DNA of 34,568 nucleotides from an uncultured Bacteroidales bacterium. Its GTDB lineage: Bacteria > Planctomycetota > Planctomycetia > Gemmatales > HRBIN36. The translations under genes were made by a program, and so were the position numbers. This document shows, piece after piece, positions 1 to 34,568 of the stretch. The stretch is taken from positions 1-34,568 of the forward strand of contig CAYPJB010000003.1 in the NCBI GenBank assembly GCA_964410845.1, read 5' to 3'. Each line of letters begins with the position of its first letter. Positions within the stretch are counted from its first letter, which is position 1. The notes below the pieces were generated by a model. That model was given only the letters and a program-made list of their open reading frames with translations, made no database searches and was not told the origin of the DNA.

Positions 1-1
1 C

Positions 2-487
2 CGCCTGCATGTCGTCCGTTTTCGCTTGAAGCCACTCCGTGAACGCCAGGAAGACATCGCCACGCTGGCCCAGGGAATGACCCAACGCTATGCATTCAAA
101 TTCACCAAGACTATTGAACAGGTGACTCCCGAATGCCTGTCTGCCCTGCAATCGTACAGTTGGCCGGGCAATGTTCGTGAACTGGAAAACGTGATCCAGG
201 CCTCGGTGCTGCGAACGCAAACTTCAGAGTTGGACCGCCAACATCTGCCAGACCACGTTCAGCAAGGTGTGCCAAACCGTGTGCTGGTGACGATGCCAAC
301 GAGTCTGGTCGATCAACGCGATCAGGCAGAATACCAATCGATTGTGATTGCCCTCGAAGAGCATGACTACGAACGCACCGCAACTGCCCGCAAGCTCGGT
401 ATCAGCCGGGTAACGCTGTACAAGAAGATGAAAAAACACGGCCTCCTCGAACCCAAGCAGTTGACACTAAAACTGCGGACAGCCTGA
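2..487 (+). CDS. sigma-54-dependent Fis-family transcriptional activator, C-terminal fragment (5' end lies outside the window)
   Basis: The frame is open from the window edge. It has the GNVRELENVIQ motif typical of the end of the sigma-54-interaction AAA+ module. A C-terminal Fis-type HTH follows (ARKLGISRVTLYKKMKKHGL). Stop TGA at 485-487. Confidence 0.85.
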   Translation, partial: RLHVVRFRLKPLRERQEDIATLAQGMTQRYAFKFTKTIEQVTPECLSALQSYSWPGNVRELENVIQASVLRTQTSELDRQHLPDHVQQGVPNRVLVTMPTSLVDQRDQAEYQSIVIALEEHDYERTATARKLGISRVTLYKKMKKHGLLEPKQLTLKLRTA

Positions 488-490
488 TAA

Positions 491-511
491 CCACCGGCGA
501 GTCGCCGGTGG
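491..511. terminator. GC-rich hairpin between convergent genes (candidate bidirectional terminator)
   Basis: CCACCGGCG (491-499) and CGCCGGTGG (503-511) form a perfect 9-bp stem with a 3-nt loop. It lies 4 nt after the stop of the sigma-54 activator gene. No clear U-tract follows, so it is only a candidate. Confidence 0.35.
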
Positions 512-544
512 AATCTCGCGCGATGGCTGGAAACCCAGACTGAA

Positions 545-919
545 CTATGCAGACGGAAGCAGTTTCTCCCCAAACACCATCCTGTGCCCGTCTGGTGTGA
601 CTATGGCAAACTCCCGCATCCCCCACGGCTTGTCCGCCAGTGGATGCCAGATTTCGACACCATTTGTGATGCATTCGCGGTAGAGAACGGAGGCATCTCG
701 GACATGTAGATATGCGAACCACGAATGGTCCTGCACCTGGGACATCGGGATCGCTTCGGGGCAGTGGCCGAGTCGCAACTTGCAAGCGCCGCGGCTCAGG
801 AATGCCCACCCATCGACGCTGAAGTCTTCCGAGAAACCAAGTTTCTCGACATAGAACCGCTTCGAGATGGCCAGGTCACGAACAGCCAGCACGAAAGTGG
901 ACGCAAGAACCTCAGGCAT
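545..919 (-). CDS. VOC (glyoxalase/bleomycin-resistance/dioxygenase) family protein
   Basis: 124-aa ORF. Its N-terminus (FVLAVRDLAISKRFYVEKLGF) and C-terminal GMREFAIVTPDGHRMVF are typical of the paired beta-alpha-beta-beta-beta VOC fold. Confidence 0.8.
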   Translation of the reverse strand: MPEVLASTFVLAVRDLAISKRFYVEKLGFSEDFSVDGWAFLSRGACKLRLGHCPEAIPMSQVQDHSWFAYLHVRDASVLYRECITNGVEIWHPLADKPWGMREFAIVTPDGHRMVFGEKLLPSA

Positions 920-985
920 CGGTTATCTCCCACTGCTGCGCTGCTTACTCAACGACGACGTGAGTTCTGCTAAAAACTTGCTTGC

Positions 986-1402
986 TTAACATCGAGGATT
1001 TTCGCAATTGATCATCCAGGGGACACCGTACTGATCGATCAGCATTCCGAAACGGACTGCCCAGAATGTCTTTTCGAGAGGCATCACTATGGTCCCATTT
1101 TCGCCGAGTGACTTGAACACAGTCTCCGCTTCTTCCGGTGTTTCGACCTGTAGTGCTACCGAGCACCCTTTCACACCTTCATAGGGTTGGGCAGCATGCG
1201 CATCGGCTCCCATCAACAACTGATTTCCCACCATGAGTCGGGCATGCATGATCTTGCTGCTCAGTTCGGCAGGCACTTGTCCTTCCGAAGGCATGTCGCC
1301 ATAAGGCACCATGGCCACTAGCGTTCCACCAAGACATCGCTGATAGAATTTGAATGCTGCTTCACAGTTGCCATTAAAGACCACGTATGGATTCCACTGC
1401 AT
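986..1402 (-). CDS. VOC family protein, PhnB/YjdN-like
   Basis: 138-aa ORF. PYVVFNGNCEAAFKFYQRCLGG at the N-terminus and FWAVRFGMLIDQYGVPWMIN at the C-terminus match the PhnB-like (3-demethylubiquinone-9 methyltransferase-domain) VOC subgroup. Confidence 0.8.
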   Translation of the reverse strand: MQWNPYVVFNGNCEAAFKFYQRCLGGTLVAMVPYGDMPSEGQVPAELSSKIMHARLMVGNQLLMGADAHAAQPYEGVKGCSVALQVETPEEAETVFKSLGENGTIVMPLEKTFWAVRFGMLIDQYGVPWMINCENPRC

Positions 1403-1642
1403 AACCAGTTTCCTTCATGATAGGGCTGCTTCGTTCTGTGAATGAATCGCACACTGTCTTTCTGGAATGTTCAATTCCTGTCAATAGTGCGAATTCAAGA
1501 TGTATCATTCTGGTCATGGACGTGGGGAAGTGCAACGGAAAAGCGATGCACTTTCAATACCGTGCACGACTCCTCTGGACTGTTCAATTGCGTTTATGAA
1601 ATGAAAATACAGGCTTATTGTATCCTAAGTCTTGACTTCGTA

Positions 1643-1666
1643 ATTAATTAGTCTAAGCTAATTAAT
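1643..1666. promoter_or_regulatory. perfect 9-bp palindrome (ATTAATTAG-N6-CTAATTAAT) in the AT-rich region upstream of the DUF1559 gene; candidate operator overlapping a candidate promoter
   Basis: Read directly from the sequence. TTGACT (1632-1637) and TAAGCT (1654-1659) are 16 nt apart and give a sigma-70-like -35/-10 pair that overlaps the palindrome. The AT-rich context lowers the significance. Confidence 0.3.
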
Positions 1667-1691
1667 CAATTCACTGATACTAATAATCATA

Positions 1692-2666
1692 GTGAGTCTC
1701 GTCATGCTTAAGAACTTACGTTCGGCTTTCACGTTGATTGAACTGCTTGTAGTCATTGCCATCATTGGTCTGATGATGAGCCTGTTGCTCCCTGCGATTC
1801 AGAAGGTGAGAGACGCAGCCAACCGGATGCTTAGCGCCAGCAACTTGCGGCAGATGGGCATTGCACTCCACAGCTATCATGGCGACTATGGCAGGTTTCC
1901 TTCCGGGTATGAGTCGGTCAGTGGGGTGGCTGGCAGCAACCCCGCCTCGCTCGATGGTCCTCCCGGGTGGAGTTGGGCTGCTCAATTGTTGCCTTACATC
2001 GAACAGGATAACCTGCACAAGAATCTGAACCTCAGTCTGCCCGCCTGGCACTCGGTGAATGCTGCTGCAACGAGTCGGTCGATCAAGCTCTTCATCAACC
2101 CCGCAGCACCGAACCAGGAGCCAAGCTTCATCGTCCGTGATGCCAGCAGGACGCCATTGGTAGAGTGGGGCCGGTCGCATTACGTCGCTAATGTCGGACA
2201 GGATGAAGCCTGGAGTTACCCGGCACTCAACGATACAGGTTGGAAACGCATCTCGACGGGACCTTTCTATCGCAACTCACGGGTACGCATTGCTGATGTT
2301 CTGGATGGAACCAACCATACGGTTTTCGTCGGCGAGCACACCACCATCTCCGACAAGACCTGGGTAGGCGTGCATCCTTATGCGCAAGTGTGCCCGACGG
2401 AGCCGAACCGTTATCCGTTCACTACCTGCGATGCAGCCCCGACACTGGTGCTGTGCCACAGTGGTCCTGCTCCATCGGAACCGGGCATTATCCATCCGCC
2501 GAGCTTTCCGACGTGCCATGTCTGCCAGATGTACACACCCTGGCAAGGCGGGCATGTGCTCTTCGGCGATGGCCACGTCTCCTTCATATCGACCTCGGTG
2601 AACCTCAACACCTGGGCAGCCCTCAGCACTATTCGTGGTGGGGAGGCGATTCTTGATCTCGACTAA
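1692..2666 (+). CDS. DUF1559 domain protein with prepilin-type N-terminal cleavage/methylation motif
   Basis: N-terminus AFTLIELLVVIAIIGLMMSLLLPAIQKVRDAANR is the type IV pilin-like class III signal typical of planctomycete DUF1559 proteins. The C-terminal H-rich end (GGHVLFGDGHVSFIS) is also characteristic. The start may be the ATG at 1704 rather than the GTG at 1692. Confidence 0.9.
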   Translation: MSLVMLKNLRSAFTLIELLVVIAIIGLMMSLLLPAIQKVRDAANRMLSASNLRQMGIALHSYHGDYGRFPSGYESVSGVAGSNPASLDGPPGWSWAAQLLPYIEQDNLHKNLNLSLPAWHSVNAAATSRSIKLFINPAAPNQEPSFIVRDASRTPLVEWGRSHYVANVGQDEAWSYPALNDTGWKRISTGPFYRNSRVRIADVLDGTNHTVFVGEHTTISDKTWVGVHPYAQVCPTEPNRYPFTTCDAAPTLVLCHSGPAPSEPGIIHPPSFPTCHVCQMYTPWQGGHVLFGDGHVSFISTSVNLNTWAALSTIRGGEAILDLD

Positions 2667-3009
2667 CGACAACGACGATACCAATCCCCGTCGCTACTGG
2701 GTGATCGCACTTCTGGTGGTGCTCGCCATTGCGTCAGCGTACGTCTGGTGGCCTCGGTGGAAGGTGTACCCTGAAGTGAGCAGCAGGGAATCGCTGCAAC
2801 TGATGAAACTGCTCTACTCTGCTTGTAACACGAAGGATACTACTCGCCTGAACAAGGTAGAGACGGACCTCAAGAAACTGATTGCCCAGGGCAAGGTGAG
2901 TGAAGCAGAGCAGACGGCTTACATCAAAATCATCACCATGGCCAAAGAGGGCAATTGGAAGGAAGCGGAAGCTGCCAGCTTCCGGTTTGCTGAAGATCAG
3001 GTGAGGTAG
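2635..3009 (+). CDS. hypothetical small membrane-anchored protein
   Basis: 124-aa ORF with one predicted TM helix (YWVIALLVVLAIASAYVWW) followed by a helical soluble part. It overlaps the preceding gene by 32 nt if GTG 2635 is used; TTG 2653 is an alternative start. I recognise no family. Confidence 0.45.
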   Translation: MVGRRFLISTNDNDDTNPRRYWVIALLVVLAIASAYVWWPRWKVYPEVSSRESLQLMKLLYSACNTKDTTRLNKVETDLKKLIAQGKVSEAEQTAYIKIITMAKEGNWKEAEAASFRFAEDQVR

Positions 3010-3069
3010 AACGTTTCTTTTACCGTGCAATTGTGATATTCTTGGATTGTCAATAACTGTGGACGATCC

Positions 3070-4488
3070 ATGTTTGCTAATCCCCTGCCCCGTCGCGCGT
3101 TCCTTCAGCAGTCTGCTTACGGCCTGGGTGCCATCGCCCTTGGCGAACTCATGGGCTGGTCGTCATCTGTCCAAGGCAATGATGACAAGCCTCGTGGCGT
3201 GCTCACCAAACTGCACTTTCCTGCGAAAGCCAAGCGGATCATTCACTTGTGCATGGCCGGCGGGCCTTCACAGCACGAATCATTCGACTGGAAGCCCAAG
3301 CTCAAGGAACTGGACGGCAAACCCTTCCCGGAATCGTTCACCAGGGGACAGCAACTCGCTCAATTGCAGAATACCAGGCTCGTCGCTCGAGGTTCCTTCG
3401 CCAACTTCAGCAAGCATGGCAAGTCAGGCCAGGAGATTTCGGAACTCTTCCCCCATATCGCCAAGCATGCGGATGAGATCGCCATCATTCGCTCCATGCA
3501 GACGGAGCAGATCAACCACGACCCGGCCCATGCGTTCATGAACTCCGGTTCCATCATCAAGGGCAGGCCCAGCATGGGGTCCTGGCTGCTCTACGGCCTG
3601 GGAGTGGAGACTGCCAACCTGCCCGGCTTCATCGTCCTCACGTCCACTAGCAAGGCCGGCGGCGCACAACCCGTCTCGGCACGGCAATGGTCAGCGGGGT
3701 TTCTGCCCAGCAAGTACCAGGGCATCATGTTTCAGTCGAAGGGTGATGCGGTCCACTACGTCGGCAGCCCTCCTGGCGTTTGTCAAAGTACCCAGCGGCA
3801 GATCATCGACGAGATCCAACGGATGAATGGCATGCTGGCTGAAGAAAAGCATGACCCCGAGATCGCCACTCGCATCGCCCAGTATGAACTGGCGTTCCGT
3901 ATGCAGACCTCGGTGCCGGAACTGACCGACTTCAGTAAGGAGCCCAAGGCAACACTCGACCTCTACGGCGTGAAGGAACCGGGTGATGGCAGCTTTGCTT
4001 CCAACTGCCTGATGGCACGACGACTGGCGGAGCGAGGGGTTCGGTTCATTCAACTCTACCATCGTGCCTGGGATCATCATGGCGAGATTGAAAAGAGCAT
4101 GAAGATCGCCGCCAACGATGTCGATCAGTCGAGCGCTGCACTTTTGACAGATCTCAAACAGCGAGGCTTGCTCGACGATACACTGGTCATCTGGGGTGGC
4201 GAATTCGGCCGCACCCCCATGGGACAGGGATCAGGTCGTGATCATCACATTCTGTCGTTCTCACTGTGGATGGCAGGTGGCGGCATCAAAGGTGGCGTCA
4301 CTTATGGCAACACCGATGAACTAGGCTACCGCTCCGTGGAAGATGTCGTCAGTGTCCACGATCTGCACGCGACTCTGCTGCATCAATGTGGCATCGATCA
4401 CCAGCGATTCAGCTTCAAGTACCAGGGGCTGGACATGCGACTAACGGGCGTAGAGCCTTGCCGGGTGGTGAAAGAGATACTGGCGTAA
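3070..4488 (+). CDS. DUF1501 domain protein (sulfatase/alkaline-phosphatase-like fold) with Tat-type signal
   Basis: N-terminal RRAFLQQSAYGLGAIAL twin-arginine signal. GGPSQHESFDWKP and the C-terminal GRDHH region are characteristic of planctomycete DUF1501 proteins. Confidence 0.9.
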   Translation: MFANPLPRRAFLQQSAYGLGAIALGELMGWSSSVQGNDDKPRGVLTKLHFPAKAKRIIHLCMAGGPSQHESFDWKPKLKELDGKPFPESFTRGQQLAQLQNTRLVARGSFANFSKHGKSGQEISELFPHIAKHADEIAIIRSMQTEQINHDPAHAFMNSGSIIKGRPSMGSWLLYGLGVETANLPGFIVLTSTSKAGGAQPVSARQWSAGFLPSKYQGIMFQSKGDAVHYVGSPPGVCQSTQRQIIDEIQRMNGMLAEEKHDPEIATRIAQYELAFRMQTSVPELTDFSKEPKATLDLYGVKEPGDGSFASNCLMARRLAERGVRFIQLYHRAWDHHGEIEKSMKIAANDVDQSSAALLTDLKQRGLLDDTLVIWGGEFGRTPMGQGSGRDHHILSFSLWMAGGGIKGGVTYGNTDELGYRSVEDVVSVHDLHATLLHQCGIDHQRFSFKYQGLDMRLTGVEPCRVVKEILA

Positions 4489-4632
4489 CATTTCTGAAAT
4501 GATCATCGCAATAACATGGCGATTGTTCGATTGTTAGTTGTCCCCCTTTTTTATTTCATTCCACGACATCCTCCATTACAATCGCCTGCGTCTGTGAATG
4601 AATCTCATCCCGATTGACGGAGTAACCACTCG

Positions 4633-6036
4633 ATGCAACCCAATAACGTATCACGCCGTGGCTTCCTGGCCGGCTCACTAGGGGCTATTTGTGCCACCGG
4701 CTTGCCTCTCTGGTATGCCAGGGAAATTGTCGCTCTCGAACAGGAACATGCTTTACGGGCTGTCAAGTCAGCCAACGATAAGCTCCAGGTGGGAGTCATC
4801 GGATGCGGCGACCGCGTTCGCAGCGGCGATCTGCTGTTCAGCTTGCTGAGAAACCCCAATGTGCAGGTGGTTGCCTGCTGCGATGTCGATGAAAAGCAGC
4901 TCAATTACACAGCAGGCATCGTAGAAGGCGAGAAGCCTAACAACACCCGTGGCAAGAACCTCGATGGCTATCGTCGTCCCATTCCTTCGGGCGAACAGGA
5001 CCCCAATCGCAAAACCGATGTGAAGGTCAAACGCTTCAAAGACTTCCGCGACCTGGTCGCTCTCAAGGAAGTGGATGCCGTCCTGATCACCACGCCTGAT
5101 CACTGGCATGCCCTGCCTGCCATCGCCGCAGCCAACGCCAAGAAGGATATCTACTGCGAGAAGCCACTTTCGCTGACGATTGCAGAAGGGCGAGCGATGG
5201 CCAACGCAGCTCGCGCGAACAATATCGTCTTCCAGACGGGTAGCCAGCAACGATCCGAACTGGGCAAGTTCCGCCTGGCGTGCGAACTGGTGCAGAATGG
5301 CCGCATCGGCAAACTCAAAAAGGTCGAAACCCGCATCGGCAACCCCGATAAAGGTGGACCATTCAAGACCGAAGCACCCCCCGAAGGACTGGACTGGAAC
5401 TTCTGGCTGGGTCAGACTCCAGACGTTCCATTCATTAAGGAGCGCTGCCACTACCAGTTCCGCTGGTGGTATGCCTACTCAGGTGGCAAGATGACCGACT
5501 GGGGCGCTCACCATAACGACACGGCCCAGTGGGCGCTCGGCATGGATGACAGCGGCCCGGTGAAGGTCACTGCCATCAAGGGTGAAGCCCCCGGCATCGA
5601 GAATGGTTATGATTGCCATCGCGATTTCGAAGTTGTCTTCGAGTATGCCAACGGCGTGCCGGTACACTGCATGGCTGCTGGCGAGAACGGCGTTCACTTC
5701 CAGGGAGAGGATGGCTGGATCTTTGTCAGCCGGGGTTCATTGAAGGCCAGCGATCCGAAGATCATCAGCGAACCGCTCGGCGCTGACGCCAAGCGCCTGC
5801 TGGCTTCGCCAAGCCACATGGGGAACTTCCTGAACAACATCAAGAGCCGAGGCCGCTGCTGTGCCGATGTCGAGATCGGGCATCGCTCCGCGACGGTGTG
5901 CCACTTGGGTAACATCGCCCTCCGTTTTGCCATGGGTAAGCCCCTCACCTGGGATCCCAAGACAGAACGTTTCAGCGATACAGCCATGAACCAGCACGTC
6001 TCCCGTGAGATGCGTGCCCCGTGGAAGCTTTCGTAA
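4633..6036 (+). CDS. Gfo/Idh/MocA family oxidoreductase with Tat-type signal
   Basis: SRRGFLAGSLGAI signal. Rossmann start (LQVGVIGCGDR), the conserved EKP motif (IYCEKPLSL) and a DWGAHH block. Confidence 0.9.
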   Translation: MQPNNVSRRGFLAGSLGAICATGLPLWYAREIVALEQEHALRAVKSANDKLQVGVIGCGDRVRSGDLLFSLLRNPNVQVVACCDVDEKQLNYTAGIVEGEKPNNTRGKNLDGYRRPIPSGEQDPNRKTDVKVKRFKDFRDLVALKEVDAVLITTPDHWHALPAIAAANAKKDIYCEKPLSLTIAEGRAMANAARANNIVFQTGSQQRSELGKFRLACELVQNGRIGKLKKVETRIGNPDKGGPFKTEAPPEGLDWNFWLGQTPDVPFIKERCHYQFRWWYAYSGGKMTDWGAHHNDTAQWALGMDDSGPVKVTAIKGEAPGIENGYDCHRDFEVVFEYANGVPVHCMAAGENGVHFQGEDGWIFVSRGSLKASDPKIISEPLGADAKRLLASPSHMGNFLNNIKSRGRCCADVEIGHRSATVCHLGNIALRFAMGKPLTWDPKTERFSDTAMNQHVSREMRAPWKLS

Positions 6037-6060
6037 TACACGCTGGAATGTTTAGCGATG

Positions 6061-6090
6061 GAGGCACTCAACTTGAGTGCCTCTTTTCGT
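6061..6090 (+). terminator. intrinsic terminator downstream of the oxidoreductase gene
   Basis: GAGGCACTCA (6061-6070) and TGAGTGCCTC (6074-6083) are perfectly complementary. A T-rich run TTTTCGTTGTT follows. It lies 25 nt after the TAA stop. Confidence 0.65.
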
Positions 6091-6155
6091 TGTTCGTATT
6101 GGTGATTGGCGAACTGAGATGAGCTCATTCACAGGTGAGGCACGCACAGCGTGCC

Positions 6156-6920
6156 CTACTTCTTTTGCTGTTCCAGTAGTGCCAGTCGTTCGACGATGCC
6201 CAGATACTGATCCTGCCTGGCTCGCCAGACACCTTGGGCGATAGCCCTGGGGTTAGGCCAGTTGACCAGGCTGAGGTGGTCTCCTTCCCAGATGGTATGC
6301 GGATAGTGATGGCAGGCCGAGGTGATGGAGACAATGCCATCGTTCGGGCCTTCACGAAACATCACCACACCATACGGAATCCACCATTCCGGGCTGAGCC
6401 AGGGGCCACTGTTGCGACCGGCGATGGCATAATAGTCCACGCCGGGGGCATCGATCACCATCGCGTTAAATTCCTGGCAGCGCGGTGTCATCAGGTCGTA
6501 GAAGGCATCATGCGGGATGTGCAGGTACCTGAGCCAGGGCTTCAAATAGCCTTCCAGTTTGCTGACTCCCACATCTGCTGCGGTAGAACCTCGATGCGGT
6601 GTGCCGATCGTGGTCAGGGAGAGGGCTTGTTCCTGCAAGCCCAGGCAACTGATGGCATAGCGGGCATCGAGGCCGCCCATGCTGTGGGCAATGAGGTGGA
6701 CTTTTTCCTGAGGGAACTGCTGCCTGATGGCATCAACCAGTTGAATAGCCCGCTGGGCCACCCCAGCCGTGGGGCTCAAACGCGGTGCAACTACGCGAAT
6801 GCTTTTAGTGCGAAGGTATTCACCGATGCCACGAAAATACGTCATCGCTTCCCAGCCGGCAACGCGCCAGCTATCGAAGCCAAAGAGACCATGCACCAGA
6901 ATCAGCGGATGGCGTAACAA
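6156..6920 (-). CDS. alpha/beta-hydrolase, lipase/esterase family
   Basis: PLILVHGLFGF oxyanion-region motif, nucleophile elbow AHSMGG, and a later NDGIVS motif as in family I bacterial lipases. TTG start. Only 24 nt downstream of the second exbD. Confidence 0.8.
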   Translation of the reverse strand: MLRHPLILVHGLFGFDSWRVAGWEAMTYFRGIGEYLRTKSIRVVAPRLSPTAGVAQRAIQLVDAIRQQFPQEKVHLIAHSMGGLDARYAISCLGLQEQALSLTTIGTPHRGSTAADVGVSKLEGYLKPWLRYLHIPHDAFYDLMTPRCQEFNAMVIDAPGVDYYAIAGRNSGPWLSPEWWIPYGVVMFREGPNDGIVSITSACHHYPHTIWEGDHLSLVNWPNPRAIAQGVWRARQDQYLGIVERLALLEQQKK

Positions 6921-6944
6921 GGGTGTGTACTTTACAAAGACAGG

Positions 6945-7610
6945 CTATTTGCCGGGAGCCTTGGCCGGCGGAGCAGTCTTACTGCCACCACCTTTATTCG
7001 GAGCCTTGGTAAGAATCTTGTCGATTCGGGCCTCGCGGGCTTTATCGACCACGACGGTGTAGCTGCCGAAATCCACCCCGGGGGCGATTTCCAGGATAAG
7101 CTCACTCTTGCCTTCACTCACCAGTCGTTCCAGTTCTCGCACCAGCTTGTCTTCGGTGGCAGCATATTCATTGACTTTGTAAATCGTTTCAGAGCCCTTC
7201 TTCTCCACTTTCACCATAATGTACTTTTTGGCCTGTTCTTCCGTCAACTGGCGGGGCTTGGAGTTCGACTGCTTGTTGCTCGGCAGCGACATCACCTTTT
7301 CCATGACGGACATGGTGGTGGCCAGAATGAAGAAGACCAGCAGCACGAGACATACATCGATCAGCGGATTCATATCGATGTTATTGTCGTCTACTTCGTG
7401 ATGCACTTCTTCATCAATGGCCTGAACCACTTCAGCGACTTCAGCAAAGTGAGGGTGAGCTTCCAGTCTGGTCCACTTGGTATCAGCGGGGCCTTTCACT
7501 TCGTCCGAGGTGGCATACACGCCATCTTTCATCCCTTCCACGATCTGTTCCGTGGAGAGAGGTTGCCCGATCGGTTGAGGTGAACCTTCGTGTCGTAATC
7601 GCCAGGACAT
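6945..7610 (-). CDS. exbD: ExbD/TolR-family biopolymer transport protein with N-terminal GYF_2-like extension
   Basis: ExbD signature DMNPLIDVCLVLLVFFIL after about 75 aa. The N-terminal roughly 60 aa (W...G...LS.EQI.EG...G.....DEV.....KW..LE.HP.F) resemble the GYF_2/DUF4339 pattern. Confidence 0.85.
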   Translation of the reverse strand: MSWRLRHEGSPQPIGQPLSTEQIVEGMKDGVYATSDEVKGPADTKWTRLEAHPHFAEVAEVVQAIDEEVHHEVDDNNIDMNPLIDVCLVLLVFFILATTMSVMEKVMSLPSNKQSNSKPRQLTEEQAKKYIMVKVEKKGSETIYKVNEYAATEDKLVRELERLVSEGKSELILEIAPGVDFGSYTVVVDKAREARIDKILTKAPNKGGGSKTAPPAKAPGK

Positions 7611-7619
7611 GGAGATTCC

Positions 7620-8342
7620 TTATTCTGCAGGCGCGCCGGGCGCGGGAGTTTTCGGGCCGACCTTGGCTACATACTTCAGGTTCATGGATTCCAGCCCCAT
7701 CATCAGCGACTGAACCCGCTCGAACGCAATTGTTGATTCCACTTGCAGCACGATCTTCATTGCGCCGGTTGAACCACGCTCCGCTTTCTCGGCTTTCACC
7801 TTGTCGAGCACTTCCTGCTCGGTGAACTTATCGGTGATGTTCTCTTTGAAGTGATAGACGATCTTGCGCTTTTCGGGATCATCGGGATCAGTGCGGATAC
7901 TGATCACGACATTGCCCTGTCTATCAGCAATCTCCGACATCTTCACAGCAGGAATCTTGAATGGAGCAGCCGTGATGAGGTTCTGAGCCGTCATCATGAA
8001 GAACACGAGAAGCACCATGCTGATGTCGATGAGGGGGATCATATCGACATCTTCGTCTTCCTCTTCTGGTGGCTTGGAAGGACCAAAGTCGATTTCGATG
8101 GGTTCCAGAGCTTCAGCCATGTCCTGAGAGGTAGGCAAGCCGCCAGCACCAAAGTAAGGCTGAAAGAGCGGATGTGCGTCAAGATACTCCCAGGCGGGGG
8201 CACCCGGCGTACGAACGCAGTCTCGCCCGAGGAGTCGGCCTTCCTGTATCCAGTCACAGACGACGGTATAGGGCACGCCACGGTAAACCGTGTTCGGTTG
8301 CACGAGCCAGACGTTGAAGAAGCGGGGAGCGTCAGTGGCCAT
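7620..8342 (-). CDS. exbD: ExbD/TolR-family biopolymer transport protein with N-terminal GYF_2-like extension
   Basis: DMIPLIDISMVLLVFFMM ExbD signature. The N-terminal part (VWLVQPNTVYRGVPYTVVCDWIQEGRLLGRDCVRTPGAPAWEYLDAHPLF) is GYF_2-like. The ORF track starts at TTG 8351; I prefer the in-frame ATG at 8342. Confidence 0.85.
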   Translation of the reverse strand: MATDAPRFFNVWLVQPNTVYRGVPYTVVCDWIQEGRLLGRDCVRTPGAPAWEYLDAHPLFQPYFGAGGLPTSQDMAEALEPIEIDFGPSKPPEEEDEDVDMIPLIDISMVLLVFFMMTAQNLITAAPFKIPAVKMSEIADRQGNVVISIRTDPDDPEKRKIVYHFKENITDKFTEQEVLDKVKAEKAERGSTGAMKIVLQVESTIAFERVQSLMMGLESMNLKYVAKVGPKTPAPGAPAE

Positions 8343-8366
8343 AGTTCTCAATTAAGCGTCGAGAAA

Positions 8367-8463
8367 AGTTGTTGGTTGTTTGTTGTTGGTTGTTGGAAAA
8401 GACACGTCGTTGAGTGCCTCAAAGACGTTTGAACTAACAACCAACAACCAAAAACAAATAACT
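8367..8463. repeat. GTTGTTGG / CCAACAAC inverted-repeat hairpin (gene-less member of the family also seen at 23054-23518)
   Basis: Left arm AGTTGTTGGTTGTTTGTTGTTGGTTGTTGG (8367-8396). Right arm AACTAACAACCAACAACCAAAAACAAATAACT (8432-8463). The arms are largely complementary, and a 35-nt spacer separates them. The element fills the exbB-exbD intercistronic gap. Confidence 0.7.
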
Positions 8464-8470
8464 CAAAATG

Positions 8471-9223
8471 CTACCGAACCACCTGGGCAGCCATCGGTCG
8501 GCCAGTGGGGACAACCGCAGCAACTGCACCTTGCATCGGCGGTGTGGTCTTGGCGGCCTGGGTCAGAAGTAGCAACTTCTGGCCAGCGTTCTTCATCTTG
8601 ATGTCGTACTTGTGAATCCATGCTTTGCAGAGCGTGTGGGTAAACACTAGTGGAATAGCAGTGAGCAGACCAAGCATCGTAGCGAAGAGTGCCAGACCGA
8701 TTTCAGCGGATGCCTGAGCCTGTCCGCCGGTACCCTTCTCGCTGGCTTCACCCAGTGCCGAGAAGGTGCCGATCATCGAGATGATCGTAAAGAGCAGCCC
8801 GACCATCGTCGCAATCTTGGCGAAGGCCAGAATCGTTGGCAGCAGGAAGTTGAGTGCGGGAAGAATTTCGAGTTCGACAGCGTTGGCCATCGACTTGCGC
8901 ATTGCAGCCAGGCCTTCACGCTGCTTTTCGAGGGCAGCTACAAAGAGCGTGCTGGGAATGTATTCGTTCTTGGGCTGGGCCTTGCAGAACTTGAGGGCAC
9001 CATCGATACCTTCCTTGTTCAGGATCTCCTGGAACTTGGGAAGGAACAGATTCAGATCAGTCTTGGCGTTGTAGTTGAGCCAAAGCCGCCAGACGACGAG
9101 CACGGCACCAATGAAAGTCATCGTAAACAGAATGACTGCAAAGAGCGTATCGTGCGTCACAAACTTGATGAAGGCGCTTTCTGCGAAGAGCATCGTACTG
9201 AGCATCGTTGACGTTCCAGGCAC
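8471..9223 (-). CDS. exbB: MotA/TolQ/ExbB proton-channel family protein
   Basis: Three-TM architecture with conserved C-terminal TM blocks (KIATMVGLLFTIISMIGTF; ALFATMLGLLTAIPLVF). GTG start at 9223; an ATG six codons downstream is an alternative. Confidence 0.9.
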   Translation of the reverse strand: MPGTSTMLSTMLFAESAFIKFVTHDTLFAVILFTMTFIGAVLVVWRLWLNYNAKTDLNLFLPKFQEILNKEGIDGALKFCKAQPKNEYIPSTLFVAALEKQREGLAAMRKSMANAVELEILPALNFLLPTILAFAKIATMVGLLFTIISMIGTFSALGEASEKGTGGQAQASAEIGLALFATMLGLLTAIPLVFTHTLCKAWIHKYDIKMKNAGQKLLLLTQAAKTTPPMQGAVAAVVPTGRPMAAQVVR

Positions 9224-9315
9224 GGTGGGACGGAAAACACAGGTGTGAACTATCCTATCTTACTGGTGGCATACTGCAACGCTTTCGTCGATTTTTCTAG
9301 CAATACAATATTCGA

Positions 9316-10452
9316 ATGAGAGCAGCCTATAGTATGCATGAATCGCTGTCGCGGGGCCGTCGCTACCCCGAAGCAGAGCATCCCTACCGGGGAATTTACC
9401 AGCGTGATCGTGATCGTATTCTCCATGCTTCCGCATTTCGCCGGCTGACCGCTAAAACCCAGGTGCTGGTCTGGGGCACCAACGATCATCACCGAACCCG
9501 GCTAACCCATACACTCGAAGTGGCCCAGGTCAGCCGAACCGTGGCCCGCCAACTGGGGCTGCACGAAGACCTCACCGAAGCCATTGCCCTGGCTCATGAT
9601 CTGGGCCATCCACCGTTCGGCCATGCCGGGGAAGCGGCACTCGATGAGTGCCTGAAAGATCATGGCGGATATGAACACAACTGGCAAGGCCTTCGCATCG
9701 TTGAAGAACTGGAACAACGCTACCCAGGCTTTCCAGGGCTGAATCTGACCTGGGAAGTGCGGGAATCGCTGGCCTTTCATAGCAAACGGCCCAACGTGCC
9801 GGAAGTACTACAGTATCGACAAGGCATTCAGCAGCCGACGCTAGAAGCACAGGTGGTCGATGCGGCGGACAGCATCGTCTACGACGTTCACGACCTCGAA
9901 GATGCCTTCGGTGTGAAGCTCATCACCCTGGAGCAAGTGCGACAACTCCAGTTCTGGCGGGAAGCAGAGAAGGCACTGCTTCAGCAGCATGGTTCTATTC
10001 CTGCTGCACGGCTGATCCCCACGGTGCTTCGCTACCTGCTGGCCTGGCGGGAACGGGAGATGCTTCAAACCACCAAGGCACGAATTACTGCTGCCCAGAT
10101 TAACAGCGTTGATGCTGTGAAAGCTTTCAAGGAACCATTAGTAGAGGAGGGGGCAGCACTTCTACCAGTAATTCAGGAACTACGTCGTTTTCTATCAGAA
10201 AAGGTCTATCACCACCCCGACGTGATCAAAATGGCAAGCCGGGGCAAACGTATCGTTCGATCGCTTTACGAGGCTTATACTACTGATCCGAAGCTCATGC
10301 CGGAGTTTCACGCCGAACGGGCCACCCAGATCACGACCGCTCGTGCCGTGGGTGACTATGTAGCGGGCATGACTGACCGATTAGCTGCAATTGAGTATCG
10401 TCAGCTATTCCAACTTCATGAAAAATCGGATATGATAGAAACATCATTGTGA
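9316..10452 (+). CDS. dgt: dGTPase-like HD-domain triphosphohydrolase
   Basis: FQRDRDRILHSxAFRRL-type N-terminus (YQRDRDRILHASAFRRLTAKTQV), RLTHTLEVAQV and HDLGHPPFGH HD motifs, and a C-terminal DYVAGMTD block. Confidence 0.85.
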   Translation: MRAAYSMHESLSRGRRYPEAEHPYRGIYQRDRDRILHASAFRRLTAKTQVLVWGTNDHHRTRLTHTLEVAQVSRTVARQLGLHEDLTEAIALAHDLGHPPFGHAGEAALDECLKDHGGYEHNWQGLRIVEELEQRYPGFPGLNLTWEVRESLAFHSKRPNVPEVLQYRQGIQQPTLEAQVVDAADSIVYDVHDLEDAFGVKLITLEQVRQLQFWREAEKALLQQHGSIPAARLIPTVLRYLLAWREREMLQTTKARITAAQINSVDAVKAFKEPLVEEGAALLPVIQELRRFLSEKVYHHPDVIKMASRGKRIVRSLYEAYTTDPKLMPEFHAERATQITTARAVGDYVAGMTDRLAAIEYRQLFQLHEKSDMIETSL

Positions 10453-10573
10453 GCGTGGTTTTCTCTCGTCAGACTCGCAACCAAGCTCACGACAGAGTCA
10501 TCCTAATTATCCCAGGCAACTTCCTGCTGGTGGATAGCGTACTCTGTGTATTTTATCCAGTTGGAAGTGAAAC

Positions 10574-11698
10574 ATGAAGAAGTCAGGCTCGATCCTGCTC
10601 TGGGTCATCCGCGGTATCTTTCTACTCTGTATCCTCGGGGTAGCCACCGGTTTCGCCATTCAGGGCACGCAGGTGGTTGATCCGAAGATCACCGGCAACA
10701 CTTTCCTTGCGATTCCTTACACCTACCTGATCATGATCGTGCTGCTGGGCGTGGGTGTAATCGCATTGGATATTGTGATCAAGAACAAACAAATCACCAC
10801 TATTTCGGCAGTGTACTTCGGGCTGCTCCTGGGTTTGCTCTTCGGGCATTTATTCTCCTCCGCCATCTTTCCACTGGTGGAAAACGAAGCATCGAAGTGG
10901 CTGCTCACTCCCCTGCGTATTCTGATCACGCTGTTTTTCTGTTACATCTGCGTCAGCACGCTTTACCAGACCAAAGATGATTTCCGGTTCATCATCCCCT
11001 ACGTGGAATTTTCCAAACAGATCAAGGGAAGTAAAGCGCTCGTTCTCGATACGAGCGTGATTATCGATGGCCGCATTGCCGATATCTGCGATACGAAGAT
11101 CATCGATACGCGCCTGATTGTCCCGCGTTTCGTGCTGCAGGAATTGCAGAATGTTGCTGATTCCAGTGACAAACTGCGACGCAACCGTGGCAGACGCGGC
11201 ATGGATATGCTGAAGCGCATGCAGTCCAACCCCAAGGTGGACCTGCAGATTCACGAAGGCAATATCCCGGAACTGCAGGAGGCCAACGAAGTCGATCAAC
11301 GGTTGGTGATCCTCGCCAAATCGCTGAGTGCCCGGGTCGTCACGAACGACTACAACCTGAACAAGGTGGCCCAGCTGCAAGGCGTGGAAGTGATCAACAT
11401 CAATGAACTGGCGAATGCGATGAAGTCTGTCGCGCTCCCCGGGGAAGTGCTGAAGGTCAAGCTCATCAAGGCCGGCGATCAGATTGGTCAGGGCGTAGGC
11501 TACCTCGACGATGGCACCATGGTCGTCGTCGAACAGGGGCGAAACCTCATCGGCCAGGATATCAACATGACTGTCACCAGCGTGTTGCAAACCTCGGCCG
11601 GGCGGATGATCTTTGGCAGGGCTGACGGTAAATCGGGATTGTCCTCTACGTCTCACCAGGTGCTCGCGAACACCGGGGAGCAAGCCAGGCTGGCGTGA
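10574..11698 (+). CDS. membrane-anchored PIN/TRAM domain protein (YacL-like)
   Basis: About four N-terminal TM helices, then a PIN domain start (LVLDTSVIIDGRI ... TNDYNLNKVA), then a C-terminal TRAM-like beta domain (GEVLKVKLIKAGDQIGQGVGYLDDGTMVVV). Confidence 0.85.
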   Translation: MKKSGSILLWVIRGIFLLCILGVATGFAIQGTQVVDPKITGNTFLAIPYTYLIMIVLLGVGVIALDIVIKNKQITTISAVYFGLLLGLLFGHLFSSAIFPLVENEASKWLLTPLRILITLFFCYICVSTLYQTKDDFRFIIPYVEFSKQIKGSKALVLDTSVIIDGRIADICDTKIIDTRLIVPRFVLQELQNVADSSDKLRRNRGRRGMDMLKRMQSNPKVDLQIHEGNIPELQEANEVDQRLVILAKSLSARVVTNDYNLNKVAQLQGVEVININELANAMKSVALPGEVLKVKLIKAGDQIGQGVGYLDDGTMVVVEQGRNLIGQDINMTVTSVLQTSAGRMIFGRADGKSGLSSTSHQVLANTGEQARLA

Positions 11699-11702
11699 GG
11701 AT

Positions 11703-11721
11703 AATCCCCTGCGAGGGGATT
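11703..11721 (+). promoter_or_regulatory. perfect 8-bp stem-loop between PIN/TRAM stop and the next start codon
   Basis: AATCCCCT-GCG-AGGGGATT, read directly. It sits 5 nt after the TGA and 6 nt before the ATG at 11728. There is no U-tract, so the function is unclear (attenuator or translation control). Confidence 0.35.
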
Positions 11722-11727
11722 CACACC

Positions 11728-12474
11728 ATGCTGCGATGGCTTATCACCGGGACTTTTCTACTGAGCTTGTTGCCCATTCTGTCTGCACAGGAATCGAAAC
11801 CCGCTTCTTCTGCTAATAACAGTAACACTGGCGGCGCTGCACCCAACAAGGACGACATCACTGCTGTCAAACGAGTACTGACAGCTCGCAGTGAATACCA
11901 GTCATCACTGGAAGAACTGCGCGCCCAGTATCTGCGCACTGGTGATTTTGAGCGTGTCCGCTGGGTGGAAGAAGAACTGCTGGCCTATCACCGTATTTCC
12001 AAGCGGGCCTATCGGCTTGACCTCGATGTGCCACCACCCACGCTGCTGCCGAATCAGAACATTCCCGAAGCAAACGAGCTGTTCCGCCGGGCGCTGGCCT
12101 TCAAAAGCAAAGGCTGGGGATCTGAACTCGACGACAACTATCGCCGGGCAGAACTGCTGTTTCAGCAACTGATCAACCTGTATCCACAAAGCGACAAGCT
12201 TTCTGAAACGGCGTTCCACCTGGGTGACATCTACGAAAGCCGTGCTTTCAAACAATTACGCCGGGCTGCCACCTACTACGAACGCAGCTTCCAGTGGAAC
12301 CCCCAGACGACCAACGAAGCCCGCATCCGAGCAGCACGCCTGTATGACAAATCGCTCGCTGACAGCTCCAAGGCTGTTCAACTCTACCGGGATGAGATCA
12401 ACCACACCGCTGATCCTCGTCGGTTGGAAGAAGCCCGCAAGCGACTGTACGAACTGGGTTCGACGCCTCCGTAG
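11728..12474 (+). CDS. secreted TPR-like repeat protein
   Basis: Signal peptide MLRWLITGTFLLSLLPILSAQ from ATG 11728. The track ORF starts at GTG 11695, which would run through the hairpin. The helical repeat region (AELLFQQLINLYPQSDKLSETAFHLGDIY...ATYYERSFQWNP) is TPR/YbgF-like. Confidence 0.7.
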   Translation: MLRWLITGTFLLSLLPILSAQESKPASSANNSNTGGAAPNKDDITAVKRVLTARSEYQSSLEELRAQYLRTGDFERVRWVEEELLAYHRISKRAYRLDLDVPPPTLLPNQNIPEANELFRRALAFKSKGWGSELDDNYRRAELLFQQLINLYPQSDKLSETAFHLGDIYESRAFKQLRRAATYYERSFQWNPQTTNEARIRAARLYDKSLADSSKAVQLYRDEINHTADPRRLEEARKRLYELGSTPP

Positions 12475-12480
12475 GCTTGT

Positions 12481-12670
12481 GACGAGAGTCCTCTACAACT
12501 TACAGCCCGGAACGCGAGTGACGGGGAGAGCTCGCTGATGCTGGTGTTATCTGCATCGCCCCAAGACAATCACGCCATCACACATCATCTCATAAGTGCA
12601 TGTGTTCTCACCAACGCATGATCTCCCCGTCACTTGCGTTCCGGGCTGCATGTTGCACGGAACTCTCACC
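12481..12670. repeat. 190-bp palindromic MITE-like element with ~49-bp imperfect terminal inverted repeats, flanked by 35-bp diverged direct repeats (12445-12479 and 12682-12716)
   Basis: The arm 12481-12529 is the imperfect reverse complement of 12622-12670. The core CAGCCCGGAACGCGAGTGACGGGGAGA matches TCTCCCCGTCACTTGCGTTCCGGGCTG with 1 mismatch. The flanking direct repeats CTGTACGAACTGGGTTCGACGCCTCCGTAGGCTTG and CTGTACAAGTTGGGTTCGACACCTCCGCAATCTTG share 28/35 positions. Confidence 0.6.
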
Positions 12671-12729
12671 GTTGCACCCACCTGTACAAGTTGGGTTCGA
12701 CACCTCCGCAATCTTGCTATCATAACAGC

Positions 12730-13509
12730 ATGATCGCTATCACGCTTGAATCGATTGGTCAACCACTTCGCACTGCGGTTGTCGTTGCAGCCAAGGCTGG
12801 TTGCAGTGGCATGGTCTTTGATGCCACCGGACCACTGGGACCGGATGCCCTCGGCGACACGGCACGTCGTGAAGTGCGGCATTTGTTGCAATCGCATCTG
12901 CTCAGCCCCATCGCTCTCCGCTGCCCGCTGCGTCGTGGGCTTGATGAACTCGATGGATTGGAAGCCCGCCTGGAACGACTGCGCAAAGCGATGCAGCTTT
13001 CCTTTGATTTAGGTGCCAGACTCATCCTGATGGGGATCGGTGCCATTCCTGCGGAACCGACCGATCCCGCTTACTTGCGGATGCACACCGTACTCAATGA
13101 ACTGTCACAATATGGTGATCGCATAGGTTGCCGGATTGCTCTGGATGTCGGTCTCGAACCGATTGAACAGTTACTCAACTTCATCAGCAAGCTTGATACC
13201 GGTTCGCTGGGCCTATCGCTCGATCCCGCGACATTGTTGATGGAAAAGCAACCCATCGATGCCACCGTGCTGGCTGCCAAGCCGCTGATTGCTCACACCT
13301 ATGCCCGTGATGCTATCCCACGCCGTATCGATCGTCCCGCAAAGGAAGTGGCAGTAGGTCATGGCGACATCGATTGGCTCAGTTGGCTAGGTACGCTGCA
13401 AGCCTGCAACTATTCAGGAGCGTATACGATCAAGCAAACGCCGGGAGCCAATCCACAAGCGGATATTACCGCAGCGGTGCAGTTTTTGAAAAAGCTTGGT
13501 GTGAGGTAG
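12730..13509 (+). CDS. sugar phosphate isomerase/epimerase (xylose isomerase-like TIM barrel) family protein
   Basis: Pattern typical of AP-endonuclease-2/xylose-isomerase-like TIM barrels (LES ... GCSGMVFDA ... ALD ... HTYARD ... VGHGDIDW). I use the ATG at 12730. The upstream part of the track ORF (from TTG 12634) is translated repeat DNA. Confidence 0.75.
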   Translation: MIAITLESIGQPLRTAVVVAAKAGCSGMVFDATGPLGPDALGDTARREVRHLLQSHLLSPIALRCPLRRGLDELDGLEARLERLRKAMQLSFDLGARLILMGIGAIPAEPTDPAYLRMHTVLNELSQYGDRIGCRIALDVGLEPIEQLLNFISKLDTGSLGLSLDPATLLMEKQPIDATVLAAKPLIAHTYARDAIPRRIDRPAKEVAVGHGDIDWLSWLGTLQACNYSGAYTIKQTPGANPQADITAAVQFLKKLGVR

Positions 13510-13512
13510 TTC

Positions 13513-14577
13513 TTACGTCGCCTTCTTAAATGGGGGCGCTGGCTTCGCCCAACCGTTCGTTCCAATACTTCGCACTTCCTTCCCCAGTTCCATGAAGCTG
13601 TGCCAGTTGAGCGGGAACTCGAGGAACACATGCAGGAAACTCAGCGTGTAGAGGGCAATAAAGCCAATCTGGTAATCCCACCAGTAGAGCAACACTGCGA
13701 CCAGCCATAGTACGATGATGGCCGTCATCCGCAACCAGTTCACCTGGTGCCATCTGATGATCGAAGTCTTCGAGAACCAGTTCAGATAGTGGTAGGTGTA
13801 AGCGAAGGCGATAAACCGCATCACTGCCACACCCAGAGGTGTCTGGTAGGCAAGTTCATTGACACTGGCCCGGTTCCAACGTTCACCAAACAGACTCGCC
13901 AGCCAGCCATTGAGTTCGACGAAGAAACGGTAGTGTTCCTTCACCTCGGCCGGGACCACTGTGTAGACATCAGGCCGATGGAAGAGCAGAAACCCACCGA
14001 TAGCAAAGAGGAGGATGAATCCCAGCAAGCCGGGCACACTTCGGCTCCTCAGTGCGCCCAGCAGCATGAACGCCGCGGTAAAGAAAAAGACATGCACCAG
14101 CGTCGGCAGGAAGACACTGAAAAAGAGCAGCCAGATGGGAAGCTTGATCATTGCCATCAGGAAGATGCCCGCGAGCAGCATCATGCCAATCTTGCTGCTC
14201 AGTGTTCGAAAGGCAGTCATGGCCAGTGCCGCCATGAAGGCCAGGTAGATGATGGTAGCCCCGGCCTGCTGCATGCTGGCCTTGTACTTCTCGAGGACCA
14301 GTGGCGGGGAATGAGGCTCCGGAGGGAAGAACTTTGGCACCCCGAACGTAATGCCAAAGAGTAGTACACCCAGCAACAGCAGTATTACCGCATCGCGGGT
14401 GCCCGTGGTGAAGTACTTCCGTTCGTGCAGCCAGCTGATTTCCGTGAGGTAATGCAGCGGGCCCAGCACGGCATATGAAAAGAGGAATACCTCGAACGGC
14501 AGAACATAAGCTGCAGCCGCTGCAATCAACATCAGGACGATGTTGATCCAATCGATATGGGTCGTCGTGAGCTTCAT
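13513..14577 (-). CDS. polytopic integral membrane protein, family not recognised
   Basis: 354-aa ORF with about 8-10 hydrophobic segments. Its ATG overlaps the TAA of the upstream beta-propeller gene (TAATG), which suggests translational coupling. Confidence 0.7.
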   Translation of the reverse strand: MKLTTTHIDWINIVLMLIAAAAAYVLPFEVFLFSYAVLGPLHYLTEISWLHERKYFTTGTRDAVILLLLGVLLFGITFGVPKFFPPEPHSPPLVLEKYKASMQQAGATIIYLAFMAALAMTAFRTLSSKIGMMLLAGIFLMAMIKLPIWLLFFSVFLPTLVHVFFFTAAFMLLGALRSRSVPGLLGFILLFAIGGFLLFHRPDVYTVVPAEVKEHYRFFVELNGWLASLFGERWNRASVNELAYQTPLGVAVMRFIAFAYTYHYLNWFSKTSIIRWHQVNWLRMTAIIVLWLVAVLLYWWDYQIGFIALYTLSFLHVFLEFPLNWHSFMELGKEVRSIGTNGWAKPAPPFKKAT

Positions 14578-16169
14578 TACTTGTCGGTAGCCAGTTCCAG
14601 TAACACTGCTTCAAAGTGGTTGCGCAGAAGCAATAGATTACCAGCCAGTGCCGGGGCGTTCCATGTCTTTCCACCGGGTAGCATCGGCACCTTGGCCAAT
14701 TCCTTATGAGCTGTGGGGTCAGCAGCGACGAGGACCAGGTCTCCTGATTCAGCTTGGATCACCAGCACGTTGTTGCGCAGCAGCAGTTGACCATGCCCGT
14801 ATCGCCCCCCCTTCCACTTGCGGTCACCGGTCTTGGCATCGAGACAGGCAAGAATGCCATCGTCCAATCCGTAGAGATAGCCTTCGTAGTAGATGGCTGA
14901 ACCCATCTTGCACTTGAGCTTCTTGTTCTGCCATACGGGTGCGACCGACCATTTGTCGCCTTCCTTCTTCACTTGCATCAGCACCGCTCCAGCATCGTAG
15001 CCAGCCGAGATGAAGACCTGATCGCCAGGCAGCGCCAGCGGTTGCCCCACGTTGATGCCGTTGAAGGTGGGAAAAAGATGTCGCCAGAGTTCAGTACCGG
15101 TCTGAAGATCATATCCGCCCACGCCGGTGGCATCGAAGACAAGTGCCTGTTCGACACCGGCCAGCTTAGCCATCACCGGCGTCGAGTAGGCTGCCTTGGA
15201 ACTGCCTGCATGCCAGACTGCTTTCCCGGTGACACGATCATAGCCAATTACCGCATGCCCCTGGGTGCCACCAGGGTTCACGATGACCTTGTCAGCGGTG
15301 ACGAGGGGTGCTCCGCACATGCCCCAGGTGATGTTGCCTGCAGACGCATCCTTGAGGATGTTGGTCTGCCACTTCTCTTTGCCGGTTTCGAGATCAAGGG
15401 CAACGAGTAAACCGCTGGCACCGAGGGCAAAGACTTCGTTGTCTGCAATGGTTGGTGTTGCCCGTGGGCCGTTGCCGCCGAGACTCTCCTTGAAGTGTCC
15501 CGGGTAGCCTCGCGTCCAGCGCTCGGCGCCGGTCTTGAGATCGAGGGCGACTATCATCTCTTCTTCGCCGCGTTGTTCGATGGTCACAGCCAGGCCACCA
15601 GCCATGACGAAACTGGCATAGCCACCACCCACTGGCCGGCGCCAGAGTTCCTTCGGCATACTCTTGCTTAGATCAGTGATCAGTTTGAAACCGGGGACGA
15701 TGCCATCCCGATGGGGGCCGAGGAAATCAGTGAAACGCGGGGCGGCTGCATCGAGTGTGCTGGCAGACGCAACAGCTTTGTTGAACTTCTGGAACTCTGC
15801 CAGCCGTTGATCCTGAGTAGGCTCCCAGCGGAAGTGGAAGACGTAACCATTGTTGCCAGTATTTTCAATCGAACGAATGCTGGCAGCAAATCCTGCTACC
15901 AGTAAGAGGACAGCCCCAATGGCACTGTACTTTACGGGCTTGCTCAGTTGCCTGGTGAACAGGAGCCAAATGAACAGAAGCCCTGCAATTAGCAGCGCGA
16001 CATTTCGCCCCAGCACCATCTGTGCTGAACTGGCGAATTGAGGAAGCAGGACTTCAGCAGTGATGGTAGTCGTCCAATTGACGACTTCAATAATGATGCC
16101 CACGACCAGGATGGCTAGGGGTATCCAGAACCGACGAAGGAACGACCGGCGAGGAGTATCGCTCGACAT
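14577..16169 (-). CDS. PQQ-like (BamB-type) beta-propeller repeat protein with N-terminal TM helices
   Basis: Three N-terminal hydrophobic helices. Repeated motifs of the PQQ/BamB propeller follow (A.D..TG...W; e.g. ALDLKTGAERW, ALDLETGKEKW, GYDLQTGTELW, CLDAKTGDRKW). Confidence 0.85.
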   Translation of the reverse strand: MSSDTPRRSFLRRFWIPLAILVVGIIIEVVNWTTTITAEVLLPQFASSAQMVLGRNVALLIAGLLFIWLLFTRQLSKPVKYSAIGAVLLLVAGFAASIRSIENTGNNGYVFHFRWEPTQDQRLAEFQKFNKAVASASTLDAAAPRFTDFLGPHRDGIVPGFKLITDLSKSMPKELWRRPVGGGYASFVMAGGLAVTIEQRGEEEMIVALDLKTGAERWTRGYPGHFKESLGGNGPRATPTIADNEVFALGASGLLVALDLETGKEKWQTNILKDASAGNITWGMCGAPLVTADKVIVNPGGTQGHAVIGYDRVTGKAVWHAGSSKAAYSTPVMAKLAGVEQALVFDATGVGGYDLQTGTELWRHLFPTFNGINVGQPLALPGDQVFISAGYDAGAVLMQVKKEGDKWSVAPVWQNKKLKCKMGSAIYYEGYLYGLDDGILACLDAKTGDRKWKGGRYGHGQLLLRNNVLVIQAESGDLVLVAADPTAHKELAKVPMLPGGKTWNAPALAGNLLLLRNHFEAVLLELATDK

Positions 16170-16177
16170 GATTGCAC

Positions 16178-17656
16178 CTAGGCTTTCGCCAACAGATCAT
16201 ACCCCTCTGCTGCAGTTACTTTCACCGAAACCAGATCGCCCGGATTCAGTTTTTTCGCTTTCACTTTCACAATCGGATCGATGTCGGGAGCATCAGCATA
16301 CGACCGCCCCAGCCACCAGCCCGGCATCTCCGGATCAGGGCTGTCGATGAGGACTTCCAGCGTCTGCCCCACCTGTCTCTTGCTCCAGGCGAAAGCAATC
16401 TTCTGCTGCGTCTTCATCAACCGATCACGTCGTTCGTTCTTGATCTCTTCGGGAAGATGCCCGGGCAGCTTCGCAGCAGGTGTTCCAGGCTCAAGGGAGT
16501 AAGTGAAGACCCCTGCCCGCTCGAAGTGCATTTCTTTCGTGAAATCGATCAGTTCCTGGAACTGTTCTTCAGTCTCGCCCGGAAAGCCCACAATGAAGGT
16601 GGTTCGCATCACCAGGTTGGGGATGGCTTGGCGCAGCTTGTTGACCAGTTCTACCGTCGACTTCTTCGTCACTTTCCGGCTCATGCGCTTGAGCATCGTA
16701 TCGTTGATGTGCTGCAAGGGCATATCGATGTAAGGCACGATCTTCTTCGCAGTGCTGAGGACATTCAGCAGCGAATCGGTCAGGTACATCGGATAGACGT
16801 AGAGTACCCGAATCCAGTCGATGCCTTTGACCTTGTCGAGTTCGCGAAGCAAATCATCGAGGCGAGGTTTGCCGTAGAGATCCATGCCGTAGTAGGTGGA
16901 ATCCTGCGCGACGATGTTGAGTTCACGGACGCCATCCGCTGCCAGCTCTTTCGCTTCGGAGATGACCATTTCCATGGGCTTGGTAGCATGTTTGCCCCGC
17001 ATGCCGGGAATGGCACAGAAGGTACAAAGCCTGTCGCAGCCTTCGCTGATCTTGAGGTACGCGAAGTGCCGGGGGGTGATGCGAAGTCGGGCATCATCAG
17101 GGAGTGCCCGCACCGGTGCCGGCTTGAAGAGCGATCGCTGTTCATGCAGCAGATCAGGCTTCGGAGCAGCCATCTTCAGACTGAATTTTCTGACTGGTTT
17201 GGTGCCAGTACTTTTTTTGCTGCCTGCAGGCTTCTTTGCTTCTGGGGGGGAAGCTTTACCAAGTAGTACCTTATCGCATACTTCGGTGATCTGTTCCCTG
17301 CCAAAAACGCCCACCAGGTGATCAATCCCAGGCACTTCCTGCAGCAACGTGTCTTTCTTCCGCTCTGCCAGGCACCCCGCCACGACGACAGCCTTGAGCT
17401 TACCCTGCTCTTTGAGGTCGATCATTTCCTGAATAACGCCCAGCGATTCCTGCCGGGCGGCTTCGATGAAGCCACAGGTATTGACAACAACGACATCCGC
17501 ACCATCGGGGTTGGGAACGAGGGCGTACCCGTCGACGGTCAAATGGCCGAGCATGCGTTCAGAATCGACCAGATTCTTGGCGCAGCCGAGGGTGACGAAA
17601 GCAAGCGTGCCCTTTACGGGCTCAGGTTTTGGCATAGTCAGTGAATCGTTCAGCAA
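16178..17656 (-). CDS. rimO: ribosomal protein S12 methylthiotransferase RimO
   Basis: MTTase N-domain (FVTLGCAKNLVDSE), radical-SAM cluster motif (YLKISEGCDRLCTFCAIP) preceded by ITPRH as in RimO, and a C-terminal TRAM domain. The track start is TTG 17656; the ATG at 17635 is an equally plausible start. Confidence 0.9.
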   Translation of the reverse strand: MLNDSLTMPKPEPVKGTLAFVTLGCAKNLVDSERMLGHLTVDGYALVPNPDGADVVVVNTCGFIEAARQESLGVIQEMIDLKEQGKLKAVVVAGCLAERKKDTLLQEVPGIDHLVGVFGREQITEVCDKVLLGKASPPEAKKPAGSKKSTGTKPVRKFSLKMAAPKPDLLHEQRSLFKPAPVRALPDDARLRITPRHFAYLKISEGCDRLCTFCAIPGMRGKHATKPMEMVISEAKELAADGVRELNIVAQDSTYYGMDLYGKPRLDDLLRELDKVKGIDWIRVLYVYPMYLTDSLLNVLSTAKKIVPYIDMPLQHINDTMLKRMSRKVTKKSTVELVNKLRQAIPNLVMRTTFIVGFPGETEEQFQELIDFTKEMHFERAGVFTYSLEPGTPAAKLPGHLPEEIKNERRDRLMKTQQKIAFAWSKRQVGQTLEVLIDSPDPEMPGWWLGRSYADAPDIDPIVKVKAKKLNPGDLVSVKVTAAEGYDLLAKA

Positions 17657-17763
17657 AGTTGAGGAGTATGATATGAGTTGTTGAAGTCCCGGCTGAGTGT
17701 GAACTCTCGCTTTCGTGGGAAGTCATTCCAGCCAGGGTGCCGGGAGCATTTCATGAAAAGTCG

Positions 17764-17964
17764 TGCCGGTGCCCGGAACGTGCATGAGAGTTCTCGTGCC
17801 ATGGAAGCGACTGTATTCAGTCTCCTCCGTGCTGGGCAACGAACAATTCGGTTTCTTCATAAAACCTTGGGGGACTCGAAGTGACTGTACATCACAACTC
17901 GAAAAAGAAGGAGTACCTTCACTTCCGTGGCACGGCATTCTCAGTAACCTACAGAGCACCCGGC
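17764..17964 (+). repeat. copy A of a ~180-200 nt hairpin-forming repeat (left flank of low-GC cassette)
   Basis: Aligns with 19558-19737. Shared blocks are GGTGCCCGGAAC, CATGAGAGTT, CGTGCCA, GTCTCCTCCGTGCTGG, AAGGAGTACCTTCACTT, CGTGGCACG and CATTCTCAG. The outer arms 17783-17820 and 17908-17944 are complementary. Confidence 0.65.
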
Positions 17965-18042
17965 GAGAGCGCATCTTCCATGATGACTTCTCGCTCGCCC
18001 CCCCCTGCGTTACTGGAATGATCCGAGCTCTTGGCCAGTTCA

Positions 18043-18471
18043 TTAAGGACTACCATTATTATTGAGAAAGAAATAATCACCATAGCGCAAGGAAATCAGA
18101 CCTACTTCTCTCGTATTAAACACAATACAAATACACTCCTTTATGTCAATCTTCTTATTTTTATCAATAAATATATTGTATACCTCAGGTATTTTATGTA
18201 AGGTAGTCAGCTGAAGTCGCCAGATTCTGGCGGGAGTACCTTCGACAGTTTTGGGAAATTCAATTTTTCTAATGACTTTATATGCACCTAATAGTGACAT
18301 AGATTTCAAATCGAAGGCAACTAAAGTTTGCCTTCCAGGTGGCACGTAGACCAACATTTTTGCTTGATGATGCTGAAATACAATTGGCACACTATAATCG
18401 TCTGGATCATATTGACGATCACTGTGACAGTAGAGCAAAACAATAACCCAGAATATGCTCGAAGGCATCAT
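18043..18471 (-). CDS. hypothetical small protein with N-terminal hydrophobic segment
   Basis: 142-aa ORF. Its start overlaps the stop of the upstream ORF (ATGA at 18468-18471). N-terminal SSIFWVIVLLYC is signal- or anchor-like. Very AT-rich. I recognise no family. Confidence 0.5.
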   Translation of the reverse strand: MMPSSIFWVIVLLYCHSDRQYDPDDYSVPIVFQHHQAKMLVYVPPGRQTLVAFDLKSMSLLGAYKVIRKIEFPKTVEGTPARIWRLQLTTLHKIPEVYNIFIDKNKKIDIKECICIVFNTREVGLISLRYGDYFFLNNNGSP

Positions 18472-19364
18472 TTGACTACTTCTTTATTAGACCGGATAAG
18501 GCATCGTGACATCGCTGCAGTACGAACGATTCTCCACAATCCGAATCCTACAGATGCCATAATCAGGAATACTTTACTAGACAGTTCTGGAACCGCAGTG
18601 ACAGTGAGCTGCGATTCTATTGTCATTCCCAAACCAATATCACCATTTCCTTGCGCTCCAACTAAGTCAAGTGTAAATCCCCAAAGCACATTACTACTCG
18701 AGTATTGAAGGTTGTTTCCTGTTTGAGAAGTTCCACCTTTTGCTGCAAACACGTAACCATGCCAAAATATTTGATATGGCTTGGCAACAGTTCGTGCTGC
18801 ATCTTCAAATCGCATAGATCCATTTGGCGCAAAAGGATAGAAAGGAAGCTCTGTGCCATCTAAAAACCAATATGAGCCATCAACCGGATCTGTATAGGCC
18901 CTTGCACCAACTCCCTGCGCACTCTCTAGACTATTGGTATGGACGACTTGTAATAATCTAAATTCCTCTTGCGATGGAGATTGCCAGGGTTGATAGGAAA
19001 GGTGGATGTTTGCGCCGCCTGCTGACATCAATGCAATGGGCGTGTACTGCTCAAGTGTGAATTGTCCATCGGCGGTAAAGGAGCTGATGGTCCAGTTATG
19101 CGCGGCATCGATGTTGCTTTTACCTAGGACAGCAGACATGTTACCTGGAAAAGCAGTCATGCCATCCGACAGAATTAGGTTTGTCACAACAACCTTTCCA
19201 TCTGGTCGAACTGGGCCAATTGCGTTTCCAGAGCCACCTGGCGGAAATTCTCCAGTTGGTTTTTGTAACCATCCAGATTGCGGTGGAAGAACTTGAGCGA
19301 CAAGAGCAGTTGGCAAAAAAAACAAAAGGAAAACTGAATACAACAATGAGTAGTAAGGCATCAC
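18468..19364 (-). CDS. secreted protein with PEP-CTERM-like C-terminal sorting signal
   Basis: Signal peptide (LLYSVFLLFFLPTALVAQ). The C-terminus VPELSSKVFLIMASVGFGLWRIVR has a PE(P/L) motif, a TM helix and a basic cluster, as in PEP-CTERM/exosortase substrates. A strong SD (GGAGGAG) lies 5 nt upstream of the ATG. Confidence 0.6.
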   Translation of the reverse strand: MMPYYSLLYSVFLLFFLPTALVAQVLPPQSGWLQKPTGEFPPGGSGNAIGPVRPDGKVVVTNLILSDGMTAFPGNMSAVLGKSNIDAAHNWTISSFTADGQFTLEQYTPIALMSAGGANIHLSYQPWQSPSQEEFRLLQVVHTNSLESAQGVGARAYTDPVDGSYWFLDGTELPFYPFAPNGSMRFEDAARTVAKPYQIFWHGYVFAAKGGTSQTGNNLQYSSSNVLWGFTLDLVGAQGNGDIGLGMTIESQLTVTAVPELSSKVFLIMASVGFGLWRIVRTAAMSRCLIRSNKEVVK

Positions 19365-19557
19365 ATCTCCTCCATTGTGTCATTTCTAATAATACGATAT
19401 TGTCTTTCTTGACTTTGTCACTGCTTAGAATAGCTGTGTGCCCAAGGTGACAGTTTGGAAACAGTGAGGAGAATACCGCAAAACTGCAAATGCCAATGGC
19501 ACTCTAGCTTTCATTTTAACGGCTCATTTCTCCCCTTTCTCACGTTGCATTGATAAA

Positions 19558-19737
19558 TGCCCGGTGCCCGGAACAATCATGAGAGTTAGCGTGCCACGGA
19601 GGTGACAGTACTCGGTCTCCTCCGTGCTGGACAGTCGACCAATTCGATTTCTTCACGGCAGCATCCTAGCACGGAAGAGAAGGAGTACCTTCACTTGCGT
19701 GGCACGTCATTCTCAGGATCCTACAAAGTACTCGGCC
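19558..19737 (+). repeat. copy B of the hairpin-forming repeat (right flank of low-GC cassette)
   Basis: See copy A. In this copy 19578-19630 pairs with 19665-19717 over about 50 positions with few mismatches and bulges, around a ~35-nt loop. Confidence 0.65.
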
Positions 19738-19830
19738 AAAGTATGACACTCGTTGCACATCATCTAGGCAGGATTCCCGTCATAAGATAGTATTTGTCTA
19801 ACGGTTGCATCGGCCTCTGGGTATAGATGT

Positions 19831-21057
19831 ATGAGTGACACGGCTACGAACGCTACCCCCTCTCTCCAGGAACGCGTTCAATCACTGCGATTGAACAAGG
19901 ATATACGAGTACCTCCCCGGCGGGGTGGCAAACTCTTCTGGTTGATCATCCTGGGCGTCTTTGTCGGTGGAGGGGCCTGGTTGTGGCTCACCTATGGTGA
20001 ATCCCTCCGCAAGGCACTCAGTACGTCCACTTCGCCCATGGCTGTGGCGACATCGACCAAGCCCGTGGAATCCGAGAAGATCGCCAGCAACATTGCATTG
20101 GAAGCAGGTGGCTATATCGTGCCATTCCAGAAAGTACAAGTCAGCCCCAAAGTGGGTGGGCAGGTGAAGGAACTCTTCATCGAAGAAGGCACTTATGTAA
20201 AGGCAGGTGCCGTGCTGGCCAAGCTCGAAGTGGAAGAATACCTCTTTGAGTTCCGCCGGGCTACTGCCGTTGCTCAACTCGCCAAGGCCAAGCTTGACGA
20301 AGCCGAGAAGGGCAACCGGGATGAAGAAAAACTGCAAGCCAATGCTGCTGAACAGGAAGCATTCGAATCCCTGAAACTGGCCAAGGACGAACTCACCAAA
20401 CTGACAGCTTCCGGTAACGCCATCACGTTAGATGAATTGGATAAAGCCAAGAGCCGCGTCCGCATCAGTGAACAGAAGCTCGAACAACAGCGGGCAATCA
20501 ATGCCATGATGAAGAAGGGACAGCGGGATGAACGCAAATCCGCTGCCAAGGCTGAGTACGATCAGGCTTGTGCCGATCGGGATAAAGCGCAATGGCGGCT
20601 GGATAATTGCAGCGTTGTAGCTCCTATCAACGGTGTTATTCTCGAAAAGAAAACAGAACTGGGCAACACGGTTCGCCCTGAAGCCTTTTCCAACGGCCTC
20701 TCTGCTAACTTGTGCGATATGGCTGATCTCAAGAACCTCGAAGTCGAAGTGGACATCAGCGAACGTGATATCCGGCAAATCAAACGAGGTCAACTCTGCA
20801 ACATTAGCACCGAAGCCTTCAAGGACAAGAAGTACACTGGACAGGTTGCTCGTATCATGCCTGTCGCCAGTCGCAGCAAGGCCAGCGTCACGGTGCGGGT
20901 CAAAATCAATGTCCCTGACGATGAGAAAGATCTGCGTCCTGAAATGCGTGCCCGGGTACAGTTCTTGAAGAACCCCAGTGAAACACCTGCACCAGCAACG
21001 AATACCCCTGTAGCTGCAACGCCAACAACCAGCACTGACATCTCTGTCAAGAAATAG
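19831..21057 (+). CDS. HlyD/MacA-type periplasmic adaptor (membrane fusion protein)
   Basis: N-terminal TM anchor, a lipoyl/barrel segment (PKVGGQVKELFIEEGTYVKAGAVLAKL), a long coiled-coil hairpin, and VVAPINGVILEK after the coiled coil. Confidence 0.85.
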   Translation: MSDTATNATPSLQERVQSLRLNKDIRVPPRRGGKLFWLIILGVFVGGGAWLWLTYGESLRKALSTSTSPMAVATSTKPVESEKIASNIALEAGGYIVPFQKVQVSPKVGGQVKELFIEEGTYVKAGAVLAKLEVEEYLFEFRRATAVAQLAKAKLDEAEKGNRDEEKLQANAAEQEAFESLKLAKDELTKLTASGNAITLDELDKAKSRVRISEQKLEQQRAINAMMKKGQRDERKSAAKAEYDQACADRDKAQWRLDNCSVVAPINGVILEKKTELGNTVRPEAFSNGLSANLCDMADLKNLEVEVDISERDIRQIKRGQLCNISTEAFKDKKYTGQVARIMPVASRSKASVTVRVKINVPDDEKDLRPEMRARVQFLKNPSETPAPATNTPVAATPTTSTDISVKK

Positions 21058-21086
21058 CTCCACGGGTTCACAACAAGAGTAACTTC

Positions 21087-21809
21087 ATGTCCAAGCCTAT
21101 TGTGCAATGCAAGGAAGTGGTCAAGTTCTTCCAGCGAGGTGGAGAACGTATCGATGTGCTCCATCACCTCAACCTCACCGTGGCGGAGGGAGAGTTCGTT
21201 GCCCTCATGGGACCGTCCGGGTCTGGTAAAACCACGCTGCTCAACATGATCGCTGGCTTGGATACCCCCAGCGAAGGAGAAATCTGGGTGGGTGACGACC
21301 TTGTCTCTGCCCTGAATGAAGAAGAACTATCCCGTTGGCGAACACGCAGTATCGGATTCGTTTTCCAGTTTTACCACCTGTTGCCAGTGCTCACCGCATA
21401 CGAAAACGTCGAGATGCCTTTGCTGCTGTTGCCATTATCCGCCAAGGAACGGCACAAGCAGGTGTACACGGCCATGGAACTGGTCGGTCTGACCGACCGC
21501 ATGAACCACCGCCCTGGCCAGCTATCCGGTGGTCAGCAGCAACGCGTCGGTATTGCCCGTGCCCTGGTGACCGATCCAACTCTGATAGTAGCAGATGAAC
21601 CAACTGGTGATCTGGATTCCAAAAGCGCGGATGAAATTCTGACACTCATGCAGGAATTGCCCCGTTCGCTGGGCAAGACCATCATCATGGTGACTCACGA
21701 TCCCCATGCTGCCGAGCGTGCCCAGCGACTGGTGAAACTCGAAAAGGGCAAACTCGTCGAAGATTCCTACGTTACCAGCCGTAAAGGCGAACTGATTTCG
21801 GTGAGCTGA
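21087..21809 (+). CDS. ABC transporter ATP-binding protein (MacB/LolD/FtsE-like)
   Basis: Walker A GPSGSGKTT, signature LSGGQQQRVGIARAL, Walker B LIVADEPTGDLD, H-loop VTHD. Confidence 0.95.
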   Translation: MSKPIVQCKEVVKFFQRGGERIDVLHHLNLTVAEGEFVALMGPSGSGKTTLLNMIAGLDTPSEGEIWVGDDLVSALNEEELSRWRTRSIGFVFQFYHLLPVLTAYENVEMPLLLLPLSAKERHKQVYTAMELVGLTDRMNHRPGQLSGGQQQRVGIARALVTDPTLIVADEPTGDLDSKSADEILTLMQELPRSLGKTIIMVTHDPHAAERAQRLVKLEKGKLVEDSYVTSRKGELISVS

Positions 21810-21812
21810 TTC

Positions 21813-23051
21813 ATGAAACTGATCAAGTTAATCCTGAAAAACCTGCTCCGCAACAAGGTGCGTTCCATCCTGACGGCTGTCGCCATTTTCCTGCTGGTGG
21901 CCATCTTCACGCTCATCATGACCGTCATCCGCTTCCTCGATAAGCAGATGATGGATCAATCGAAGGACGTGCTGGCAGTCATCACCGAACGCTATCGCAT
22001 CCCCAGCCGGTTTGATCGGAAGTACATGGAAGACATCGGCACCACTGGCAGCACACTTAATTCCAACCTTTCGAACATCGAAGGCTTCGATGGTTCGAAG
22101 ACCAACCTCTGGCACTTTGTCGGTTTTACCCTTGATCCCACGATGCAGGACAAGGACAAGTTCTTCTTCGTCATCGCTTGCTGGCCTGACAAGATCAACA
22201 CCATGACCGATGGCCTGAAGGACTTCGACAACGATGGCAAGATCGCCAACCTGATTCGCAATCCCCCGGTATCCGGTGTGGACAACATCGGCATCGTGCT
22301 CGGCCCCGAACGCTTGAAGAAACTCGGCAAGAAGGTCGGCGATGTTTTCAAAGCCATGTCGGTGCTGCACAAAGGTGCTGATGGTAAAGCAGTAGAGTTT
22401 GAACTCGAAATTGTGGGAGAACTGCCTGGAGGCAGCCGCTGGGCACAGGGTGGTTTCATGGATTATGAATACCTGAACCGCGTGCTGAAGGCGGTCAATT
22501 GCGACCTCGATGGTAAAGTGAATCTCGGCTGGATCATGACCGACACGCAGGAGGCAGCCATCCAATCAGCAGGCACCATTGAATCGTACCTGCCAGACGT
22601 GAAGTGCGAAACGCTCTCCTCCGCGGTAAGCCGGTTCCTGGAGCCTTTCAAGGACATTCTTTGGGGCGTGAAGTGGCTGCTGGTGCCTGCCATCTTCATG
22701 GTGATGACGGTGATCGTTGCCAACGCCATCAGCATTACCGTGCGTGAACGTCGCATGGAGATCGCGGTACTGAAGGTGCTGGGGTTCGGTCCGAGTCAGA
22801 TCATGTTCCTCATCCTGGGGGAAGGTATTCTGCTCGGCACGCTTGCCGGCGGGCTGAGCGCAACAACCGTTTGGGCTCTGATGAACAACGTAAAACTCCA
22901 GGTACTCTTCTTCGGTGGATTCAATGTCCCCGATGAAGCACTGGTCTGGGGCTTCGGCGCCGGGGCGGTTACTGCATTTGTTGGAAGCATCTTCCCCGCA
23001 CTCTCGGCACGCAGCGTGAAAGTGGTGGATGTGTTTTCGAGGGTGGCTTAG
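21813..23051 (+). CDS. FtsX-like (MacB-type) ABC transporter permease, subunit 1
   Basis: N-terminal LKNLLRNKVRSILT motif plus TM1, a large periplasmic domain, and three C-terminal TM helices with the FtsX-domain pattern (ISITVRERRMEIAVLKVLGF). Confidence 0.85.
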   Translation: MKLIKLILKNLLRNKVRSILTAVAIFLLVAIFTLIMTVIRFLDKQMMDQSKDVLAVITERYRIPSRFDRKYMEDIGTTGSTLNSNLSNIEGFDGSKTNLWHFVGFTLDPTMQDKDKFFFVIACWPDKINTMTDGLKDFDNDGKIANLIRNPPVSGVDNIGIVLGPERLKKLGKKVGDVFKAMSVLHKGADGKAVEFELEIVGELPGGSRWAQGGFMDYEYLNRVLKAVNCDLDGKVNLGWIMTDTQEAAIQSAGTIESYLPDVKCETLSSAVSRFLEPFKDILWGVKWLLVPAIFMVMTVIVANAISITVRERRMEIAVLKVLGFGPSQIMFLILGEGILLGTLAGGLSATTVWALMNNVKLQVLFFGGFNVPDEALVWGFGAGAVTAFVGSIFPALSARSVKVVDVFSRVA

Positions 23052-23053
23052 TC

Positions 23054-23085
23054 AGTTGCTGGTTGTTGGTTGCTTGTTGTTAGTT
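23054..23085. repeat. left (GTTG-rich) arm of 32-bp inverted repeat enclosing the four-helix-bundle gene
   Basis: The reverse complement of AGTTGCTGGTTGTTGGTTGCTTGTTGTTAGTT matches 23487-23518 at 28 of 32 positions (hand alignment). Confidence 0.75.
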
Positions 23086-23096
23086 AGGAGAAGAAG

Positions 23097-23528
23097 GTGA
23101 GCAAATTCAGCAGCTATCGTGAATTGAAATGCTGGCAAGATTCAATGACACTGGTTGAATCTGTGTTTCGAATATCTACCAGTTTTCCAAAGGAAGAACA
23201 GTTTGGTTTCGTGTCACAACTGCGACGTTCAGCTCTCTCGGTTCCTTCAAACATAGCAGAAGGACAAGGAAGAGACTCCAGGAAAGAATTCCTGCGATTT
23301 CTTGGAATTGCTCGTGGCTCCCTCCAGGAACTTGAAACCCAACTGATTCTCGCTCATCGATTGGCTTGGCTCGATACTTCAACTTTTGAGAAGTTGAGTT
23401 CCATGATTACGGAAATCAGAAGAATGTTGAACGGTTTATGCAAGTACCTCCGTACCGGCATGACTGGCAAGACCACTACAGTTCTTAACCAACAACAAAC
23501 AACCAACAACGAACAACTATTACCATGA
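23097..23528 (+). CDS. four-helix-bundle protein of the 23S rRNA intervening-sequence protein family
   Basis: YRELKCWQDSMTLVESVF...FPKEEQFGFVSQLRRSALSVPSNIAEGQGR...EFLRFLGIARGSLQELETQL is the hallmark pattern of this family. GTG start preceded by AGGAGAAGAAGG. The stop overlaps the next ATG (ATGA). Confidence 0.9.
   Translation: MSKFSSYRELKCWQDSMTLVESVFRISTSFPKEEQFGFVSQLRRSALSVPSNIAEGQGRDSRKEFLRFLGIARGSLQELETQLILAHRLAWLDTSTFEKLSSMITEIRRMLNGLCKYLRTGMTGKTTTVLNQQQTTNNEQLLP
23487..23518. repeat. right (CAAC-rich) arm of the 32-bp inverted repeat
   Basis: AACCAACAACAAACAACCAACAACGAACAACT. It lies inside the 3' end of the four-helix-bundle ORF (translated as NQQQTTNNEQL) and ends 6 nt before the permease-2 ATG. 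Confidence 0.75.
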
Positions 23529-24754
23529 TTCCCGTCCGTTACAACTACCGAAATCTGGCTGTACGCTGGCGAACGACGTTGCTGACTGCCATCGGTTTTA
23601 CCCTGGTCGTCTCTCTACTCGTCGTGATGCTGGCGTTCGTCCGTGGGCTGGCGGCGCTGGCAGACAATGCTGGTCACCCGGGAAATGTCATCATCCTGAA
23701 GGATGGCGCCAACGATGAACTCTTCAGCGAGATCAACATCGATGATGTCCACAAGACGCTCTTTTCACTCTGGAGCAGTGATGACACCGTCACTCGCGAT
23801 CCTGATGGCACTGCCTGGGTGAGCATGGAAGTCTATGGCATCGCCACCCAGGAACTGCCTGCCAAGGAACCGGGCGGACGGCCCAGTTATCGATTCATCC
23901 AGATTCGAGGCATGGAAGATCCCATCATGGCAGGCAAGGTCCATGCATTGAAACTCAAATCGGGTGGACAGTGGTTTGACCGCAGCGGCAATCAGTGCGT
24001 GCTGGGCGAAGGGATTGCCCGCGTTCTCGGCCTCAAGGTCGGCGATACTTTCCGCCCACGCCCCGGACTTCCACCCTTGTGGCAGGTGGTTGGCATCATC
24101 GAATCGGCAGGCTCACCCTTCGATTCCGAAATCTGGGCCAAACGCGAAGATGTCGGCAAGTATTTCGGCAAGGACAATGAAGAACGCAAGCAAAGCATGT
24201 ACACCACCATCGTGCTCAGACTGCCCACCTACGAAATAGCATCGCAGGCTTGTGCCTACTACAAAGATCTCCCCGATTTCAAGGTCAATGCCATGCCCGA
24301 AAAGGACTATTACCAGAAGCTGACGGAAAATACTCGTACCTTCCAGGTGGCTGCCATCGTCATCGCCATCATCATGGCAGTGGGCGGTTGCTTCGGTCTG
24401 ATGAACACGATGTTTGCCGCAGTCGCACAGCGTGTCAAGGATATCGGTGTGCTTCGCATTATCGGCTACTCCAAGCTGCAGATCCTGATCTCGTTCCTGG
24501 TGGAATCGTTGCTGATCGCCGCGCTCGGAGGCATTCTCGGCGTGCTGATTGGCCTGGGTGTCAATGGCATTGAACAAAAAGGGCAACTCAGCTCAGGCCA
24601 GGGCGGAGGCAGCAAGACCGTTGTCTTTAAGATGGTGGTAGATAAAGAAGTTATTCGGGTGGCTTGCATCTTTACTGTCGTGATGGGTTTGTTGGGGGGC
24701 ATCATCCCTGCTGTCTCCGCTATGCGGATCAAACCTCTGGATGCAGTCCGCTAA
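23525..24754 (+). CDS. FtsX-like (MacB-type) ABC transporter permease, subunit 2
   Basis: Same architecture as subunit 1 (YRNLAVRWRTTLLT plus TM1, periplasmic domain, FtsX-type C-terminal TMs with VKDIGVLRIIGY). Confidence 0.85.
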   Translation: MIPVRYNYRNLAVRWRTTLLTAIGFTLVVSLLVVMLAFVRGLAALADNAGHPGNVIILKDGANDELFSEINIDDVHKTLFSLWSSDDTVTRDPDGTAWVSMEVYGIATQELPAKEPGGRPSYRFIQIRGMEDPIMAGKVHALKLKSGGQWFDRSGNQCVLGEGIARVLGLKVGDTFRPRPGLPPLWQVVGIIESAGSPFDSEIWAKREDVGKYFGKDNEERKQSMYTTIVLRLPTYEIASQACAYYKDLPDFKVNAMPEKDYYQKLTENTRTFQVAAIVIAIIMAVGGCFGLMNTMFAAVAQRVKDIGVLRIIGYSKLQILISFLVESLLIAALGGILGVLIGLGVNGIEQKGQLSSGQGGGSKTVVFKMVVDKEVIRVACIFTVVMGLLGGIIPAVSAMRIKPLDAVR

Positions 24755-24768
24755 CCGGAGGTGGCTGG

Positions 24769-26067
24769 ATGAAACCGTTGGGAATTGTGCTCCTGGGTTG
24801 TGGTGTCGTAGGCAGCGGCGTGGTGCGGCTGCTCACCGAACACCGCGAGCGGCTCGAACGCCGGGCAGGTCGCTCACTGCAGTTGCACAAAGTGGTTGTG
24901 CGCGATGTCGACAAGGAACGCCTGGTCAAAGTGCCTGCTGAACTGATCTCGACCGACTTCGAAGAAGTCTTCAACAATCCGAATGTCGATGTAGTCGTTG
25001 AATTGATGGGCGGTCTGGAACCAGCCCGCAGTCACATGCTCCGCTGTTTCGCCAGGAAGAAGCACGTTATCACGGCGAACAAGGCTGTTCTGGCGACATT
25101 TGGCGATGAGCTATTTGCTGCAGCCCATCAGTCTGGTTGCACGTTGGGAATGGAAGCCAGCGTCGGTGGCGGCATACCGATCATTCATGCCCTGACACAA
25201 GGCCTGGCTGCCAACCAGATCACCGCCATCAAGGCTATCCTGAACGGAACCACTAATTTCATCCTGGCAGCGATGTCCGAGAGACATCTCTCCTACGCTG
25301 ATGCCTTGCGCGAAGCACAGAGGCTGGGATATGCTGAAGCGGATCCGACCCTGGATGTCACCGGCATGGATTCAGCCCAGAAGCTGGCGGTACTGGCTCG
25401 TATCTGCTTCGGCGTCAGCATCCAGGGCGATGCGATTGAACGGCGAGGCATCCAGAAGATCGATCTGCTCGATATCCACTATGCCCGCGAAATGGGATAT
25501 GTCATCAAGCTCATTGCTGAAGCCTGGATGAGCGAACACCGGGTGGCCTTGCATGTCGAGCCGACATTGGTACACCGTTTTGATCCGCTGGCACAGATGC
25601 CCGGAGCGTACAACGCCATCGAACTGATAGGCGACGTGGTGAAGGATTCACTGCTCTGTGGCCCCGGAGCGGGCCAGATGCCAACCGCCAGCGCTGTGGT
25701 GGCAGACTTGATCGACCTGGCCCTGGGGCATGCGGCCATCAGCTTTAACAGCATGAAACTTTGGGAGACGGACAGAGGCATCGGCCTGCGATCGCCTTCC
25801 GAGATTGAAAGTCGGTTCTACTTACGGGTGAATGCCGAGGAACAGCCCGGCAGCCTGGCACAAATCACTGGCATTCTGGGCAAGGAGCACATCAGTGTTG
25901 CTTCTATTGTGCAGCATGAACAACTGGAAACCCAGCGCGGCCTGGCGGTCCCCATTGTCATCAGTACCCACGCCAGCAATCTGGGCTCTATTCGCAAGGC
26001 TATCCATGCCATTGATGCCCTGGAATGCAGCCTGGCTCCGAGCATCTATATGCCGATTGCTGAGTAA
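24769..26067 (+). CDS. hom: homoserine dehydrogenase
   Basis: NAD-binding start LGIVLLGCGVVGSGV, catalytic region (ANKA...EASVGGGIPII...ILNGTTNFIL...AEADPT.D..G.D), and a C-terminal ACT domain. I prefer ATG 24769, which is preceded by GGAGG; the track ORF extends to 24664 and overlaps the permease. Confidence 0.9.
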   Translation: MKPLGIVLLGCGVVGSGVVRLLTEHRERLERRAGRSLQLHKVVVRDVDKERLVKVPAELISTDFEEVFNNPNVDVVVELMGGLEPARSHMLRCFARKKHVITANKAVLATFGDELFAAAHQSGCTLGMEASVGGGIPIIHALTQGLAANQITAIKAILNGTTNFILAAMSERHLSYADALREAQRLGYAEADPTLDVTGMDSAQKLAVLARICFGVSIQGDAIERRGIQKIDLLDIHYAREMGYVIKLIAEAWMSEHRVALHVEPTLVHRFDPLAQMPGAYNAIELIGDVVKDSLLCGPGAGQMPTASAVVADLIDLALGHAAISFNSMKLWETDRGIGLRSPSEIESRFYLRVNAEEQPGSLAQITGILGKEHISVASIVQHEQLETQRGLAVPIVISTHASNLGSIRKAIHAIDALECSLAPSIYMPIAE

Positions 26068-26096
26068 TAGGTGCTCAGAATCATTTGTAAGATAGT

Positions 26097-27833
26097 GTGA
26101 ACTATACTAGTATTGAAGCGTGGCGAACTCCGTATTCAGGTACCTATCCTGGTTCATTGGCAGATCTTGTGAGTCAAAACGAACAGAATATAGACTCGAT
26201 TCTCGACAAACCGAGTGGAGACGAGTCGTTATCGCATGATGCGGGATTACAGTATCTTTCACGAGAGAGTTATTCCTCGTTGATGGAAATATGGAAAGCC
26301 CGCACGTCTGATGGTCGTTTGCGTCAGGTCAAGATTCTGAAAGGGCTTTCACAACAACGCACGTTGACCGACAAGGAACTGGAGAAACTCGCCTACCTTA
26401 AGTATTTGAAGCATCCCAGGCTTGCTCCAGTCGACGAGATCCTGTTTGACGAAGGCCGAGTGCTCCTGATCAGTAATCTTCCCGAGATGACCCTGTACGA
26501 TCGCTGGAAACTGCTGAAGACCCAGGGCAAGCCGGGAATCGATCGCAAGGAATTGCTGCAGTACCTGGCGATCATCACCGAATCGCTGGAATACCTGGCA
26601 CGCCACGCCCAGTTATACCACCTGTATCTCAATCCGCATTCGCTCTACTATTTCAGCGGCAGGCTTCGTGTAGCAGACTACAGCCTGCCCCAGCTTGCCT
26701 GGCTCCCTGCCGGGCAGTCGCTCAATCAGTTGGGGCTGCGCTATGCAGCTCCTGAACTCTTTGAAAATGCCTACCATCAGCATTCGGATCAGTACAGCCT
26801 GGCCCTGCTCTACGCGGAAATGCTCACCGGGCAATTGCCCATTCACGGCAATACCCTGAACCAATGGCGGGAACAGCGGCGGAGTATGAAGTTCGATCTG
26901 AAACTGCTGCCCGCTCACGAACACGAAGTGCTCTACAAGGCGCTGGAGTATGAACCCAGCAGACGCTATGCATCATGCACGAGTTTCCTCGAGAACCTGA
27001 TTCAGTCAATTCAGAATTCCAGTGGATACCGCAAGAAATCTCAGGATCCCAAGACAGCAACTGATGCCTCGCTCATGCTGACGGGCGAGACCGTTCCGAT
27101 CATCCCCCAGAATGAAGTAGACATCATCGTCAGGCGATTGATCCAGGTGATCGCGATGAAGACGGTCTACAACAAGGATCAAGGCATCCGCTTTCTGATC
27201 GATGATCAGGGCAAGGTCATCCATCGCTGTGCTGCCTGGCTGCCGGGCGGATTGGCCACCAAGAAGCTGGAAGGCTTTGCACATGAATGGGATGCCAAGC
27301 TTGTACATGTGAACAACCAGACGCACGAATACATCTACAAGATTCGGATGGGGCAAAGCATCTGGCAGAAGCTGGTGGGACGGAAAGCTGAGTTCATCGA
27401 GATTCGCATTCACATGGTTCCGCCCAAGGAAGTGAACGTCAAGCAGACCGAAGTGGAGATCCAACTGGGTTACACCGATGCCAAGCCCGAAAATGAACGA
27501 GACAGGCTCGAAATCGTGGTACCGGCATTGCTGTGCAGCTTAAGAACCTACTTGCTGGCCAAATCCGAAGCACGTGTCGCTGAACGGTATAAGCACCAGA
27601 CCAAGGTCTACCTGTATCCGGTCTATGTCAACAGCATGGGTGATCCGGTGGCAGGGATAACACAAGACATCAGTTATTCGGGAATGCGGGTCTTTTCCAC
27701 TTCCGAGTTCACGGCGAACGACTGCATCGTCCAGATTCATACTGCTGAGTTCGGCTCGCTGATCCTGCCTGCCAAGGTGTTGCGCTGCGAACCACTCTCC
27801 ACCGGGATGTACGACATCGGCCTCAAGTTTTAG
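26097..27833 (+). CDS. protein-kinase-like (predicted pseudokinase) protein with C-terminal PilZ domain
   Basis: The kinase fold is recognisable (VKIL lysine, LKHPRLAPV, AAPE, DQYSLALLYAEMLTG, PSRRY). However, HLYLNPHS replaces HRDLKPxN, DYS replaces DFG, and there is no Gly-rich loop. The C-terminal domain carries both PilZ motifs, RVAER (RxxxR, residues 493-497) and DISYSG (DxSxxG, residues 524-529). GTG start. Confidence 0.75.
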   Translation: MNYTSIEAWRTPYSGTYPGSLADLVSQNEQNIDSILDKPSGDESLSHDAGLQYLSRESYSSLMEIWKARTSDGRLRQVKILKGLSQQRTLTDKELEKLAYLKYLKHPRLAPVDEILFDEGRVLLISNLPEMTLYDRWKLLKTQGKPGIDRKELLQYLAIITESLEYLARHAQLYHLYLNPHSLYYFSGRLRVADYSLPQLAWLPAGQSLNQLGLRYAAPELFENAYHQHSDQYSLALLYAEMLTGQLPIHGNTLNQWREQRRSMKFDLKLLPAHEHEVLYKALEYEPSRRYASCTSFLENLIQSIQNSSGYRKKSQDPKTATDASLMLTGETVPIIPQNEVDIIVRRLIQVIAMKTVYNKDQGIRFLIDDQGKVIHRCAAWLPGGLATKKLEGFAHEWDAKLVHVNNQTHEYIYKIRMGQSIWQKLVGRKAEFIEIRIHMVPPKEVNVKQTEVEIQLGYTDAKPENERDRLEIVVPALLCSLRTYLLAKSEARVAERYKHQTKVYLYPVYVNSMGDPVAGITQDISYSGMRVFSTSEFTANDCIVQIHTAEFGSLILPAKVLRCEPLSTGMYDIGLKF

Positions 27834-27911
27834 CGGATTGAAAACTATAGATACTGGTCGCTGATTGTGTTATCCTAATCGAATCCCACCTACTTCTGAG
27901 CATTGAGAATG

Positions 27912-27959
27912 CAGGACTGAGCACTGACTTCTCAGGACTCAGCACCCAGGACTCCGCAC
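27912..27959 (+). promoter_or_regulatory. three closely spaced copies of CAGGACTNNGCAC immediately upstream of the PSCyt gene
   Basis: CAGGACTGAGCAC (27912-27924), CAGGACTCAGCAC (27933-27945) and CAGGACTCCGCAC (27947-27959). The last copy ends 7 nt before the ATG. Confidence 0.3.
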
Positions 27960-27966
27960 CATCATC

Positions 27967-30789
27967 ATGCTTCGATACCTTCTCCTTTCCGTCTGCATCA
28001 TGGCCTGTTCAGGCATCGCAGCCGCTGAGGATGCCAATTTGGATCTCTTCGAGAAAGCCATTCGTCCGCTGTTTGCCCAGCAATGTGTGAGTTGCCATGG
28101 GCCGCAGAAACAGAAGGGTGGGCTTCGGCTGGATGAACCGCAGTTCATCACCAGGGGAGGCGATTCCGGCAAGATCATCATCGCGGGCTCGCCAGAGAAG
28201 AGCCTTCTCTTTCAAGCGGTCAGTTATAACGACGATGCCCTCAAGATGCCGCCTCGAGGCAAGTTGCTTGCCGAGCAGATGGAAAGCCTGCGCCGCTGGA
28301 TTGCAGGCGGAGCTGCGCTGCCCTCTTCAAACCATACCACCAAGGCCAGTACGGCCAGTTTTCCACTTGCTGAGCGAGTGAAACACTGGTGTTATCAACC
28401 ACTCCAGCAGGCAGCCTTGCCTGACATGAGCAATCCAACGAGCAACCCCATCGATGCGTTTGTTCAGCATGCCTGGAAGAGACAGGGGCTGAAACCTGCC
28501 CAAGAAGTGAACAAGGCTGCCTGGCTCCGTCGGGTGACGTTCGATCTTATTGGTTTGCCCCCCACCGCTGAAGAACTGCTGGCTTTCGAACAGGATACCA
28601 CTGCGGAAGCATATGCCAAAGTGGTTGATCGACTGCTGTCCCGTCCCCAGTACGGCGAACGCTGGGCCAGGCATTGGCTCGACCTGATGCGCTACGCCGA
28701 TACGCTAGGCCACGAATTTGACTTCGATCTCCCCAACGCTTGGCGTTACCGCAACTACCTGATTCGAGCACTGAACGAAGATGTTCCCTATCAGCAGTTC
28801 GTGCGTGAACACCTGGCAGGCGATCTGATTCCAAAGCCTCGCATCAACGCCAGGGAACACTGGAACGAATCGATCCAGGCTACCGGCTTTCTGTGGCTGG
28901 GTGAAGGCAAGCAGGCTCCCGTGGACGTCCGCCAGGAACAGGCGGACCGTATCGATAACCAGATCGATGTCATCGGCAAAGCCTTTCTGGGCCAGACCAT
29001 TGCCTGTGCCCGCTGCCATGATCACAAGTTCGATGCCATTGCCACCAGAGACTACTACGCCCTCTATGGGGTACTGAAGAGCTCCCGGTATCAGCAGGCC
29101 ATCATTGATGATGTTGCCGATCTGGAGCCAACTTACACAGCCCTATCGAAGCTGGTGTCGAGCCAGCAAACGTCTGCGACACAACCACTCAGCCCAAAAG
29201 AGATGGCACCACTGCAGTTGCTGACCAATGCCAGTTCCCAGGGCCCAGCCTGGCAGTTCAGCATCAATCCTGCAGAGATCTGCTCGGTGCATCCCAAGAC
29301 GAAGAAACCGATGCTGCGGACGATCCCTGCTGGCAGTTGGGATAGCGGCATGCTCAGCGATAAACTCGAGGGCGCTCTCCGCACCAAGACGTTCACCATC
29401 GACCAACCCTATCTGCATGTCGGTGTGGCCGGCCATGGCGGGCGCGTTCGACTCGTCGTCGATGGATTCTCCGTCATTCGCGATCCCATCTATGGCAGCC
29501 TGCGTCGCATTGTAAATAATCTGGAGCCTGCCTGGCTCACGTTCAACGTCACGGCGTGGAGAGGTCGTGAAGCCTATCTCGAATTCCTCGATGGTGGTCC
29601 AGCCGATTTGAGCATGTCGCTCGATCATGCTCCGGGCCATGAAGCCTGGCTGCAGGTGCAACAGGCCCACCTCAGCAAGGACGCCAAACCTCAGACTAAA
29701 TTATCATCGCCCAAGACGGGAGATGTCAATGATCCGAAGTGGAAAACCTTCCTTGAACAAAAGCAATCTCTCGAAGCCAGGCTCCAACCTGCCCGGTACG
29801 CTCTCGCCACCGCCGAAGGCAGCGGCAGCGACGAACAGGTCTTCATCCGAGGCAACCACCGTTTGCCGGGCGAACGTGTGCCACGTGGGCTCTCCACCAT
29901 CTTTTGTGGCACAGCTCCGCTGCCCGTTGAAACAGGTTCAGGTCGGCTGGCTCTTGCAGAACGGCTGACCAATCCCGAACTCAACCCCCTTCTCGTTCGT
30001 GTCATCGTCAATCGCTTGTGGAAGCATCATTTTGGCGAAGGATTGGTGCGAACCGTGGACGATTTCGGGCACATGGGCGAAGCTCCATCGCATCCAGAAT
30101 TGCTCGATTTCCTCTGCAACCAGTTCATCACTGACGGCTGGTCGCTCAAGAAGCTCCATCGACTGATGGTCTTGAGCAGCACCTATCGCCTGGGCAACAG
30201 CATCGACGATCCAGCAAAGGATCCCCAGCGACGCTGGCTGACGCACCTGCCCCTTCGCCGTCTGGAAGCAGAAGCCTGGCGTGATTCCATGCTTGCCATC
30301 GCAGGCAAGCTCCGCACCGAGGGAGCGGACGCCGGTGTAATGCCACACCTGACCAGCAGCATGCAGGGACGAGGCAAGCCCGGCGTCAGTGGCCCACTCG
30401 ATGGAAATGGCTACCGTAGCATCTATCTCAGTGTTCGTCGCAACTTTCTTCCTTCGTGGGCAACCGCTTTCGATTTCCCCACACCATTCACTGCCATTGG
30501 AAAGCGATCCGTTTCGAATACGCCTGCCCAGGGTCTTACCCTCATGAACGATCCCCTGGTGCTTCATCTGGCTGAAGTCTGGGCTGAGAACCTGCTGAAG
30601 CAGAACCTCGATACCAACCAGCGACTGCACAGAATGTACATGCAGGCATTCTGTCGACAGCCTGTCAGCGATGAACTGCAGACGATGCAGCGCTATCTCG
30701 CAGAACATCCTGCCGGGAACGAGAAGAAGGCATGGACGGATATCGCCCATGCCCTCTTCAGCAGCAAAGAGTTTATTCTGATACCCTGA
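27967..30789 (+). CDS. PSCyt1 / DUF1549 / DUF1553 domain protein (planctomycete cytochrome-c-like)
   Basis: Signal peptide. CVSCHGPQKQKGGLRLD haem-binding-like motif (PSCyt1). DUF1549 block (RRVTFDLIGLPPTAEEL). CARCHDHKFD. DUF1553 C-terminal block (FDFP...SNTPAQGLTLMNDP). Confidence 0.9.
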   Translation: MLRYLLLSVCIMACSGIAAAEDANLDLFEKAIRPLFAQQCVSCHGPQKQKGGLRLDEPQFITRGGDSGKIIIAGSPEKSLLFQAVSYNDDALKMPPRGKLLAEQMESLRRWIAGGAALPSSNHTTKASTASFPLAERVKHWCYQPLQQAALPDMSNPTSNPIDAFVQHAWKRQGLKPAQEVNKAAWLRRVTFDLIGLPPTAEELLAFEQDTTAEAYAKVVDRLLSRPQYGERWARHWLDLMRYADTLGHEFDFDLPNAWRYRNYLIRALNEDVPYQQFVREHLAGDLIPKPRINAREHWNESIQATGFLWLGEGKQAPVDVRQEQADRIDNQIDVIGKAFLGQTIACARCHDHKFDAIATRDYYALYGVLKSSRYQQAIIDDVADLEPTYTALSKLVSSQQTSATQPLSPKEMAPLQLLTNASSQGPAWQFSINPAEICSVHPKTKKPMLRTIPAGSWDSGMLSDKLEGALRTKTFTIDQPYLHVGVAGHGGRVRLVVDGFSVIRDPIYGSLRRIVNNLEPAWLTFNVTAWRGREAYLEFLDGGPADLSMSLDHAPGHEAWLQVQQAHLSKDAKPQTKLSSPKTGDVNDPKWKTFLEQKQSLEARLQPARYALATAEGSGSDEQVFIRGNHRLPGERVPRGLSTIFCGTAPLPVETGSGRLALAERLTNPELNPLLVRVIVNRLWKHHFGEGLVRTVDDFGHMGEAPSHPELLDFLCNQFITDGWSLKKLHRLMVLSSTYRLGNSIDDPAKDPQRRWLTHLPLRRLEAEAWRDSMLAIAGKLRTEGADAGVMPHLTSSMQGRGKPGVSGPLDGNGYRSIYLSVRRNFLPSWATAFDFPTPFTAIGKRSVSNTPAQGLTLMNDPLVLHLAEVWAENLLKQNLDTNQRLHRMYMQAFCRQPVSDELQTMQRYLAEHPAGNEKKAWTDIAHALFSSKEFILIP

Positions 30790-30793
30790 TCAA

Positions 30794-32257
30794 TTATCCC
30801 TTGATCACACCAATCGGGCGAAGCCTGGCAACCTTCCTCGAGATGCCCGCCTTGTGGACGACTTCCACCACCATGTCAACATCCTTGTAGGCGTCGGGCT
30901 GCTCTTCCGCGAGACCCTTCCAGCTGCGGGCACGAGCAATCACGCCACGGGCTTCCAGTTCCTTGTCGATCCGTCGCCCCTGGGCATGTTTGACCGCTGC
31001 CGTCCGGCTCATGCACCGCCCTGCCCCATGGCACGTGGTGCCAAACGACTTGGCCATGCTGCCCGGCTGACCGACCAGCACCCAACTGGCACGTCCCATA
31101 TCGCCCGGAATGATAACCGGCTGACCGATTCCCTGGTACATGCTGGGCACCTCGGGGTGACCCGCGGGGAAAGCACGGGTTGCTCCTTTGCGGTGGACCC
31201 ATACTTTTTTGGTGGCCTTGCCGACTGTGTGCTCTTCCAGCTTGGCGATGTTATGTGCCACATCGTACACCTGCGACATCCGCAGCGATTCCCACGACTG
31301 CCCCAGTACACTGGCGAAAACTTCGCGGGCCTGCCACATCAGGAGCTGGCGGTTGCACCAGGCAAAGTTCGCTGCTGCCCGCATCGCCCCCAGATACTTC
31401 TGACCTTCCGGGCTATGTACCGGAGCACATGCCAATTGTCGGTCTGGCAGCTTGATGCCATACTTTTCCGGCACCCCGCGAAGCATTGTCAGGGCATCAT
31501 CACAGACCTGATACCCCAGCCCACGTGAACCACTGTGGATCATCACGACCACCTGGCTCTCGTACAAGCCCATGGTTTGGGCCGCTGCTGCATCGTGAAT
31601 CTGATCGACAACCTGTACTTCGAGGAAATGGTTGCCTGAACCCAGTGTTCCACATTGCTGGGCGCCACGGTCCAGCGCCCGGTCACTGACAAAGCCAGGC
31701 TCCGCTCCTGCAAGGTATCCTTCTGCTTCAGTGTGATCGATATCGCTCTGGGTGGCCAGTCCGCGCCTGATCAGGTAGCGCGATCCTTCGCTCATCAGAT
31801 CACGCAGTTCATTCCGCTGGAAACTATACTGCCCGGTACGCCCTACCCCGGCTGGAACCGTGTTGAAGAGAGTCTCGACCAGCGAACGCAGCTTGGGTCG
31901 AATGGTGTCGTAATCCAAATTAGTACGCACCAGGCGTACCCCACAGTTGATGTCGTACCCCACTCCTCCCGGCGAAATAACACCACCATCCAGTGGATCA
32001 GTCGCACAAACACCACCGATGCAGAAGCCATACCCCCAATGAATATCGGGCATGGCCATTGAAGCCACCTGAATGCCCGGCAGCGTAGCCACGTTAGCCA
32101 CCTGCTCTGGCGCGGTGTCGGCACGAATGTGTTCGATCAAAGTATCATCAGCAAAAATGAGCCCATCAACGCGCATATCCTCACGATAACTCTTCGGTAT
32201 GCGCCAGAGAGTATCATCTACACGTTCGAGTGGGCCGTGGTAACTTTCCTTGGCCAT
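30794..32257 (-). CDS. rtcB: RNA 3'-phosphate/2',3'-cyclic phosphate ligase RtcB
   Basis: Hallmark RtcB motifs: MPDIHWGYGFCIGGV, GGVGYDINCGVR, GSGNHFLE, HSGSRGLG, HGAGR. Confidence 0.95.
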   Translation of the reverse strand: MAKESYHGPLERVDDTLWRIPKSYREDMRVDGLIFADDTLIEHIRADTAPEQVANVATLPGIQVASMAMPDIHWGYGFCIGGVCATDPLDGGVISPGGVGYDINCGVRLVRTNLDYDTIRPKLRSLVETLFNTVPAGVGRTGQYSFQRNELRDLMSEGSRYLIRRGLATQSDIDHTEAEGYLAGAEPGFVSDRALDRGAQQCGTLGSGNHFLEVQVVDQIHDAAAAQTMGLYESQVVVMIHSGSRGLGYQVCDDALTMLRGVPEKYGIKLPDRQLACAPVHSPEGQKYLGAMRAAANFAWCNRQLLMWQAREVFASVLGQSWESLRMSQVYDVAHNIAKLEEHTVGKATKKVWVHRKGATRAFPAGHPEVPSMYQGIGQPVIIPGDMGRASWVLVGQPGSMAKSFGTTCHGAGRCMSRTAAVKHAQGRRIDKELEARGVIARARSWKGLAEEQPDAYKDVDMVVEVVHKAGISRKVARLRPIGVIKG

Positions 32258-32276
32258 GGTGCTTTCCCTGTTTCAG

Positions 32277-32690
32277 TTAAATATCGAGAATGACTTCTCC
32301 AAGCCAATCGCCATCAGCTTGATGTTCCAGCTTCAGTTGATGATAGGTGACAGCTTTCACTTCGTGATCTAACTGATGCTTGACATCATCGCGTGGTTCA
32401 CCGGAAACGATCGCATGTAAAGAATCACCCTGCACTGTGACAGAAAATTGGCAAAGCACAAGATGCTTTGCATCAAATACATAAAGCAGTTCATTGAGCC
32501 AGTCAAAGAGCATCAACTCGCGATCTGCCTGCTTGAGCTGGATTTCCAGATGGATTAACGGTTGAACTTCTGACAGATTTTCCACCAGTAATTCGAAGAG
32601 AGCTGTTCCCGCTTCTGCCAGCAGCCCTTCCAGGCTAGCATGGCGAATACGAAGCCCTAGATCTGCTGTATGTTCAAATACTTCGTGCAT
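32277..32690 (-). CDS. archease (RtcB activator/chaperone)
   Basis: N-terminal FEHTADLGLR motif and C-terminal KAVTYHQL motif typical of archease. It lies 19 nt upstream of rtcB on the same strand. Confidence 0.9.
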   Translation of the reverse strand: MHEVFEHTADLGLRIRHASLEGLLAEAGTALFELLVENLSEVQPLIHLEIQLKQADRELMLFDWLNELLYVFDAKHLVLCQFSVTVQGDSLHAIVSGEPRDDVKHQLDHEVKAVTYHQLKLEHQADGDWLGEVILDI

Positions 32691-32940
32691 AGCAGTAATT
32701 CTCCTCGTCCTTACTGATCATTCAGCATTCTGGATTGTTCATTACTCCATGCACTTTCTATCAGAGATGAATATCCTTCAGAGCTTATTCTCCATGGTAG
32801 TTCATGCACACTGAAGCAATCATATAGCAAACTCATGCTGTAATGTTGAACAAAAAATAAGAAAATGTAGACATCATGAACAGATTATTCTAATACATCA
32901 CACATGGTGGTAAATCTACACAATTTGACACGAGGACGTT

Positions 32941-33300
32941 ATGAGCAAGGCAGGCAAACCAGGGCGCGGCGAGAAAGCACAAGCCATTCGTGAAGCTCTC
33001 AAAAGTCACCCCCATCTGAAGAACCGTGAATTGGCAGAACTGCTGATGAGCAAAGGTATCAAATGCTCCAGCCAGGATATTGCCAATCAGAAGGCACGCT
33101 TCAAGCGACTCAGTGGTGAATCTTCCAAGCAGACCTTTACCGTTGATGATCTGCGCAAGGTCAAGACCATCGTTTCTGAATCAGGTGGGCTCAAGACTCT
33201 ACTGAACAAGCTGAACGAGGTAGATCGCCTGGCTGAACAGGTCGGCGGGATCGACAAGCTCCGCAAGGGCCTCGAAGTACTCTCCGAGTTCAACAGCTAG
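32941..33300 (+). CDS. hypothetical small basic protein (possible HTH N-terminus, coiled-coil C-terminus)
   Basis: 119-aa ORF preceded by a ~250-bp AT-rich region. I recognise no family, so coding status rests on ORF length and composition only. Confidence 0.5.
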   Translation: MSKAGKPGRGEKAQAIREALKSHPHLKNRELAELLMSKGIKCSSQDIANQKARFKRLSGESSKQTFTVDDLRKVKTIVSESGGLKTLLNKLNEVDRLAEQVGGIDKLRKGLEVLSEFNS

Positions 33301-33307
33301 TTGAAAG

Positions 33308-33393
33308 TGGCGCTGGTGGGACTTGAACCCACACGGAGCTTACGCTCCAAGGGATTTTAAATCCCTTGTGTCTGCCGATTCCACCACAGCGCC
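33308..33393 (-). tRNA. tRNA-Leu (anticodon UAA), class II with long variable arm
   Basis: Hand-folded cloverleaf. Acceptor GGCGCTG/CAGCGCC. D stem GTG/CAC with an 11-nt loop. Anticodon stem AGGGA/TCCCT with loop TTTAAAA (anticodon TAA). Variable arm GGAGC-GTAA-GCTCC. T arm GTGGG-TTCAAGT-CCCAC. Discriminator A. CCA is not encoded. Confidence 0.9.
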
Positions 33394-33503
33394 TTCATGC
33401 TGCGACTCCTAGAGTTACAGTTACAGGTGATTTCGTCAATACCCTCTGGAACTTACCAGGGGGTTTCTCTTTGGACTGTGGGCAGGTCAGCGGGGTTCAC
33501 CGG

Positions 33504-33533
33504 AGTTGTTGGTTACTGATTGTTTGTTGTCGG
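33504..33533. repeat. solo GTTG-rich arm related to the 8367 and 23054 repeat arms
   Basis: AGTTGTTGGTTACTGATTGTTTGTTGTCGG resembles the left arms at 8367-8396 and 23054-23085. I found no complementary CAAC-rich partner nearby. Confidence 0.35.
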
Positions 33534-33600
33534 TAAAGTGCTGTAAGATATCCCTTTTCCCATCCCCTACTCGCTGCTCCCCATTCCCTCACTCCCTCGT

Positions 33601-34542
33601 ATGACTCAAGTCTTCGACAGAGCACTGATCCTCACTGGCCCCACTGGTTCAGGAAAGTCTGCGCTGGCTCATCGTCTTGCTCGTGAATTTCCCATGGAAA
33701 TCATCTCCATGGATTCGATGGCACTCTATCGACACATGGATATTGGTACTGCCAAACCTTCGCAGCAAGAACGGCAGGAAGTTCGCTACCACCTGGTCGA
33801 TTGTCTCGATCCCTGGGAGAGTGCTTCAGTCGCCTGGTGGCTGGAACAGGCAGAACTGGCTATCCAGCAGATACTCGACAGGAAACACATCCCTCTCATC
33901 GTCGGCGGCACGCCACTCTACCTCAAAGCACTTTTGCATGGAATGTTCGAAGGCCCGATCATTGATCCCGGAATACGGCAGAAGCTGGAAGCACAATCAG
34001 CAGCAGAGCTGTTTCGTGAACTGGAACCCATCGATCCAGACGCGGCCCGCCGCATCCATCCCCACGATCATAAAAGGCTGGTCCGTGCTCTCGAGGTGTA
34101 TCAGCAGACCGGCCAAACCCTCACTTCGCTGCAACAGCAGTTTCATGCAATACCAAAGGAACGCCGCTACCCTGTGCTCTGTGTTGATCTGCCTCGCGAA
34201 CTGCTCTACTCGCGCATTAACCAGCGGGTCGATGGCATGATGCAACTCGGCTGGCTGGAGGAAGTAAAACTACTGCAGGCGATGCCCCAACCGCTCAGCA
34301 AAGAAGCAGCACAAGCTGCCGGTTATAAGGAATTACTCGAGCACCTTGCCGGGCACGCTGCCTTGGACGAGACCATCGACCGCATCAAAACAAGAACCAG
34401 GCAACTTGCCAAAAGGCAACTCACCTGGTTTCGTCATCTGCCCGGTATCATCCCACTCCCCCCGGCTGAAGCGGAGGCAGAGTTGCGGAATCAAATATCT
34501 TCCATCACCCCGGCCATGGGGTCGGCTGGTTCGCCCTTATAG
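33601..34542 (+). CDS. miaA: tRNA dimethylallyltransferase MiaA
   Basis: P-loop GPTGSGKS at the N-terminus, SMDSMALYRHMDIGTAKP, GGTPLYLKALL, and QLAKRQLTWFR near the C-terminus. Confidence 0.95.
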   Translation: MTQVFDRALILTGPTGSGKSALAHRLAREFPMEIISMDSMALYRHMDIGTAKPSQQERQEVRYHLVDCLDPWESASVAWWLEQAELAIQQILDRKHIPLIVGGTPLYLKALLHGMFEGPIIDPGIRQKLEAQSAAELFRELEPIDPDAARRIHPHDHKRLVRALEVYQQTGQTLTSLQQQFHAIPKERRYPVLCVDLPRELLYSRINQRVDGMMQLGWLEEVKLLQAMPQPLSKEAAQAAGYKELLEHLAGHAALDETIDRIKTRTRQLAKRQLTWFRHLPGIIPLPPAEAEAELRNQISSITPAMGSAGSPL

Positions 34543-34568
34543 AGCTTGCGGTTGATGTTCGCATTGTA

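Follow-up and report, generated by a model that had tools for sequence, protein, structure and literature searches.

A gene-less heptamer-array hairpin between exbB and exbD in a Gemmatales genome and its kinship with a PF05635 gene cassette

The stretch of DNA analyzed here (the window, 34,568 nucleotides) carries on its minus strand an exbB-exbD-exbD operon, whose first intercistronic spacer holds a long hairpin. In the order of transcription, the features are:

8471 to 9205, minus strand: exbB (MotA/ExbB family, 244 aa as called; PF01618, E 3.5e-14)
8343 to 8470, minus strand: intercistronic spacer of the operon, 128 nt, holding the whole hairpin
8432 to 8463, minus strand: 5' arm of the hairpin on the mRNA strand, AGUUAUUUGUUUUUGGUUGUUGGUUGUUAGUU, four to five heptamers of the GUUGUUN type (inverted-repeat search, period 7, fold)
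8397 to 8431, minus strand: hairpin loop, 35 nt, with a small inner stem in which 8404-8414 pairs with 8418-8428 (fold)
8367 to 8396, minus strand: 3' arm of the hairpin on the mRNA strand, CCAACAACCAACAACAAACAACCAACAACU, four heptamers, containing a 24-mer common to a cassette arm described below (inverted-repeat search, period 7)
8343 to 8366, minus strand: spacer kept ahead of exbD, UUUCUCGACGCUUAAUUGAGAACU; it contains a small local stem, and its homologue in the sister species is the 29-nt stretch behind the variable segment
7620 to 8342, minus strand: exbD paralogue 1 (240 aa; PF02472), downstream of the hairpin
6945 to 7610, minus strand: second exbD

With exbD starting at the ATG at 8342 (a TTG lies at 8351) and exbB ending at 8471, the gap measures 128 nt, as it does in the gene calls of 10 independent assemblies. 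The hairpin begins 7 nt past the stop codon of exbB and leaves 24 nt between its end and the exbD ATG; the sequences and coordinates that an earlier note had given for the gap and for its two arms, 35 nt apart, are correct. The arms are complementary, as that note had claimed, at 86% over 28 nt and 91% over 22 nt (inverted-repeat search). Because Tandem Repeats Finder assigns them a period of 7, with 4.1 and 3.4 copies, they are inverted arrays of the heptamer GTTGTTN / N'AACAAC, beyond mere 'GTTG/CAAC' low complexity. Nor is their distribution that of random low-complexity sequence: the motif GTTGTTNGTTGTT (up to two mismatches) matches 20 times in the window against 1.9 expected, a count reached in 0 of 100 shuffles, and 14 of the 20 matches fall in five arms at three intergenic loci.

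The mRNA (minus) strand of the hairpin folds at -40.0 kcal/mol, compared with -25.1 +/- 3.2 for 200 dinucleotide shuffles (z -4.7), none of which is as good, and the plus strand folds at -42.8 (z -5.0); the shuffled controls proposed in the earlier note thus come out in favor of a structure. The fold does not favor the mRNA strand over the opposite one, which counts against the explanation preferred below, and a DNA-level role is therefore equally compatible with it. Neither arm contains a GGG run, and the 35-nt loop holds no ORF. An intrinsic terminator was considered and rejected, as a terminator scan found no terminator-like site in 6800-9500 and contigs from RNA libraries read through the hairpin. 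Rfam returned for the hairpin only sub-threshold microRNA-precursor look-alikes, i.e., generic long hairpins, and a tRNA as its sole match across the whole window.

Arms of the same kind occur elsewhere in the window:

23054 to 23089, plus strand: cassette left arm (GTTGCTG GTTGTTG GTTGCTT GTTGTTA ...), 36 nt, 86% complementary, period 7
23097 to 23528, plus strand: PF05635 '23S rRNA intervening sequence protein' / four-helix-bundle gene, 143 aa (E 6.1e-41)
23483 to 23518, plus strand: cassette right arm with AACCAACAACAAACAACCAACAAC, identical in the hairpin arm and in the sister-species cassette
33504 to 33545, plus strand: unpaired arm between tRNA-Leu and miaA, 42 nt, 81% inverted match

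The cassette left arm starts 2 nt past the stop codon of an upstream FtsX permease gene, and the PF05635 reading frame continues through the right arm to a stop that lies in the ATGA opening the next FtsX gene. The kinship that the earlier note had seen between the hairpin and the arms at 23054/23483 holds up: positions 8368-8391 and 23487-23510 are exactly complementary over 24 nt, and the heptamer word is the same. The assignment of hairpin and cassette arms to one arm family is supported, because both use this word, both are inserted directly behind a stop codon within an operon and both vary in presence from one relative to another. What they have in common, as far as the sequences suggest, is a word and an arrangement, not necessarily a recent common copy, because the 24-mer (8368-8391) is also present in 6 of the 120 unrelated stretches with arrays, from other phyla, among the matches listed. 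The further link drawn in the earlier note, that both loci are membrane-transport operons, is coincidental; related hairpins occupy intercistronic gaps of all kinds. An argument from the 'same orientation relative to transcription' of hairpin and cassette was likewise dropped as trivial, since an inverted repeat that is G-first on one strand is necessarily G-first on the other; the informative comparison is that of G-first versus C-first pairs, given below.

The lone arm at 33504-33545 had been missed in the earlier note. Its match to 23477-23518 runs past the array into the final PF05635 codons, and from this sequence it looks like a relic of a cassette end on the minus strand. That one of the three window loci is unpaired counts against the preferred explanation. 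Metagenome contigs aligned to the hairpin reveal at least three additional loci (O1-O3) where the hairpin arm recurs with 1-3 mismatches, and the depth of these contigs follows that of this genome in eight DNA runs. Ahead of the right arm, the cassette, the lone arm and locus O1 share the motif ACAG-NN-CTT, which has a weak counterpart in the exbB-exbD hairpin. A candidate decayed arm at 4520-4542 was not convincing.

Comparison of orthologous exbB-exbD gaps, proposed as a check in the earlier note, separates relatives with and without the hairpin. Six more distant gaps (27, 38, 63, 65, 68 and 145 nt) contain no heptamer arrays, and two sister species have an orthologous hairpin in the corresponding place; the hairpin was inserted and is not ancestral. 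The flanks of the sister species are approximately 90% identical to each other and approximately 81% identical to this window; a scan of metagenome contigs with ExbD added L150 as the only new close relative. L011 and L174, both named below, stem from one sister genome and L150 from the other, and wastewater and sediment samples contain the sister species. The orthologous gaps of L020 and L029 hold small GC-rich stem-loops at the same place.

Within one of the sister species, the hairpin has been replaced in place. Two pairs of genomes (L011/L014 and L012/L013) are identical over exbB (741/741 nt) and over exbD1-exbD2 (1395/1395 nt), and the gap between these identical flanks is filled by a 144-nt GTTGTTG/GTTCTTG hairpin in one allele and by an 87-nt GTTGAGA hairpin in the other; the alleles diverge exactly past the exbB TAG stop codon, and each is present in two independent assemblies. 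The GTTGAGA hairpin has a 4-nt loop without any cargo trace, and no GTTGAGA arrays were found in this window or at the other loci compared. The replacement could represent ordinary homologous recombination importing another allele, not an element-specific mechanism. The PF05635 cassette varies likewise: L173/L174 have it at the FtsX junction that it occupies here (84% aa identity), and L166 lacks it, though the flanks of L166 are 90% identical to those of L174, compared with 81% for this genome. Relative to the empty sites, no clear target-site duplication was found at the hairpin and cassette junctions, the empty exbBD sites being too diverged for a base-exact junction. No mobility enzyme and no within-species empty allele were found for the hairpin, which counts against the preferred explanation, and the 34.6-kb contig showed no RAYT.

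Comparison of the hairpin-sharing species finds four-fold-degenerate sites near saturation, at an identity of only 40-58%, and the arrays nevertheless retain their word, unit number and pairing. The loops measure 35-36 nt in all three species, and their alignments to one another are no better than those of shuffles; as this is true in both orientations, the idea that the loop is inverted relative to the sister hairpins was discarded. The outer pair GTTCTTG/CAAGAAC in L011 versus GTTGTTG/CAACAAC in L150 is a compensatory change. Within the species, both arm SNPs (8392 and 8396) change a C of the mRNA strand to U, which maintains pairing as G.U, and a strain variant of the loop differs at 8409, 8414 and 8417 and carries an A inserted after 8420. 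Because word, unit number and pairing are kept, with one compensatory change, and the loop is variable, the stem looks like the constrained part and the loop appears free to vary. The conservation of the arm sequence as such is a different matter: arms match between species at 29-30 of 31-33 positions, only slightly more than unrelated same-word arrays (median 26, maximum 29), and an initial reading of this 90-97% identity as strong sequence conservation was toned down. Sequence identity alone is thus no proof that hairpin and cassette arms descend from a common source, because inter-species arm identity barely exceeds that of unrelated arrays and the 24-mer occurs in 5% of the unrelated loci listed.

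In three runs labelled as metatranscriptomes, contigs extend from exbB across the hairpin into exbD, although assembled contigs cannot show ends and may include DNA carry-over. An RNA-level role of the hairpin, one of the options raised in the earlier note, is plausible because the hairpin is transcribed through.

The wider distribution of such arrays was assessed in a sample of 120 stretches among the matches listed, which come from many phyla, include none from this genome and serve class statistics only; all the figures that follow apply among these matches. Arrays lie inside long ORFs in 16% of cases, compared with 73% of random segments, and the commonest unit number among 192 same-word arrays is four. 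Pairs are G-first in 33 cases and C-first in 1, and they often occupy the whole gap from stop codon to next start codon (e.g., in the Gemmata MAG L112). Approximately two thirds of the arrays have no partner by the criterion used, which counts against the preferred explanation. Gene-less pairs outnumber gene-holding pairs by approximately 30:1, and on this ratio the hairpin appears to be the basic unit, which a gene occupies only now and then. PF05635 cassettes elsewhere carry other words.

The hairpin is probably a gene-less member of a family of exchangeable 'heptamer-array hairpins' that is transcribed and has a putative role in mRNA processing or stability. A member of this family would consist of two inverted arrays of approximately four 7-nt units each, inserted directly behind a stop codon between co-transcribed genes, with a fixed polarity in which the GTTGTTN arm comes first and the N'AACAAC arm second on either strand. 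The exbB-exbD gap would have received its hairpin in an ancestor common to three Gemmatales species and retained it since, with in-place replacement by a different-word hairpin in one sister-species population. The PF05635 cassette at 23054-23518 is an insert too, one that comes and goes among relatives, and the hairpin may be read as the form without cargo, and the cassette as the form with cargo, of a single element family, because the same word brackets the PF05635 gene, itself a come-and-go insert. In the exbB-exbD mRNA, the arrays are predicted to pair over roughly 25 bp or more into a long stem which, by analogy with the Coxiella 23S intervening sequence (IVS) and the Correia elements, may be recognized by RNase III or block 3' exonucleases. 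Either event could uncouple the stability and expression of exbB from those of exbD.

A different origin is conceivable for the same structure, namely that the hairpin is what remained of a PF05635 cassette after deletion of its interior. The hairpin does match the cassette in its word, its arm ends (inner end GTTGTTAGT) and its placement behind a stop codon, the stretch like the final gene codons retained by the lone arm at 33504 suggests that cassettes decay in this genome, and the ACAG-NN-CTT motif has its weak counterpart in the hairpin; additionally, the L011 loop opens with GAAGACAGGATG where cassettes have GAGAAGAAGGTG or GGAGGAAAAGTG (ribosome-binding site and start codon), which is only a hint. 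However, the loop has no significant similarity to the gene in either orientation, and its length of 35-36 nt in all three species means that a collapse would predate their split and be untraceable. The excess of gene-less pairs among the cross-phylum matches listed and the cargo-free GTTGAGA replacement also speak against this origin, which we regard as doubtful. Thus, where the earlier note had proposed a gene-less twin of the cassette, possibly an empty or collapsed version of it, the twin link stands (same word, insertion), but the collapse is doubtful; the loop has no detectable gene remnant, although one could not have survived, because neutral sites are saturated between the species that share the hairpin. 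Somewhat less probable still is the proposal that the heptamers are putative docking sites, in DNA or RNA, for an oligomeric protein, either the pentameric four-helix-bundle cassette protein or a nucleoid or regulatory protein, the hairpin form being secondary. PF05635 is related to bAvd, a nucleic-acid-binding pentamer. The exact sequence is less conserved than word and unit number (mostly four, 4-5 here), head-to-head sites would be expected to show the strict convergence (33:1) of the pairs among the matches listed, and one word is used at all loci of this genome, with other words at PF05635 cassettes elsewhere; in Geobacter, a published annotation treats heptanucleotide arrays as putative sites of a global regulator (PMC2700814). 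The compensatory change and the SNPs that preserve G.U pairs nevertheless favor pairing as such, and the tolerance of a completely different word between identical flanks is hard to square with a locus-specific operator.

The hairpin might instead have evolved locally as an exbBD stem-loop (an attenuator, terminator or translational-coupling device) unrelated to the cassette, with the word arising by convergence. The GC-rich stem-loops in the L020 and L029 gaps suggest that a structure between exbB and exbD may be useful, and a higher output of ExbB than of ExbD would suit the ExbB excess over ExbD that is found in the complex; the exact 24-mer, moreover, also occurs in unrelated phyla. Such an origin is nonetheless improbable: the terminator scan and the read-through contigs give no sign of termination, the whole segment was swapped between strains with identical flanks, which goes beyond point mutation, five or more other loci in the genome use this word too, in one case on both sides of a gene, and polarity, unit number and stop-codon placement are common to hairpins in unrelated operons and phyla. 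Finally, arms that are GT/AC-rich and simple could arise by chance, and hairpins can mislead assemblers, but the hairpin sequence is identical in 10 independent assemblies and 8 further runs, its fold lies at z of approximately -5 with no shuffle as good, the motif far exceeds its expected count and the hairpin has orthologs in two other species, so that neither chance low-complexity sequence nor an assembly artefact deserves serious credence.

If hairpins of the preferred type, exchangeable and for the most part gene-less, are considered more broadly, a more tentative reading, and one that we would not expect to hold in full, is that heptamer-array hairpins are the primary exchangeable unit and PF05635 proteins their putative word-specific partners, in a REP/RAYT-like relationship with in-place overwriting; 23S IVSs would then be copies inserted into rRNA, and the phenomenon would extend to the intergenic heptamer repeats of Xanthomonas, cyanobacteria and Geobacter. 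If true, the gene-carrying copy (23054-23518) would supply a protein that recognizes arrays of its own word, and the exbB-exbD hairpin would be its non-autonomous partner. Heptamer repeats were first reported in 1990. The first reports of IVSs date from around the same year, around 1990 (PMC4990558). Intergenic heptamer repeats and 23S IVSs are thus two old unexplained observations, and they are linked here within one genome, because the same word forms a gene-less hairpin and the arms of an IVS-type cassette. Two things had been missing from the record until now, namely the replacement of a hairpin by one of a different word between strains with base-identical flanking genes, and the retention of a repeat word across a divergence that saturates neutral sites. 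These observations raise testable questions about RNase III cutting in mRNAs, binding of the four-helix-bundle protein to its own word and the mode of overwriting. Operons of many phyla contain such hairpins, which may set how strongly neighboring genes are expressed relative to one another.

Among known systems, REP/BIME sequences are extragenic imperfect palindromes often located just past stop codons in operons, where they act as 3'-exonuclease barriers that raise the expression of the upstream cistron; REPs are GC-rich palindromes of 20-40 nt, and RAYT is a single protein-coding relative proposed to mobilize many gene-less REP copies. Unlike the REP/RAYT system, the elements described here are heptamer arrays, and the candidate protein is a four-helix bundle without a known nuclease fold. 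The Correia elements of Neisseria (CREE/NEMIS) are short inserts with inverted ends that lie between genes, vary among strains and are transcribed into mRNA, where their hairpin binds RNase III, is cut or protected, and alters the expression of neighboring genes (PMC2649163). Like these MITEs, the exbB-exbD hairpin has terminal inverted repeats and is present or absent at orthologous sites; the Correia elements have near-identical copies with a conserved core, and a TA target duplication, whereas the copies here have only the arms and the word in common, the loops being unrelated.

Another example is the S23p IVS of Coxiella burnetii, which has a terminal stem of approximately 28 bp with tandem heptamers variable in number and is cut by RNase III (Warrier et al., 2016; PMC4990558), the cleavage of the 28-bp stem falling at the heptamer repeats (PMC4990558). 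The interior of 23S IVSs in Coxiella and Leptospira, when present, encodes a PF05635 protein, the ORF decaying in some strains, and the authors of the Coxiella study judged the RNA more relevant than the protein (PMC4990558). The exbB-exbD hairpin resembles a 23S IVS in its terminal inverted repeats and in its long stem, close to the 28 bp of the Coxiella element, but it lies in an mRNA between two protein genes instead of an rRNA helix and holds no ORF, a PF05635 ORF being found only in its twin (23097-23528).

Cyanobacterial STRR heptamers are a related kind of repeat. Inverted heptamer arrays have been described in Xanthomonas and Nostoc (GGGAATC / GGGGAYT; Rehm et al., 2015; PMC4692102), the Xanthomonas-type arrays being mostly of four units, intergenic between co-oriented genes and approximately 50 bp or less from a stop codon, with approximately 70 convergent array pairs per Xanthomonas genome that are transcribed and of unknown function (PMC4692102); heptanucleotide arrays also occur in Geobacter metallireducens (PMC2700814). 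The arrays of this window, like those of the 120 stretches listed, agree statistically with the Xanthomonas pattern. The Xanthomonas and Geobacter papers name no associated gene family and no in-place replacement, and the phylum here is Planctomycetota. The word GTTGTTN lacks the G-tracts of the Xanthomonas-type arrays, and the G-quadruplex explanation proposed for the latter is therefore inapplicable, so that the hairpin belongs to their architectural class but not to the G4 subclass. With its period of 7, its arms of approximately four units, its position between co-oriented ORFs near a stop codon and its convergent pair of arrays, the exbB-exbD hairpin otherwise has the same build.

The genes and repeat elements of the window that enter the argument are as follows.

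6945-7610, minus strand: second exbD (PF02472)
7620-8342, minus strand: exbD (PF02472)
8367-8396 and 8432-8463: arms of the gene-less hairpin, with a 35-nt spacer
8471-9205 as called, minus strand: exbB (PF01618)
23054-23518: cassette between two FtsX permease genes, with a PF05635 (23S rRNA intervening-sequence/four-helix-bundle) gene (profile match E 6e-41) bracketed by the same heptamer word as the hairpin
33504-33545: lone arm of the GTTGTTN family, between tRNA-Leu (33307-33393, minus strand) and miaA (33601, plus strand)

The minus-strand gene order exbB, exbD, exbD leaves a gap of 128 nt between exbB and the first exbD, and the two-arm hairpin that an earlier note described there was confirmed, with the same coordinates. 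The arms are complementary over 28 nt at 86%, and Tandem Repeats Finder resolves them into arrays of 4.1 and 3.4 copies, which read (GUUAUUU)(GUUUUUG)(GUUGUUG)(GUUGUUA)... in the 5' arm and ...(CAACAAC)(CAACAAC)(AAACAAC)(CAACAAC) in the 3' arm of the mRNA strand. In the comparison with shuffled controls that the note had proposed, the folding energy of the mRNA strand is -40.0 kcal/mol (z -4.7), a value that none of 200 shuffles matched, and the opposite strand folds as well (-42.8 kcal/mol, z -5.0). A terminator scan found no terminator-like site in the hairpin region, and an Rfam search of the hairpin returned nothing exceeding noise. Both ExbD paralogues (6945-8342) carry N-terminal extensions of ~75-95 residues ahead of the PF02472 match.

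Orthologous gaps, whose comparison the note had also suggested, were obtained via ExbD homologues.

exbB-exbD gaps in homologous stretches
Ten independent assemblies of this species: 128 nt, same hairpin (with one SNP in one of them)
Sister species 1 (L011/L014) and sister species 2 (L150): 170-173 nt, with an orthologous GTTGTTN hairpin in the same position
L015, L016, L029, L023, L020 and L021: 27, 38, 63, 65, 68 and 145 nt, respectively, without heptamer arrays

The hairpin is therefore present in two sister species and its arrays are missing from six further lineages. Flank identity is ~90% between the sister species and ~81% between either of them and the window, and the arms and right-hand flank of the sister species align with the window hairpin column by column. 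The simplest history would place a single insertion immediately after the exbB stop, in the common ancestor of the three species. In L020 (2433-2500) and L029 (2438-2500), both more distant relatives, the gaps hold a short GC-rich stem-loop instead of a heptamer hairpin (GAGGCATCC...GGATGCCTC and GGCGAGGCTC...GAGCCTCGC); some structure may be generally favoured at this junction.

Between this species and its sisters, identity at four-fold-degenerate sites is only 40-58%, which is near saturation, and despite this the arrays retain the word, the number of units and the pairing. The loops of this species could not be aligned with those of the sisters in either orientation. The outermost stem unit shows a two-sided, pair-preserving change (GTTCTTG/CAAGAAC in L011 vs. 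GTTGTTG/CAACAAC in L150), and the two within-species arm SNPs, at 8392 (one RNA-library contig) and 8396 (L010), both replace C with U in the mRNA and retain pairing as G.U. Additionally, a strain variant differs at 7 of 66 non-arm gap positions vs. 0 of 62 arm positions. Between species, arm identity (29-30 of 31-33) is only just above that of unrelated arrays of the same word (median 26, maximum 29). What is maintained is the word and structure of the arrays.

Sister species 1 carries two hairpin alleles in this gap. One is a 144-nt GTTGTTG/GTTCTTG hairpin, found in L011 (JGI; 2328-2471) and in L014, an independent Logan assembly; the other, in two further JGI samples (L012, at 2385-2471, and L013), is an 87-nt hairpin of a different word, GTTGAGA/TCTCAAC, with an almost perfect stem of 38 bp (-60.5 kcal/mol). 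The flanks are identical over exbB (741/741 nt) and exbD1-exbD2 (1395/1395 nt), with 1 mismatch in the 2327 nt upstream, and the alleles differ from the first base past the exbB TAG stop to 29 nt ahead of the exbD ATG. Because point mutation cannot yield two words between identical flanks, a whole hairpin was exchanged in place. At their end the GTTGTTN alleles carry ...TTCTCTCAAC, a single unit of the GTTGAGA word of the other allele, perhaps left over from an older hairpin or else a microhomology by which the exchange took place. Downstream of exbD2, a lipase gene is flanked by a GC-rich palindromic repeat, CCCCTCTCCCTCCCGGGGAGAGGGG...GGGGTGAGGGG (L011, 3919-3959 and 4777-4817; also present in L012), which forms a second repeat family in the sister species, of REP-like type; an IS110-family transposase lies nearby in L012 and is absent from L011.

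The cassette behaves like the hairpin, as an insert present or absent among relatives at one junction. In L166-L171 the two FtsX genes lack the insert and their stop and start codons overlap by one base (TAATG or TGATG). In the window, the PF05635 ORF passes through its own right arm (23483-23528, which encodes ...NQQQTTNNEQLLP) and terminates within the ATGA at the start of the next FtsX gene; the insert therefore supplies a new stop for the upstream gene and keeps a coupled junction downstream. An orthologous cassette occupies the same junction in L174 (also L173), a sister genome whose metagenome also yielded L011, with the same kind of arms around a protein of equal length and 84% identity. 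L166 lacks the cassette, yet its flanks are nearer to those of L174 (90%) than the flanks of this genome are (81%), which implies either a clean loss of the cassette in one lineage or its movement by recombination.

The note had regarded the hairpin arms as kin to those of the cassette, and this link is real at the element-family level, with the same heptamer word at both. Scatter of the motif through the window, which the note had named as evidence against it, is not seen: 20 matches occur vs. 1.9 expected, 14 of them within the five arms of hairpin, cassette and lone arm. A 24-mer common to hairpin and cassette also occurs in 6 of 120 unrelated stretches among the matches listed; exact arm identity is weak evidence for recent common descent, and word and structure are what persist. 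The lone arm is probably the relic of a decayed cassette, because its similarity to the cassette's right end runs on into the last codons of the PF05635 gene. That the hairpin itself arose by collapse of a cassette appears unlikely; any gene remnant in the sequence would have been erased. Alignment of metagenome contigs to the hairpin revealed, in addition to the full-length locus, at least three other contexts (O1-O3) with arm 8432-8463 or 8375-8394 at 1-3 mismatches. Their depths track this genome in eight DNA runs (e.g., 30 vs. 29.6; 15.7 vs. 19.9 and 19.4; 8.15 vs. 8.07 and 7.6), and they are very probably additional loci of it. Within the 30-nt flanks available, O1 and O3 have an ATG at most ~15 nt downstream of the arm, as at the cassette, and the inner flank of O3 (GGTTAAGATGGCAGG) resembles the cassette's gene end. 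A period-7/14 array of a different word (CTCAGGA CTCAGCA CCCAGGA CTCCGCA CC, 27931-27960) lies 7 nt upstream of an ATG at 27967; no inverted partner was seen in 27800-28000.

A scan for four phased GTTGTTN-like units, with each species represented by one genome, yielded at least 120 stretches from Cyanobacteria, Bacteroidota, Acidobacteriota, Planctomycetota (including a Gemmata MAG) and others. Among the matches listed, 16% of 192-196 arrays lie inside long ORFs vs. 73% of random segments, four units is the commonest length, and about two-thirds of arrays have no partner by the criterion applied. The pairs, again among the matches listed, have the G-rich array first in 33 cases and the opposite order in 1, with spacers mostly of 3-125 nt, and many fill a gap, beginning within a few bases of a stop codon and ending a few bases ahead of the following start codon. 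Only one listed pair, of word AGTTTTT, encloses a PF05635 gene, and PF05635 genes adjoining arrays in other listed stretches have words other than GTTGTTN. A close analogue of the exbB-exbD hairpin occurs in another Gemmataceae genome (Gemmata sp. MAG, L112, 7422-7515), where the gap between two cistrons is filled, from the stop codon up to 5 nt short of the following ATG, by a hairpin of 4+4 GTTATTG/GTTGTTG units around a 38-nt loop. Arrays of GTTGTTA units (e.g., L119, L135, L144, L074) contain TAG every 7 nt, and the opposite arm likewise TAA, therefore presenting stop codons in all three frames; as many start immediately past a 'TA', such inserts can supply the upstream gene's stop codon.

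Contigs of three metatranscriptome-labelled libraries extend from exbB across the hairpin and into exbD (8243-9219, 8270-9221 and 8237-8561), as assembled contigs in which processed ends are invisible and DNA may be included. This places the hairpin within the operon transcript and shows that it does not act as a strong terminator. Tentatively, it would most likely act at the level of double-stranded RNA, as an element for processing or stability between exbB and exbD. Taken whole, the picture of a gene-less heptamer-array hairpin that was inserted, retained, exchangeable and transcribed within the operon, with a likely double-stranded RNA role, seems reasonably probable; for its structural and evolutionary part alone, confidence is high.

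Heptamer arrays of Xanthomonas and Nostoc, with ~70 convergent pairs per Xanthomonas genome, show the same statistics as the GTTGTTN arrays, but their explanation as G-quadruplexes (Rehm et al., 2015; PMC4692102) is inapplicable to GTTGTTN. In Geobacter, four- and five-unit heptanucleotide arrays were considered putative regulator sites (Aklujkar et al., 2009; PMC2700814). Correia elements are bound by RNase III, which cuts or protects them (PMC2649163). A full-text literature search combining four-helix-bundle/IVS genes, inverted repeats and heptamers had as its sole match the Coxiella IVS, whose terminal stem of 28 bp, with heptamers in variable number, is cleaved by RNase III, and in which the RNA was judged more important than the ORF (Warrier et al., 2016; PMC4990558).

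Follow-up and report, generated by a model that had tools for sequence, protein, structure and literature searches.

Composite-transposon-like pairs of MITEs around cargo are a documented precedent, examples being a 439-bp pair around class 1 integrons in Acinetobacter and a MITE-297 pair around a 76-kb mercury-resistance region (PMC6382973). Like in the case of these composites, the locus described here has a pair of short non-coding repeats around cargo without its own transposase, mobilisation in trans is supposed, and the whole block is missing from related genomes. In the MITE composites the two copies are the same or almost the same, and both terminal inverted repeats and target-site duplications are clear, whereas at the present locus identity is 81%, the terminal inverted repeats are weak and a target-site duplication is doubtful, and unlike in the MITE composites, each repeat is a hairpin over its entire length and no parent insertion sequence is known. 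With 180 and 202 nt, both copies lie within the range of bacterial MITEs (about 70-500 bp, non-coding). Terminal inverted repeats of bacterial MITEs comprise 15-30 bp, and here the outermost complementarity of the repeat reaches only about 9-10 nt (TGCCGGTGC / GCACCCGGCG, GCCGG(G)TGC), but the entire element is an imperfect hairpin.

The repeats also resemble REPINs, ERIC elements and further long palindromes of intergenic DNA, as they are non-coding, intergenic, end-to-end imperfect palindromes with a stable single-strand hairpin and one conserved GTAG, which is kept near one end on the minus strand (the complement of CCTAC at 17948-17952 and 19720-19724). With 180-202 nt, however, the element is about twice as long and exceeds both the REP units of 20-40 nt and the doublets of about 70-110 nt, only two copies have been seen, no RAYT gene is present in the window (the whole stretch of 34,568 nt that was analysed), and REPINs and ERIC elements are not known as direct pairs around cargo. 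Genomic islets with attL and attR likewise have direct repeats at both junctions of an atypical insertion that is missing from relatives, but att cores are much shorter than about 190 nt and less diverged than repeats with 81% identity, an integrase and a tRNA target are both missing here, and no att-like copy is seen at the available empty sites. The hairpins of IS200/IS605-type elements and of their non-autonomous, palindrome-associated derivatives have about 20-40 nt and are subterminal. The locus is similar to these elements in its same-strand (direct) hairpins at both ends and in the lack of an evident target-site duplication, a resemblance taken from general knowledge only, but neither TnpA nor TnpB is found here.

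The insertion between rimO and the exporter operon

Judged by comparison with relatives, positions 17764-19737 of the window are a single lineage-specific insertion of about 1.97 kb in an uncultured Gemmatales planctomycete. The insertion lies between the divergent promoters of rimO and of an HlyD/ABC-exporter operon. In three Gemmatales relatives (L023, L024 and L025/L026, RimO 84-86% identical), the HlyD-family gene and rimO are adjacent and 186-275 nt apart, and no trace of the cassette or of a repeat copy was detected at these three empty sites. The features of the locus, including motifs shared with these relatives and with the closest relative L022, are the following:

17668..17676, minus strand: motif upstream of rimO, TATGATATG on the plus strand, common to L022, L023 and L025
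17750..17763, no strand: native left flank with the motif TTCATGAAAA, common to the empty sites of relatives
17764..17965, no strand: copy A, hairpin (foldback) repeat, 202 nt, 53% GC, 24 extra nt apically
17966..18042, no strand: spacer from copy A to the stop codon of ORF2, about 57% GC
18043..18471, minus strand: ORF2, 142 aa, N-terminal hydrophobic helix followed by a beta-rich domain
18468..19361, minus strand: ORF1, 297 aa
19362..19557, minus strand: region upstream of ORF1, AT-rich (41% GC), sigma-70-like promoter match at 19421-19394
19558..19737, no strand: copy B, hairpin repeat with the better-preserved fold, 180 nt, 55% GC
19756..19795, plus strand: motif upstream of the HlyD-family gene, CACATCATCTAGGCAGG...GTCATAAGATA, also at the L023 and L025 empty sites

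The earlier note had delimited the unit by its repeats, and within the resolution of the comparison its coordinates match the inserted segment: once 17764-19737 is removed, the flanks are colinear with the empty sites. The spacing from TTCAYGAAWA to CACATCATC is then 22 nt, and it is 21 nt in L023 and L025, so that the insertion ends where copies A and B end on their outer sides. Read from the motifs on both sides, each end of the insertion is thereby shown to be no more than about 10 nt away from the outer end of its copy. The conserved motif at 17668..17676 lies between copy A and rimO, and on the other side native DNA begins again 18 nt beyond copy B, marked by the conserved HlyD-side motif. 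The suggestion that relatives may lack the cassette between rimO and the HlyD-family gene was thus borne out three times, but the single element copy that an attL/attR origin predicts at the empty site is kept at none of L023, L024 and L025.

AAAGT is found at 17757-17761 and again at 19738-19742, the left one being offset by 2 nt, and it is a weak candidate for a target-site duplication of the whole unit. The spacing compared with the empty sites speaks for a duplication of only about 0-1 nt, with the intergenic alignment being unreliable at such divergence. As to the flanks of the single copies, copy A has no duplication and copy B has AAA on either side.

In L022, there is a hairpin upstream of rimO that shares only GGAGTAC/GTACTCC with the element; as a possible related element it was judged a chance similarity, as it occurs only once in all the loci. 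The remaining RimO proteins that cluster at >=90% identity (P0133 and P0135-P0137) were considered as closer relatives and were discarded, as by eye they are nearer to P0002, which is of the L022 type, than to the window.

The same locus is contained in 12 independent Logan contigs with 99.85-100% identity to the window and with the full unit in each, which shows that the sequence is not an assembly artefact. A polymorphic empty site was not found among these 12 contigs, which had been retrieved via ORF1 and ORF2, so that presence of the cassette is built into the sample.

The base composition changes sharply within the insertion. The collapse of the GC content that had been described by eye is seen in a sliding profile, with 37-46% at 18000-19500 and 52-60% on either side, and the hand count of 34 G+C at 18061-18180 was exact on recount, with rimO windows of 60 nt averaging 33. 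ORF2 has 36% GC (GC3 34%) and ORF1 45% (GC3 36%), and the GC3 of neighbouring genes is 58-73%. Native-like values are found in copy A (53%), copy B (55%) and the 73-nt spacer 17970-18042 (57.5%).

The hairpin repeats

Two direct-orientation copies of one element had been claimed, and a repeat search indeed returned two colinear blocks, 17766-17838/19561-19633 (84%) and 17890-17969/19662-19741 (81%), with a BLASTN E-value of 2.7e-29 for A against B, a similarity far beyond chance. Both copies are full length and strictly direct, and a profile made from both matches the window only at A and B (E 6e-72 and 5e-62). Over the full repeats (17764-17965 and 19558-19737), 144 of 178 aligned positions are identical (81%), and the 26 gap columns include one block of 24 nt in the centre of copy A, where the earlier note had estimated about 20 extra nucleotides. 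Identity is uninterrupted over at most 19 nt (AGAAGGAGTACCTTCACTT, including the 17-mer reported before), and the next longest run is GTCTCCTCCGTGCTGG (16 nt). The copies differ by 42 substitutions of all 12 types (24 transitions and 18 transversions), which are not adenine-specific. The Jukes-Cantor divergence is 0.22; the nearest sister clade differs by 0.48 at 4-fold sites, about twice as much, which fits with copies that were alike when the insertion was made, after the split from the sister clade.

Each copy is a long imperfect hairpin from end to end, a feature that the earlier note did not contain. Copy B folds with -84 kcal/mol as RNA (z=-7.5, in a further determination z -6.3) and with -41 kcal/mol as DNA (z=-5.8), and it has an inverted pair with arms of 39 nt that are 82% complementary. 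The hairpin of copy A has a z of -3.7 on the plus strand and of -3.0 on the minus strand, and copy A also has a terminator-like hairpin with a T-run on the minus strand at 17920-17907, downstream of ORF2. The changes between the copies that are compatible with wobble pairing are equal on both strands, without strand preference. Two ORFs of 106 aa and 100 aa cross copy A, and as they are not conserved in copy B and have no Pfam match, copy A is non-coding; no ORF spans copy B. Rfam searches with both repeats, at the gathering threshold and at E<=1, gave nothing relevant but only sub-threshold matches to microRNA hairpins.

A third copy was found neither in the other 32.5 kb of the window with its roughly 25 intergenic gaps nor in about 330 kb of further DNA, of which roughly 190 kb came from relatives; the fetched DNA searched amounted to 366 kb. 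The 18-mer GAAGGAGTACCTTCACTT gave only chance matches in species-representative genomes (one per species) and JGI metagenomes, as did the 16-mer GTCTCCTCCGTGCTGG in viral contigs; these core matches comprised 18-21 nt, with one of 25 nt at 96% in a tandem repeat, and BLAST and nhmmer confirmed them as chance. No match was obtained when the whole unit was compared with plasmids and phages by distant BLASTN. The unit and the repeat pair thus occur in one instance across the collections searched, in which no further copy speaks for a ubiquitous intergenic repeat, the outcome that the earlier note had named as contrary to its proposal. Its statement that mobility genes are lacking holds as well, as there is no integrase or transposase domain in the 28 largest ORFs of the 34.6-kb contig, and no Y1-transposase domain in the window.

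A second, unrelated family of hairpin repeats with GTTG/CAAC arms is present in the window at 8367-8460, 23054-23515 and 33504-33538. A bAvd/IVP-like ORF is found at 23097-23528, at a distance of 3.4 kb from the cassette repeats, and this IVP gene lies inside the second hairpin repeat 23054-23515.

The two cargo genes

The two coupled minus-strand ORFs that had been described are indeed present and overlap by ATGA, which contains the stop of ORF1 and the start of ORF2, and the ATG at 19361 is the more likely start of ORF1. Neither ORF1 nor ORF2 has a match in Pfam, NCBIfam, PADLOC, PHROGs or PDB sequences.

Among 5.8 billion clusters, ORF1 matched only itself, and tblastn at all loci with ORF2 homologues gave nothing. 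The same unit was not found at other sites or in other genomes, ORF1 occurring solely at the present locus, and there were no plasmid, phage or viral matches. By eye, ORF1 begins with a helix like that of a signal peptide and ends with a hydrophobic helix and a basic tail, and its AlphaFold2 model (pLDDT 35) is confident in the terminal helices only. Judged by this inspection and by the helices at both termini of a weak model, ORF1 resembles a secreted protein that may be anchored C-terminally. The tail resembles PEP-CTERM by eye only (VPEL, hydrophobic helix, RIVR), and the PEP-CTERM profile (TIGR02595 and relatives, NCBIfam) matched neither the full ORF1 protein nor its isolated tail, even at E<=10.

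ORF2 represents a genuine gene family. Its 8 proteins, which are found only on Gemmatales or Gemmatales-like contigs, are 44-56% identical from end to end, and 25 columns of their alignment are invariant. In its AlphaFold2 model (pLDDT 55), ORF2 has a transmembrane helix and strands, and at this level of model confidence ORF2 can be expected to be a small membrane-anchored protein. The homologues occur as a single gene in at least 5 unrelated contexts in seven genomes, and their GC is also below that of their neighbours, which together indicates that the gene moves. The family was not found in viral contigs. An ORF1 partner or this or a comparable flanking repeat pair was not found at the ORF2 homologues elsewhere, and a search around them at six other loci gave no consistent repeat pairs or hairpins; L027 has an inverted pair of 20 nt, and L030 has one hairpin that is unrelated.

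Origin of the insertion

As the best explanation, to which we assign a probability of roughly 40%, 17764-19737 may be a non-autonomous cassette that is bounded by hairpin repeats and mobilised in trans. The AT-rich two-gene operon with its own promoter-like site would be the cargo, and the hairpin repeats would be the ends that are recognised by an enzyme encoded elsewhere. The cassette would have come in as one piece, both repeats included, and by now it has probably decayed and reached fixation in the population. With two copies in 2 kb against none in the other 32.5 kb of the window and in about 330 kb of further DNA, a chance association with the sole strongly AT-rich block is implausible, and we infer that the unit arrived as such and was mobilised in trans. 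The earlier proposal of a compact, new mobile cassette stands with regard to an insertion of atypical DNA, which is borne out by empty sites and composition, while mobility and a new cassette type are drawn from a single instance.

Several observations speak against such a cassette. There is one instance, without a clear target-site duplication and with weak terminal inverted repeats, and the copies are 81% identical, in contrast to the near-identical ends of known MITE composites. The contig has no transposase or recombinase, and ORF2 homologues elsewhere have neither the repeat pair nor ORF1.

A possible but doubtful alternative is that a circle with the cargo and a related element recombined with a resident hairpin element between the promoters, with the repeats being attL and attR. 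Such an event, whether site-specific or homologous, would generate two chimeric direct repeats, and recombination of A with B would excise the circle again. The strictly direct orientation of two full-length copies and the native-like GC of the repeats next to AT-rich cargo are in agreement with it, and also the missing of a convincing target-site duplication (about 0-1 nt added), since recombination creates none. However, the element is absent from the three available empty sites; as these relatives differ at the species level, with 0.8-1.1 substitutions per 4-fold site, this distance may leave room for a resident copy in the immediate ancestor. There is no integrase nearby, and two sequences of 180 nt that are 81% identical would by chance share uninterrupted stretches of about 16-19 nt, so that the blocks of this length in A and B are no evidence of a recombination core and no core site stands out. 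RecA-type homologous recombination is inefficient at 81% identity, which also argues against the circle. Somewhat less probable and on the whole unlikely are independent events, in which a palindromic repeat that is native to this species and dispersed in it, like REPINs, ERIC elements or MITEs, would have landed separately in the two new intergenic gaps, or a tandem pair would have received the cargo, the latter having come by another route. In this case the repeats would now act at most as a transcription terminator or an insulator that separates the cassette from the promoters of rimO and the HlyD-family gene, and the terminator-like hairpin with its T-run in copy A, on the coding strand of the cassette and 3' of ORF2, would suit such a role. 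Long intergenic palindromes are common in bacteria (PMC3733652), the GTTG/CAAC family in the window shows that this genome does carry dispersed hairpin repeats, and the GC of the repeats is native-like. But to land twice and precisely at the two ends of a single 2-kb insertion, the repeat would have to be highly selective for its target, there is no further copy in the 32.5 kb of flanking DNA with its intergenic gaps, and neither species-representative genomes nor JGI metagenomes contain the 18-mer core. Moreover, all of the 12 Logan contigs are continuous through both copies, which suggests that no long exact words are shared with other copies in these samples.

The remaining alternatives are far less probable. 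Hairpins that are attC sites without an integrase, with ORF1-ORF2 and copy A as an integron-type cassette, would explain direct imperfect palindromes around genes whose single strands fold stably, but this is very improbable and effectively refuted by the absence of R boxes, as neither RYYYAAC nor GTTRRRY is present on either strand of either copy. Usual attC sites have 57-141 nt and the repeats 180-202 nt, and there are two cargo genes with their own promoter-like site in a window without an integrase. An even smaller chance is given to repeats that serve as functional RNA or template, either as a duplicated cis-regulatory leader, with copy B preceding ORF1 and copy A preceding rimO, or as the template/variable pair of a diversity-generating retroelement. 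Each copy is upstream of a minus-strand gene, and the bAvd/IVP-like ORF at 23097-23528 would be compatible with a retroelement. A leader is at odds with the lack of an Rfam family above threshold, with the equal wobble-compatible changes on both strands and with the conserved rimO motif between copy A and rimO, relatives having no such leader. A retroelement does not agree with substitutions of all types that are not adenine-specific, with the lack of a reverse transcriptase and with the intergenic position of both copies. The attC, diversity-generating-retroelement and regulatory-leader readings were thus rejected after these tests.

Returning to the non-autonomous cassette, it is conceivable, but improbable, that the unit is the first example of hairpin-bounded non-autonomous cassettes in which an enzyme that recognises hairpins or single strands acts on long hairpins in direct orientation. 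This enzyme could be an HUH/Y1 transposase, a RAYT-like enzyme or an unusual recombinase, and it would insert small AT-rich gene cassettes without target-site duplication. The scattered ORF2 family, and perhaps the IVP gene in the 23054-23515 repeat, would then be traces of such traffic.

If the hairpin repeats are working ends, the locus would be a compact cargo-carrying mobile unit in the Planctomycetota, a phylum with barely described mobile elements, and it would suggest how lineage-restricted genes such as the ORF2 family change loci. The insertion by itself opens no new question; at present it is a well-delimited single insertion with two genes of unknown function and a clean example with empty sites. 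For annotation it can be concluded that public assemblies carry a spurious gene call of 106 aa across copy A.

The repeat pair and its hairpins

The repeat search of the window gave two colinear direct-repeat blocks, 17766-17838/19561-19633 (84%) and 17890-17969/19662-19741 (81%), which merge in MAFFT into a single alignment where copy B has a central gap of 24 nt. When the ends are trimmed to where the similarity begins and ends, the locus is composed as follows:

17764-17965, copy A of the repeat
18043-18471, minus strand, ORF2, 142 aa
18468-19361, minus strand, ORF1, 297 aa, overlapping with ORF2 by ATGA
19558-19737, copy B of the repeat, in direct orientation to copy A

The trimmed copies are identical at 144 of 178 aligned positions (BLASTN E=2.7e-29), and the two direct repeats described in the earlier note are thus real. 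When the pair was turned into a profile HMM, this matched only copies A and B in the window and gave no further credible copy in 366 kb comprising the window and the fetched loci. As the reverse complement of each copy matches this profile with E ~1e-14 and the forward sense with 1e-62 to 1e-72, the orientation is defined and the copies are direct. The locus is no assembly artefact, being present at 99.85-100% identity in 12 independent Logan contigs, assembled from separate sequencing runs. The drop in base composition noted earlier is borne out by the sliding profile, with 37-46% GC at about 18000-19500 versus 52-60% in the surrounding DNA, and by third-position GC, where ORF2 (34%) and ORF1 (36%) stand well below eleven neighbouring genes (58-73%); the earlier hand count of 34 G+C in 18061-18180 was exact on recount.

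Both copies are long palindromes with imperfect pairing. In copy B, the arms measure 39 nt and are 82% complementary, with further stems outside them; this copy folds as RNA with -84 kcal/mol on either strand (z -7.5 and -6.3), and as single-stranded DNA with -41 kcal/mol (z -5.8). The hairpin of copy A (z -3.7 and -3.0) has decayed further, and its additional 24 nt are close to the apex. Across the two copies, the consensus stem is preserved, with none of 44 pairs broken, five one-sided changes to wobble and one two-sided change, and as the opposite strand shows a similar set of pair changes, there is no strand preference and hence no argument for an RNA-level function. Judged from its reading frames, the repeat is non-coding: the ORFs of 106 and 100 aa that run across copy A do not stay open in copy B, and neither has a Pfam match. 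The 106-aa ORF (17723-18043, minus strand) has a gene call and its own protein cluster in public Logan assemblies, but with its frame broken in copy B and no matching family, this call is almost certainly spurious. Rfam has no family for either copy. An integron attC site was considered and rejected, since neither strand of either copy has R boxes, as was a template/variable pair of a diversity-generating retroelement, since the 42 substitutions between the copies are of all types.

Empty sites and the route of arrival

Going by the names attached to its RimO homologues, the source organism of the window belongs to Gemmatales. In the related Gemmatales L023 (GCA_047602475.1), L024 (GCA_016795155.1) and L025 (GCA_046350055.1, with the Logan contig L026), RimO is 84-86% identical to that of the window, and the HlyD-family gene and rimO are divergently adjacent with intergenic gaps of 275, 235 and 186 nt in L023, L024 and L025, respectively. 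Three motifs are conserved in the flanks:

17668-17676, TATGATATG, upstream of rimO
17750-17759, TTCAYGAAWA, rimO-side flank
19756-19795, CACATCATCTAGGCAGG...GTCATAAGATA, upstream of the HlyD-family gene

Without 17764-19737, the window is colinear with these empty sites, and the distance from TTCAYGAAWA to the last motif becomes 22 nt, compared with 21 nt in L023 and L025. By this comparison, the inserted segment is the interval 17764-19737 proposed in the earlier note and ends with the outer ends of copies A and B, within roughly 10 nt, a resolution set by the divergence of the relatives. The attL/attR scheme of that note had one copy of the element expected in the empty sites, but BLASTN and nhmmer detected no trace of element or cassette in L023, L024 or L025. 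L022, which belongs to the closest clade (RimO 94%), is uninformative as an empty site because a different gene lies upstream of rimO; the HlyD/ABC synteny is lost there, with a gene for a 1416-aa amidohydrolase in its place. Just upstream of its rimO, L022 has a different hairpin (8368-8427, ~25-bp stem) that has only GGAGTAC/GTACTCC in common with the element, a likeness judged to be due to chance.

The locus is thus a single contiguous insertion with two direct hairpin repeats at its ends and a self-contained AT-rich operon inside, and as the earlier note had stated for integrases and transposases, no mobilising gene was found in the 34.6-kb window. As to the route of arrival of the 17764-19737 unit, we infer with a probability of roughly 0.4 that two MITE-like hairpin elements and their cargo may have formed a composite and been moved in trans in one piece. 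MITE pairs flanking cargo are documented in Acinetobacter (PMC6382973). The absence of the element from the empty sites favours such a composite, and AAAGT just outside both ends (17757-17761 and 19738-19742; chance probability estimated at a few per cent) is a weak pointer in the same direction, but there is no clear target-site duplication. This latter aspect, like the direct orientation of the copies, would suit a circle with cargo and one repeat that recombined into a resident repeat; the present data fit either reading, and this one is only somewhat less likely. Long palindromic intergenic repeats are widespread, also in Planctomycetes (PMC3733652). Slightly less likely still is that dispersed native repeats and the cargo arrived independently, as about 25 neighbouring intergenic gaps contain no other copy and the repeats would have had to land twice, each time precisely at an end of one 2-kb insertion.

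With a Jukes-Cantor value of 0.22, the copies have diverged about half as far as rimO of the window and of L022 at 4-fold sites (0.48), and at most a quarter as far as rimO of the window and of L023 (0.83) or L024 (1.14). If the copies were alike at formation and drifted neutrally, the unit would have formed after the split from the L022 clade; in so short a time the low third-position GC of the cargo would stay largely intact, and the low identity of the copies would be no argument against a single event.

No description exists so far of the repeat family, of ORF1 or of the ORF2 family, whereas a small islet with direct-repeat ends and without mobility genes of its own is a known kind of thing. 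In comparison with known islets of this kind, the bounding repeats are unusual in their length, end-to-end hairpin and 19% divergence, and neither terminal inverted repeats nor a target-site duplication nor an att core stands out clearly. From one instance, the new mobile cassette type is not established, and a genuinely new hairpin-dependent cassette system is improbable.

The cargo genes

ORF2 is, by its conservation, clearly a real gene: an exhaustive HMMER search and a profile search brought together eight family members, which share 44-56% identity along their full length and have 25 invariant alignment columns. Those with a named source come from Gemmatales, and the others lie on Gemmatales-like contigs. 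The family has no Pfam match, and modelling suggests, at low confidence, a transmembrane helix and a beta-rich domain. The homologues are solitary genes in at least five unrelated contexts:

L027, 8001-8417, between hslV and hslU
L028, 8001-8423, after lexA
L029, 8001-8363, after an M48 peptidase gene
L030, 3004-3411, and also L031, after an M48 peptidase gene, looser placement
L032, 5129-5545, next to a CotH-family gene
L033, 1086-1505, between a sigma-70-family sigma factor gene and an FHA-domain gene

Their GC is below that of the surroundings, and such scattered, solitary low-GC copies suggest a small gene that relocates. None of these loci has an ORF1-like neighbour, the element or a comparable repeat pair. 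In L027, the two halves of a 20-nt inverted pair (7229-7248 and 8547-8566, 95% complementary, AGCTATCTGCTTTCAGCTAT) precede hslV and, at close range, hslU, enclosing hslV and the inserted homologue; the pair may be a duplicated operator. The homologue in L030 is preceded, at a distance of ~70 nt, by an unrelated ~145-nt hairpin (2788-2932) whose 31-nt arms are rich in GGGGTGAGGGG, and no second copy lies downstream of the gene.

No homologue of ORF1 was found among 5.8 billion protein clusters, nor did it match any family or solved structure. As about 300 codons remain open in 45%-GC DNA, ORF1 is treated as a real, or recently real, gene, and an accidental origin appears very unlikely. By inspection, it begins with a signal-peptide-like helix and ends with a hydrophobic helix followed by basic residues, and the AlphaFold2 model is confident at these two terminal helices only. 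To the eye the tail is like PEP-CTERM, but it gave no match to the profile. A sigma-70-like promoter match lies in the 196 nt of AT-rich DNA that precede ORF1.

Other inserts and repeats near the locus

In the window, a gene for a 143-aa 23S-rRNA-IVP/bAvd-like protein (GC3 41%) is wedged between two FtsX permease genes, where L024 and L025 have no gene and L023 has an unrelated 141-aa ORF. In L023, the exporter operon has two additions (7822-8481 and 5872-7092), an extra Uma2-family gene (PF05685) that separates the HlyD-family gene from the ABC gene, and a third FtsX gene. Across several lineages, this operon seems to acquire small insertions. The 143-aa gene is bracketed by arms (23054-23088 and 23487-23515) of a second hairpin-repeat family, unrelated to the element, with GTTG-rich and CAAC-rich arms (8367-8460, 23054-23528 and 33504-33538). 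At 8367-8460 these arms pair as a hairpin (z -5) with no gene inside, and at 33504-33538 a single arm lies between a tRNA gene and miaA.

Follow-up and report, generated by a model that had tools for sequence, protein, structure and literature searches.

Several families of bacterial repeats are built from short palindromes set in inverted pairs. The REPIN concept, in which REP doublets form hairpins and are associated with RAYTs, was developed for Pseudomonas fluorescens SBW25 (Bertels & Rainey 2011, PMC3116915). REP dimers and heterodimers, REPtrons and 'TIRtrons' with long TIRs have already been described in a review that also points to R. baltica, a planctomycete, as home to a 'plethora' of tyrosine transposases flanked by matching repeats (Di Nocera et al. 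2013, PMC3733652). RAYTs themselves have been classified by Quentin et al. 2018 (PMC6006769), where GTGG-tagged REPs are mentioned.

Here we analyse an imperfect hairpin of ~140 nt (19578-19717) in a window of 34,568 nt, by which we mean the whole stretch of DNA under study, from a genome that belongs to an uncultured Gemmatales genus. The hairpin is very probably a REP doublet (REPIN/BIME-like) of a REP/REPIN-RAYT system. As such, it is an ordinary but well-resolved addition to the REP/REPIN mobile repeats, not a dedicated RNA gene. This class was absent from the three options offered in an earlier note on this DNA (an ERIC/Correia-type MITE, a 6S-like or other structured RNA, or an RNase III substrate), and none of those is the best fit. 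Somewhat unusual features of the system are its 84-nt unit with an outer arm, the GTGC/GTGG tag, the T·T mismatch, and four RAYT paralogs with matched stems.

The hairpin in the second of two copies (copy B) is real and lies far beyond chance. RNAfold assigns -84.3 kcal/mol to 19555-19745, compared with -53.8 ± 4.1 kcal/mol in dinucleotide shuffles (z = -7.5), and none of 200 shuffles is as stable. The minus strand folds nearly equally well (z = -6.3). A repeat search places the inverted arms at 19590-19628 and 19668-19706, each 39 nt long and together 82% complementary. On re-reading the sequence, we found the strings and coordinates given in the earlier note for 19578-19717 to be correct, and its hand count of about 40 pairs between 19578-19630 and 19665-19717 is slightly exceeded in the minimum-free-energy structure, which has 44, 3 of them G-U. 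The other copy (copy A), for which the same note had described an outer stem alone, folds in just that manner over 17760-17975 (z = -3.7). Its non-coding call likewise holds: the ORFs that cross the element match no Pfam family, and the two copies differ by indels.

By contrast, a position-by-position comparison did not bear out the earlier view of an outer stem preserved in both copies despite substitutions. A and B are direct repeats, with 81-84% identity in gapless blocks and ~72% overall. Among long-range positions at which either arm differs between them, we counted 1 compensatory change, 7 switches between Watson-Crick and G-U pairing, 6 gains, and 14 changes that break B pairs in A. The long stem persists in both copies mainly because 36 paired positions are unchanged family consensus. 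The right half of the doublet is an inverted homolog of the left, so the arms are largely complementary and yield the long stem that had been noticed. The long hairpin is thus the geometric outcome of two homologous units placed head to head, and is not itself the conserved feature. When doublet B is treated as a single strand, the long hairpin is more stable than the two local hairpins of its arms, with RNA parameters (-72.4 versus -41.3 kcal/mol) as well as with DNA parameters (-35.9 versus -26.0 kcal/mol).

The entity that is actually repeated is a unit of ~84 nt, not the 140-nt hairpin. This became apparent when copy B was searched against its own assembly (4.78 Mb, 690 contigs, 95% complete), in which many contigs were partially matched. 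These copies across contigs bear out the earlier description of a dispersed repeat of the mobile-element type. From 5′ to 3′, the unit consists of an outer arm (GCCrGGTGCCCGGrAG-ATTG-ATGAGA), a GTGC tag, an imperfect palindrome (CACGGAnGTGA-(T)G-TACT-C(A)-TCnCnTCCGTG) and a tail (CTGGAcGTGCAAtcg). The palindrome folds into a stem of 13-14 bp that carries a conserved T·T mismatch and is capped by a TACT loop. Over 84 columns, the consensus of 14 units from the same genome reads GCCAGGTGCCCGG.AGATT.ATGAGAATG.CGTGCCACGGA.GTGATGTACTC.TCTCCTCCGTGCTGG..GTGCAA. Of 83 units, 69 have GTGC and 7 have GTGG as the unpaired 5′ tetranucleotide at the foot of the stem, and the T·T mismatch within the stem is kept in 65 of 81.

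Copies A (17760-17968) and B (19555-19740) each comprise a plus-strand unit followed by a minus-strand unit, and each of the four arms contains a palindrome of its own that had been overlooked in the earlier note. The left unit of B (19555-19641, plus strand) matches R1, a covariance model built on the unit, over model positions 1-84 (79.9 bits, E = 8e-22). Its local REP-type hairpin, CACGGAGGTGAC/GTCTCCTCCGTG (19595-19626, plus strand), folds alone at -18.7 kcal/mol and belongs to the helix for which the family shows covariation. After a spacer at 19642-19655, which is the gap separating the two R1 matches, comes the inverted right unit (19656-19740, minus strand; 70.3 bits, E = 5e-19), whose local hairpin (19670-19701) folds at -15.7 kcal/mol. 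Copy A has the same layout: a left unit (17760-17846, plus strand; 62.6 bits, E = 8e-17) with its local hairpin at 17800-17831, a 37-nt spacer between R1 matches (17847-17883), and an inverted, partly decayed right unit (17884-17968, minus strand; 65.2 bits, E = 1e-17) in which the local hairpin (17898-17929) is weakened. A terminator-like hairpin with a T-run lies within this last unit, on the minus strand at 17920-17907. Copy A is also preceded by an extra, arm-only partial unit, GCCAGGGTGCCGGGAGCATTTCATGAAAAGTCGTGCC (17722-17768, plus strand), identified by comparison with the unit consensus and having no separate R1 match; at its GTGC tag it is fused with the arm of the unit that follows.

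Within the genome, the nearest relative of the left unit of A is the left unit of B (72% identity), and that of the right unit of A is the right unit of B (75%). Identity to the other arm of the same doublet is lower (56-63%). This arm-by-arm kinship suggests that the doublet was copied as a whole. The level of identity between A and B, their indels and the additional arm-only fragment in A indicate that the copies are old. A further palindromic element in the window (12445-12716) was considered as a family member and rejected, as its R1 match has E = 1.3 and it lacks the GTGCCACGG hairpin.

To place these units in a wider context, we took R1 matches at E ≤ 0.01. Together with nhmmer, the model finds at least ~22-29 units in the source genome, R1 by itself giving ~26-29; several of these lie at contig ends, making the count a lower bound. 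R1 finds 19, 38, 46 and 54 units in four congeners, so each of the five genomes of this uncultured Gemmatales genus carries the family. Beyond the genus, 36 genomes from its family and order were scanned: 34 gave no match, and the remaining two gave 2 and 1. A search of 185,579 species genomes for the exact core pattern yielded only two records, both of them 'Gemmatales bacterium' MAGs that correspond to two of our congeners (G003 and G004). The units are extragenic: the median longest stop-free frame across them is 103 codons versus 443 at random positions, and a frame of at least 200 codons is found at 1 of 25 units versus 90% of random positions.

In all five genomes, the commonest layout is the plus/minus doublet, defined as a plus unit paired with a following minus unit within 200 nt. 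We counted 31 such doublets, with spacers of ~0-190 nt. Doublets are 140-260 nt long and have the ends GCCrGGTGCCCGG…CCGGGCACCyGGC. Tandem arrays of doublets are also present in congeners (e.g. L135; G001:C2:1100958-1101573), and single units and hairpin-only units are found as well. The copies are 55-80% identical to one another, a level of divergence at which the unit population looks old. At 24 doublets, we found no consistent target-site duplication; only chance words of 3-4 nt appeared, at variable offsets. This absence argues against a MITE of the DDE type and fits Y1 HUH chemistry.

We determined which of the two possible helices, the local or the long, carries the signature of conserved pairing. 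Across 83 distinct units from five genomes, 88.8% of cells in the local hairpin are paired. Its stem comprises 11 modelled pairs, of which 8 show both-sided changes (128 cells), plus 2-3 apical pairs. The covariation score of this hairpin is 0.403, compared with 0.107 in shuffles, and 0 of 500 shuffles reach the observed value. Sliding the pairing partner by 1-3 columns reduces the score to 0.08 or less. The same signal is obtained from a structure-naive MAFFT alignment of 14 units. At the apex, the pairs covary around the constant TACT loop, appearing as TG…CA, GG…CC or CG…CG. Among mismatches in the local stem, G·T occurs 14 times and A·C 6 times.

For the long helix between units, no covariation was detected: complementarity is 0.67 within a doublet and 0.70 between doublets. 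In the 31 doublets, hairpin columns are 80% complementary at long range and arm columns 62%; local pairing in the same doublets is 88-89%. Selection on the long stem is therefore rejected, both by the comparison of complementarity within and between doublets and by the counts of changes between A and B. Judged from these alignments, the conserved object is the REP-type hairpin within each unit, whose fixed tag and mismatch appear as hallmarks of a DNA hairpin recognised by a protein. The covariation analysis that the earlier note had called for thus supports a short hairpin per unit and not the ~50-bp helix between arms. The tests proposed there (homologs, covariation, Rfam and target-site duplications) were the right ones.

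A gene for the cognate enzyme is found within the same genome, among ten Pfam Y1_Tnp matches. On one contig, C318:1275-1883(-) encodes a 191-aa protein with the HUH motif PEHVHLL and the Y motif YIHHNPVKRGL. The gene is bracketed by a plus unit (1176-1260) and a minus unit (1917-2000), so that the layout is that of a doublet in which the gene replaces the spacer, with the same geometry as in gene-less doublets. On the NCBIfam model NF047646 ('REP-associated tyrosine transposase'), the protein scores 100.9 bits against an equivalog cut-off of 80, and together with its three paralogs (C275, C201 and C128) it spans 82-101 bits. Membership in IS200/IS605 is rejected, as all four fail the IS200 model NF033573 (≤ 29 bits against a cut-off of 55) and the flanking units are inverted. 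Genes that are truly IS200-like occur elsewhere in the genome (C175, C24 and C296). The best PDB match of the C318 protein is 4er8, the E. coli TnpA-REP, with both catalytic motifs aligned; the protein has no further Pfam or NCBIfam domain. Its motifs (E/D-H-V/A-H, WQ and YIH-x-NP) place it between subclasses 2.6 and 2.7 of Quentin et al.

The arrangement recurs outside this genome. The complete genome of congener G003 carries a 60%-identical RAYT homolog in the order unit(+)-gene-unit(-). Inverted units flanking a RAYT gene, seen here in two species, are the defining architecture of REP-RAYT systems. Across Planctomycetota, we found 80 RAYT homologs with 40-57% identity, nearly all of them bracketed, at a distance of 50-150 nt, by inverted lineage-specific palindromes. 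Within the source genome, each RAYT paralog is flanked by its own stem variant (GTGCCACGG…, GTGGCAGGGTCG…, GTGGCACTG… and GTGCCACAGG…), and the repeats of all four have in common a GTACTC-type loop and a CCGGGTGCCCGG arm.

By homology with the E. coli TnpA-REP and the TnpA of IS200/IS608, a mechanism can be proposed. On single-stranded DNA, such as that at a replication fork, the RAYT would recognise the folded hairpin of a unit together with its 5′ tag. It would then cut and rejoin without generating target duplications, by which units and doublets may be excised, copied or lost. The sole hint of such mobilisation, and an indirect one, comes from three congeners (G001-G003) in which the spacer between rimO and hlyD is only 210-310 nt long and contains neither A nor B nor any other unit. 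A regulatory side-effect on neighbouring genes is possible, for which the terminator-like site at 17920-17907 is one candidate.

The position of the two doublets within the window raises the question of how they came to be there. A and B flank a 1.5-kb block of low GC content that contains a cassette of two ORFs (142 and 298 aa; 18043-19364, minus strand; GC 38-46% versus ~55% outside). Copy A separates the start of a MiaB/RimO-type radical-SAM gene (16178-17656, minus strand) from the 3′ end of the cassette, and copy B separates the cassette start from an HlyD/ABC/FtsX operon. The cassette ORFs have no Pfam match, and for the 298-aa ORF no homolog was found by tblastn in the same genome or by protein search in 14 other genomes of the family. 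The cassette, too, is missing from the rimO-hlyD spacer of the three congeners; in the fourth (G004), a different gene follows rimO. Intergenic flanking motifs are common to the three congeners, with GAGTATGATATGGG to the left and CACATCATCTAGGCAG..GTCATAAGATA to the right. Congener species are 72-77% identical in coding DNA and the spacer is too diverged, so the insertion boundaries are not base-exact.

One reading of this layout is that A and B are attL/attR-like products of the integration of the cassette into one pre-existing doublet or between two, the duplication being a scar of its acquisition and not of repeat transposition. The two are directly oriented around a cassette unique to this genome, they are mutual nearest relatives arm by arm, and three congeners lack the entire 2.07-kb block. 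Their identity of 72-75%, the indels and the extra partial arm argue against it, however, as a recent duplication would leave near-identical copies; nor is there an integrase or recombinase in or beside the cassette. Moreover, congeners have tandem doublet arrays that carry no cargo, so a history in which the cassette landed between two neighbouring doublets of such an array is equally simple. We consider such an integration scar unlikely, and it would in any case leave the identity of the element undisputed.

Under another reading, the doublet would be a functional structured RNA or would have been co-opted as one. It could in principle act as an RNase III substrate, as a 3′ stabiliser or terminator of the cassette mRNA, or as a 5′-UTR regulator of rimO or of the hlyD-ABC operon. 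The strong preference of a single strand for the long hairpin under RNA parameters is in line with this, as are the good folding on both strands and the locations of the copies: A sits, with its terminator-like site on the minus strand, between the 3′ end of the cassette and the start of rimO, and B is flanked by gene starts that diverge from it. In enterobacteria, such roles are known for transcribed REPs (reviewed in PMC3733652), and the excess of G·T over A·C mismatches in the local stem is a weak hint that one strand matters. Several lines of evidence nonetheless argue against an RNA function. First, in a scan of 17000-20500 against Rfam at permissive E-values, the single match was MIR2950, a plant miRNA, which scored 29.2 bits where its gathering score is 76; we reject this sub-threshold hit as a chance match of a long hairpin, and no 6S or other Rfam family reached its gathering score. 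Second, the long helix lacks covariation, with its complementarity no higher within doublets than between them and 14 breaking changes between A and B against 1 compensatory one, which leaves the ~50-bp inter-arm helix required of an RNase III substrate or a 6S-like RNA unsupported. Third, the copies occur in unrelated contexts and in both orientations, and the rimO-hlyD spacer of three congeners does without any element. Finally, the 5′ tag, the fixed T·T mismatch and the association with RAYT genes are features of a DNA hairpin recognised by a protein. On balance, we regard a dedicated or co-opted RNA as very unlikely.

A conventional ERIC/Correia-type MITE, that is, a deletion derivative of a DDE-transposase IS mobilised through its TIRs and leaving TSDs, is barely credible: the 140-260-nt doublets do have good terminal inverted repeats and are dispersed and extragenic, but the 24 doublets show no consistent TSD, the gene between inverted units in two species is a Y1 HUH RAYT and not a DDE enzyme, single and hairpin-only units occur, and the covariation is carried by the internal hairpin and not by the termini.

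Returning to the REP doublet as the preferred reading, we also considered whether the foreign low-GC two-gene cassette might have entered the rimO-hlyD spacer through an event, RAYT-dependent or REPIN-directed, in which the directly oriented doublets served as ends or as target. We give this speculative extension little credence. If it were true, a composite 'REPIN-cargo-REPIN' unit could exist in which REP doublets bracket cargo and move or capture it. The absence of the 2.07-kb block from three congeners, the uniqueness of the cassette and the arm-wise closeness of A and B are consistent with it.

With these findings, a hairpin that had seemed enigmatic can be annotated as a class of element in a Gemmatales genus that is uncultured, and a covariance model and a consensus are at hand for masking or annotating these repeats. 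The occurrence of units at contig ends helps explain the fragmentation of the assembly. The family offers a clean REP-RAYT system outside the Proteobacteria, with an unusually long three-part unit and a conserved T·T mismatch. Furthermore, four RAYT paralogs with matching stem variants, on a background of a common loop and arm, form a natural specificity series for the reading of hairpins. The locus also carries a caution: a long hairpin with wobble differences between copies can stem from inverted homologous repeats without selection on RNA structure.

Among described systems, there is some resemblance to IS200/IS605 elements and their miniature derivatives (PATEs). These likewise involve a Y1 HUH transposase acting on single-stranded DNA, use sub-terminal hairpins as recognition elements and lack TSDs. 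The ends of IS200/IS605 are not inverted repeats of each other, however, whereas the flanking units here are inverted.

Another comparison is with the TIRtrons and TIRYTs, and with the composite repeats in which a REP is joined to an unrelated stem-loop (PMC3733652, PMC6006769). As in these, long inverted repeats (>50 nt) flank a RAYT-like gene and form moderately abundant families that occur as dimers or clusters. The system here differs in three ways: a bona fide REP-type hairpin that covaries is contained in the long repeat, the REP_Tyr_transpos equivalog model is passed by the protein, and the protein, at 191 aa, lacks the C-terminal HTH/DnaA-like domain typical of subclass 2.1 TIRYTs.

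With the REP/BIME system of E. coli and its TnpA-REP (4er8), the present system shares a RAYT that aligns over the HUH and YxxxNP motifs, as well as a hairpin with an unpaired 5′ tetranucleotide and a stem irregularity. Doublets in congeners pair a GGA(A/G/T)GTGA-type with a GGAAATG-type stem, much as E. coli BIMEs are often heterodimers. Protein identity to the E. coli TnpA-REP is low, however (phmmer E = 1e-7), and the loop, tag and stem sequences are unrelated to those of E. coli REPs.

From the REPINs of SBW25, the present family differs in several respects. Its unit of 84 nt includes a tail and a conserved outer arm of ~40 nt and exceeds the length of a canonical REP two- to fourfold; we know of no described counterpart of the outer arm in classical REPs. 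The tag is GTGC/GTGG in place of GTAG, and copies number in the tens, not hundreds, and are far more diverged. The host is a member of the Planctomycetota (Gemmatales). REPIN-associated RAYTs are typically single-copy, whereas this genome has four paralogs. In their overall organisation, however, the two systems correspond. Both consist of inverted imperfect palindromes that are separated by a short spacer and can form a long hairpin, and both are extragenic, dispersed and lineage-restricted, without TSDs. In each, a cognate Y1 HUH RAYT gene is flanked by inverted copies of the repeat, and several RAYT paralogs each have a repeat variant of their own.

The window carries, at 17722-17768, an arm-only partial unit, made up of outer arm and GTGC tag, that runs straight into the arm of the full unit after it. 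Its fusion point falls exactly at the GTGC tag, the foot of the absent hairpin, a place where one might expect a RAYT-type enzyme to cut. Our unit alignment A2 also includes two hairpin-less units from a single locus of congener G003 (L107:910-963 and L107:2218-2271). Both keep outer arm and tail intact but lack precisely the palindrome that separates the GTGC tag from the tail. These two units may be footprints of hairpin excision.

Doublets or units also occur in tandem arrays in congener G001, at C2:2002588-2003111 (L135) and C2:1100958-1101573, with periods of 177-189 nt. It follows that two neighboring doublets such as A and B need no cargo between them to arise. The inserted block is flanked by two short intergenic motifs, both kept in congeners: GAGTATGATATGGG at 17667-17680, which adjoins the rimO start, and CACATCATCTAGGCAG.ATTC..GTCATAAGATA at 19756-19790, upstream of hlyD. 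They probably serve the operons on the two sides as promoter or operator. Downstream of the last cassette ORF, a terminator-like site is found on the minus strand at 17907-17920, where the local hairpin of A-right, the inverted unit of doublet A (GAAGGTACTCCTTC), is followed by TTTTTC.

A second doublet family, with the stem GTGGCAGGGTCG…CGACCCTGC, is present in the window's own genome (C148:5810-5956, and C128:228-316 and 1015-1104) and likewise forms long hairpins. It is cognate to the RAYT paralog on C128, and congeners carry it too (L105, L107, L120, L122 and L141). Within the window, a palindromic element of ~190 bp lies where the TPR gene ends (12445-12716); it was considered as a member of the unit family and rejected, as it scores E = 1.3 against the unit covariance model R1 and is without the GTGCCACGG hairpin.

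Beyond the RAYT paralogs, the genome contains three IS200-like genes (C175, C24 and C296) and two further Y1 proteins (the L019, L020 pair; C76:3395-3916 and C189:2935-3690) with NHVHVV and Y-T-L-x-(E/Q)-Q motifs. The latter two fit the 'class 3' TnpA-Y1, which is rare and found mainly in Planctomycetes (Quentin et al. 2018, PMC6006769). In the consensus unit (alignments A1 and A2), GTGC occurs three times, once each in arm (GGTGCCCGG), hairpin foot (CGTGCCACGG) and tail (ACGTGCAA); window examples lie at 19565-19568 and 19591-19594, and the tails of the window's own unit copies are degenerate. By analogy, this threefold recurrence might reflect a guide and cleavage-site logic like that of IS608.

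Follow-up and report, generated by a model that had tools for sequence, protein, structure and literature searches.

A four-helix-bundle gene bracketed by inverted tandem-heptamer arrays at a permease junction of a planctomycete ABC exporter operon

Introduction

Intervening sequences (IVSs) that carry an open reading frame (ORF) within 23S rRNA, as in Coxiella burnetii and Leptospira, are among the closest described relatives of the element reported here and share both its protein family (S23p) and its stem-ORF-stem layout. In the Coxiella 23S IVS, two to three tandem GACAGAT heptamers lie within the stem upstream of the S23p ORF, and their copy number varies among strains; the stem is cut by RNase III in vitro, its ends have been mapped by RACE, and the ORF is described there as being in decay and unlikely to be translated (PMC4990558). 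An earlier reading of the present locus, made from the letters alone (the sequence-only reading), had given this IVS and RNase III background of the family correctly.

Tandem heptamers have also been described outside rRNA, and those of cyanobacteria, termed STRR, are said to go back to Mazel et al. in 1990. Xanthomonas carries GGGAATC arrays, often as convergent pairs (70-75 pairs), and Nostoc carries GGGGA(C/T)T (PMC4692102), and the heptamer of Beggiatoaceae is TAACTGA (PMC4679880). In X. campestris, one GGGAATC array, 6 nt downstream of bccP, directly adjoins XCC0516, a crystallised member of the protein family (PMC4692102 supplement). Neither paper links its repeats with PF05635 genes, which are mentioned 0 times in PMC4692102 and PMC4679880, whereas the arrays described below are paired arms around one gene family. 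Like those arms, the STRR, Xanthomonas, Nostoc and Beggiatoaceae arrays are period-7, genome-specific, intergenic and length-polymorphic.

A protein gene flanked inversely by dispersed repeats is known from REP/REPIN-RAYT systems, in which the repeats are species-specific short hairpins, each REP a single palindrome, scattered over intergenic and intercistronic sites, and RAYT is an HUH tyrosine transposase. MITEs and small mobile repeats such as the enterobacterial RU/ERIC are likewise short, have inverted repeats at their ends and are polymorphic in their presence at intergenic sites. Finally, Avd, a partner that binds nucleic acid and reverse transcriptase (RT) in diversity-generating retroelements (PMC10053308), has a homologous four-helix-bundle fold and a pentameric assembly. 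In this report, we describe a heptamer-armed gene in the ABC exporter operon of a Gemmatales-like planctomycete and compare it with other members of its family.

Results

The window is the whole stretch of 34,568 nt that was analysed. The features on which the argument depends are as follows.

23052-23524, plus strand: whole cassette of 473 bp (left arm, Shine-Dalgarno (SD) sequence, four-helix-bundle ORF, right arm), of which orthologous operons contain either all or nothing
23054-23089, plus strand: left (5') arm of five tandem heptads GTTGNTN, G/T-only (repeat search, autocorrelation, folding)
23086-23090, plus strand: SD sequence AGGAG, 6 nt ahead of the GTG start (sequence)
23097-23528, plus strand: gene for a 143-aa four-helix-bundle protein (PF05635 / TIGR02436) with a GTG start (profile searches, match to 2GSC)
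23483-23518, plus strand: right (3') arm of complement heptads (CAACAAN-type), C/A-only, within the 3' end of the ORF (repeat search, folding)
23525-23528, plus strand: ATGA overlap of the permease-2 ATG (23525-23527) and the TGA of the cassette ORF (23526-23528) (sequence, junction alignment)
8367-8463, minus strand: hairpin without a gene, built of heptamers of the same family, with arms at 8367-8396 and 8434-8463 and a 37-nt spacer (repeat search, folding)
33504-33533, plus strand: degenerate GTTG-type array that stands alone, lacking a second arm, in the spacer that separates tRNA-Leu (33307-33393, minus strand) from the gene beyond it (repeat search)

The cassette boundaries at 23052 and 23524, which could shift by as much as ~3 nt, were set by aligning three empty junctions (L083, L084, L085) and a filled one (L001). 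Upstream, FtsX permease 1 ends in a TAG stop (23049-23051) 2 nt ahead of the left arm; downstream, the MacB_PCD/FtsX permease 2 (23525-24754) has no SD of its own, and junction alignment places the ATGA where the ancestral permease 1/permease 2 overlap, TAATG or TGATG, once stood. The flanks are FtsX-type permease genes and not helix 25 or 45 of 23S rRNA, the insertion sites of the rRNA IVSs. The 36-nt left arm ends within the SD, whose first four bases are also the last four of the arm, and the translated right arm supplies residues ~130-141 of the 143-aa protein. The strong SD followed by a 143-aa four-helix-bundle ORF, the tail NQQQTTNNEQL as right arm in translation and the overlap of the ORF TGA with the permease-2 ATG, all pointed out by the sequence-only reading, are present in the sequence; its 32-nt arms do complement each other at 28 of 32 positions, with four positions off.

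The four-helix-bundle gene is the only ORF in the cassette, whose GC content of 44-45% lies below that of the flanks (52-59%). A scan of the cassette interior gave no promoter-like site and no convincing intrinsic terminator, and there was no transposase or integrase within the cassette or among the adjoining genes, which encode permeases, an ATPase, a homoserine dehydrogenase and a kinase. An Rfam search of the window matched only a tRNA, with no known RNA family at the arms.

The encoded protein matches PF05635 across the whole model (1-106/106) at 139.4 bits (cut-off 33.8) and TIGR02436 at 136 bits (cut-off 24), and it aligns over residues 7-117 with residues 11-121 of the solved protein XCC0516 (PDB 2GSC; E 2.1e-25). 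Its Pfam and NCBIfam matches are limited to four-helix-bundle and Avd-like models, with no HUH (Y1) transposase among them, and the Avd models score weakly (PF22296, 27.3 bits against a cut-off of 40; NF033474, 31.6 bits against 80; PHROG 3206, E 1.5e-10). An ortholog (P0002) is 84% identical, of equal length and with an equal start, and dN/dS for the protein core is 0.06 between the window and L001, a value that marks strong purifying selection on the protein. The PDB entries of family relatives, 2GSC and 2RLD, contain five chains each, and by analogy with XCC0516 and Avd, to which it is related, the protein most likely forms a pentamer that binds nucleic acid. A role as a defence system was also considered and dropped, PADLOC having given no match.

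A repeat search extended the arms to 36 nt (23054-23089 and 23483-23518), complementary at 31 of 36 positions (86%) across an interval of 393 nt; as in an IVS, the complementary termini would form a stem around the ORF. The left arm reads, heptad by heptad, GTTGCTG, GTTGTTG, GTTGCTT, GTTGTTA and GTTAGGA, and the right arm is its complement; the best autocorrelation lag is 7 in both (0.73 and 0.81), which is the periodicity of STRR-type repeats. This heptamer periodicity had not been part of the sequence-only reading. The complementarity of the arms is far beyond chance: the ungapped inverted-repeat score of the cassette is 21, compared with 7.5 +/- 1.0 in 100 shuffles and with a maximum of 12 in shifted control windows from related loci (n=275). 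Folded singly, the arms are unstructured (-2.6 kcal/mol for the left, -0.9 kcal/mol for the right); in the fold of a 496-nt RNA they pair with each other in both the minimum free energy and the centroid structure (z = -3.7). The calculated energy of the window's arm duplex is -34.6 kcal/mol for sense RNA and -44.9 kcal/mol for antisense RNA, the latter being the stabler. Selection on a sense-RNA stem should make G-U commoner than A-C among arm mismatches, but the counts were 47 and 48. With this bias missing, selection specifically on a stem in the sense RNA is not demonstrated, and complementarity may instead be kept at the DNA level or by a copying process.

The same heptamer occurs elsewhere in the window. 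The hairpin at 8367-8463, which escaped the earlier reading, lies between an ExbB-like gene (8471-9223) and an ExbD-like gene (7620-8351), is co-oriented with both and has an exact 24-nt stretch, AACCAACAACAAACAACCAACAAC, in common with the right arm of the cassette. It is missing from the equivalent ExbB/ExbD spacer in relatives (L207/L208, ExbB 90% identical in amino acids; L209, 86%), and this comparison of sequences marks it as lineage-specific, like the cassette.

Comparison of orthologous operons showed that the 473-bp unit is a clean indel exactly between the permease-1 stop and the permease-2 ATG. A relative with ~82% nucleotide identity to the window (L001/L002) holds the cassette at the identical junction; in L083/L084, L085 and the P0133 contig, which represent the sister lineage of the filled relative and two outgroups, the permease-1 stop overlaps the permease-2 ATG (TAATG/TGATG) with nothing between. 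The tree of the four flanking genes is ((L001 filled, L083 empty), window filled), with L085 empty, and the cassette and its flanks have diverged to a matching degree (82.4% and 80-82% nucleotide identity); from this grouping and the matching divergence, the simplest history is a single gain and, later, a clean loss. At the boundaries, which the empty sites fix to within ~3 nt, only a possible repeat of 1-3 nt (TGA/A) is seen. There is no sign of recent transposition, as the identical copies of P0078, found in 8 places, all share one genomic context, and so do those of P0049, also in 8; arm length does differ between otherwise identical strains, by a 19-nt heptad indel. We infer that gain and loss of the cassette are rare evolutionary events and not active transposition.

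Two suggestions of the sequence-only reading fared differently. A self-contained stem-ORF-stem module occupying intercistronic sites is supported, both by the empty operons, which show that the gene is not universal in this ABC operon, and by the arms found across the family, where 58 of 82 gene copies are flanked and none of 275 control windows is. Its suggestion of mobility, in contrast, finds no evidence of movement that is ongoing, with a cassette that co-diverged with its flanks and identical members confined to one context.

The family-wide census covered these 82 gene copies from many phyla, with 80 genome loci taken as the best tblastn matches to the window protein (41-59% identity) and an inverted-repeat score of at least 13 counted as flanked. 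Arm periodicity was 7 in 47 of 57 cases and 8 in five, the heptamer unit differed from genome to genome, and period-7 arrays reached 0.81 per kb beside PF05635 genes compared with 0.05 per kb elsewhere. The 5' arm was richer in G than in C in 48 of 54 loci; AGT was present in 29 of 56 consensus heptamers, and an AGT/RGT core in 38. The 7-periodicity of the arms and the recurring AGT core are features that a reading in terms of RNase III leaves unexplained. Arms were 14-117 nt long (2 to 17 heptads), typically with four to five heptads and no sharp mode at five, and in the long arms of one locus (L050) the two sides carried different heptad variants, the motif being conserved and not the exact register. 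The same or related heptamers recurred within a few kb at several other loci.

The upstream neighbour was co-oriented in 73 of 79 cases (median gap 84 nt), the spacer between left arm and start was usually 20-80 nt, and the ORF ran through the right arm in only about a third of the loci. Neighbouring genes were unrelated to one another (grpE/dnaK, bccP and many others); one member, P0078, is likewise found behind a MacB-type permease. The 18 least-coding loci were checked for rRNA and none lay within it; the rRNA location is the exception for the family and not the rule, a point that the sequence-only reading had overlooked. For the branch of PF05635 to which the window protein belongs, as distinct from the whole family, the order of co-oriented upstream gene, heptamer array, SD, ORF, complementary array and next gene is the normal packaging across phyla.

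Several general functions for the arms were tried and rejected. As an insulator with stops in all three frames they fail, with three-frame stops in just 17 of 56 left arms and none in 14; sequestration of the SD, given the usual 20-80 nt between arm and start, holds at best locally; one heptad for each subunit of a pentamer does not fit arms of 14-117 nt without a sharp mode; and co-evolution of protein and heptamer found no support in a Mantel-type test (rho about 0), heptamers being common to the closest protein pairs only.

Discussion

Our data suggest that the element is an 'IVS-type' passenger cassette, a promoterless four-helix-bundle gene bracketed by inverted tandem-heptamer arrays and transcribed by read-through, whose arm duplex is probably cut by RNase III; we give this reading a probability of about 0.55. 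Read-through from the operon promoter would transcribe the cassette, and in the transcript the arms would close a duplex of ~36 bp around the ORF, which RNase III probably cuts, by analogy with the Coxiella 23S rRNA IVS and its heptamer-bearing stem; cleavage would detach the cassette from the cistrons on either side, or set how strongly it is expressed, or both. At this locus, the ORF would have grown across the right arm as far as the ancestral ATGA, such that ribosomes ending the cassette ORF would melt the stem and re-initiate on the SD-less permease 2, and this re-initiation would restore the translational coupling broken by the insertion. Since only about one locus in three has an ORF that reads through its right arm, the coupling argument is specific to the window locus. 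The tandem heptamers of the left arm have their counterpart in the 5' arm of the Coxiella IVS, but the host RNA of the cassette is an mRNA and not an rRNA, and its ORF, unlike that of Coxiella, has a strong SD, purifying selection and a predicted translational coupling to the next cistron. By this comparison, the Coxiella 23S IVS looks like a special case of the heptamer-armed cassette.

The arrays might instead be the terminal repeats, or the hairpin or cruciform ends, of a DNA element that is mobile or recombinogenic but not autonomous, with the gene-less hairpins as miniature derivatives and with complementarity arising through hairpin-templated repair, slippage or a trans-acting recombinase and not through a function in RNA. 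We consider this explanation unlikely, though with a real chance of being correct. Cassette and gene-less hairpin are each cleanly present or absent, and the GC dip, the heptad copy-number polymorphism and the missing G-U bias are in keeping with such an element; the motif points inward on both strands, like transposon ends, with a G-rich 5' arm in 48 of 54 loci and the GTTG-to-CAAC polarity in ~16 gene-less hairpins against two or three reversed. The likeness to REP/REPIN-RAYT lies in a gene flanked inversely by the genome's own dispersed repeat (the GTTG heptamer recurs at 8367-8463 and 33504-33533), and the hairpin at 8367-8463 looks MITE-like. However, neither in nor beside the cassette is there a transposase or integrase, and to our knowledge it has no autonomous transposase-bearing partner; no unambiguous target-site duplication is seen, and the arms, unlike those of MITEs, are low-complexity heptad arrays; and the constancy of context of identical proteins (8/8 places each), the co-divergence with the flanks and the co-oriented upstream gene in 73 of 79 cases, which points to reliance on host transcription, all speak against it. 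In contrast to RAYT systems, the cassette encodes a four-helix-bundle protein without a recognised catalytic motif, its repeats are tandem heptamers and no multi-copy spread was seen.

A rather doubtful explanation, compatible with the passenger cassette, is that the arrays are cognate sites bound by the encoded ring pentamer, one heptad per subunit, so that the locus would be an autoregulated gene for an RNA- or single-stranded-DNA-binding protein and the solitary and gene-less arrays elsewhere would form its regulon. Parallels exist in TRAP, which binds spaced GAG/UAG triplets, and in HutP, which binds UAG-N4 repeats. The AGT/RGT core conserved in 38 of 56 otherwise genome-specific heptamers, the typical four to five heptads beside pentameric relatives (2GSC and 2RLD, five chains each), the recurrence of the heptamer at further sites of the same genome and the purifying selection on the protein are consistent with it, as are the heptamers common to the closest protein pairs, even across phyla (L035 with L056). 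These common heptamers, however, are equally explained by a cassette inherited as a unit, and overall protein similarity and heptamer identity are uncorrelated (Spearman rho about 0; 1040 of 2000 permutations at or below the observed value). In addition, the range of 2 to 17 heptads without a sharp mode at five does not suit one heptad per subunit, and Avd is the sole family member with binding data.

It is very improbable that the gene serves the ABC exporter as a dedicated regulator or accessory subunit, the repeats being incidental simple-sequence expansions. The gene does sit inside the operon in predicted translational coupling to permease 2, is kept at the same junction in a lineage ~82% identical in nucleotides and has a relative, P0078, that also follows a MacB-type permease; but the closest orthologous operons work without it, which largely refutes this view, family members adjoin unrelated genes, and inverted heptamer arms are found family-wide and are not noise of one locus. 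More improbable again, judged by profile scores and neighbouring genes, is that the ORF is the Avd accessory protein left over from a diversity-generating retroelement: for all the weak Avd similarity (PF22296, NF033474 and PHROG 3206), both curated Avd models stay under their cut-offs and PF05635/TIGR02436 far above theirs, and no RT lies among the adjacent genes. An integron cassette was rejected by eye only, with nothing like a single 3' attC-type site and no integrase among the identified neighbours.

Returning to the passenger cassette, its packaging offers a searchable signature, namely a co-oriented upstream gene, G-rich AGT-type heptads, the ORF and complementary heptads, and it carries a caution for annotation, in that the C-terminal tails of PF05635 proteins can be translated repeat arms. 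It also ties a protein family to tandem heptamers that have been described repeatedly, in Xanthomonas, Nostoc and Beggiatoaceae, without explanation. STRR heptamers, too, have reportedly been described since 1990 and left without one. In the full texts searched, which took in few subscription journals, no paper was found that ties PF05635/S23p genes generally to flanking heptamer inverted repeats. Speculatively, and with the odds against it, PF05635 pentamers may be the missing partner of the bacterial tandem heptamers (STRR, Xanthomonas GGGAATC, Beggiatoaceae TAACTGA and GTTGTTG here), each recognising, and perhaps propagating or regulating through, the heptamer of its own genome; an inward pair of arrays would then mark the gene, and an ORF-bearing 23S rRNA IVS would be a cassette that landed in rRNA. 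The family, with thousands of copies, was named for a rare location, inside 23S rRNA. Its usual form appears to be a compact heptamer-armed cassette riding ordinary operons, and the classic ORF-bearing IVS would thereby be reframed as a special case.

Heptamer arms around a four-helix-bundle gene

The junction between two permease cistrons of an ABC exporter operon is occupied by a four-helix-bundle gene enclosed by inverted heptamer arrays, and the features described in the sequence-only reading (permease gap, arms, Shine-Dalgarno sequence (SD), 143-aa ORF, arm-encoded tail and TGA/ATG overlap) are all present in the sequence.

Features of the operon, the cassette and two further heptamer sites in the window
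19831-21057: HlyD-type adaptor gene
21087-21809: ABC ATPase gene
21813-23051, + strand: FtsX-type permease gene (permease 1), stop TAG at 23049-23051
23054-23089 and 23483-23518: arms found by repeat search, 36 nt, 86% complementary, 393 nt apart
23086-23090, + strand: SD AGGAG, 6 nt 5' of the GTG at 23097
23097-23528, + strand: cassette ORF, 143 codons, GTG start, stop TGA at 23526-23528
23525-24754, + strand: MacB_PCD/FtsX permease gene (permease 2), ATG at 23525
8367-8463, - strand: gene-less hairpin of GTTG/CAAC heptads between ExbB-like and ExbD-like genes
33504-33533: solitary degenerate GTTG-type heptad array with no complementary partner, between tRNA-Leu(taa) (33307-33393, - strand) and a gene starting near 33593

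The cassette protein matches PF05635 over the full model (139.4 bits, cut-off 33.8) as well as TIGR02436 (136 bits, cut-off 24), and is similar to the solved protein XCC0516 (PDB 2GSC, E 2e-25). An Avd identity was rejected, as the protein scores under both curated Avd cut-offs and has no adjacent RT; no PADLOC defence model matched it.

The left arm, which starts at 23054 with AGTTGCTGGTTGTTGGTTGCTTGTTGTTAGTTAGGA, consists of the tandem heptamers GTTGCTG GTTGTTG GTTGCTT GTTGTTA GTTAGGA, with the right arm as their complement; arm autocorrelation peaks at lag 7, and the 32-nt arms first recognized are complementary at 28/32 positions. The ungapped inverted-repeat score of the cassette is 21, against 7.5 +/- 1.0 in 100 shuffles and a maximum of 12 among 275 shifted control windows from related loci; thus, the complementarity is not due to chance. 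By computed folding the single arms are nearly unstructured (-2.6 and -0.9 kcal/mol), and within 23040-23535 they pair with one another (z = -3.7). The right arm is translated as the C-terminal residues NQQQTTNNEQL, and the TGA of the ORF overlaps the permease-2 ATG.

With up to one mismatch, GTTGTTGGTTG occurs 12 times in the window versus 0.56 expected, a surplus explained by the sites at 8367-8463 and 33504-33533. The former folds strongly in both orientations by computation (z about -5) and shares an exact 24-nt identity, including the irregular heptad AACAAAC, with the cassette right arm. This gene-less hairpin is lineage-specific, and relatives with 90% and 86% identical protein lack it in the ExbB-ExbD spacer. 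The gene near 33593, possibly MiaA, encodes an N-terminal P-loop (GPTGSGKS). Upstream of the operon, 17700-19800 holds, apart from one 298-aa minus-strand ORF, only ORFs that are short or overlap one another, on both strands, and promoter-like sites lie at 19447 and 19550, both 5' of the HlyD-type gene.

Presence and absence in orthologous operons

The closest homolog of the cassette protein (P0002; 84% identity, equal length) is encoded on two metagenome contigs, L001 and L002, whose orthologous operons carry it at this same junction; the arms there are conserved with one compensatory change (GTTG..CAAC to GTTT..AAAC). The module had been read as an insertion, and orthologous operons indeed do not always hold the gene.

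Orthologous operons without the cassette, with permease-2 identity to that of the window
L083/L084: 93%
L085 (Planctomycetia MAG GCA_016795155.1): 87%
P0133 contig: 78%

Here permease 1 ends in a stop codon overlapping the ATG of permease 2 (TAATG or TGATG), and alignment of filled and empty junctions places the difference at 23052-23524, that is, 473 bp with both arms, between stop and start. The four flanking genes group L001 (filled) with L083 (empty; 88-90% nucleotide identity), then the window (filled), with L085 (empty) as outgroup, and the cassettes of the window and L001 (82.4% nucleotide identity) have diverged as much as their flanks (80-82%). On these grounds the simplest history is a single gain in an ancestor and a later clean loss in the lineage of L083; that the same site gained the cassette twice is less likely. 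The cassette has a GC content of 44-45% versus 52-59% in the flanks, and no promoter-like site or convincing terminator was found within it. The permease gene content of the operon varies between close lineages too: three FtsX-type permease genes (413, 412 and 409 aa) follow the ATPase in the closest relatives (L001 575-5493 and L083 286-4730), and two in the window (21087-24754) and L085. By its relatives, the source organism is identified as a Gemmatales-type planctomycete.

Arms across the family

An alignment of homologs was scanned against one genome per species, and the best 80 of 597 confirmed loci were kept; these are the closest relatives of the cassette protein (41-59% identity), and the arm rule is demonstrated for this family branch only. 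They represent Acidobacteriota, Planctomycetota, Bacteroidota, Clostridia, Proteobacteria, Verrucomicrobiota, Chloroflexota, the Candidate Phyla Radiation (Roizmanbacteria, Gottesmanbacteria) and others. When the 150 nt upstream of each copy were aligned with the reverse complement of the gene 3' end plus 150 nt downstream, 58 of 82 family copies reached an inverted-repeat score of at least 13, as did 0 of 275 control windows, so arms are indeed borne by other members. The best arm period was 7 in 47/57 and 8 in 5/57, and period-7 arrays had a density of 0.81 per kb within 160 nt of family genes versus 0.05 per kb elsewhere in those loci.

The heptamers are genome-specific (GGTGGAC, AGTGACA, GTCAGTA, GGTTTTC, AGTGGTT, AGTTCAC, GTTGTCG and others), and arrays away from family genes in the same loci are often of the same or a related heptamer. 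Consensus heptamers contain AGT in 29/56 and RGT in 38/56; G exceeds C in 48/54 of the 5' arms (pooled G 34%, C 12%), a G-rich-first polarity that belongs to the palindrome itself and is true of both strands. The usual layout is the stop of a co-oriented gene, a heptad array, an SD-bearing spacer, the ORF, the complementary array and the start of the next gene. The upstream neighbour is co-oriented in 73/79 (median gap 84 nt) and the downstream neighbour in 60/80, and roughly one locus in three has a right arm that overlaps the ORF 3' end. Of the 18 loci whose surroundings look least like coding sequence, none is in rRNA; thus, the 23S rRNA location that gave the family its name is the exception.

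A (GTTGNTN)x4 scan of metagenome contigs returned 80 loci. Five adjoin a four-helix-bundle gene and, on its sense strand, invariably place GTTG 5' and CAAC 3' of it; some 16 form short hairpins of GTTG-to-CAAC polarity that enclose no gene, and the remainder are solitary arrays. About 30 copies of GGTCAGT-type units adjoin the member in L076 (4929-5140), and 117-nt GGTGGAC-type arms differing in heptad variants between sides flank that in L050 (2707-2823 and 3226-3342). Two family genes with the related heptamers GGTTTTC and TGTTTTC share an 8-kb stretch of a Desulfobacterales MAG (L040; features at 1737-1971, 4007-4413, 5719-6243, 6556-6592 and 8011-8187) with several more arrays, among them AAAGTTC and GAACTTT arrays paired at a distance of about 170 nt with no gene between. 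In an Acidobacteriaceae MAG (L020), two Acido-Lenti-1 sRNA matches (1479-1524 and 2691-2736) lie up to 2.5 kb 5' of the family member.

Selection and mobility

The cassette protein is under strong purifying selection, with a dN/dS of 0.06 for its 118-codon core (window versus L001) and comparable values for the permeases. The structural part of the proposal of an IVS-like mobile module survives both checks set to refute it, given the arms on other family members and the operons without the cassette; active mobility is not supported: identical members always occupy one context, P0078 being flanked by a MacB-type permease and a sigma-54 response regulator (8/8 places) and P0049 by grpE and dnaK (8/8 places), so we see nothing that points to recent transposition. 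The arms, in turn, are unstable: P0049 strains otherwise identical nearby are polymorphic in the right arm for a heptad indel of 19 nt. In the Gemmataceae grpE-dnaK spacer (L218-L225), the arms are (AGTGGTC)n and 3 nt separate the right arm from the dnaK ATG.

Discussion

In the Coxiella 23S IVS, two or three tandem GACAGAT heptamers (the number is strain-variable) precede the S23p ORF and sit in a 28-bp terminal stem, which RNase III cuts in vitro and whose RACE-mapped ends lie at the first repeat (PMC4990558). The window cassette has the same architecture, Coxiella's being in rRNA, and by this analogy RNase III processing of the stem is the most likely behaviour at the window locus. The ancestral stop/start overlap of the permeases has been replaced by that of permease 2 with the cassette ORF, which continues through the right arm up to the old ATGA. 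Permease 2 has no SD of its own in the sequence; translation of the cassette ORF would therefore melt the stem and, we infer, restore coupling to permease 2.

Four points, however, speak against a purely RNA-level explanation: arm mismatches show no G-U bias (G-U 47 versus A-C 48); the computed stability of the window arm duplex is greater in antisense (-44.9 kcal/mol) than in sense RNA (-34.6 kcal/mol); very long arms carry different heptad variants per side (L050); and RNase III accounts for neither the 7-nt period nor the AGT core. Two readings therefore stay alive: that of a DNA-level element, and that of arrays as putative binding sites of a pentameric protein, by analogy with TRAP and HutP, which act on spaced triplets. 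Tested overall, protein and heptamer do not co-vary (rho about 0); the closest protein pairs do share heptamers, including across phyla.

Tandem heptamers have been reported without this gene family: a paper on TAACTGA in Beggiatoaceae draws no link to PF05635 (PMC4679880), and one on GGGAATC in Xanthomonas and GGGGA(C/T)T in Nostoc, with 70-75 convergent pairs, leaves the family unmentioned (PMC4692102). The supplement of the latter nevertheless lists, as X. campestris repeat #15 (622956-622983), a GGGAATC array lying 6 nt 3' of bccP (XCC0517) and overlapping the start annotated for XCC0516, the crystallised family member. In the full-text literature searched, mostly non-subscription, we found no statement of inverted heptamer arrays as a general feature of the flanks of PF05635/S23p genes. 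If XCC0515 is accC, XCC0516 would be a further cassette of the intercistronic kind, here within the accBC operon.

Together, the window locus belongs to a widespread and apparently previously undescribed cassette type in which a four-helix-bundle gene, bordered by heptamer arrays that point inward, follows a co-oriented gene; its known special case is the classic ORF-bearing 23S IVS. This cassette type joins a very abundant, uncharacterised protein family to long-unexplained tandem heptamer repeats, and the connection makes both directly testable.

Follow-up and report, generated by a model that had tools for sequence, protein, structure and literature searches.

A predicted pseudokinase joined to a PilZ domain in Gemmatales, a candidate c-di-GMP-responsive adaptor

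We analyzed a window of 34,568 nucleotides (the whole stretch taken from contig CAYPJB010000003.1, assembly GCA_964410845.1, of an uncultured Gemmatales planctomycete), in which one open reading frame (ORF) encodes a protein with kinase-like and PilZ domains. Both domains, proposed in an initial annotation made from the sequence, have Pfam matches above the curated cut-offs, and are thus not chance motif matches. The features of the locus are collected in Table 1. The true start codon is probably the GTG at 26097, the TTG at 26157 or the GTG at 26169. The database gene call (P0002; 516 aa) begins at the ATG at 26283, which would leave the kinase N-lobe without its strand beta1. We judged this start to be too late, since residues 45–62 are conserved in homologues and residues 51–60 have a mean pLDDT of 96. 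Residues 1–44 show 42% identity to close orthologues, and may be partly untranslated. Scans for promoters and terminators, Rfam families and tRNAs identified no element of relevance to the ORF.

Table 1. Features of the pseudokinase-PilZ locus (positions in the window)
Feature	Position	Strand	Basis or remark
Homoserine dehydrogenase gene, upstream neighbour, separate from the protein	24766..26067	+	Pfam
Whole ORF	26097..27833	+	578 aa counted from the first GTG, then stop
N-terminal residues 1-44, predicted disordered, low conservation	26097..26228	+	pLDDT < 50
Hanks-type pseudokinase domain, residues 50-305	26244..27011	+	Pfam, AlphaFold2, Foldseek
Degenerate Gly-rich loop region, RESYSSLMEIWK	26262..26297	+	121-sequence alignment, translation
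Beta3 Lys, K79 (VKIL)	26331..26333	+	Alignment
Catalytic-loop remnant HLYLNPHS, residues 175-182 (vs HRDLKPxN)	26619..26642	+	Alignment, profile, translation
DYS, residues 194-196, for DFG; D194 retained	26676..26684	+	Alignment
Activation-segment motif LAWLPAG, family-specific	26694..26714	+	Alignment, translation
Variable inter-domain linker, residues 306-337	27012..27107	+	pLDDT, identity
Conserved alpha/beta middle domain, residues 338-486	27108..27554	+	AlphaFold2, conservation
PilZ beta-barrel domain, residues 487-578	27555..27830	+	Pfam, Foldseek
RxxxR motif RVAER, residues 493-497	27573..27587	+	Alignment, translation
D/NxSxxG motif DISYSG, residues 524-529	27666..27683	+	Alignment, translation

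The protein belongs to a family that we found almost exclusively in Gemmatales, and that comes in three architectures. In cultured Gemmata and Limnoglobus, an active kinase is followed by the middle domain and PilZ. In the long form (about 860–990 aa), a kinase in which none of the catalytic residues varies stands at the N-terminus, followed by a pseudokinase, the middle domain and PilZ; one such long paralogue is encoded in the same genome as the ORF described here. The short form, represented by our ORF, consists of pseudokinase, middle domain and PilZ, and so has a single kinase-fold stretch by Pfam where the long paralogues carry two. The middle domain accompanies PilZ without exception in all three. 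The short forms constitute one clade (SH-aLRT 100) with identities of 36–87%, and further, more distant short forms (31% and 29% identity) were found in other genera of the family. All pseudokinase domains fall in one clade of the tree; loss of the N-terminal kinase is a plausible origin of the short forms, on a tree that does not resolve the branching of short versus long forms. The residue counts given below come from a family alignment of 121 sequences (41 short and 80 long forms), and motif positions were verified by translating sub-ranges of the ORF.

Residues 71–303 match the Pfam family Pkinase (PF00069; E=7.6e-12, 45.6 bits for a curated cut-off of 31.7), and PK_Tyr_Ser-Thr was matched too (E=3.9e-8). 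AlphaFold2 modelled residues 50–305 with pLDDT mostly above 90, and Foldseek matched the model to hundreds of protein kinases (E about 1e-12 to 3e-14, TMt up to 0.78). The above-threshold Pfam match and the model matches together identify a bilobal kinase fold, in which the nucleotide pocket is also modelled confidently. With the full-length model, the best Foldseek matches were AMPK-alpha and MARK1-KA1. The top NCBIfam match, the anti-phage kinase MADS6, scored 47 bits, far below its cut-off of 460, and was discarded as generic kinase-domain similarity. The kinase-scaffold motifs of the initial annotation are all found where it had placed them: K79 in VKIL, YAAPE (216–220), DQYSLA (231–236) and R290. 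The fold-stabilising H175, APE, D231 and R290 are invariant across the family.

The same annotation had described the catalytic apparatus as missing, and our alignments agree. At the Gly-rich loop site, where the active kinase at the N-terminus of long forms reads GxGGFGEVWK, our protein has every glycine substituted, SYSSLM standing in the place of GxGGFG, and none of the 121 sequences has a GxGxxG loop here. In HLYLNPHS, Asp is replaced by Tyr177, Lys by Asn179 and Asn by Ser182. The register of both HLYLNPHS with HRDLKPxN and DYS with DFG is the same in the alignment of the family profile to CaMK1D and in the 121-sequence alignment; realignment with homologues thus does not restore the catalytic residues, position 177 being never Asp (121/121). 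The Lys position of the catalytic loop is occupied by N, T, S or H, and the Asn position mostly by S or N. Nearly all long forms (78 of 80) have G at position 196, where the short ones have S, G or C. With its Gly-rich loop gone, together with the Asp of HRD, the Lys and Asn of the catalytic loop and the Gly of DFG, this kinase fold is predicted to be incapable of canonical phosphotransfer. Lys stands at the beta3 position in 39 of the 41 short forms and in 42 of the 80 long forms; many long forms have Q, R or T there instead, and the more distant short forms Q or T. The DFG Asp is present in 40 of the 41 short forms. With both K79 and D194 retained in the sub-clade of this gene, some nucleotide binding or unconventional activity is conceivable.

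The pseudokinase is nevertheless the best-conserved domain of the protein at all distances compared: at four growing evolutionary distances its identity is 79, 61, 45 and 37%, versus 69, 50, 31 and 24% for PilZ. Such strong purifying conservation of a dead kinase domain argues that it is functional, selected for a non-catalytic role. The activation segment carries a motif, LxWxPxGQ, that is conserved in the pseudokinase (L200, W202, P204 and G206 are each at least 90% conserved) and is not present in the active N-terminal kinase domains; its LAWLPAG stretch is a candidate interaction surface.

About 190 aa between the kinase-like and PilZ domains had been taken as unassigned sequence. Only its first part, about residues 306–337, is a disordered linker, with pLDDT below 50 at residues 312–324 and 4–28% identity in more distant relatives. 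Residues 338–486 are folded and conserved: this middle domain, with pLDDT about 80–95, is predicted to contain three long helices and seven strands. Neither Pfam (E<=10) nor NCBIfam has a family matching it, and in particular Pfam gave no match to the PilZN/YcgR_N beta-barrel at this threshold. Foldseek returned weak helix-grip-like matches (BamC-N, TM 0.53; Bet v 1/START, about 0.4), and with fold similarity of this degree we did not assign the domain to a named family.

Residues 505–578 match Pfam PilZ (PF07238; E=3.6e-6, 27.7 bits), passing the curated gathering score of 22.5 bits; in the six-frame search of its own genome the domain scores 35.2 bits. Foldseek matched the barrel to the c-di-GMP complexes of MrkH, PP4397, YcgR, BcsA and Alg44, and the isolated domain (TMt about 0.5) is predicted to have the six-stranded barrel. 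Both c-di-GMP-contacting motifs are found as originally described, DISYSG beginning 27 residues past R497, the canonical spacing. R493 and R497 are invariant (121/121), as is G529; S526 reaches at least 97% conservation, and every sequence has D or N at position 524. The long helix (464–486) that closes the middle domain runs into the RxxxR motif, which lies at the boundary with the barrel. On its intact ligand residues, we predict this PilZ to be a canonical c-di-GMP receptor domain. The original reading of a pseudokinase joined to a canonical PilZ domain therefore holds, on alignment, Pfam and barrel-structure matches.

A six-frame search with the single sequence of residues 329–578 in 200 genomes of the phylum gave matches in the own genome alone, and a profile search in 300 genomes of the phylum gave nothing beyond partial PilZ-only matches. 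Applied to 61 close relatives, the same profile recovers the family in 42, so these blanks reflect a narrow distribution and not poor sensitivity. A long form was not detectable in five related genomes with a short form (estimated completeness 78–95%, four of them at least 87%), which implies that the long paralogue is not a universal partner. The own genome has two GGDEF genes, and should thus be able to make c-di-GMP; two of its four PilZ ORFs are members of the pseudokinase-PilZ family, which may therefore be a main c-di-GMP output of this lineage. Our literature search found no paper on the pseudokinase-middle-PilZ family.

Neighbourhoods of the family loci showed no conserved gene indicating a partner. 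Adjacency of homoserine dehydrogenase to short-form genes is kept at nine loci across several genera, and among 80 loci from public genomes this gene was the only recurrent neighbour (5/80, each time beside a short-form gene); the long forms had no conserved neighbour. A functional link of homoserine dehydrogenase with the short form is not supported, and we set this adjacency aside as a functional clue.

We propose that the protein is a non-catalytic adaptor, switched by c-di-GMP, that acts on Hanks-kinase signalling, a reading to which we give a probability of roughly 55%. It would be a soluble cytoplasmic signalling adaptor of three folded modules, in which c-di-GMP binds RxxxR and DxSxxG, and binding repositions the barrel against the preceding domain, as in the two-domain PilZ receptors YcgR, PP4397 and MrkH. 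The shift would be relayed to the pseudokinase, with an output by protein-protein contacts instead of catalysis: its target might be an active Hanks kinase, or the substrates of one, which the pseudokinase would bind, activate or sequester. The relay is speculative, since AlphaFold2 modelled all three domains confidently but the geometry between them is uncertain (pTM 0.57). As the long paralogues set the pseudokinase-middle-PilZ block right behind a canonical kinase, the pseudokinase suggests itself as a transducer from sensor to kinase. The short form may then be a stand-alone transducer-sensor unit, probably working in trans; the long paralogue of the same genome is a possible target. More tentatively, Gemmatales planctomycetes might route c-di-GMP directly into Hanks Ser/Thr phosphorylation through the lineage-specific middle-PilZ sensor, with the pseudokinase as allosteric transducer and the 578-aa protein as a detached unit that turns active kinases on or off in trans as c-di-GMP levels change. 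In this case the transducer would parallel, in bacteria, the JH2-to-JH1 control of JAK, and the protein would be the first bacterial pseudokinase under second-messenger control.

One alternative concerns ligand binding. PilZ could serve for protein interaction or as a structural element, or have a different ligand, leaving a scaffold unconnected to c-di-GMP. PlpA, with intact motifs and no binding in vitro, and Pkn1, with a PilZ predicted not to bind, are precedents (PMC8316039), and the Pfam score is modestly over its cut-off (27.7 vs 22.5). We consider this unlikely, however: across 121 sequences that otherwise share 24–31% identity in this domain, R493, R497 and G529 never vary and S526 and D/N524 hardly do, which is the pattern predicted by selection on ligand contacts; the motif spacing is canonical, and the genome encodes GGDEF cyclases.

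It is more doubtful that the kinase-like domain is an enzyme of non-canonical mechanism gated by PilZ, either with its catalytic residues at other sites, as in WNK and CASK, or carrying out another nucleotide-dependent reaction, as in SelO and SidJ. The confidently modelled pocket, the high conservation of the domain and the retention of the beta3 Lys and the DFG Asp in the short-form clade (39/41 and 40/41) would fit such an enzyme. Against it, loss of the Gly-rich loop is joined by that of the HRD Asp, the catalytic Lys and the Mg-binding Asn, no conserved acidic residue substitutes at or beside the catalytic-loop positions, and the replacement of the beta3 Lys by Q, R or T in many long and distant short forms makes a conserved ATP-dependent reaction less likely. 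Finally, the ORF could be a decaying remnant of a long-form gene with no function of its own, given that the active kinase domain of the long paralogues is missing here. Conservation of all three domains throughout effectively refutes this: the reading frame is intact, the short forms form a fully supported clade at 36–87% identity with others at 31% and 29%, and in several genomes a short form is the sole member of the family. The c-di-GMP-switched adaptor is the reading that we prefer.

Motors, glycosyltransferases, transcription factors and histidine-kinase pathways are known targets of c-di-GMP effectors, and we know of no established route by which c-di-GMP directly enters the signalling of eukaryote-like Ser/Thr kinases. 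Hanks kinases are very numerous in planctomycetes, and to our knowledge their c-di-GMP biology is essentially unexplored. The family described here appears to link c-di-GMP to Ser/Thr-kinase signalling, with our ORF as a kinase-less member. From kinase alone, through kinase with pseudokinase, to pseudokinase alone, the three architectures offer a natural series for testing how a pseudokinase transmits a ligand signal, and relatives in culturable Gemmata and Limnoglobus are open to manipulation.

Among known systems, JAK (JH1/JH2) and the plant tandem kinase proteins also combine a kinase and a pseudokinase. The long paralogues resemble them in joining a complete and a dead kinase in one chain, which implies allosteric control of the kinase by the pseudokinase. 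The long forms differ in being bacterial, in their kinase-then-pseudokinase order and in the attached PilZ sensor, and the 578-aa protein has a pseudokinase alone. The comparison implies no kinship in sequence other than the common kinase fold. YcgR, PP4397 and MrkH (PDB 5y6f, 3kyf, 5kgo) were the best Foldseek matches of residues 338–578 (E from 3e-6 to 4e-5); compared over the whole model, TM is about 0.3 and rmsd 15–17 A. In them too, a folded domain precedes the barrel and RxxxR lies where the two join, and it is likely, by analogy, that the sensing mode is shared, c-di-GMP clamping two domains. Their preceding domain is a PilZN beta-barrel, whereas ours is an alpha/beta, helix-grip-like domain, and their output is the flagellar motor or DNA, in place of a pseudokinase.

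Closer relatives are the single-kinase proteins of Gemmataceae (Gemmata palustris G18, Gemmata sp. JC717 and Limnoglobus roseus), annotated just as “serine/threonine-protein kinase”. They share a homologous middle-PilZ module (hhalign probability 97.4%), the domain order and the kinase sub-family signatures DQYSLA and PGIPRxELLxYL. In contrast to our protein, they keep GxGGFG, AxK, HLDxKPxN, D[FY]G and APE, and thus look like active kinases; a Pro-rich linker takes the place of the pseudokinase domain. The initial annotation had called a dead kinase fold coupled to a second-messenger receptor an unusual adaptor. The kinase-PilZ layout itself is already on record in a studied protein, the Ser/Thr kinase Pkn1 of Myxococcus xanthus (MXAN_1467), with a C-terminal PilZ (PMC8316039; bioRxiv 10.1101/814665). 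Compared by its published description, Pkn1 likewise has a Hanks-type kinase fold and PilZ on one cytoplasmic polypeptide; our protein has in addition the conserved alpha/beta domain ahead of PilZ. In Pkn1, the only studied kinase-PilZ protein known to us, the kinase is active and PilZ is predicted to be unable to bind c-di-GMP (PMC8316039), whereas our protein combines a dead kinase with intact PilZ motifs. Pkn1 is therefore the closest described precedent, with its make-up reversed.

Counted from a GTG, the ORF at 26097-27833 spans 578 open codons. In the predicted protein, Pfam matched Pkinase at residues 71-303 (E=7.6e-12, 45.6 bits; gathering score 31.7), PK_Tyr_Ser-Thr (E=3.9e-8) and PilZ at residues 505-578 (E=3.6e-6). 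No further Pfam family was found even at E<=10, and NCBIfam returned generic kinase similarity only, far under every cut-off. Translation of the sub-range recovered every motif quoted in the initial annotation at its residues. The public gene call (P0002) cuts off residues 45-62, strand beta1 of the kinase N-lobe (mean pLDDT 96 over 51-60). Since these residues are conserved among homologues and form this strand, the start codon must lie upstream of M63; the likely candidates are GTG 26097, TTG 26157 and GTG 26169.

Coordinates of the protein, its relatives and surrounding features (residues refer to the 578-aa protein; other positions to the window unless a contig or locus is named)
Feature	Location	Strand	Description
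ORF	26097-27833	+	pseudokinase, middle domain, PilZ
P0002, public gene call	start 26283	+	516 aa, ATG, M63
Kinase-fold motifs	K79; 175-182; 194-196; 216-220; 231-236; R290		VKIL; HLYLNPHS; DYS; YAAPE; DQYSLA; Arg
PilZ motifs	493-497; 524-529		RVAER; DISYSG
Long-form paralogue, own genome	C288 (L010 3-1997); C446 (L009 2842-3774)	-; -	split over two contig ends
Multi-domain kinase ORFs, own genome	C223:2399-3919; C172:3996-4751	+; +	further large ORFs
Single-kinase forms (also P0264, P0273, P0326)	L113 1338-3344; L115 645-3023	-; +	cultured Gemmata spp. / Limnoglobus roseus
Orthologue, Gemmatales MAG 5N134	L034 3092-4662		nanopore assembly; spread over three reading frames
MacB-type exporter cluster	19831-24754		HlyD-like adaptor, ABC ATPase, two successive FtsX-type permease genes; 470-nt gap before the second
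Low-G+C stretch	18001-20000		down to 0.449, against 0.52-0.58 over most of the remaining window
298-aa ORF	18468-19364	-	no Pfam family
Three reported CAGGACTNNGCAC boxes	27912-27959		intergenic, downstream of the ORF, just upstream of the PSCyt/DUF1553 gene
tRNA-Leu(TAA)	33307-33393	-	between RtcB and MiaA, in an otherwise ORF-poor stretch

Relatives of the protein occur in three architectures. Short forms (about 550-600 aa), including the window protein, consist of a pseudokinase, a middle domain and PilZ; long forms (about 840-990 aa) carry an additional N-terminal kinase, and Pfam finds in them two Pkinase stretches and PilZ. In single-kinase forms (about 650-790 aa), a Pro-rich linker joins one apparently active kinase to the middle domain, which is followed by PilZ. 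In the N-terminal kinase of the long forms, each catalytic element (GxGGFG, AxK Lys, alphaC Glu, HLD-x-K-P-x-N, DFG, APE) is invariant in 78-80 of 80 sequences. Single-kinase forms were found in other Gemmatales genomes: the cultured Gemmata palustris G18, Gemmata sp. JC717 and Limnoglobus roseus, and a MAG assigned to Urbifossiella. Their middle+PilZ module is homologous (hhalign probability 97.4%); those of Gemmata and Limnoglobus are annotated merely as Ser/Thr kinase, and their PilZ is often under the Pfam cut-off (20.9 bits in P0273).

When kinase-fold domains were placed on a tree, the pseudokinase domains all grouped in a single clade (SH-aLRT 100) apart from the N-terminal kinases, and so did the short forms in a clade of their own (SH-aLRT 100); the tree leaves the order of short and long forms unsettled. 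Both occur in genomes of the same genus and in some other genera of the same taxonomic family; five genomes from other genera of this family (G306, G307, G310, G311 and G313) have a short form and no detectable long form. Of the full-length relatives in GTDB genomes, nearly all carry a Gemmatales or Gemmataceae label, the few under other labels resembling mis-binning, and among 300 sampled genomes of the phylum the middle+PilZ module was not found outside the order. The frame breaks in the MAG 5N134 orthologue probably reflect homopolymer/indel error of long-read assembly, not a real pseudogene.

The window's own genome (a MAG of 690 contigs, 95% complete) has a long-form paralogue with active kinase, pseudokinase, middle domain and PilZ: joined at their ends with a 5-base overlap, contigs C288 and C446 yield an uninterrupted open frame of 992 codons, reading ...DPDPDQRF into QSCMELIDAL... 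across the joint. The best paralogue match to the kinase domain of the window protein is a 1180-aa ORF (34% identity). Another open frame, of 1674 aa, carries two kinase-like stretches; in this lineage, proteins with kinase folds in tandem may be common.

Homologues found by a word-indexed search number at least 549; among the matches listed, the nearest with a name come from Gemmatales MAGs. The query and the best 120 were aligned (121 sequences). H175 is invariant. No sequence (0/121) has the HRD Asp: short forms carry Y/S/C there, long forms G/N/A. The catalytic Lys is replaced by N/T/S/H, the catalytic-loop Asn position is S/N, and no Gly-rich loop is present. Of the short forms, 40 of 41 keep the "DFG" Asp, and long forms have D (39/80) or E (35/80). 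Scaffold residues W66, Y216-P219-E220 (APE), D231, E241, G245 and R290 are invariant or nearly so. When the family profile was aligned to PDB kinases, its "HLaLnPrs" fell on "HRDLKPEN" of CaMK1D and its "aDFG" on DFG; catalysis is therefore not rescued by realignment, and the missing catalytic machinery described initially is borne out. An AlphaFold2 model built from a 107-sequence alignment (mean pLDDT 86, >90 across most of the kinase fold) matched kinase structures at E of about 1e-12 to 3e-14.

Of the ~190 aa initially left unassigned between kinase and PilZ, only residues 306-337 are a linker, variable and with pLDDT <50 at 312-324. Residues 338-486 are confidently modelled as an alpha/beta domain with no Pfam family, conserved at 78% identity among close relatives and 22-36% among distant ones. 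In it, helix 338-353 is followed by three strands and helix 384-398 by four more, after which a long helix (464-486) runs into RxxxR. Structurally it bears a weak resemblance to helix-grip folds (BamC-N, TM 0.53; Bet v 1/START, about 0.4), and a YcgR-type PilZN barrel was rejected. Searched with a middle+PilZ profile, a set of 1.84 billion yielded 426 cluster representatives at E<=1e-30. The module is thus real, recurrent and modest in abundance.

The PilZ domain is canonical, as first proposed: it scores 27.7 bits against a gathering score of 22.5, and R493, R497 and G529 are invariant in 121/121 sequences. S526 is conserved in at least 97%, position 524 is D or N throughout, and 27 residues separate R497 from D524; over the PilZ as a whole, identity to distant relatives drops to 24-31%. 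For residues 338-578, modelled separately (pLDDT 84), the top PDB matches were c-di-GMP-bound PilZ proteins: MrkH (5kgo), PP4397 (3kyf), YcgR (5y6f), BcsA and Alg44. Two GGDEF genes are present in the own genome, and PilZ is encoded by just four of its ORFs, two of which are members of this family.

However distant the relatives compared, no part of the protein is better conserved than the dead kinase domain, whose activation segment has a family-specific motif, LxWxPxGQ (L200, W202, P204, G206), that active kinases do not have. Together these features indicate that the domain is under selection for a binding or allosteric function; such conservation contradicts the idea that the gene is a decaying relic. 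The pseudokinase-middle-PilZ unit lies behind an active kinase in long forms, as does middle+PilZ alone in single-kinase forms. In the most economical model, in which binding, relay and partner are all inferred, the middle+PilZ unit would sense c-di-GMP and the pseudokinase would pass this on to a kinase domain, acting in cis within long forms and in trans where the short form is concerned. Since some genomes have the short form only, the long paralogue is not the sole possible partner.

Two other explanations bear on parts of this sensor-relay-kinase model. The kinase-like domain might keep residual or unconventional enzymatic activity, for which the retention of K79 and D194 in the close clade speaks, and the loss of the HRD Asp throughout the alignment speaks against it. 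The PilZ might not bind c-di-GMP, as has a precedent in PlpA (PMC8316039); the invariant motif residues and the c-di-GMP-bound structural matches point to binding.

The neighbours are housekeeping genes: an HlyD/ABC/FtsX/FtsX exporter, homoserine dehydrogenase directly upstream, a PSCyt1/DUF1549/DUF1553 protein downstream, and RtcB, tRNA-Leu and MiaA. An upstream homoserine dehydrogenase recurs at short-form genes whose proteins are as little as about 30% identical (loci L029, L031, L036, L037 and L050); this adjacency is not universal and we draw no functional inference from it. No conserved neighbour of long forms was found.

Public annotations call family members only "serine/threonine protein kinase", "PilZ domain-containing protein" or "hypothetical protein", and our literature search found no paper on the family. 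Signalling in this lineage is unexplored, and the protein is a well-supported, testable candidate for a link from c-di-GMP to Ser/Thr kinases. A kinase+PilZ architecture is already on record in M. xanthus Pkn1 (PMC8316039; bioRxiv 10.1101/814665), an active kinase important in sporulation whose PilZ is predicted not to bind c-di-GMP (PMC8316039). The family described here has the reverse pattern, a dead kinase with intact PilZ motifs, and an extra conserved domain.
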